The notes under the pieces are model-generated. The model made no database searches, was not told the origin of the DNA, and saw nothing but the letters and a program-made list of their open reading frames with translations. A program made the translations under genes and the position numbers. A DNA stretch of 64,000 nt from the human T2T-CHM13v2.0 reference genome, Homo sapiens. Every line of letters begins with the position of its first letter. The first letter of the stretch is position 1. The DNA is taken from the NCBI RefSeq assembly GCF_009914755.1, contig NC_060936.1; one strand, given 5' to 3'. Below, piece after piece: positions 1-64,000 of this stretch.

Positions 1-813
1 ACTGTGATTGCGTCACTGCACTCCACCCTGGGCAATAGAGCAAGAACTTTTCTCAAAAAAAAGGTCATTCATTTTAGTTTCTGTTTCTGAATAAAGGCCA
101 GTCTCAATCATACTTTTCCTTGGAGTCATCTTTATCTTAAGATTTCTCTCTTGGGACAAGGGATGGGGACAAGGAAATGGGAGCCCAGGATGATGCAGGT
201 TGCGTCCCAGGCCAGAAACCCTCGGTAGAGAATGACTCCTCATCCAGAAACAGCTCTCAGTGCAAACTTCTTCCACCATACACGAATGTGGAGGCCAGTT
301 TTCCCCTGAGGAATATGGTTACCTCCATTGAATCCATCAAAATAGGCAAAAATCAAAAATAAATTGTGGCTAAAAGTAGCCTCTTCCTGGGAAATCCTGT
401 CACTTCACTTGTTTGTAAGCTCTTCTACCATTGGCCAGAGTAATTTTGTGTTGACTGAGCAGGGATACTGTAGGCCAAGCCCTGCCTGCCAGGTCTACAT
501 ATAACCACAGTTACATGTTGTGTGATCGTATAGTTAAAGCCAACTGTCTAAACACATTATCAGGATTTCGCAACCAGTGGTAAGAATAGGGGTCGGGAGA
601 GGTGGACGGGGTTTGATCAAGGTGCTAAGGGTACTCTATGTTTTTTACTCAGTGAAGAGCTAGCAATCAGAAGTCATGATCATCCTGGTAAGGTTGGACT
701 GCAGCCCTTTTCTTCTGAAGAAAATACTGGTCTTTGATCTAGATACTTTTTCAGCCTGGTTTTGGAATTTGTCAGAAAGTATGAGAATTAAATTTCACCC
801 TTTTGTTTTCTAG

Positions 814-938
814 TTTTACATGAGGCTGTGAGCACTGGCGATCCTGAGATGGTGTACACAGTTCTCCAACATCGAGACTACCACAACACATCCATGGCCC
901 TTGAGGGAGTTCCTGAGCTGCTCCAAAAAATTCTCGAG
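814..938 (+). CDS. ANKRD13A: ANKRD13A coding exon (likely exon 3), end of the ankyrin-repeat region; exons 1-2 lie upstream of the window
   Basis: ttttctag|TT TTA CAT...CTC GAG|gtatcc; translates (V)[41 protein letters not shown]; 125 nt. Confidence 0.95.
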
Positions 939-1179
939 GTATCCATGAAAATGTGGCCAGGCCATAATCTGAGCTAAATGCTGATACAATTACTGGAGAC
1001 ACAGTTTGACATCCTTGTGTGCCTTCCTAAAGAGTTTTCTGATTCGTGAATATGAAATACTCAATACCAATCACATTATTCCTTGCCCTTCTAATTTGTG
1101 GAAATGTGAGTTCTTTTACAAATTACACTTCTAAGTCACTGGGCTTACCCTTTTAAGTACTATTTAAAAATTATAATTG

Positions 1180-1475
1180 AGCCAGGTGTAGTGGCTCATG
1201 CCTATATTCCCACCACTTTGGGAGGCTGAGGCAGGAGGATTTGCTGAAGCCCAGGAGTTTGAGACCAGCCTGGGCAACAAACAAAGCAAGACTCTGTCTC
1301 TAAAAAAAAATTAGCAGGGCATGGTAGTGCATACCTGTAGTCTGAGCTACTTGGGAGGCTGAGGTAGGATGATCGCTTGAACCCAGAAGGTTGAGGCTGC
1401 AGTGAGCCACCCCTGAGTGAGGGTGCAGTGATCGCACCCCTGCACTCCAGTCTGGGTGACAGAGCAAGACCTAAA
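1180..1475 (+). mobile_element. Alu (old, AluJ-like)
   Basis: Dimeric Alu with AT-rich tail. Confidence 0.85.
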
Positions 1476-1819
1476 ATAATAATAAATATAATAATATAAT
1501 AATAAATGATAATAAAGTAAAAATTAGAACTTAAGGAAAATGGACATCAAACAGTTAATTTGTTTAGGTGCCTGTTTTCTTGAAAGTAGCCTCCTGAGCA
1601 TCTGTAATCTTAGGAAAGTTGTGATAGGTATCACTTACTATGCAGGGATTTTCAGATTCTGTTAAGGCTCAGAGGTCTGTGTGTAACTTCTCCTTGCCAG
1701 GCTTGTCACTTCAGCTATTAGTATTTCGAGACCTTTAGTCCATTGCCCTGATTCATTTATAGAGAAAAATTAATAGCTCTATCGAGAAAAGGAACAACTT
1801 TATTATAAATAAGACAGTC

Positions 1820-2205
<386 letters not shown>

Positions 2206-2445
2206 TTATAGAGAGCCTGTAAATGACCTGCGTACTTAGTGGCTCCAGAAGCTGTCATTGATGTCTTGTCTTTCAACAGTATCTCCTTATAACATACATC
2301 AGCCTTTCTTACCACCTGTTTCTTGGAGGTTGTCTTTGCTCATCATTGGAATGCTGGCAGATTTTACTCCAGGGTAGATTCTTGGCCCTCCTGCCCTGTT
2401 CTTTGGTAAAAATCATGGCAAAGCCTTGCAAGTGTGTAGGAATAG

Positions 2446-2764
<319 letters not shown>

Positions 2765-3252
2765 GCATTTCTCTTCTTGAAGGGTAACTTTTAGATTTCT
2801 GAATCTTTAGGAACTTACAGGAATGGTAGGTAAGAAAATAATCCTAAACAGGGCTGCTGTGGTAGTTTAAAACTTCAGAAAGCCAAATTCTACATGTTTC
2901 AGAGGAAAGTGGAGAAAAATGTTATGTTAACTGGAGGGAAAATCAACTTCCTGAGGAAGTGGAGTCTAGCAACCTCTTTCGGTTTCACAGAGTAGTTCAA
3001 TAAATAGGAAGCACTTGCCAGCACACAAACCTTTTACAGTCAAGTTGCTCGTTGAATGGATGGAATTGACATTCCCTGCCCTTTGCCTAGAATAGGTGGT
3101 TACCCACATTTGCTTGGCAGTGCTTAAGCCCATCTTCCCAGGTTCATCTTTCTCTTACTGTTAGGAACCTGACTGGAACCCTGAATCAGGTTTGACTTTT
3201 ATCCCCCTCCAATCCTCTTATTCTCTTGCTTTCTGTTCACTTTCTTTCTTGA

Positions 3253-3935
3253 TTTTTTGAGATGGGGTCTCACTCTGTTGCCCAGGCTGGAATAGTGCTA
3301 TCTCGGCTCATGGCAACCTCTGCCTCCCAGGTTCAAGCAATTCTTCTGCCTCAGCCTCCCCAGTAGCTAGGATTACAGGCGTGTGCCACCATGCCGAGCT
3401 AATTTTTGTATTTATAGTGGAGATGGGGTTTCACCATATTGGCCAGGCTGGTCTCGAACTCCTGACCTTAACTCATCCACCCGCCTCGGCCTCCCAAAAT
3501 GCTGGGATTACAGGCATGAGTGAGCCACTGTGCCCGGCCATCTGTTCACTTTCTTAATGTCTAGACATATTTTATATCAAGGTAAAATAACACTCTAATA
3601 TTTAATAAAATAAGTAATGGGCTTACACTTGTTTTTTCTTTCTTTTTTTTTTTTTTTCCATACAGTATCTCGCTCTGTTGCCCAGGCTGGAGTGCAGTGG
3701 TGCAATCTTGGCTCTCTGCAGCCTCCACCTCCTGGCCTCAAGCAATCCTCCCACCTCAGCCTCCTGAGTAGCTAGGACTAGAGCGAGCCACCATAGCCAG
3801 CTACTTTCTGTATTTTTTGTGGAGACAGGGTTTTGCCATGCTGCCCAGGCTGGTCTCAAACTCCTGAGCGCAAGTGATCACCCGCCTCAGCCTCCCAAAG
3901 TGCTGGGATTACTGGCATGAGCCACCTCACCCGGC
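3253..3935 (-). mobile_element. Two antisense Alus (3253-3539, 3632-3935)
   Basis: TSDs tctgttcactttct and ggggcttaca. Confidence 0.88.
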
Positions 3936-4076
3936 TAGGGGCTTACATTTTATTTCTTCTTATTTTCTCTTTTTTTTTTTTTTAACCCAGGGTTTTTAAG
4001 AACCCTGTTAACCCCTGCTTATGTTGTGTTGATAGTGCCAAGGGTAATCTGTTTTAAACCTTTGTCTGCCCTTCAG

Positions 4077-4122
4077 GCTCCGGATTTCTATGTGCAGATG
4101 AAATGGGAATTCACCAGCTGGG
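4077..4122 (+). CDS. ANKRD13A: ANKRD13A exon 4
   Basis: cttcag|GCT CCG...TGG G|gtgagt; APDFYVQMKWEFTSW; 46 nt, phase-consistent. Confidence 0.95.
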
Positions 4123-4442
4123 GTGAGTGGCTGTGGGCTCGTTATTTATTTCTCTTTCTAAATTTACTTAGCCCGCATGTAGGTTTATTTTTCCTTTGTA
4201 AAAGTTACATGTATTTTTTTTTAGTCAAGGAAATACATAGTGAAGAATAAGGAAAAATAATCACTGATAGTCCCAGTTAAACACAACTGTTAATGCTTTG
4301 GGTGTTTTTCATCCGGTCTTCCCCGCCATGCATAGGACTTTTCCTCCCAGGCATTCATGAAGGTAGTATATAGACAATTTCATTTCCTCCTTTTGTCATT
4401 TATAGCCGACATCTATATTATTAGTTTTAAAATGTCACTTTA

Positions 4443-4898
<456 letters not shown>

Positions 4899-5340
4899 CA
4901 AAATGTCACTTTAAATTGCTAGAATTTTAATAAGTAGATTTACCATAATTTACTAATTTCCTTATGTGGTTTAGCTTGATTCTTTTAAACTTGTTATTCT
5001 AAACAAGATGAGGTGAATATTGGAATAGCTTATTTTTTTTTAACAAAATGGATATATTTCTCTAAAGTATTACGTAGGCAGTTGACTGACAGTATATTTC
5101 CATAGATGTTCTACTTTCATTTCTTGTAGATAAATTAACGATAACTCCTAACTTACAGGGTTTCAGCTGTTTCCATTTCCAGACTTCCCTTTCAGGCAAG
5201 AAGTCATATTTGTATGAAATGTTTAAATGACATAAAAGTACGTAAAAGAATAGAACTTCAGATTGTTTTGAGAAATGAAATTTTTTTCTAATGCACATAG
5301 TCACTCTTATTTCAGGTTTTGTTAAAAAGTGGCATACTTA

Positions 5341-5769
<429 letters not shown>

Positions 5770-6033
5770 CTATAAATTGGGGCTCATTTCAGGATCAAGA
5801 ATACTCTTGGGAAATTTATTTAGACTTTTTTTCTGGTGAATGGAATGGAAGGTTCATTTTTATTTTTCAAGAGTGATTTCCTGTATGGTAAATATGAAAG
5901 CCAAGAAGTCCGTTGTTTGATGGTCACCATCTTGCCACTCCCCTCCTTTTATTAAATCAGAATCCTGATTTCCTGGCCTAGGTATTCTTCTTGGCCCTTG
6001 AGTTTTTCTCAGTAGTACACTTCTCTCCTCCAG

Positions 6034-6177
6034 TGCCCTTGGTTTCTAGAATATGCCCAAATGATGTCTGTCGCATCTGGAAAAGTGGTGCCAAACTGCG
6101 CGTCGATATCACATTGCTGGGATTTGAAAACATGAGCTGGATAAGAGGGAGGCGTAGTTTTATATTTAAGGGAGAAG
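6034..6177 (+). CDS. ANKRD13A: ANKRD13A exon 5
   Basis: ctccag|TG CCC...GAA G|gtgagt; [48 protein letters not shown]. Confidence 0.95.
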
Positions 6178-6827
6178 GTGAGTGACTTCTCTTGTAGTAA
6201 TCACTGCTCAAGCAAAATTACAGGGTGATTTTTAACCAAGAAAATGCTTTCACATTCATGTGACTTTTCTGTCTGATCCTTCCTAGGGCATGTTTTTTTG
6301 GTTATTCTTATTAATTATTCAGCTCTCCATCCCTGTCTTCGTTCTTGTCTGGCTAGCTCTCCTTCATGTGTCCTTTACCACCCAGCAGTTACCCTTGTGA
6401 TGTGTCTGCTTCACTTTCCTGAGCCTTTGAGCACAGGCCTTCTGTGTGTATCTCTGTATAACCCTCCATAATCAGGCATGAGAAATGGCATTGCTCACCC
6501 AATGTTGTGCATACATAATTTCTGTGAATTCTGTAATAATATATTTTATAAAGGACATTGATGGAATATATTGCTAATAAGAATGCAGATTATTAAGAAA
6601 AATTCCGCACCTTTGGGGAAGATGGCTCAGAGCTTCCTATGTGTTGTGGAAAGCTGGTCAGATAATCCCTGTGCAAATAGGTAGTCGATAATCAGTACAC
6701 TGTAGGTTTTACCAGATAGCACCTGGGAGGACACACATGAAAGATGATACATTTTAACATACGAAGCTTCCTTGTTTTTGCATCTTCCCTACTTTGCACT
6801 TAGTTATGCCTTTGTTTCCATTAATAG

Positions 6828-7017
6828 ACAACTGGGCGGAGTTAATGGAAGTCAACCATGATGACAAAGTGGTCACCACCGAACGCTTCGACCTTTCCCA
6901 AGAAATGGAGCGCCTCACTCTGGACTTGATGAAGCCAAAAAGCAGGGAAGTTGAGCGGCGGCTCACAAGCCCTGTCATTAACACCAGCCTCGATACTAAA
7001 AATATTGCTTTTGAAAG
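6828..7017 (+). CDS. ANKRD13A: ANKRD13A exon 6
   Basis: taatag|AC AAC TGG...GAA AG|gtac; [14 protein letters not shown]...[10 protein letters not shown]. Confidence 0.95.
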
Positions 7018-7458
7018 GTACAAATTTAGACTCTAAATTTTAATGTCTAATCCCCATGCTGCCATCTTGAGTGACATGTATGTATTAATTGTAAATTATG
7101 GATGGATTGGGCTTTTTCTAATATGACATAATAAACACTAGTGGGTTTTAAGATTGATCTCTAACCAGTAGAAATTGTAGCTGACACTCGACACCATCCA
7201 TCATTTTTACAGTTAAGTCTTAGAAGACTTAACCAACATGAAGAGTATGAAGAAATGTCTTCCTTTTCTTTTATGTCTTTTATGTGCCCTTTCTAGTGGA
7301 TTTTACTTGAATCCTATTTTTGTCTTAGTGTTTATGGATCCACAATACTCAGTCCCAGACCACAGAGCGTGGAGTTTCTGGAGGTTAGAATTGACCCAGT
7401 ACTGAGTTCAGTTGTACTGATATTGGTCAGTCAGATTCACACTTACTATATAGTTAAA

Positions 7459-7491
7459 TGTTTGTTTGTTTGTTTGTTTGTTTGTTTGTTT
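7459..7491. repeat. (TTTG)n microsatellite
   Basis: About 8 TTTG units. Confidence 0.9.
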
Positions 7492-7733
7492 AACCCACCT
7501 GTGAGGTTTAATAGTTTAGAGCAAGAATCTGGAGGGGATTCAGTTCTGTTCCAGACTCATAAAGAATTCTCCAGAGAGGTCTGTGCCTTGGTTAATCCAG
7601 ATGAGGACACCATCACTGGTCATGTGCCTCTGGGCCACATGGAGGGCATGGGGGGGCCTTTGAGTAGAGGCTGTCAAAGCTGTTCGCTTGTTTCTACAGT
7701 GGAGACCACTGATCCGAGGGAGTCCTAAGAGCA

Positions 7734-7976
7734 CTGATAGTATTTGCCTAGGATGTCACATCCAGCTTTCTGCAAGCCAAAGTAGCTTAGCCTGAGAAAA
7801 TGGACACTATCATCCTGATAGTATTTGCCTAGGATGTCACATCCAGCTCTCTGCAAGTCAAAGTAGCTTAGCCTGAGAAAATGGACGCTATTATCCTTAT
7901 AGTATTTGTCTAGAATGCCACATCCAGCTCTCTGCAAGCCTAAGTAGCTTACCCTGAGAAAATGGACACTATTATC
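7734..7976. repeat. Minisatellite, 3 x 81 bp
   Basis: Units start at 7734, 7815 and 7896 (ctgatagtatttgcctaggatgtcacatccagct...gagaaaatggacactatcatc). Confidence 0.95.
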
Positions 7977-9055
7977 CTGGACTTAGGCCTTCTTTTCTCT
8001 TGATGAATATAACAACTGTCCTCTCATTATATTTTTCTTTTCTTTCTAGTATAAAATTGGTTAATAAATGTGTTTAGTCAAGCATAAAACTTGTTAAGTA
8101 TCCTTTTCTTCTAATTTAGATTGAGCTGTGGAATTAGGACATCTGTTTGTAATAGAAGAAGAAACCAGTGTGTCCAGGGCTGCTGCTAGGGCAGGAGGGT
8201 GGCATCCCTGGAGGCAGGGTCAGTCCTCTTCTGCCAGCCTCCTTGCACTGGCCTGGCCAGTTGACATTCATGGTCTTTCAGGGACAGCAAAATTTAGGGA
8301 CTGACTGGCTTTCCCTGGGAGGGCCTTGGAAAGACATTTCCAGGCTTCCGCATACCCTTCTGCAGACAGGGAGGCCCCTTCAGCTTAGGGCTCTGTTCAT
8401 AACCCCAGAAGGCAGAGGAAGCTGCCTTTTCTGCCACTGTTCATCCGTAGGGATGAGATGGGGAGGAACTGAGTGCCATCAGCAGGGCTCCTAAATAACT
8501 GCGACTTTGGGCAAGTGGCCTCATCTCTCCAGTTTTCTGTTTCCTTAGCTGAAAGAAATAATTGAGTGAATCTGGAGATGAAATCTCCAAAGTCTGTGAC
8601 TCTTAAGATGTCTTGAGAAGAGACATTGTTCCCCATATTGTTCAACAGTAGAGTTGCCAGAGTCATTGTTTGTTGAAGTGCGATTTGTGAAGAGAGGGTG
8701 ACAATTCCTGGCTGTTACCCCACTGAGTATAAATGGGAAATGATAGCATATTCCATTTGTACCGAGGACTAAGGCACATTTTGTATTTTTGTGCCCACAG
8801 GGTTTTCAGAGTTCTCAAGCTAACTCTTTTGCAACTGACAGTGTGTAGCTGAGAGAGAATTTTTGGAAGACAGCTGCTTTGTTTTAATGGTGCTCAGAAT
8901 TAAATGTGTGCTTGTCGTGCATTGAGCAAGAATTGAGCCACTCCTTAGGATTGATACCAGCTACGAAAAGAATATAGCTGCTCTTGAATGTGAGGTTTGT
9001 TGGTATAAAAAGTGTGTGAATTTACTTCTGATCAGAGGTGTGAGTATTCATTTGA

Positions 9056-9457
<402 letters not shown>

Positions 9458-9860
9458 TAATCCGTTACTCAGAGCTTATGTGTGCAAATTAATACCCTGC
9501 CCTGATGAATTTTTGGCCTGCAGTATATACACTGTGGTTGCAGTTTGAATTTTTCCCTTTTCTGAAAGATTATGCTTTGCCCACCTCAAACAAAATATTC
9601 CCTGCCACCTTCATAGCCTTTCTCCTGATTGTGTAGCAACCACCAAGACACAGTGCCTGTGAAGTGGCCTTTGGTGTGGTCTCAGTGGAGACAGGCAGAG
9701 GTGAAAATGGCACGAGAGGGAAGCCAGGTGTTCTATCATCTTCGGATGCTTTTGCATGCAAAGTTACCAAGGGCCACAGAGTTATTAGGAAATTAAAATT
9801 TAAAACAGGGTATGAACATTGGGTTGAATAACTAAACTGCTTCCAAGAGTGGAAATGCTG

Positions 9861-10405
<545 letters not shown>

Positions 10406-11738
10406 CTATCTCGATTTTCTGGTATTAATGATAAAAGGGGATTGTAGCTTATTAATCAGTTGAGTCTGGTTCCTTACCTTCTGCCCCTGTGACTGTTATC
10501 TTGTTTCTGAAGTGTCAGTTGGAGATAGCATTTGGTATAATACTTTTAGGATTCCTCTGTTTCCATCCACGGGTTGTGCTGTCCTAATTGTAGACAACTA
10601 GTAGGAAAATGGGAGCTCTGATCCCTCCTGTTCTGATGGGCTAAAATAGACACATAAACTCATTATACCATCTGGACTAATTTCATTGACCAAATCCCAT
10701 TAGAAGAAAAGCAAACTATTTGGAAACAAAATGCTAATAACCGCATATGTTCTTTGTAACGTGGCTAACCTGCTGCTGTTCCCTGAGCTTCCTGCATGAC
10801 ATCCCAACCACTCAGTGGTCAGAGCAGAAGTCAGGCTGTTGCCGTAGCCAGGGCCAAGAGGAGCTGGGATGTGATGTCCTAGACAAAGGGTAGGGCTGGT
10901 CAGGGATCCCCTGTGAGAGGGAGCGTTTCCCAGGGCAAGCTGCTTTGAAAAAGAATCAGAGCCTCCTGGCTGCTTTTGGTTCCTAAATACATTTTTTTTC
11001 AGGAGTATGTTGAGTTGAATAACTGAGATTTTGGGCATATTACCAATGCTGCATCTGCCACTGGAATGCTGGGCTACTTTAAAAGGAGTTCCACAGAGAT
11101 GGAATTAACAGCTGGGCTAAAAAAATCTGTTTTTCACATCCTTTGCCCTGCTGCACCAAACCTGCCCAAACATGTGACTCAGCTATTTTGCAGACCTAAT
11201 GGCATCTCCAAGCAGCTCACCACAGTGATGAGTTCCTGGCCCACCTGCTCTTTTGTAAGGAGCAGGATGGTCTGTGCCTCATTGTTCTAAGAATTCCTCG
11301 AGTGAGATGTGGCTACTTGTGGAGATCCCACCATTGACATGCATGTCCCCAGTTAAGATGACCCAGATAAATGCTCTGACCTGGTTACCACCTTGTGGCA
11401 AGCCCTTGGATGCTGGTCATCTTCAGTCACTTCTTTGGGACTGCTGTCCAATAAATGTCACCACCTTTGTCCTCAATGCTGGCAGTTTTGTAAAGAAGCC
11501 AAGATTGGAGGCTTTCTATGCCTGGGGTGAGGCAAATTGATTAATAACTGTGGGAGGAGGGTGGAGGGTGCATAAGCCATCTGTCATTGCTAACCGCCTC
11601 CTGTGGACAATAGGACCATGATTTCCAAGTGTCCTTCACTAACTTAAGCTGGGGGGGAAAAAAACTATAAAGGCTACAGATATAAATCTGAATGGCATAT
11701 TGTACATGTAGAAATTTGTGGTGTTCACTTTTTATCAG

Positions 11739-11805
11739 AACTAAATCCGGATTCTGGGGCTGGAGGACAGATAAAGCAGAAGTTGTTAATGGTTACGAAG
11801 CAAAG
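11739..11805 (+). CDS. ANKRD13A: ANKRD13A exon 7
   Basis: tatcag|A ACT AAA...GCA AAG|gtaaaa; [22 protein letters not shown]. Confidence 0.95.
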
Positions 11806-12750
11806 GTAAAAGGAAACTCTTAAAATAAGATTTAATATAGCTATTTAGCTTCTATGCAAATGAGGAATCTGTTCCCATTTTTTTCATGCATCTGTGCCAT
11901 GGAGATGCTCTGGGGAATGAGAACTGTCTAATGTGTCTCTCACTTGGATGTTTGATTTTGTCTTATTTGACTTTCAGAAAATGGGATAGCATGCCCTGAG
12001 GAGGTCTGTAGCTATGCTAAAGAGAAACAATATGGTAGAGAAATGAGTACAGGTACCAGTTGTTCTGGTAGGAATGACAAGCTAGTCATTCCCTTAATTA
12101 TTTAAAAAAAAAAAAGGAAGAGGAAGGATTAGACTTCACATGTGTTCAAATGTTGTGTAGTAGCTTTTGAGTCTCTTTTTTGTTAAATCAGCTTAATTGT
12201 AATCAGCAGGCGCACAGCCCATTTGCATGACATCAGTGCATTTAAAACATAGTTGTAATAGTGGAGACGATTGTTGATCCAGTCATCTGGCATTTTGTCA
12301 GCTGGAAAGCTGTTTCCTGGCCTTTCAGTCCCTCAGTACAACAGGGATTGATGGCTTTTGGTGTTGGAGCCCAGTGCTGCAGGGTCCTCTGGTGGCCTCT
12401 GAGTGAGCAAAGAAAGGCTTACGTCATGCTCAGCAAGATACATTTAGAAGCACTTGTCATAGTGCTGAGTGTGTTTTCTGCAGCTTTGAATGTTGGGGCT
12501 CCTCACGTGGCATATAGAGAGAATTCTTTGTTAACTGTTATGTTTGATTTTCTAGACCACCATATTCCCCAGTTATCCTTGATAACAGAGCATTTGCTCT
12601 GGCAGTTACAATAATTTTTGTCAGTGCACAGAATGCCTTTTAAATAGTGACTTGCTGGTTTTCTCTACAGCTCATAAGTCTATAGAGAACCTTGTGTTCA
12701 TACCTTTCTCTTCTGCCCAGCAGATGGCTGTCTGAGTCATACTAGTATTA

Positions 12751-13132
<382 letters not shown>

Positions 13133-13434
13133 CTAGATTGCAGGGCATTTGTTTGAGACTATTTAGCCACAGCAGGGCAAGCAGGAAGATGCAGCCTGTC
13201 ACTGCTAACTCCTTAGTATTAAAACTGTCAAACATGGGAGGTAACTGCTGATGCATTTTTCAGTTGATAGTTTATATACTTTCTCTGAAGGATCCTAATG
13301 ATAGTTAACCATTTCTCATTTTTATTTTGCTGGATTGTTTTCTGTTTTTTGCTTCAGCATTCTTGCTTTTGCTGTGCTTACTTTTGGAGTTTTGATTCCC
13401 TGTGTCACTGTTTTCTTTCGCATACACCTCTCAG

Positions 13435-13516
13435 GTTTACACAGTAAACAATGTGAATGTGATCACCAAAATACGCACAGAACATCTGACCGAGGAGGAA
13501 AAAAAGAGATATAAAG
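13435..13516 (+). CDS. ANKRD13A: ANKRD13A exon 8
   Basis: tctcag|GTT TAC...AAA G|gtaatc; [27 protein letters not shown]. Confidence 0.95.
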
Positions 13517-13656
13517 GTAATCACCACCACCCTCCCACCTCCTGTTTTGTTGTTATTTTTTAAGCCTAGAGGGAACTCTTTGTTGGCTCTGTTAAGTTTA
13601 GGGTTAATGTGATTGGGTTGTGTTAAGCCTAACCCTAACTTCTTCTCTCTCTCTCT

Positions 13657-14613
<957 letters not shown>

Positions 14614-14869
14614 TCATTCTTGGAGGTGTTTCCCCATAGTTGGCCTCAGCTGTAATTAAAGCTATTCGTGAGGGCTTGTTTATGTGTTATCAAGAACAAT
14701 TGTTGAATTCAGCCAAAAAAGGAGATAAGGACATTTGAGAATATTTATCATTGGAATGAGTGATTTAGTCCAAACTATTGTGATGAAAGATTTAGACAGA
14801 ACTTGGGGTCCAAGCAAAAACATTGCATGTGGTTGCCACATCCCAGCCCCATCCCAGCCCCACCAGTTC

Positions 14870-15180
14870 TATGGCCTTGTGAAATTACTTCTGCTCTGTG
14901 CCTTAGTTCCTCAGCAGTGAAATGCAGGTGATACCCAACCTTCCTTAGAGTTATTGAGAGGATTAGATGAGTTACGACGTGGAAGCCTTTAGAATGGCGC
15001 CTGCAGTATGTGGTAAGCATGCAGTAATTGTTCACCAGCACCACCACCACCATTGCCATTACTCCACTTTGACAGATGAGGGAACTGAGGCCCAGAACAC
15101 ATGGGTAGCGAGTGGCCAAGGTGGGGTTGGAATCCAGGTCTGGCTCACTCCAAAATCCAGACTCTTCCCATTATTCTGCT
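14870..15180. mobile_element. MIR fragments
   Basis: MIR core words (tttgacagatgagggaactgaggccc; ctctgtgccttagttcctc). Confidence 0.65.
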
Positions 15181-15397
15181 TTAATTCTTACAACTGTTTA
15201 TCTAGTTTAGAGATCCTCATGAAAAGCACCCTATAAAGGATAAATTAGTTTATGGTTATTGTGAATGATTTGATCAGCCAGTCTGTAATTGCATTTCCTA
15301 ATGAGGTAGCTTGGACCAGAAACTTTAATGAAGATCTTTTTTTTATAGCCACAAGTGAGATATAATATTAGACTTTAAACTCCCTACCCCTCTGTAG

Positions 15398-15459
15398 CAG
15401 ACAGGAACCCGCTGGAATCTTTGCTGGGAACTGTGGAACACCAATTTGGTGCACAAGGG
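15398..15459 (+). CDS. ANKRD13A: ANKRD13A exon 9 (NAGNAG acceptor)
   Basis: ctgtag|CAG AC...CAA GGG|gtaagt; ADRNPLESLLGTVEHQFGAQG. Confidence 0.93.
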
Positions 15460-16204
15460 GTAAGTTGAAGCAATGAGCTTTCATTGCAGTTAGATGAAAG
15501 GAAACAACTTGTCTGTGTCTGGGATGGCATTTACTGGATCCTGAACAGCCCACTCTATGTAAAGGCCAAAGATACCCCCAAGCTGGAATTTGAGATACTC
15601 TTTTGGAAGAGAATTAGATGAGTGACTCTTTGAAAATAAATAAGGATTTTAGAGGAGGGGTAGTGATTATAGAAATCAGGTGCTTTCCCTCTTATCCATT
15701 ATAAACGAGGGGCCTCTTTATAGAAATGGAACTTAAAAAGGATTCAGGACTTTATATTGCAACAGAGCACCTTAACAAATATTTTCTTACTTGATGCTCA
15801 CAGTAACTATATGAACTTGGTACAGTGGATGTCCCTGCGGGTCAGAAAAATGAAATTACCTTTCCACTATCAAAGCTAGACAGGGAAACAGCTAGAACTT
15901 CAACTCCAAGTCTTCCAAGTCTCATGCACTTTCAGATATTTCTTTCTTTTTTTCTTTGTTATAATCAGGAGATAAAAATGTAAAGGAGAGTAGAGAAATA
16001 TTTTAAAATGAAGAAATCCATTACACTTCCTGTGTAGTTTGGTGATATCCTCATAGATTTTCTTGTTCCATGCAAAAAAGTTAGTGAATAGAACTTCCCG
16101 GTCTTTAGCTGGTTAACACGTCCACCTCAGACACTGAGTGCCACAGGCCTTCACTTGTGAACATCATTTGGCATTTCTGACTCTCCTGAGTTCTGGCTCA
16201 GCAG

Positions 16205-16335
16205 GACCTCACCACGGAATGTGCTACTGCAAACAACCCCACAGCCATCACGCCTGATGAGTACTTCAATGAAGAGTTTGATCTGAAAGACAGGGACATT
16301 GGAAGGCCGAAAGAGCTGACGATTAGAACACAGAA
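16205..16335 (+). CDS. ANKRD13A: ANKRD13A exon 10 (NAGNAG acceptor)
   Basis: ctcagcag|GAC CTC...CAG AA|gtaaga; [44 protein letters not shown]. Confidence 0.93.
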
Positions 16336-16439
16336 GTAAGAGAGGTTCAGCTGCCATTTTCAACCTATGTATGTTTCAGAAATTGTGCTGTTTTATGGTG
16401 TTATGTTGGATCATTCCACTGCCCTCCCCACCACCCTTA

Positions 16440-16727
<288 letters not shown>

Positions 16728-17170
16728 CTCCTCTGCCCCTTTTTATAAAAAATAATTTTAAAATTACTTTGCCATGAAAGCTAACAGTAGATTGTCCATG
16801 TTATTAGCTCCTTTCCAAATAGAATCTAGATTGGATGTAAGAATTCCTTTTTTTTTTTATTGCTAACCAGCTTCAGCTGATCAAATTCAAATGAAACTGT
16901 TCCACCCGCTATCATTTCTTCATGCTTGCTGTCAATTAAGGCTTTGATCGTGGCAGGTTGTCATGCAGGTCGCTTGCCTTTATTGCCAGATTTTAGGGTG
17001 ATGTGAATTCCTTGTGGCCCTAGACATTTGACCTTTAATAGGTCTGAATTAAGAGATGACTGGGCAGAGTGTGGAGTAAAGCTGCTGTTGTCTAGCCTAC
17101 TGCATAGCAATAATCTCCTTTTCCCATCTGGTGGAGATGACCTCAGTCTTTTCTTGGTTGAATTCTGCAG

Positions 17171-17328
17171 GTTTAAAGCAATGTTGTGGATGTGTGAAGA
17201 GTTTCCCCTCTCTCTGGTGGAGCAGGTCATTCCCATCATTGACCTAATGGCTCGAACGAGTGCTCATTTTGCAAGACTGAGAGATTTCATCAAATTGGAA
17301 TTCCCACCTGGATTTCCTGTCAAAATAG
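17171..17328 (+). CDS. ANKRD13A: ANKRD13A exon 11
   Basis: ctgcag|G TTT AAA...ATA G|gtact; [52 protein letters not shown]. Confidence 0.95.
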
Positions 17329-17835
17329 GTACTGCTAAATAAACTTCAGCAACACTTGGAGGTTCTGCCCATGTTTGTGGGTGGCAGCATGTGGGTGGCA
17401 GGATGCTTCAGGGAATTGGAGTGCTTTAGGTCAAAGTAGCTTATAGACATAACAGAGGAGGTCAGAGTTCTCCTGTGGTTTGATTTAAAGAAGTGTTATG
17501 ATTAGTGGTTCATTTTGTGTATCAAAGTCAAGAGATCTCCAACCATCATTTCTATTTGCAAATGGTGCTGACAGATATAAAAAGGCATAAAAACATGACA
17601 CAGTCATTGTTTTAATGTCAAACCTTAATTCAGTGAGACTTCAAATTAGATAATTATTTGAGGAAGACAGTTGACACCAAGATCCTTTGATATGTAAATA
17701 TGATCTACGTCCCAAGCTAGTATGCATAATGCTATATATGTATATATCATACATACTACTCATGAAGAGTATTAATTTTGGATAGTTGTATGTTCATGAT
17801 ACTTGAACCCTGGCTTGATCACTTACTCACTGTGA

Positions 17836-18159
<324 letters not shown>

Positions 18160-18337
18160 GAAAATACACAACTCTCAATCTCAGTTTTCCCGTCTGTGTA
18201 TTGGGAAGGGTTGTTATGAGGCTTAAATAAAATTATACTTATCAAAGTACTTGGCATAGTAAGCACTTAGTAAATGATAACTATTATTGTTATTCTCAGT
18301 AAAGTTTACTTATAAAAGTTTTTATTTTGTTTGTTAG

Positions 18338-18451
18338 AAATTCCCTTGTTTCATGTCTTAAATGCACGGATTACATTTGGAAATGTTAATGGCTGTAGCA
18401 CTGCCGAAGAATCTGTATCTCAAAATGTGGAAGGGACCCAGGCTGATTCAG
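18338..18451 (+). CDS. ANKRD13A: ANKRD13A exon 12
   Basis: tgttag|AA ATT CCC...TCA G|gtaaaa; [38 protein letters not shown]. Confidence 0.95.
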
Positions 18452-18505
18452 GTAAAAAAATAAATAAATACAAAGTTTAGTTTTGTTATTTAAAAAAAAA
18501 TTTAT

Positions 18506-18811
18506 GGCCGGACGTGGTGGCTTATGCCTGTAATCCCAGCACTTTGGGAGGCCGAGGTGGGTGGATCACCTGAGGTCGGGAGTTTGAGACCAGCCTGACC
18601 AACATGGAGAAACCCTGTCTCTACTAATAATACAAAAATTAGCCGGGTGTGGTGGCGCATGCCTGTAATCCCAGCTACTCGAGAGGCTGAGGCAGGAGAA
18701 TCGCTTGAACTGGGGGAGAGGCGGGGGGATGGAGGTTGCTGTGAGCCGAGATTGTACCATTGCACTCCAGCCTGGGCAACAAGAGCAAAACTACATCTCA
18801 AAAAAAAAAAA
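18506..18811 (+). mobile_element. AluS
   Basis: Full dimer. Confidence 0.9.
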
Positions 18812-18974
18812 TTATAATTCAGTCATCATATTCATAATTCACTCTGAAGCTGGAATATCTGAGGGAGTAGATGTCTGTGTTGGATGAAAGAAAATTTCAG
18901 ATTTAGTTTAGATTAAGCAAAAAAAAACTTGTAGAATATATATGATCCTAGTTATATTAAAAAGAAAGGATGTT

Positions 18975-21053
<2,079 letters not shown>

Positions 21054-21489
21054 AGTTATTGATAGTGTTCTGTGTCTTAGGCTAGGTGAAGGGCACACAG
21101 GCATTTGTTTAATTATTATCATTTTTAAGTGTTCAGATATTTTATATATACTTTTATATATTTACCATATATCTTCCTGCAAAAGGAAGAAACACATTGG
21201 TGTGACTGTGCGTATATGTTTAGGGGGAGAAATCTGCGCTTTTCATTTTATAGTCTTGTGTATTTTTTTATGACTGTGTTCGTTGTTTCCACTAAAATCA
21301 AGGAAAAAGAAAAAAGCTGTATTCTGTCACTTTTTTCTGTCATGCTTCCTCAGAATCTCTCATATAATAGTAAGCCTTGATTGTTATAATTTTGAGCCTT
21401 TCTTTTTTTTCTAATGTACAACATTTTTGCAAAAAGTTGGAGTGGAAATGTAATGAACTCAGACACTGGACGGTTGCCTTTTGTTTCAG

Positions 21490-21650
21490 CTTCCCACATC
21501 ACAAACTTTGAGGTTGATCAATCTGTGTTTGAAATTCCCGAATCTTACTATGTTCAAGACAATGGCAGAAATGTGCATTTGCAAGATGAAGATTACGAGA
21601 TAATGCAGTTTGCCATCCAGCAAAGTCTGCTGGAGTCCAGCAGGAGCCAG
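21490..21650 (+). CDS. ANKRD13A: ANKRD13A exon 13 (UIM1)
   Basis: tttcag|CT TCC...AGC CAG|gtgtgt; contains [17 protein letters not shown] (UIM-type acidic-L/I-A-xxx-S pattern). Confidence 0.95.
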
Positions 21651-22993
21651 GTGTGTTTATCAGAATACTCTAATGGCAGGGCGTGGGAGGTCTTACCCTC
21701 TGGGTTAGCCTCAGTGTTTGGCTAATCTGAAAGATTTATTCTAAATATCAAGTTTGACACATTCATGGTATTTGCATAGGTTATACTTTGTGCATCTGGT
21801 CTTCTTACAAAAGCTTGTTATGTAAGAGACCATCTACATAATCCCAGTCAGCACCATTCACAAGATGTCTTCAGGCAGACTTTCCTTTTCCTCATATTCA
21901 CGCACATAGCTTGTAATTCTGTACTTTTTGAGATGTGCTTCATCATTTTCTAGCACTGAAGCAGTATCATATTTTTCCTGAAGGATTACCTGTGTGTCAG
22001 TAGTCTCGGATGAAGGTAGTGAAGTGGATTTGAATCCCACTTCCTCCACAAAGGGTACCATCTCCCTAAACTCTCTCTGGGTCTCTAGTGAAACAGAAAA
22101 TGAAGGACAGGACAGACCTGTGTAAGCAGTAGGCTTTGTGTGTGTGTGTGTGACTCTATGTTGCCCAAGTCGGAGTGCAGTGGCTGTTCCCCGGCATGAT
22201 CATATTGCACCCTCAAACTCCTGGGTTCAAGAGATCCTCCCACCTCAGCCTCCCAAGTAGCTGGGACTAAAGTCATGCACCACTGTGCCCAGTAGAACAG
22301 TTGCCTTTTATTGTCATATCTGGTTCTCCCTCCATGCCTCACCTACCTGGGACAGTCCAAGGCTTGAGGTCCTCCTCCCCTAACATCAACTCCTTCCATC
22401 TCCTTCCTTCTGTGCCTCCTGGCTCTACTAGGGTAGGGTCTGGTCTGCCTCCAGCACCCTCTGGTGTGTCCTGGGTTCCTGCAGTCCATTTATTTGTTAA
22501 TTGGCTTTTTCTTCCATTCTTCATTCAGATATTTGCAGAGTACCTTCTTTGTGCCAGGCTCTGTGCCAGGTGCTGGGAATTCTCTGGGAAGCAGCCCCTG
22601 CCCTCACAGGGCTGCTGCTTTGAGAACAGTGCTCACACTCCAGCGTCCTCACTGGTTCAAGCTTATAGCTTTCTGGTTCTATTCCTGAGTCTTAGTGCTT
22701 GTGTAATGTGAGTCTACCTCCTCCACTTCCCCCTGCCACCACCATGGCCCCATTCCCAGACCCATTCAGTTTTCCGAGCCAGACCCCAAAGCAAGCATGT
22801 TCCCTTTGGGAGGCATCCTGGGAGAAGACCCCTGCACATCACCATCAGCCTGGTATGCTTTTCCTTTCCCTATGTAAGTGAGCTTAGCTCCCCCCGCCAG
22901 CTCCCAAGTAGCTTCATAAACCTTGTTGACCATAAGTTTTAACAAGGGAAGTAGCCAAAGTCAAAGACTACCAGTATTGAATTGTGTCTTCTA

Positions 22994-23620
<627 letters not shown>

Positions 23621-23953
23621 ACCTGCTTTGGTCACTTGAACTTTGCCCAAGGTCAGCTGTGTTTTTGCTTTTCGTTGTGTATATCTTCCACGTGGGTTAG
23701 CTGTATTTAAGAGACTGATTTTGTACAAAGGATGAGAAGGTTGTGGCTGTGAGTTAGGCTGTGGCATGTTACTACCTCCCACTTAGGTGTTGTTTTTGAG
23801 GTAACCCAAGTCCCTGTTAGCTTTTCACACAGCACTATTGATAATGGTCATGGAAAGACTTTTAATTTGGTTCTTGCTGCCATCGTTTCCTTACCAGAAT
23901 GGCACCAATTTCTCCTAAGACGTATTCATGTCTATCACATTTGTCTTTGCCAG

Positions 23954-24021
23954 GAACTTTCAGGACCAGCTTCGAATGGAGGGATCAGCCAGACAAACAC
24001 CTATGACGCCCAGTATGAGAG
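23954..24021 (+). CDS. ANKRD13A: ANKRD13A exon 14 (first half of UIM2)
   Basis: tgccag|GAA CTT...GAG AG|gtgatt; ELSGPASNGGISQTNTYDAQYER. Confidence 0.93.
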
Positions 24022-24160
24022 GTGATTGACTGACGTGACTCTGGAATAAACCAGGGTGAACACAGGCCTGGACACAGGCGAGCAGACGCGTGGCACTGTG
24101 CATTTGGTCCTCAGGCAGATGTACGGTGCCACAAACTGGCAGGAAAGACTAGAAAAAGTA

Positions 24161-24454
24161 GGCCAGGAGCGGTGGCTCACGCCTATAATCCCAGCATTTT
24201 GGGAGGCCGAGGCAGGCGGATCACGAGGTCAGAAGATTGAGACCATCCTGGCTAACACGGTGAAACCCTGTCTCTCCTAAAAAAAATACAAAAAATTAGC
24301 CGGGCATGGTGCCAGGCACCTGTAGTCTCAGCTACTTGGGAGGCTGAGGCAGGAGAATGGCAAACCCAGGAGGCGGAGCTTGCAGTGAGCCGAGATCGCG
24401 CCACTGCACTCCAGCCTGGGCGATAGAGCGAGACTCCGTCTCAAAAAAAAAAAA
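24161..24454 (+). mobile_element. AluY-like
   Basis: Full dimer with A tail. Confidence 0.9.
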
Positions 24455-25051
24455 GACTAAAGTGTTGGCTCTCTTGCTTCCTCTTGTGGCAGTTACTTAT
24501 AATAACTCTAGACTCTTGATAGCAAGTTTCCAGGAATGGGTGATAGAATTGCTGACTGGTTCACAGGTCAGTGCCATTGGGGGAAACGTACTGAGTCAGT
24601 TTTTTCTGATTGGTTTGATCTTCTATGAATGATGTATGATCACAGGGCCTAGATGTCCTCAGTGGGAAGTTTATATAATTGTAAAGATAAGGAAGTTTGG
24701 AGGAACAGCTCCAGAGATTACGGGAAAAACCGCGAGGATTCATTTTACGAAGACTTATACTTAAGGTGTCTATGAGAGCCTGTTGATGAAGAACCTGAGT
24801 TTTGCTTTAAAACAGATCCAAGTTCAATTCCCAGCCCTATCACTTACTGGTTGGGTGGTCTTGGGCAAGATTGTGGGGTTTCTCACCCGTATACAACACC
24901 TACACCGCCAGTTATGTGGGATTAATTGGCATCATGCATATTAAATGCCTGGCACAGTGTGCCCTTGGTAAGCGGTTAAGAAATGTAGTTACTGCTGCCA
25001 CCATGATGATGATAGTAGTGACTCTCCCTTTTTATCTGTTTTCCAACCCAG

Positions 25052-25247
25052 GGCCATCCAGGAGAGCCTCCTCACCAGCACAGAAGGCCTGTGCCCCAGC
25101 GCCCTGAGCGAGACAAGCCGTTTTGATAATGACTTGCAGCTAGCCATGGAGCTCTCTGCCAAAGAGCTGGAGGAATGGGAGCTCCGGCTCCAGGAGGAAG
25201 AGGCTGAGCTCCAGCAAGTCTTACAGCTGTCACTCACTGACAAATAG
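25052..25247 (+). CDS. ANKRD13A: ANKRD13A last exon, coding part (UIM2-4, stop TAG)
   Basis: acccag|G GCC ATC...GAC AAA TAG; AIQESLLTS...[15 protein letters not shown]...[17 protein letters not shown]. Confidence 0.95.
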
Positions 25248-27120
25248 ACCTTTCAGCCTGTGAGCCTCTGCACAAAGCAGAGGCTGTGGGCTGTCACAGA
25301 TGCTGTGTCAACCAGGGCCCTAGGGCTAAGGGCCTGCACCTTGCGTGCATGCAGCAGGCAACAACTGCCCCTTCTTTATGCAGAGGTGCAGAACCAGGGA
25401 CTCCTGGGCCCATCCAGGCTGCTCCCTGGGGTGGAGAAGGGACCAGGGATTGCAGGCCCCATCTCCAGGCTAAGGGGAGGAGAGCATCATCACTTTCCAT
25501 TAGCTGTATTGGCTTGCAGGTCACATTTTTACTACCAGCTTTAGACAAAACCCCAATCCCCGCAGGTTTGTAGATAAATTTTTATCAAGGAGTGATAACA
25601 AGACAAGTTATTGCAGAGTCAGGGTGCTTTTATATATAAGAGCAGCAGCCGCCTTTGTAAAGTGTGATCTATGAGAATTGGAGACACTTCTTTACTGTTC
25701 ACCAAAGAAATGGGTAATCTGTGCTGATCTCCTTATTTTTACCTTTTTACAGGGTTTCTAGGACATTGTCATTATTCTTCCTCCATCTATCTGATTCCAT
25801 TCCTTCCACACCCAGCTAAAGTTAGAGGAGATACATATAGAATCTATTTTAGATTATTGTTAACTATTTGCATCAAATTAAGATACACAAATGGCCATGG
25901 ATGTTGCCTTAGCCTTAAACATTACTAATAGTTTCACATCACCTCACTGCACGCATCGAAGGATCTGATTTGAATTTGTAAAGGCAATTCTTTTGAGAGC
26001 AGGATTCTCCAGGCTAAATCAAAGGCAGCTAATCCTGTCCCTGAAGGAGCAGCTAGGGGAACCTGAGGCTTGTTCTTGAAGTGGGCAAGCTGGCCAAAAT
26101 ATTGGAACACACAGAACCAAACCAGGTGTGTTCTACACCTGCATGAGTGAAGGATTTCCACGTAGACACCTAGGAAGAGCCCGCATGCCCTAGACTCACT
26201 CCAGAGGAAGGATTGATTTGCAACCAGAAAGGGAGCTGAAAACCACGGAGCTCCATGGCTCTTCATTCAAAAGGGAAAATAATGATTCCACGTTGCTTTT
26301 TAGAGTTCAAATCAACATCTTTCTGGATAAATCTATTTTTTAACAATCTTTTTATTATTTGTAAAAGATATAAAAACAACTCCCATCAGTAGCAATACAA
26401 GGTTATACATTTTAACCAGATTTTCTCAGGCCTTTTTTGGATACCTTTAGTAGTTAACTCTCTTTTGTCAAACCCTCTTGTATATAACCATCGCACAACA
26501 TACAGAACCCTGGGGAATACAGCCAAGGGCACTGCTCACTGTGGCCCGTGTATTCATTCCCACAGGCTGCACTGAAATAACCTGGTAAACAACACCCTCC
26601 TCCATTTTGCGTCTATTTCTTCTATTGTGCTTCTTTGGGGATAGGAAGAGAAACATAACTACTGTTCCAGGTAACGTCTGTATCATACAGTTAGTGTTGC
26701 CAGTGAAACGTTCCCAGATACAAAGAATTGTGCTTTTAATTCCATTTCACAATCTGTTTTGTTTTTTTTTTTTGTCATTGTCTGACCAAAATTCCTTCTG
26801 CACATGAGGCCAGTATAGGCAACGTCACATTTGTTTGTTTCAAATATGCAGTGTGGTATTTTGTTTACTTTGCATTTACCGTGAGCAAAGATACTTCTTG
26901 GAATGGCTGCAGTGAGGCCGTGTCATTGGCTCACAAAAGTGACTCATAGGTAATTTCTGTGTTTGCATTCCACTGCTCTGCTCCCTAAGGTCCTTGACTT
27001 TCTCCCCAGGAATTCACTTAAAAAGGGACTGAGCATTGTGTCAACCTGTTGCAGTGTTTTTCATATATGTGTTCACTCTAAAAATGCAAATAAAGACTGC
27101 TTCCTTAGAGGGTGCTCATA
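25248..27120 (+). other. ANKRD13A: ANKRD13A 3'UTR (end approximate)
   Basis: Repeat-free stretch after the stop codon up to AATAAA 27089-27094, followed by a U-rich tract; contains a Pumilio-type TGTATATA at 26479-26486. Confidence 0.75.
27089..27094 (+). terminator. Polyadenylation signal AATAAA (ANKRD13A)
   Basis: gcaAATAAAgac with downstream gtctttttccttttcagttttttc. Confidence 0.75.
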
Positions 27121-27615
27121 CAAAATTCCAGTCTTTGAGTCTTTTTCCTTTTCAGTTTTTTCTAGTCACTGGATGTACCCACACTTCCTGTTACGTATGT
27201 CAGTAGAACATTAGAATGCCTCACTTCGCTCAGTTCATCACTGCAAAGGTGGCATGCTCCTCCCAGCCTTCCTGCCCAGGTTAACAAGCCCCATGCTGCT
27301 TGTTTCAAATGGCAACTAAAAGCAAGCCAGTGTTGGGCTGTTCTGACACCTCTGTGGTCCTCCTGGAGGGGAACTGGCTCTTGTGGGGTAAGGGAAGCCC
27401 AGCCAACATCAAAGCTCTGCATCAATGCTATCCCTTGAAGCCAACTGCTTTGTGAGGCTGTTCCTAGAAGTCCAGATGATAAGGCTTCCAAACTCTTCCT
27501 ATATCTAAATAAGCGGGTATTAAAAACAACAAAGGCAGTGGCCAGTAGAAATGTATGGGTTCCAGAAATGAGGCTGTATTTCTGGGAAGATGTAAAGGAG
27601 CTGCTTTGCTTTTAG

Positions 27616-28804
<1,189 letters not shown>

Positions 28805-28886
28805 TCAAATTCAGACACACACCTGCATTTCAAACACTTGGGAAATAACTGGTGGAGTAAAACAATATATAGGATTTTACTTTAGT

Positions 28887-28892
28887 TTTAAT
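28887..28892 (-). terminator. Probable poly(A) signal ATTAAA for the minus-strand C12orf76 transcript (a second ATTAAA lies at 29057-29062)
   Basis: Plus-strand tttaat at the end of a ~1.2 kb repeat-free UTR-like stretch below the stop at 30067. Confidence 0.55.
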
Positions 28893-30066
28893 TGACGTTT
28901 TGCTCAAAAGCAAAGAACTGAACATTTCAATGGTTCAATGTTACAAGATTACAAACAAAATCCTTACACAGTTACAGTATCCTACTTCGGTTACTTCACA
29001 TTAAATGCAGGTTGTTAAAATCAGTGCTGTGCTTGAACACAAGATAAGCATTTCAATTTAATAACAAAATTAAATCTAGCACCTTGAAATAAATATTGAC
29101 GACAGCTTTATAAGTATGAAAGTATCATTTCAATAGGAGGAAAAAATCCAGTTCACCAACAGTGGAAACTAATAGCAGCATTTTCAAAGCTGAGATGAAA
29201 TTTGTGTAAACACACACTGGCCCGCACAGTGGACATGCACTTCTGTTGGCTGGGCCCTCCCCACCCAGGGATGAACAGAGTGCCCACTGAGCCTTTTACA
29301 TTCCAAATCTGGAAAGCTGCCTCAAGTTTCAGACCGTGGGCTAGAAAGACTCAAATGCAGGGCAAGGGAGATCAATGTGTTTAAGCAGGATGGGGTCCTT
29401 TTTGTAACAGGCCAACCTAGTAACATTTCCAGTCCAACTTCAGAGCATTCCAGGCCAAAGGTGCATATAGTAACAGGTCTACCTGATGTGACCCTGACTT
29501 CAGGGGGAGCACCTGAGTGCAGGGCAGGATGCAGGTGAGGAACGAGGGCCCAAGATCCCCACAGCTGACACCACTTTGCAACCAGCGCATTCTAGGCTAA
29601 CTCAGGTGAGATTAAAAAAAAAAATCTGTGATTCTTAACCCACTGTAACCAAATGGTTCTTAAATAGGGAATGTCTGCATGGTAAGTCTCCTTCTTAATA
29701 ACATTTTCAAGCATTAATGATGAGTTCTTTACAGTGTGGTTCTTACAGGCACTCACAAGGTTACCATGTTTTCTTTCTCATGAACACTCCATCTTTACAC
29801 TGACCTTTGGAGCTTTCAGGTCTTACTTTTAACAAGTACAGTCAGAAACACTGAGAAGCGGACTCAGGGGCCAATTATTTGCGCTACAGTGTTAGGAAAA
29901 AATAATGTCTAGTACATGTTTTCTTCTAATTCATTTAGCATTTACCAACTGTCCAGACCAAAGGTCATTTCCAAGTAGGAAAGTTTTGGTTCCAACTTCT
30001 CCACTGGCCTGTGTGCAACACAACTTATCCTATTCCCAAATACTCATTGAAGAACTTGTCTGGCTG

Positions 30067-30152
30067 TCACCGACGCCGAATGGGCTTGTAGACACAAAAT
30101 GCCATAAGGATGACAGTCACCAGCAGGATGCTGAAAATGGTTCCCATCAACA
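30067..30152 (-). CDS. C12orf76: C12orf76 microprotein exon 2: TM helix plus basic tail
   Basis: Minus strand cctgttttccctttgcag|TG TTG ATG GGA...CGG CGT CGG TGA; (V)LMGTIFSILLVTVILMAFCVYKPIRRR*; phase matches the donor at 36060. Confidence 0.85.
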
Positions 30153-30468
30153 CTGCAAAGGGAAAACAGGTTACTTCCTAATGGCAGCTCCAGGTTAGGC
30201 AATTCATCCACTCACTGCCAATGATTTATCAAATGCCACTTGCTGCCAGGCACTATGTCAAGTGCTGTGCAAACAGCTGTAAACAGATCCTCTCTCCAGT
30301 TGTCTCTAAATATAGTTGGGGGAGAAACAAACAGATGAGAGCATTTCACATAGCTTGATATACCGTGAAAAAAAAAAACAGTAACATGCTAGGGATGGAG
30401 ACAGGGTGGGCAGCAAGAAGGGGGGACAGTCAGGAAGCATCCGAGGAGGAGACTCACAAACTAAGACA

Positions 30469-35835
<5,367 letters not shown>

Positions 35836-36059
35836 TCTGGCACATATTGAGCACTTGCTGAGAGGCAAAGTTCAGGCCTTCTGCCCCAGGCTTTTGGAGA
35901 GGGAGTCTCGGGGCCCCCTGAGGGGCCTCACCTGCACCCCCCGCACTCACCCATCTCCCCACTCTATCCCCTGTCCGCTCCGTACATGCCCGGCTCCAGC
36001 ACCCGGAGCAGTGAAAGCTCAGGCACTACCCGCCGCCCGCCAGCCCGAGGGCCGCTCAC

Positions 36060-36192
36060 CCAGGTTCTGCCCTCGCAGCACCGCGTACGGCCGGCTCCGC
36101 TCCAGCGGATCCACGGGGCTCGGGGCCTCTGCCTCCCCCACCAGGAGGCTGCAGAGGCCAAGGTACAGCCACGGTAACGCTGGACGCAGCAT
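36060..36192 (-). CDS. C12orf76: C12orf76 microprotein exon 1: signal peptide plus short lumenal segment (72 aa in total)
   Basis: aagATGc (A at -3) in a CpG island; MLRPALPWLYLGLCSLLVGEAEAPSPVDPLERSRPYAVLRGQNL G|gtgagc. Confidence 0.85.
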
Positions 36193-36298
36193 CTTCCCCA
36201 GCCCTGCAGAAGCAGAGAGGCCACTTCCGTCGCAAGCCCTGCCTCTGTCTCCTCCCAGGTCTCTCTGCGTCGCTGCCACCGCCCTTAGGGCGCGCGTC

Positions 36299-36312
36299 AT
36301 TGCCATGGTAAC
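36299..36312. promoter_or_regulatory. RFX X-box
   Basis: ATTGCCATGGTAAC (reverse complement GTTACCATGGCAAT), near-palindromic match to GTTGCCATGGCAAC. Confidence 0.65.
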
Positions 36313-36846
36313 TGTGCGTCCTGGTCTAAGTTCCGCTTCTGCCTAAGATTTGTTCCGGATTAACGTTCCTCAATAACTAATGTTTCCCCCGGACCAACTT
36401 TCCGTTCAGATCAACTTTCCGTCTGTGCCAACGTTCGCCGCGATTACCGTTCTGCTGTGGTTAGCGTTCCCTCATCCATTGGGGTCGAGGTCTTGTAGGT
36501 CCATTTGGGGCCTATTGAAGATTTTTTACGAATCCATGCATTTTCTTATTAAACCTTCATTACGGGCCTGGAAAATAGATACTGTGTTTCTATAGTACAA
36601 ATGCCATCTTCTCAGGGAGCCCTTGCCCAGACATCCTTTTCTAAAATTGCAACCCTCCCTTTCCCTTAATGTACATTCTCCCTACCTTCGTTCTCTTCCA
36701 TTCCCCCCATTCACTTTAGACTCATCACCATTTACCTTATACATTTAACGTACATTTGATGATTTTCTGAGGACCTGCTCCGCCCTAGCATGTAAAGTCC
36801 ACGAGCACAGCGATTTTGTTCTTGCTCTCTGCTCTGTCCCAGAGAC

Positions 36847-37810
36847 TGGGGGAGAGAGAGACCCTCTCATTTTGTTTTATATTGTTTTATACTCAGTACC
36901 TGTTTTAAGAAGAAACAACAAGGAAGTGAAACCAAAGACGGGCAGCCCGGCGCCAGGCCCGAAACCAGGCCTGGGCCTGCCTGGCCTAAACCCAGTTTCA
37001 TGTGTGTGAAGAGACCACCAAACGTGTGTGAAGAGACCACCAAACAGGCTTTGTGTGAGCAACATGGCTGTTTATTTCACCTGGGTGCAGGCGGGCTGAG
37101 TCCGAAAAGAGAGTAAGCAAAGGGTGGTGGATTATCATTAGTTCTTACAGGTTTTGGGATAGGCGGTGAAGTTAAGAGCAATGTTTTGCGGGCAGGGGTG
37201 GATCTCACGAAGTACATTCTCAAGGGTAGGGAGAATTACAAAGAACCTTCTTAAGGTTGGGGGAGATTACAAAGTACCTTAAGGGTGGGGGAGATTACAA
37301 AGTACATTGATCAGTTAGGGTGGGGCAGAAACAAATCACAATGGTGGAATGTCATCAGTTAAGGCTATTTTTACTTCTTTTGTGGATCTTCAGTTACTTC
37401 AGGCCATCTGGATGTATACGTGCAAGTCACAGGGGATGCGATGGCTTGGCTTGGGCTCAGAGGCCTCACACCCAGTAGCTAAAAATCAACTCATAACTTA
37501 GAAACCGATGTTATTCATAGATTCCAGACATTGTATAGAAGAACGTTGTGAAACTCCCTGCCCTGTTCTGTTTCTCTCTTACCACTGGTGCATGCAGCCC
37601 CTGTCACGTACCACCTACTTGCTCAAATCAATCACGACCCTTTCATGTGAAATCTTTAGTGCTGTGAGGAGCCCTTAAAAGGGACAGAAATTGTGCATTC
37701 GGGGAGCTCGGATTTTAAGGCAGTAGCTTGCCGATGCTGCCAGCTGAATAAAGCCCTTCCTTCTACAACTCGGTGTCTGAGAGGTTTTGTCTGCGGCTCG
37801 TCCTGCTACA
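36847..37810 (+). mobile_element. Solo LTR, LTR14/HERV-K14-like, split by an LTR7
   Basis: gagagaccctctcat...aataaagcccttccttc...gctcgtcctgctaca; continuous once 36996-37475 is removed. Confidence 0.7.
36996..37470 (-). mobile_element. Solo LTR7 (HERV-H)
   Basis: Minus strand tgtgaggcctctgagcccaagccaagccatcgcatcccctgtgacttgcacg...catgaaa; 5-bp TSD CCCAG (36991-36995, 37471-37475). Confidence 0.88.
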
Positions 37811-38040
37811 AGACTAGAAGAGTAGCATATTATATTCAGTAACTGTTTGCTGAATACATGAGGGAATTGAGCTAAGTGTTTGGCCCAACACTGCACACAC
37901 AAAGTGGCAGAGCTAGAATTTGACCCAAGCATAGTTTTGAATCTGGAGGCTTTACCACCTCACACATTGCCTCACCTCCTGAAGGTTTGATTTGTAGTGG
38001 GATTAGTATCATTCACCTCACAATGGATGTGCAATACAAA

Positions 38041-38678
38041 TGTCAGAGGCGTGTGAACCAGAGCAACTCCATCTTAAATAGGAGCTGGGTAAAATGAGGC
38101 TGAAACCTACTGGGCTGAATTCCCAGACGGTTAAGGCATTCTAAGTCACAGGATGATATAGGAGGTCAGCACAAAATACAGGTCATAAAGACCTTGCTGA
38201 TAAAACAGGTTGCAGTAAAGGAGCCTGCTATAAACCACCAAAACCAAAATGGTGACAAGAGTGACCTCTGGTCGTCCTCACTGCTACACTCCCAGCAGCG
38301 CCATGACAGTTTACAAATGCCATGGTAATGTCAGGAAGTTACCCTATATGGTCTAAAAGGGGGAGGCATGAATAATCCACCCCTCGTTTAGCGTATCATC
38401 AAGAAATAATCATAAAAATGCCTAACCAGCAGCCCTCGGGGGCTACTCTGTCTATGGAGTAGCCATTCTTTTATTCCACTACTTTATTAATAAACTTGCT
38501 TTCACTTTGCACTGTGGACTTGCCCTAATTCTTTCTTGCGCTAGATCCAAGAACCCCCTCTTGGGGTCTGGATCGGGACCCTTTTCCTGTAACGTATTTC
38601 TGGCAACCACAGAAGGGACTATAGTGCAGAAACCTGACCCAATGGCTACCTTTGGGTAAGTGTTGGGGTCCGTTAACA
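38041..38678 (+). mobile_element. MER41 (A-type) LTR plus a short internal/PBS-like fragment
   Basis: tgtcagaggcgtgtgaaccagagcaactccatctt...ggacccttttcctgtaac, then tggcaaccacagaagggac. Confidence 0.8.
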
Positions 38679-38693
38679 CTACCAGGTGTTCAC

Positions 38694-38862
38694 CTGCAAA
38701 GGGAAGGTGTAATCTGCCATGTTAAAGACACTGTGCACCAACTTCTTCATTTCTTTCTCCACGATCTCCTCTTTCACTTCTGCTGTCCTTTTCACCTTGC
38801 TGTGCACAGAACTGATGACAGGCTCTTTCCACTGGTACAGCTTGCCACTCACCAGAGCAAAG
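38694..38862 (-). pseudogene. Duplicated P2RX7 exon 2 (open frame, intact splice sites)
   Basis: catttag|C TTT GCT...TTG CAG|gtgaac; 169 nt; FALVSGKLYQWKEPVISSVHSKVKRTAEVKEEIVEKEMKKLVHSVFNMADYTFPLQ versus recalled human P2X7 43-98 FALVSDKLYQRKEPVISSVHTKVKGIAEVKEEIVENGVKKLVHSVFDTADYTFPLQ (46/56 identical). Confidence 0.93.
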
Positions 38863-39131
38863 CTAAATGGCAGGCACAGGAAAGCATCAATGGGAGGCAT
38901 AGCACAGTGGGGTGGGAGGCAGGCTCTGCAGGCCACTTCCGTTCCAATCCTAGCTCGGCTGCATGACTTGCTTCCGTGTGACTCGTTTTCCCTCTCTGCA
39001 CAATGGGAAGCATAATCATACCTGCCTCATGAATTGTGAGGATCAAATGATATATGTCTGCAAACTCCTTTGCCCAGTATCTGGCACATACTGAGCACTC
39101 GCTATAGGAAAGCTGCTGCCCCCAATCTCAT

Positions 39132-43216
<4,085 letters not shown>

Positions 43217-43226
43217 TAAATAGAAT

Positions 43227-43799
<573 letters not shown>

Positions 43800-44358
43800 T
43801 CAAAGAAAAAAAAGAGGGAATGAAATCCAGTTTGCACACTTTACCTGTAGGAGGGGAATACTGTGATCACGAAACTGAGTTTGTGATGTCCTCCCTTTGG
43901 AAAGAAAGTACTAATGACCATCCCAGAAATACTATCCCGACCTTGCTTGGTGACTAAGGCAAGCCATGTCACCCTTCCAGGTGTTAGGTTTAATCCCTGA
44001 ATGAAGAGAGAACTCTCAGCCTCCCTAACCCCAATGACCTTTTTGCTCTAAGAGGCTATAATTTTATGCATTCTACAGAAGGCAAAGCTGCTGGTGCCTG
44101 GAGCTAACAGGGGTGTGAAGAAGCTGAGGATTTTACTGGGCCGGGGAGGATGGGTAAATTTTGGGGGTGTGGTGGTGCATGCCTATAGTCACAGCTACTC
44201 ATTAGGTGGAGGTGGGAGGATTCCTTGAGCCCAGGAGTTCAAGACCAGCCTGGGCAACACAGTAAGACTCCAGTCTCTTAAAAAGAAGAAGAAAAAGAGG
44301 AAAGCTGGAAAGAGTCTGGGAGGTAGAAGAGAGCTAATGGGAGAGAAGTTAGGGCCAT

Positions 44359-44676
44359 TGATATGGTTTGGCTGTGTCCCCACCCAAATCTCATCTTGAA
44401 TTGTAGCTCCCATAATTCCCACATGTTGTAGGAGGGACCTGGTGGGAGATAGTGACTAAGTCTTATGAGATCTGATGGTTTTATAAGAGGTTTCCCCTTT
44501 TGCTTGGCTCTTAGTCACTTGTTGCCTGCCACCACGTAAGACGTACTTTTCACTTTCCACCATGATTGTGAGGCCTTCCCAGCCATGTGGAACTGTGAGT
44601 CCATTAAACCTCTTTTCTTTGTAAATTACCTAGTCTCGAATATGTCTTTATTAGCAGCATGAGAACAGACAAATAC
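44359..44676. mobile_element. THE1-type MaLR solo LTR
   Basis: tgatatggtttggctgtgtccccacccaaatctcatcttgaattgtag...gaacagacaaataca. Confidence 0.85.
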
Positions 44677-44797
44677 ATCCATCAAGGGGCACTCACAGGC
44701 AAGTCTGGATGAGGAGGAGCCCTGGAGTGGCAGGGAAATAAGGATGGAGGGTGAGGTTGAGCCCATGGAACCCTCAGGCTGCTTGTGCTGGACTCAC

Positions 44798-44922
44798 CAG
44801 ATGGAGACGAAGGTGTCCACCATAAAGTTGTTCTTCAGAGTCCCAATCCACATGCTCTGAATATAAGTGACTTTCGCAGACTTACCTTGGCATTGCAGGT
44901 AGGATGGGCCCCATGCCAGCAT
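44798..44922 (-). pseudogene. P2X7 exon-1 paralogue / P2X7(K)-like alternative first exon inside the duplicated intron 1
   Basis: accATG CTG...ATC TG|gtgagt; 125 nt; MLAWGPSYLQCQGKSAKVTYIQSMWIGTLKNNFMVDTFVSI(C) aligns without gaps to P2X7 exon 1 (KVTRIQSMNYGTIK). Confidence 0.72.
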
Positions 44923-44993
44923 GGTTAGATTGTTCTTCAAGCTCTGCAGGGAGGATGTGCCTTTCAGCAAAGTTCCTCTCCCCCTTACAGCTC
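44886..44993 (-). CDS. C12orf76: Internal exon of the legacy 135-aa C12orf76 ORF; overlaps the K-like exon in another frame
   Basis: accttag|G AGC TGT...CCA AG|gtaagt; SCKGERNFAERHILPAELEEQSNHAGMGPILPAMPS. Confidence 0.35.
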
Positions 44994-45471
44994 CTAAGGT
45001 TCCAGAGCAAAAGTAACACCAAAGGGCTGAGCCTCCAAAGTGAACTGCCCTCATATCCCTTACCTCATGACTAACCCAGGGCCAACAGACATCTTCATGG
45101 ACCCCTAAAGAACAGTGGCGCCGGGCACTGTGCCTGCAGTGCGGCACGGAGAAGCTGAGCATGCAGCCTCTGCTTCTCTTTTTTAAAATCCCAAGAGGAG
45201 AATCTAATCAAGTCCATCCCTGGTCCTCTAGGCCATGGTGGGGGCTCAGCAAGGGTTGAGGACCCAAGAGATGCTCTGAGAAGAAAATGGGGGAGAGCCA
45301 GCACCCCCAAGGCAAGTTAAATCCCAATTATATTAGTTTCTGTAACAAATTACCACTAACTTAGTGGCTTTCAACAACACTAATGTATTCCTTTCCACTT
45401 TTGGGGGTTAGATTCCTAAAGTCAGTCTAACAGGGTAAAAATCAAGGGCTAAAAAGAAAAAATATAAATTA

Positions 45472-46442
<971 letters not shown>

Positions 46443-46685
46443 TCAAGCTAAGAGGTACATTGTGATAATTTGCCAGTCAGTCTCTGGGATAGATATTTAA
46501 CTGTAACTTTTGTTCAATTTTCCCAATTATAAACAATTTTTGGTAACCCTAATATGTCCTTACCATGTGCCAACCACTCTTCTAAGTCTATTTTGCTGAC
46601 ATATATTAACTTTTGCAATTCTTACTCCCCCCCACCAAAAAAATGAAAACAAAAACCAACTCTATAAGGAAGGTGCTAGTATTAC

Positions 46686-46861
46686 CTCCACCTAATAGCC
46701 GAACAAACTGTGGTATGAATGAAGCGAGAAGCTTGTCCAAGGTCACATGGTAAACAGCAGCGCCAGCTCTGAACGCAGCCATCTGGCTCCACAGCCTCAG
46801 CTCTCTTAAATGCTATGGTAAATGGAATTATTTTTCCAATTTCCTTTTCAAATGTTCCTTG
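46686..46861 (-). CDS. C12orf76: Internal exon of the legacy 135-aa C12orf76 ORF (L1/MIR-derived)
   Basis: ttttacaccag|CAA GGA ACA...TGG AG|gtaat; QGTFEKEIGKIIPFTIAFKR...AIRWR. Confidence 0.35.
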
Positions 46862-47754
46862 CTGGTGTAAAAAAAAATGCACACACACAATTAATTTTTG
46901 TGTGTTGATCTTGTTCCTTGCGACTTTACTGAATTGGTTAATTAGCTCTATCTAATAGTTTTCTTGTGAATTCTTCGGGATTCTCCATATATGGGATTGT
47001 GCCATCTGTGATTAAAGATAGTTTTACTTCATTCTTTGCCATCTGGATGCCTTTTATTGCTTTTCTTGTCTAATTGCTCTGGCTAGAACTTCCAGTACAA
47101 TGTTGAACAGCAGCGGTGAAAGCGGGCATCCTCGTCCTGTTCCTGATCTCAGGAAGAATGCACTCAGGCTATGCTCCTAACAACTGTGCTCACTGTCTGT
47201 CCACCCCACATTCATGTTGCCAGAAATCCCTGCACAAGCTTCTTCACACACCTAAGGCATTAAGTCTATACAGGACTTCTGGGTCAAAGGGTGTGCACAT
47301 TTTCTATCTGAGTTTATTTTCCTAAATCATAAATGCTTGAACCATTTCATGCTTCCATCACCAAAGCAAGAGTGTGTACACTGCCTCTTAAGAGGGGCTT
47401 GACAAACAAGCGGTGTGAACTTGGTTGAGACAGTTGAGGGTCTGGTCGCCAGGCTGAGAGCACATGGCCTGTAGGATGGAGGCTGTGAGTTTGAAGAAGA
47501 GGAGAGACATAGTAGCAGTGTGCAGCCATTTGAAGAGGGACACAAGGCAAAACTAAGCAAAGGTGAAAGTTACAGGGGGAAAGATTTTGGCTCATTTTCT
47601 CAGGAAGAAAAGTGACAGGGCAGTCCCAGAGCAGAACAAGCTTTCCTTGTGGTTACTGCTGGTGATGGTGAGGAAGATGATGAAGATAATTTTCATTTAC
47701 CACATCAACTTCCCTTTCTCTCCTGTCCCCTTTCCATCTGCACTTAACATCATT

Positions 47755-54408
<6,654 letters not shown>

Positions 54409-55631
54409 TCGGGAGCAGAGGGGCCACGCTTGAGTTGGATTTGCTCCTCCTGGTGTCTGGTGCCTCCCCGACCTCCGTGCTGGGCTCACTTCTATTCAGC
54501 TGGAGGAGGCCCAGACCCACAGGTGTGTGGCCACCCACTGGGAAATAGGTGTCCAGCCAGGAGCTCCATTTTAATAGCCACGAACTGGTACAGCAACACC
54601 ATCTCCATGGCGACGGCCAGCCTGGGACCACGAATGAGAACACAGGCTCACTATTGGCCCCAGTGGAGGCTAACTGGGCAGAGGAGAAGCAGCACCTGTG
54701 AGTGGAGTTTGTTCTCCTGTCCCTCTCTCAACCTTCCCTAGTCTGTGGCCATTGGAAAAGCTTCTGTGAGGACTGTTCTCCAGGGAAGAGGGAAATCTTC
54801 CCAAGAGAATGCAACCATCTTTTATTCCTTTGCTTACAATCTTCCCATGGCTTCTCAACTCACTCGGAATAAAATCTAAAGAATTCTCCTAGGTGGTGCC
54901 ATCGTAAGCGGCTTGGTTTAAGCAATAGCTTGGTGGTCACAGAAAACAAATAGTAGTTAAGTACCAAGGTGAGCTGGCAGCCTCTGTGGGCCAAGTCGCA
55001 CATCCCAAATGAGCAGGTCTTCTGGTGGGACTGAGGAAGGAACCAAGGTAAGAATAGGAGCTCAACAATTACCTAGATAGAGTCTCCACAGCCCAGACAA
55101 GCCAGGACTAGAGAAGTAGACTTCAGAAATCCCTGGAATTTCTGGCTTTTGGGAAGACCTTGTAACAGATCACTGTATTTTGTCTGCCTACCCTCCTCAC
55201 TTCCTTTTCCCATTTTGTCTGGTAACAGGATCTTCCTTCCTAAGGAAAATCCACTGGATGTGGTTCAGTAGGGCTCACACTGCTCCGTCATCTTCTCGAA
55301 CTCCAGACCTCAGGTGATCCACCCACCTCGGCCTCTCAAAGTATTGGGATTACAGGGGTGAGCCACTGCACCCGGCCGGCTCAGTCATCTTCTCCCTATT
55401 TCCTGCCACAGGAACCAGCACATGACCCAGACTGGCCAATGGGATGACACCTTGGCCCAGGCGGTGATTGGTTCAGGGATGGATATGTAATTCACACCCA
55501 ACCAATCAGAGTCTTTCCCGGGACTTTCCTAACAGAGCATCAGGAAAGACTTGTTGGCTCCTCTGAGGTTGCTAAGAAGAGAATGTAAGGATTTCATGCT
55601 ACATAGAGAGCTGTTCAAGAAGGAAGCCAAA

Positions 55632-55906
<275 letters not shown>

Positions 55907-55910
<4 letters not shown>

Positions 55911-56031
55911 AAGAAGAAGAAGGAGAAGGAGAAGAGAAGAAGAAGAAGAAAGAAGAAGAAGAAGAAGAAGAAGAAGAAGAAGAAGAAGAAGAAGAAGAAG
56001 AAGAAGAAGAAGAAGAAGAAGAAGAAGAAGG
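55907..56031 (+). repeat. Polypurine tract containing uninterrupted (GAA)26 at 55952-56029
   Basis: Counted directly from the sequence. Confidence 0.95.
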
Positions 56032-56857
56032 CGGCCAAATAGAAGCAAATGGAACCAAGACGTAGGGAGAGAGAACCTACCTGATGACATAGTGTGAACC
56101 CTTATCTTCATCCATGTCCAAGGACAGCACAATCTCTTCAACTGCCCAGTTACATGATTCAATAAATTCCCCTTTGAGGCTTTGTGGTTAACGTAAGCTG
56201 GGTTTCTGTCACTTACTGCGCAAACAATCCTGGCTAACATAGACCTGCTTAGCATCCTATCTACATAAACCTGCAACGCTAACTCCTCTTGTAGCTGCAT
56301 CCCTGCCTCTGACTCCAGATCTGAACTTAGTTGTGAGAATAGAAGAAGCTGGACAGGTTCTTGTTTAATTTCCCCCATAACCAGTCCCCAGTTTCTATCC
56401 CAGTTTCAGTAACTGAGGCCCTGTCTCCTTATTCTGGCTCTTTATCCTTCCAGCCCCAGTAGGGACAGCTGGCCAAAACCTGCCACTTGCTACTGTAACC
56501 TGAACATTGCTCTAGCCTGTCTGGATTGCCACCTATGGTCCACACCAGTACTACTTGGTGCAAACTACTTCCGCCAATCCCTACACCCCATTGGTATACC
56601 CGCTACACAGATGGCTAAGTCATGGTTACATAAACTTAAGGCTTCACACTGCAACTTAAGGCAGCATTTCCCAAGCTGTGTACTGTGAGACTCCATTTGG
56701 TGAGATGATAGTAGATAGTCCATTAACAAAGAGGAAAAAAGCAAACTGGCAATAGTTTTTTCTTCAATTTTATATTTTAAAATATAAACTGTGGAGAAAC
56801 GTTTTACATGGAGGTTATCTTCTAAAGACGGCACTTCAGATAAAAATCATGGCTCAT

Positions 56858-58807
<1,950 letters not shown>

Positions 58808-59364
58808 TAGTAAAAATAGGAATCAAATAATGATAATCCTAATGATAGCATTATTAAAAATAAAAACTAACACTTAATAAGGGCTTGCTATGTGCCATAT
58901 ATTTCTTGAACAACTTTGCATTTATTAGTTCATTTAATATTCCTAACAATTCTCCCCATTTTACAGATGAGGAAACCAAGGCTCAAAGAGGTGAAGGATT
59001 TTAGAATCCACATTTCCAGATCTCAAATTCCAAACTTGGACATGGTTACTCTGAGGGTCAAAGGAGAGGATGTATATAAAAATACATACATGTATTTTGT
59101 ATACAAATATATATATATAATACATTCAAAAAGATTATTTTAAAAAATGGATTCCAGTTATGGAGCTCTTATTCTATGTCAATCATCATGATAAGGGCTC
59201 CTCATGCCTTTTTTTTTGTTTAATTGTCACAACCCTATGAACAGATGCAGAAACAGAGGCTCAGAGAAGTTAATGACTTGGCCAAGAAGACACAGCCAGT
59301 ATTATAAAATAAGTTGCCTTGACTCTTAGTAAACTACACTGCCACCCTCTATAAGTATAGGTTG

Positions 59365-59403
59365 TCATCATCATCATCATCATCAACATCATCATCATCA
59401 TCA
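59365..59403. repeat. (CAT)n microsatellite
   Basis: tcatcatcatc... with one interruption. Confidence 0.9.
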
Positions 59404-59419
59404 CAGAGAATAAGAGGCA

Positions 59420-60690
59420 GTCACTCCCAGGGAAATGCAAATCAGAACCACAATGAACTACCACTGCACACCCACAAGCATGGCTATAATTAAAAAGACA
59501 GACAATAACAAGAGTTGGTGAGGATGTGGAGAAACTGGACCCCTCATACTCTGCTGGTGGGAATGTAAAAGGGTGCAGCTGCTGTGAAATTCAGCTCCAC
59601 AGTTCCTCCAAGGGTGAAACATAGTTAACATATGACCCAGCAATTCCACTCTTAGGTACATATTCAAGGGAAATGAGAATATATATCCACATAAAACCTT
59701 GTTCGCAATGTTTATGGAAGCATTATTCATGATAGCCAAAAAAGAGAAACAACCAAAATGTCCATCAATGGATGAATGGATACATAAAAGTGTTCCATCC
59801 ATGCAATGGAATATTACTCAGCCATAAAAAGGAATGAAGTGTCAGCCAGGTATGGTGGCTCACGCCTGTAATCCTAATACTTCAGGAGGCTGAGGTGGGA
59901 GGATTGCATGAGTCCTGGAGTTTGAGACCAACCTGGGCAACATAGTGAGACCCCAAATCTAAAAAAAAAAAAAAAGTAATGAAGTATCAACATGTTACAA
60001 CAGCTACAACATGGATGAGCACCGAAAACATGCTAAGTGAAAAAAAGCCAGCCACAAAGGACCACATATTGTGTGAGTCCATTTACATGAAATGTCCAGA
60101 ATAGGTAAATCCATAGAGGCAGAAAGCAGATTCATGGGTGGGAAGGAGGGGGAATGGTGTTGGAAATGATGGCAAAGGAGTGTGGGTTTTTTTTGTTTTT
60201 TTTTTGAGTTGATGAAAATATTCTCAAATTGATTGTGGGGATGCTTGCACAACTCTGTGAATAATCTGAAAACCATTAAATTGTACCCTTAAATGGTGAA
60301 TTGCATGGTGTACTGTTTCTTTTAGAAAAAACAAAAACCAGCCAGACACGGTGGCTCACGCCTATAATCCCAGCACTTTGGAAGGCTGAGGCAGGTGGAT
60401 CACATGAGGTCAGGAGTTCTAGACCAGCCTGGCCAACATGGCGAAACCCCGTTTCTACTAAAAATACAAAAATTAGCTGGGCTTGGTGGCAGGCACCTGT
60501 AATCCCAGCTTACTTGGTGGCGGGGGAGGATAGCGTGTGGGCAGGTGGAGGCAGGCGAATCTCCTGAACCCAGGAGGCGGAGGTTGCAGTGAGCCAAGAT
60601 CACACTGTCACACTCCAGCCTGGGGTACAAGAGCGAGACTTCATCTCAAAAAAAAAAAAAGAAAAAAGAAAAGAAAAAGAAAAAAACAAA
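59420..60690 (+). mobile_element. L1M 3' end with an Alu monomer (59844-59975), followed by an Alu (60340-60690)
   Basis: ggatgtggagaaactggacccctcatac...gacccagcaattccactcttagg...ttactcagccataaaaaggaatgaa. Confidence 0.8.
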
Positions 60691-61120
60691 AGGCAGGTGT
60701 TGGTGACCTGAAGTTAAAATACATTTATAAACCTGGTCCTATTCTTCCCAAGCACGGTGACTCAAATGCCAGCCTGATCACCAGGAGTGCCCTGAGATCC
60801 TTGCCTCCTCCCTGGGAATCCAGGATGTTGCCCTGCGCTTTCCCACCTTCCCCAGGCACACCCTGCCCTGCTCTCCCTGGCGGGCCTGGAGTAGATCAGA
60901 AATGAATCCCGCTCGCCTTCCATGGCTTCTCTCTGCTGCAGCCTGGCACCATTTCCTCTTGCCTGATGCTGCTTCCTCCCTCCTGCCCGGTTTGCTGTGA
61001 AAGCACGTCCAAATTTGAAAACCATGTGAGATTCAGAATGTGCACCTGAAGCTGCCCCCTGGGGCTTTCTGTGCTGTCAACCACTGCAGAGATCTGGGGT
61101 CCTCCCTGCATCCCACTTAC

Positions 61121-61242
61121 CTAACATAGGAAAAGACGATCACGTGGAAGAACTTAATGGTGCCATAATTGATGCTTTGGATCCGGGCGACTTTGTTTGT
61201 CTCATACAGGAAAACATCACTGCAGCTGCAGCAGGCTGGCAC
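61121..61242 (-). pseudogene. Duplicated P2RX7 exon 1 coding part (start ATG>GTG, one codon deleted)
   Basis: ggaggctgtaaccGTG CCA GCC TGC TGC...GTT AG|gtaagt; VPACCSCSDVFLYETNKVARIQSINYGTIK-FFHVIVFSYV versus recalled MPACCSCSDVFQYETNKVTRIQSMNYGTIKWFFHVIIFSYV. Confidence 0.93.
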
Positions 61243-61420
61243 GGTTACAGCCTCCCTTCCTGCGCGGGGCTGGACCAGGGCTCAACTCTCCCAGATGGGG
61301 CCACAGCAAGCCCCCTCCCAGTAACTGCAAAATGAAACATACTGATTTTTAGCGGGAGCCTTTAACTTTGAGCTCTTCCAATGACTGTGGAGTGGGGGCG
61401 GGCCCTGGCAGTTGCCCCAG
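61243..61420 (-). promoter_or_regulatory. Duplicated P2RX7 5'UTR and proximal promoter with GC box
   Basis: Minus-strand tttcattttgcagttactgggagggggcttgctgtggccc matches the recalled P2RX7 5'UTR; GGGGGCGGGC at 61394-61403. Confidence 0.7.
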
Positions 61421-61777
61421 ATGTGACTTCGATAAACAAGAAGGGCCAAGTCCTAAGGGCCTGGTTGGCAGATGACCTCGCCCCAGCTGGCCTCCCCCAG
61501 ATGCCTACACAAAGATGGTATTCAGAGGATGGGCATTTTTAGAATTCTCCTTTTTTCCCCCTTTCCTTTCGCTTTTTTGGACTCATTTCTGTTGGGAAAA
61601 GGGGGCAGCCCTGCAAATGTCACAAGACCCAGAGCTTCGATTGTACCTCAGAAAAGGGCTGAGATCTTTCCATTGCCTCAAGCCCCACTCAGAGATTGAT
61701 TCATTCATTTCTACAACCCTTTATTCAGCCCCTGATATATAGGAGCTCTGGGTAAATAAAGGTCTCCCCTTCTTCTT

Positions 61778-61839
61778 CTACCAGCCCTTATAATATTCTG
61801 GTCTGTAGCTACCAGCCCTTATGATATTCTGGTCTGCAG
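61778..61839. repeat. Tandem duplication, 2 x 31 bp
   Basis: ctaccagcccttat(a/g)atattctggtctg(t/c)ag occurs twice. Confidence 0.85.
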
Positions 61840-62849
61840 TTGGTGGGGAAAATCAGATTTGCAGGAGTGGGGATGCTAGGGGTGGAGGGGTTTTATTTAT
61901 CTGCAGGATCTTTCTCGCTTGACCCTCTGAGTTACTCTCCACCCTGCTCTGTGCCCCGGAAGTTCAACCCATGACCTAGATCAATCAGCCCAAGATCACC
62001 AGGGACCAAGTGGCAGCCCAACAAAGCTAGGTTTATTGATCTATTCCATGAGGGACGCCACCCACCAGATGAGCCTCAGGACATCACCAAACAGTGGAAG
62101 ACAGCGATTTATTACAGGATTCCGAGGAAAGTGGAGTTTAGATAAAATCCAAATGAAGTCATGTTTTGATAGACTCAAAGCAAAGCAGGCTTGTACAAAG
62201 CAGTCAACCTCAAATCTGGATTGCAAAGGGGACCCAGGGCCCTGTTTTCTTGAAAGCAACAAAGCTAAGATAAATGTCAAATGTGTCCAGAAACTCTTTA
62301 TCTGAATCTCTGCTCCTAAGTTGTAAATTGAGGCTGCTTCTCCGTGTCAAGATGACTTAGATCCTCCAGGCAAAATTGGAATATTTCAATCTTAGTCACA
62401 TAATTTCAAACAGCAAACTTTCTGATGGTCTGTGATTTTAAAGGACAATGTTTCAGCAGTCACTCAAAGACAGGGGTGGGGTAATATTATAACTTTACAG
62501 CTACAAAGAAATATTGTTTCCTGTTATCTTTGCAGCTGACTTGATCCATTTCTGTTACTCCAGTCTGCTAAGTGGCCAGGTAGATTTTTACTTTTCCAGT
62601 CTGAGCTAATTTGTACATTCCCACCCACACTAACTGTATCAGGGTCCCCCCCTCCCAACCCCCCGCCCCCGACCCCTGGCTTCCAGTTCAGGAGACTGGA
62701 GAGCAGTGAGGATGGACGTGACTCCAGGCCCTACCCTTCTCAGTTCCATATAGGCGGGGCTTCTGGGCACTACTCCCTCCTTTAGTCCTGGGAGTGGTAA
62801 GGGTTCCCCACTCTTGCCAGCCCCAGGCAGCTCACTATCTCTTATTGCT

Positions 62850-63694
<845 letters not shown>

Positions 63695-64000
63695 TTACCT
63701 GCTCTGTGACCTTGGACAGCTCTGTTCATTTTATTCATTCACTTATTCATTCATTCATTCCCAAGAGCACCAGGAATAGTGGATATAGCAGCGGACAGGC
63801 AGACAAGTCAAATGTCCATCCACTGACAAATGAATCCACAAAAGGGTGTCTGTCCATAAAAGGGAATATTATTCATCCTTAAAAAGTAATGAAGCACTGA
63901 CCCATGCTTCAACATGGATGAGCCTTTAAAACATTACACTAAGTGAAATAAGCCAAATGCAAAAGGACACCTTTTTTTTTTTTTTTTTTTTTGAGATGGA

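What the first reader, a model, noticed from the sequence alone, without database searches (positions are those of the whole stretch)
44798..44922. Open P2X7(K)-like alternative first exon preserved in a human P2RX7 duplicate
Seen: on the minus strand an ATG in good context (taaccATGc) opens exactly 125 nt (41 codons + 2) to a consensus donor TG|gtgagt. The peptide MLAWGPSYLQCQGKSAKVTYIQSMWIGTLKNNFMVDTFVSI aligns in register with the exon-1 copy 16 kb away (NKVARIQSINYGTIK). Its phase-2 end joins the exon-2 copy to rebuild the junction Cys (TG+C, ...SICFALVS). Known (from memory): P2RX7 exon 1 has 125 coding nt. Rodent P2X7(K) uses an alternative exon in intron 1 (approx. MLPVRHLCSYNSAKVLHIHSTRLGALKNFFLLAICIYIC), sharing SAKV..I.S...G.LKN.F with this peptide, and I know of no functional human K exon. 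Inference: this is a primate K-exon orthologue carried along in the duplicated intron, and it is the only ATG-intact first exon of the duplicate. Its TM1 half looks eroded (N and D in NNFMVDT).
Basis: partly seen in the sequence, partly recalled or inferred. Interest (0 to 1): 0.9.

Follow-up and report, generated by a model that had tools for sequence, protein, structure and literature searches.

The report
Relic P2X7(k) first exon in duplicate
This short open reading frame is a leftover copy of the alternative "K" first exon of the ATP receptor gene P2RX7, carried inside an old partial duplicate of that gene; it looks like a decaying relic, not a working receptor exon.

Summary
Window 44922-44798 (minus) is ATG + 41 codons + TG followed by GTGAGT. 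It lies in an old partial duplicate of P2RX7, covering upstream region, exon 1, intron 1 and exon 2. That block runs from window 38679 to at least 74000 and is 88.3% identical to the parent.

The peptide is homologous to the K-type N-termini of P2X7 isoforms from rodents and donkey (BLASTP E 4e-11 and 2e-9).

The parental copy in real P2RX7 intron 1 has TGA at codon 10 and a GTGGGT donor.

Nothing indicates selection or receptor function:
- 11 of 12 differences from the parent are non-synonymous.
- Identity is ordinary for the block.
- ATG, open frame and GT all survive in 54% of neutral simulations.
- The orangutan copy has V in place of the initiator Met.
- The duplicate ends 15 nt after exon 2.

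RefSeq uses a stronger internal donor (exon 44886-44993) and no exon-2 copy. This is a new member of a known kind, of moderate-low interest. Its main value is as a fossil explaining why humans lack P2X7(k).

The parts
44798..44922 (-). K-like alternative first exon copy: ATG, 41 codons and 2 nt (phase 2 end). It is the paralogue of a pseudo-exon in real P2RX7 intron 1.
44792..44797 (-). Donor GTGAGT after CTG, matching 8 of 9 positions of MAG|GTRAGT. The parental copy has GTGGGT.
   Evidence: The consensus is recalled textbook knowledge.
44886..44993 (-). RefSeq C12orf76 cassette exon. It has an AG acceptor at 44995-44994 and contains the K ATG and its first 12 codons. It ends at an internal perfect donor AAG|GTAAGT (44885-44880).
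   Evidence: The hub's gene table.
61121..61242 (-). P2RX7 exon-1 coding copy. It has GTG in place of ATG and a 3-nt deletion, and ends AG|GTAAGT. It is the 3' part of the annotated first exon of long C12orf76 transcripts (61121-61334).
   Evidence: gene table.
38694..38862 (-). P2RX7 exon-2 copy, 169 nt, open, with donor CAG|GTGAAC. It is not an exon of any transcript in the gene table.
   Evidence: (Pfam P2X_receptor E 6.7e-6).
38679..64000 (-). The part of the duplicated P2RX7 5' block that lies in the window. It corresponds to G000:C12:121121699-121145747 and continues to at least 74000 beyond the window end. It ends 15 nt after the exon-2 copy.
   Evidence: (88.3% identity over 18,121 aligned columns).
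46686..46861 (-). Annotated upstream C12orf76 exon. Its ORF (ATG at 46782) runs in frame into the K frame of exon 44993-44886.
   Evidence: The orangutan protein P0003 has the same N-terminus, 94% identical over 32 residues.

Best explanation
The 125-nt ORF is a paralogous copy of the primate orthologue of the mammalian P2X7(k) alternative first exon (exon 1'). That exon encodes an alternative N-terminus and most of TM1.

It was carried along when the 5' end of P2RX7 was duplicated to what is now the C12orf76 locus. The duplicated piece covers at least 10 kb upstream, exon 1, intron 1 and exon 2. The event predates the split of Old World monkeys and apes, and probably that of New World monkeys.

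The exon was probably intact when copied. Since then both human copies have drifted neutrally. An ancestral CGA codon 10 decayed at its CpG to TGA in P2RX7 itself and to CAA in the duplicate, so the duplicate stayed open by luck.

The duplicate lacks exons 3-13 and cannot give a P2X subunit. What is used today, according to annotation, is a cassette exon of C12orf76 (44993-44886). It takes in the K ATG and 12 codons, then splices at an internal donor that became a perfect consensus at least partly on the human side after the orangutan split.

Shown here: the duplication, the homology, the differences between the two copies, and the neutral pattern. Inferred: intactness at the time of duplication, the timing, and the absence of use of the 125-nt form.
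For: Duplication.
- A collinear chain of 24 alignments joins window 38679-63977 to C12:121121699-121145747. Identity is 88.3% over 18,121 columns.
- The block continues at least 10 kb past the window.

Paralogue. 2 of 2 genomic matches were found, the second inside P2RX7 intron 1.

K homology.
- 6 of the 120 listed P2X7 relatives carry a 39- or 42-residue alternative N-terminus before FALVS. They are Phodopus, Marmota, Ictidomys, Sciurus, Equus asinus and one unnamed ENA record.
- 2 more K-type sequences came.
- P0001 is 47-53% identical to the six aligned, with E 4e-11 and 2e-9.
- The rodent isoforms are 3 residues shorter than the A form of the same species (593 against 596). This matches the published definition of K (passages in PMC9329894 and PMC10179175).

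Neutral pattern.
- There are 12 differences in 125 nt, 11 of them non-synonymous.
- Identity of 113/125 is reached by 38% of 604 windows of the same size.
- The frame stays open by chance in 54% of simulations.
- The orangutan orthologue of the duplicate (P0003) has V for M1 and R at codon 10.
- Donkey K also has R at the aligned position.

No route to a receptor. The block ends at 38679, 15 nt after exon 2.

Annotation. The gene table lists exon 44886-44993 and no exon at 38694-38862. The internal donor AAG|GTAAGT matches 9/9 consensus positions, against 8/9 for CTG|GTGAGT.
Against: - No RNA data could be consulted. Use of the 44798 donor, or a start site upstream of 44922, is therefore not excluded.
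- The ATG has A at -3.
- Acceptor and frame of the exon-2 copy are intact.
- K plus the exon-2 copy would read on in frame into the 36219 exon and the C12orf76 ORF. That exon has no AG acceptor, however.
- P0001 alone gave no Pfam match at E <= 10 and no PDB match at E <= 10. The case for homology therefore rests on pairwise and profile comparison with predicted isoforms, not curated models.
- The neutral test compares only two copies over 125 nt and has little power.
- Mouse and rat K sequences and other primate genomes were not available.
Confidence: 0.8

Rival explanations
1. The functional unit here is not the 125-nt K exon but the C12orf76 cassette exon 44993-44886. The first 12 K codons have been recruited into a coding isoform of the small membrane protein C12orf76. 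This partly overlaps the main explanation and does not exclude it.
For: - Joining the annotated exons 46861-46686, 44993-44886 and 30152-28870 inside a script gives a 96-codon ORF. It starts at the ATG at 46782 and passes through the K frame, with K codons 1-12 as residues 57-68.
- That ORF continues in the frame of the canonical C12orf76 last coding exon, which holds the hydrophobic C-terminal segment.
- The orangutan protein P0003 begins with the same upstream ORF and runs through the K frame.
- The two bases before the internal donor differ from the parent in the direction of the consensus: AAG|GTAAGT against AGT|GTAAGT.
Against: - The gene table does not say which exons are combined, nor whether the other 3 transcripts are coding.
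- The search of cluster representatives returned 3 proteins, none of them an identifiable human isoform.
- One passage groups C12orf76 among former missing-protein candidates that are 'incompletely described' (PMC10775140).
- The orangutan copy keeps C at codon 13, so it does not share the G that makes the human internal donor a perfect consensus.
Confidence: 0.3
2. The K-like exon is spliced to the exon-2 copy. The product is a peptide of about 100 residues, with a P2X7-like N-terminus, TM1 and the first 56 ectodomain residues, that has a function of its own, for example as a decoy in P2X7 assembly.
For: - ATG, frame, donor GT, exon-2 acceptor and exon-2 frame are all intact.
- The join gives 98 codons, or 102 with read-through into the former intron 2.
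- The exon-2 copy still matches Pfam P2X_receptor at E 6.7e-6.
Against: - No annotated transcript contains the exon-2 copy (gene table).
- A stronger donor lies 88 nt upstream inside the ORF, and it is the annotated one.
- The exon-2 donor is weakened: GTGAAC against the parental GTGAGC.
- TM1 carries D36 and N32.
- Substitutions look neutral.
- The ATG is absent from the orangutan copy.
Confidence: 0.04
3. A chance ORF whose likeness to P2X7 N-termini is coincidental.
For: - A 41-codon ORF is common in random sequence.
- P0001 alone gives no Pfam or PDB match.
Against: - Its position inside a collinear duplicate matches the parental intron.
- BLASTP gives E 4e-11 with full-length alignment in register to a K-type isoform.
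- The phase-2 end is identical to that of exon 1.
Confidence: 0.01

Closest known systems
Rodent P2X7(k) exon 1' (Nicke et al. 2009, J Biol Chem 284:25813). That paper is not held; it is known here only through passages of reviews PMC9329894, PMC3360091, PMC4436801 and PMC3407210.
   Same: - It lies in intron 1 between exon 1 and exon 2.
- It has its own ATG and encodes an alternative N-terminus plus most of TM1.
- It ends in phase 2 and joins exon 2 at the C|FALVS junction.
- It is 47-53% identical to K-type N-termini of rodents and donkey.
   Different: - It has 41 codons + 2 nt, like donkey, against 38 + 2 in the rodents.
- It sits in a truncated duplicate with no exons 3-13.
- TM1 carries D36 and N32.
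- No transcript joining it to exon 2 is annotated.
- Its functional properties (higher agonist sensitivity, gating by ADP-ribosylation) cannot apply.
The K-like pseudo-exon in real human P2RX7 intron 1 (G000:C12:121139856-121139980, L002:1621-1745).
   Same: - It is the direct paralogue, identical at 113 of 125 nt.
- It has the same ATG context, the same length and the same phase.
   Different: - The parent has TGA at codon 10, T17, E27, D32 and G36.
- Its donor is GTGGGT, and its internal donor is weaker (AGT|GTAAGT).
- The duplicate is open, but only the parent is attached to a complete receptor gene.
P2RX7 exon 1 (A-type first exon).
   Same: - Both have 125 coding nt and a phase-2 end.
- The similarity is in register (E 5e-5, 14 of 27 identical).
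- This fits an ancient tandem duplication of the first exon.
   Different: It is clearly closer to K-type than to A-type sequences. The N-terminal Cys-rich MPACC motif is absent.
'P2X purinoceptor 7-like' or uncharacterised short proteins predicted in Old World monkeys (P0071 Mandrillus, P0081 Theropithecus, P0108 Piliocolobus, P0093 Rhinopithecus).
   Same: - They are orthologues of this duplicate.
- Their exon-2 part shares the derived W11, S21, R25, N47 and M48 with the window's copy.
- In the three that include the exon-1 part (P0071, P0081, P0108), it also has V for M.
   Different: Those models use the exon-1 copy, or read in from the intron. None of the four contains the K-like exon.

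Membership tests
P2X7(k) alternative first exon (exon 1') | Lies within intron 1 of P2RX7, between exon 1 and exon 2. | tested here: met
   The parental copy is 16.0 kb after exon 1 and 5.6 kb before exon 2. The window copy lies at the same relative place between the exon-1 and exon-2 copies, at 16.2 and 5.9 kb.
P2X7(k) alternative first exon (exon 1') | Sequence homology to K-type N-termini, the roughly 39 residues that replace the first 42 of P2X7A. | tested here: met
   BLASTP gives E 4e-11 against donkey and 2e-9 against hamster. Identity to 6 K-type sequences is 47-53%. Mouse and rat K sequences themselves were not obtained.
P2X7(k) alternative first exon (exon 1') | Own ATG, an open frame, and a phase-2 donor that joins exon 2 in frame. 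| tested here: met
   It is not met by the parental human copy, which has TGA at codon 10.
P2X7(k) alternative first exon (exon 1') | Spliced to exon 2 in real transcripts that start at this exon. | not testable with these tools
   No RNA-seq or CAGE data were on hand. The gene table has no exon at 38694-38862, and it ends the overlapping exon at 44886, not 44798.
P2X7(k) alternative first exon (exon 1') | Gives a full-length functional P2X7 subunit (exons 2-13 follow). | tested here: not met
   The duplicated block ends at 38679, 15 nt after the exon-2 copy. Below that point only dispersed repeats match the P2RX7 locus.
P2X7(k) alternative first exon (exon 1') | Hydrophobic TM1 segment after the conserved W-[IVL]-G-[TI]-LKN motif. 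| tested here: inconclusive
   The motif is kept (WIGTLKN). The 10 residues after it hold N32 and D36, with mean hydropathy 1.19 against 1.92-2.45 in 6 K-type sequences. No membrane-insertion test was done.
Pfam PF00864 P2X_receptor | Match to the curated profile at its gathering score (27 bits). | tested here: not met
   P0001 gave no match at E <= 10. The exon-1 copy scored 13.3 bits and the exon-2 copy 25.8 bits, both below the cut-off, as expected for single exons.

The most novel reading that the evidence does not exclude
The duplicate is more than a fossil. Transcripts would start upstream of 44922 or at the captured P2RX7-type promoter, then join the 125-nt K-like exon to the exon-2 copy. 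The product would be a membrane-anchored P2X7 N-terminal fragment of about 100 residues. In human immune cells it could interfere with, or chaperone, assembly of P2X7 trimers, as a primate-specific modulator born from the lost K exon.
Probability: 0.03. Interest if true: 0.7.

Novelty: new member of a known kind. Interest (0 to 1): 0.33.

Why it matters
P2X7(k) is the highly sensitive form of the receptor that dominates in mouse T cells (PMC4436801 passages). Reviews state that no human equivalent has been identified (PMC9329894 table note). One paper asks outright whether humans can make one (PMC3407210 discussion passage).

The two human copies together give a concrete answer.
- The orthologous exon still exists in P2RX7 intron 1. 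It is disabled there by a nonsense codon, best explained as a CpG decay product, and it has a donor that departs from the consensus at +4.
- The old duplicate keeps the frame open. With the orangutan copy and donkey K, it points to Arg (CGA) as the ancestral codon 10.

This bears on how far mouse T-cell P2X7 biology can be carried over to humans. It also gives a simple test: look for the CGA allele in human variation data and in other primates.

The copy in this window is itself most likely inert.

Tried and rejected
Searches that gave little or nothing.
- A 20-kb whole-genome DNA search was swamped by dispersed repeats: 89 matches, none at P2RX7. Its twin for 44001-64000 did not complete because the machine was busy. 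I fetched the P2RX7 locus instead and ran local blastn.
- Pfam and PDB searches with the 41-residue peptide alone gave nothing.
- Nicke et al. 2009 is not held, by DOI or by PMC id. I could not see what it says about the human intron. [quoted passage not shown]
- Literature searches found no description of a P2RX7-derived origin of C12orf76:
  - 'C12orf76' + 'P2RX7' gave 1 paper, seen in the listing only and on an unrelated topic.
  - 'C12orf76' alone gave 37 papers, of which 25 titles and abstract starts were seen. Passages of 2 were read.
  - 'P2X7' + 'alternative exon 1' + 'human genome' gave 0.
- No K-type sequence of the P2X7 protein was found in paper text. It appears only in figures.

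Ideas tested and set aside.
- Fusion of K, the exon-2 copy and the 36219 exon is in frame with C12orf76. I rejected it because 36219 has no AG acceptor.
- Extra conservation of the K exon between the paralogues was rejected.
- A profile search for primate P2X7 proteins with a K N-terminus gave 10 hits among 4,830 candidates. None was a primate P2X7. This is weak evidence, because isoforms are merged in 90% clusters.
- The search of cluster representatives with the upstream ORF gave 3 proteins and no recognisable human isoform.

Full report
**1. The observation.**
On the minus strand the window reads ctaaccATGc, with the ATG at 44922-44920. There follow 125 nt of open frame to 44798 and then GTGAGT.

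- An exon-1 copy at 61242-61121 has GTG for ATG and lacks 3 nt. The true exon 1 has 125 coding nt and ends TTG|GTAAGT.
- An open 169-nt exon-2 copy lies at 38862-38694.
- Joined in a script, the TG at the end of the ORF and the first C of the exon-2 copy give Cys followed by FALVS.

**2. The setting: an old partial duplicate of P2RX7.**
A genome-wide search with 401 nt around the ORF scored 2 of 2 candidates. One was the window itself. The other was G000:C12:121139736-121140128 on the other strand, at 91% identity.

I fetched 90 kb of that locus and ran local blastn. This gave a collinear chain of 24 alignments joining window 38679-63977 to C12:121121699-121145747. Identity is 88.3% over 18,121 aligned columns, with 722 gap columns.
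- The block continues at least 10 kb beyond the window end, to at least 74000. I did not find its upstream end.
- Its other end is sharp, at 38679, 15 nt after the exon-2 copy. Below that only dispersed repeats match.

So the duplicate holds the upstream region, exon 1, intron 1 and exon 2, and nothing of exons 3-13.

Raw divergence is 11.7%. By my own arithmetic this is about 0.127 after Jukes-Cantor correction. At recalled primate neutral rates that puts the event at roughly 40 million years, which is an inference.

Independent support for the age comes from predicted proteins.
- Short proteins predicted in four Old World monkeys share the derived residues W11, S21, R25, N47 and M48 of the exon-2 copy. 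The three that include the exon-1 part also share V for M there.
- A Saimiri protein (P0030) shares N47 and lacks the two substitutions typical of New World monkey P2X7. It is probably the same duplicate.

At 88% identity the pair would fall below the usual 90% threshold for segmental-duplication tracks. That threshold is recalled, not checked.

**3. Is it the K exon?**
The mouse and rat sequences could not be obtained. The original paper is not held, and in the open papers the alignment is only in a figure.

The large protein database does hold mammalian P2X7 models. Searching it with true exon 2 (L007:565-732) returned 170 proteins among 187 candidates, of which 120 were listed.
- 6 of those 120 have an alternative N-terminus of 39 or 42 residues in front of FALVS, in place of the usual MPACC-type start. 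They are Phodopus roborovskii, Marmota monax, Ictidomys, Sciurus vulgaris, Equus asinus and one unnamed ENA record.
- A profile search added Acomys russatus and one unnamed read-through ORF.
- In Phodopus and Marmota the isoform is 593 residues, against 596 for the A form. This is the three-residue difference by which reviews define P2X7(k) (PMC9329894 and PMC10179175 passages).

P0001 aligns to these sequences over its whole length. The invariant columns are C11, W25, L29, K30, N31, F33 and I41, and identity is 47-53%.

| BLASTP of P0001 against | E-value |
|---|---|
| Donkey K-type isoform, residues 1-41 against 1-41, no gaps | 4e-11 |
| Hamster K-type isoform | 2e-9 |
| A-type P2X7, in register | 5e-5 |

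The exon is therefore a K-type exon. K and A first exons are themselves distant relatives of the same length and phase.

Alone, the peptide is too short for the curated models. It gave no Pfam hit at E <= 10 and no PDB hit.

**4. The parental copy and what the pair shows.**
In real P2RX7 intron 1 the same 125 nt lie 16.0 kb after exon 1 and 5.6 kb before exon 2 (L002:1621-1745). They have the same ATG and context, but TGA at codon 10 and GTGGGT as donor.

The two copies differ at 12 of 125 nt, and 11 of the 12 changes are non-synonymous.
- Codon 10 is CAA in the duplicate and TGA in the parent. These are the two transition products of a CpG in CGA.
- The orangutan orthologue of the duplicate (P0003) has R there, and donkey K has R at the aligned position.
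- So the frame difference between the two human copies comes down to which strand of one CpG decayed. This is an inference from those four sequences.

Comparison with the outgroups shows damage on both sides.
- Derived in the parent: T17 and E27, the latter breaking the conserved WIGTLKN motif.
- Derived in the duplicate: D36, shared with orangutan.
- Derived in the human duplicate only: Y8, G13, A16 and V39.

The state common to both primate copies has no stop and matches the donkey exon in length, so the exon was probably intact when it was duplicated. This too is an inference.

**5. Selection or chance?**
- The K segment is 113/125 identical to its paralogue. 38% of 604 windows of 125 nt along the block are at least as similar.
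- With 5.8% change per site, half the observed divergence, ATG, open frame and GT all survive in 54% of 20,000 simulations.
- The orangutan copy has lost the ATG.
- The TM1 part is less hydrophobic in both human copies than in 6 K-type sequences: 1.19 and 1.53 against 1.92-2.45.

Nothing here calls for purifying selection. The power of these tests is low.

**6. What is used today.**
The gene table lists a C12orf76 exon at 44886-44993.
- Its acceptor AG is at 44995-44994.
- It contains the K ATG and 12 codons.
- It ends at AAG|GTAAGT, a full match to the textbook donor consensus. The parent has AGT|GTAAGT there, and orangutan keeps C at codon 13, so at least the -1 G arose on the human side after the orangutan split.

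The 44798 donor (CTG|GTGAGT) lies 88 nt further on and is not an annotated exon end. The exon-2 copy is in no listed transcript, and its donor is GTGAAC against the parental GTGAGC.

I joined the annotated exons 46861-46686, 44993-44886 and 30152-28870 in a script.
- The result is a 96-codon ORF that starts at 46782 and contains K codons 1-12 as residues 57-68.
- It continues in the frame of the canonical C12orf76 C-terminal hydrophobic segment.
- The orangutan protein begins with the same upstream ORF.

Whether human transcripts combine these exons is not stated in the table, and I could not check it.

The first exon of the long C12orf76 transcripts (61121-61334) is the P2RX7 exon-1 copy with its donor. 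Those transcripts therefore appear to start at the captured P2RX7-type promoter.

**7. Literature.**
- One paper leaves open whether humans can make such an isoform (PMC3407210 passage).
- One review adds that the human intron sequence 'predicted' a possible alternative site, citing the 2009 paper, which I could not read (PMC6717933 passage). The parental relic may therefore already have been noticed.
- I found nothing on a P2RX7-derived origin of C12orf76 or on a K-like copy there. The searches were made; I saw listings, and passages of two C12orf76 papers.
- Supplements were not consulted.

**8. Verdict.**
The most likely reading (0.8) is a neutrally decaying paralogue of the primate K exon. 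It is open by luck, unable to give a receptor, and partly re-used as a C12orf76 cassette exon.

It is a new member of a known kind. Its interest lies mostly in what it says about the loss of P2X7(k) in the human lineage, not in any activity of its own.

Noticed in passing
window 61121-61334 (-): The annotated first exon of the long C12orf76 transcripts is the copy of P2RX7 exon 1, with its 5' UTR and the same donor position. Those transcripts therefore seem to start at a duplicated P2RX7-type promoter (gene table).
   Followed up: partly
G000:C12:121139856-121139980 (L002:1621-1745), outside the window: Real human P2RX7 intron 1 holds the K-exon orthologue as a pseudo-exon. The ATG is kept, codon 10 is TGA, E27 sits in the conserved WIGTLKN motif, and the donor is GTGGGT.
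   Followed up: yes
P0075 (Equus asinus P2X7 isoform X2, a cluster of 9 members): A donkey P2X7 model has a K-type N-terminus of the same length as the human relic. Reviews say K isoforms are known only in rodents, so the exon looks older than rodents.
   Followed up: partly
window 38694-38862 and 36060-36219 (-): Read from the exon-2 copy, the 9 codons before the C12orf76 start codon in exon 36219-36060 are open and in frame. However, 36219 has no AG acceptor, so this is probably coincidence.
   Followed up: yes
window 32117-32230 (-) and 46800-46950 (-): The alternative exon 32117-32230 translates like an Alu sequence; that reading is my own recognition and was not tested. The 5' part of exon 46686-46861 and its flank match about 38 dispersed copies genome-wide at 71-77% identity, so it is an old repeat that has become part of an exon.
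   Followed up: partly
P0030 (Saimiri boliviensis, 106 aa): A New World monkey protein model reads from the intron into an exon-2 sequence. It shares N47 with the catarrhine duplicate and lacks the substitutions specific to New World monkey P2X7. This suggests the duplication predates the platyrrhine split.
   Followed up: partly
C12orf76 as a gene (window 28870-61334): A nine-primate scan lists C12orf76 among positively selected 'uncharacterized genes' (PMC5737536 passage). For a small, young ORF that may simply reflect relaxed constraint.
   Followed up: no
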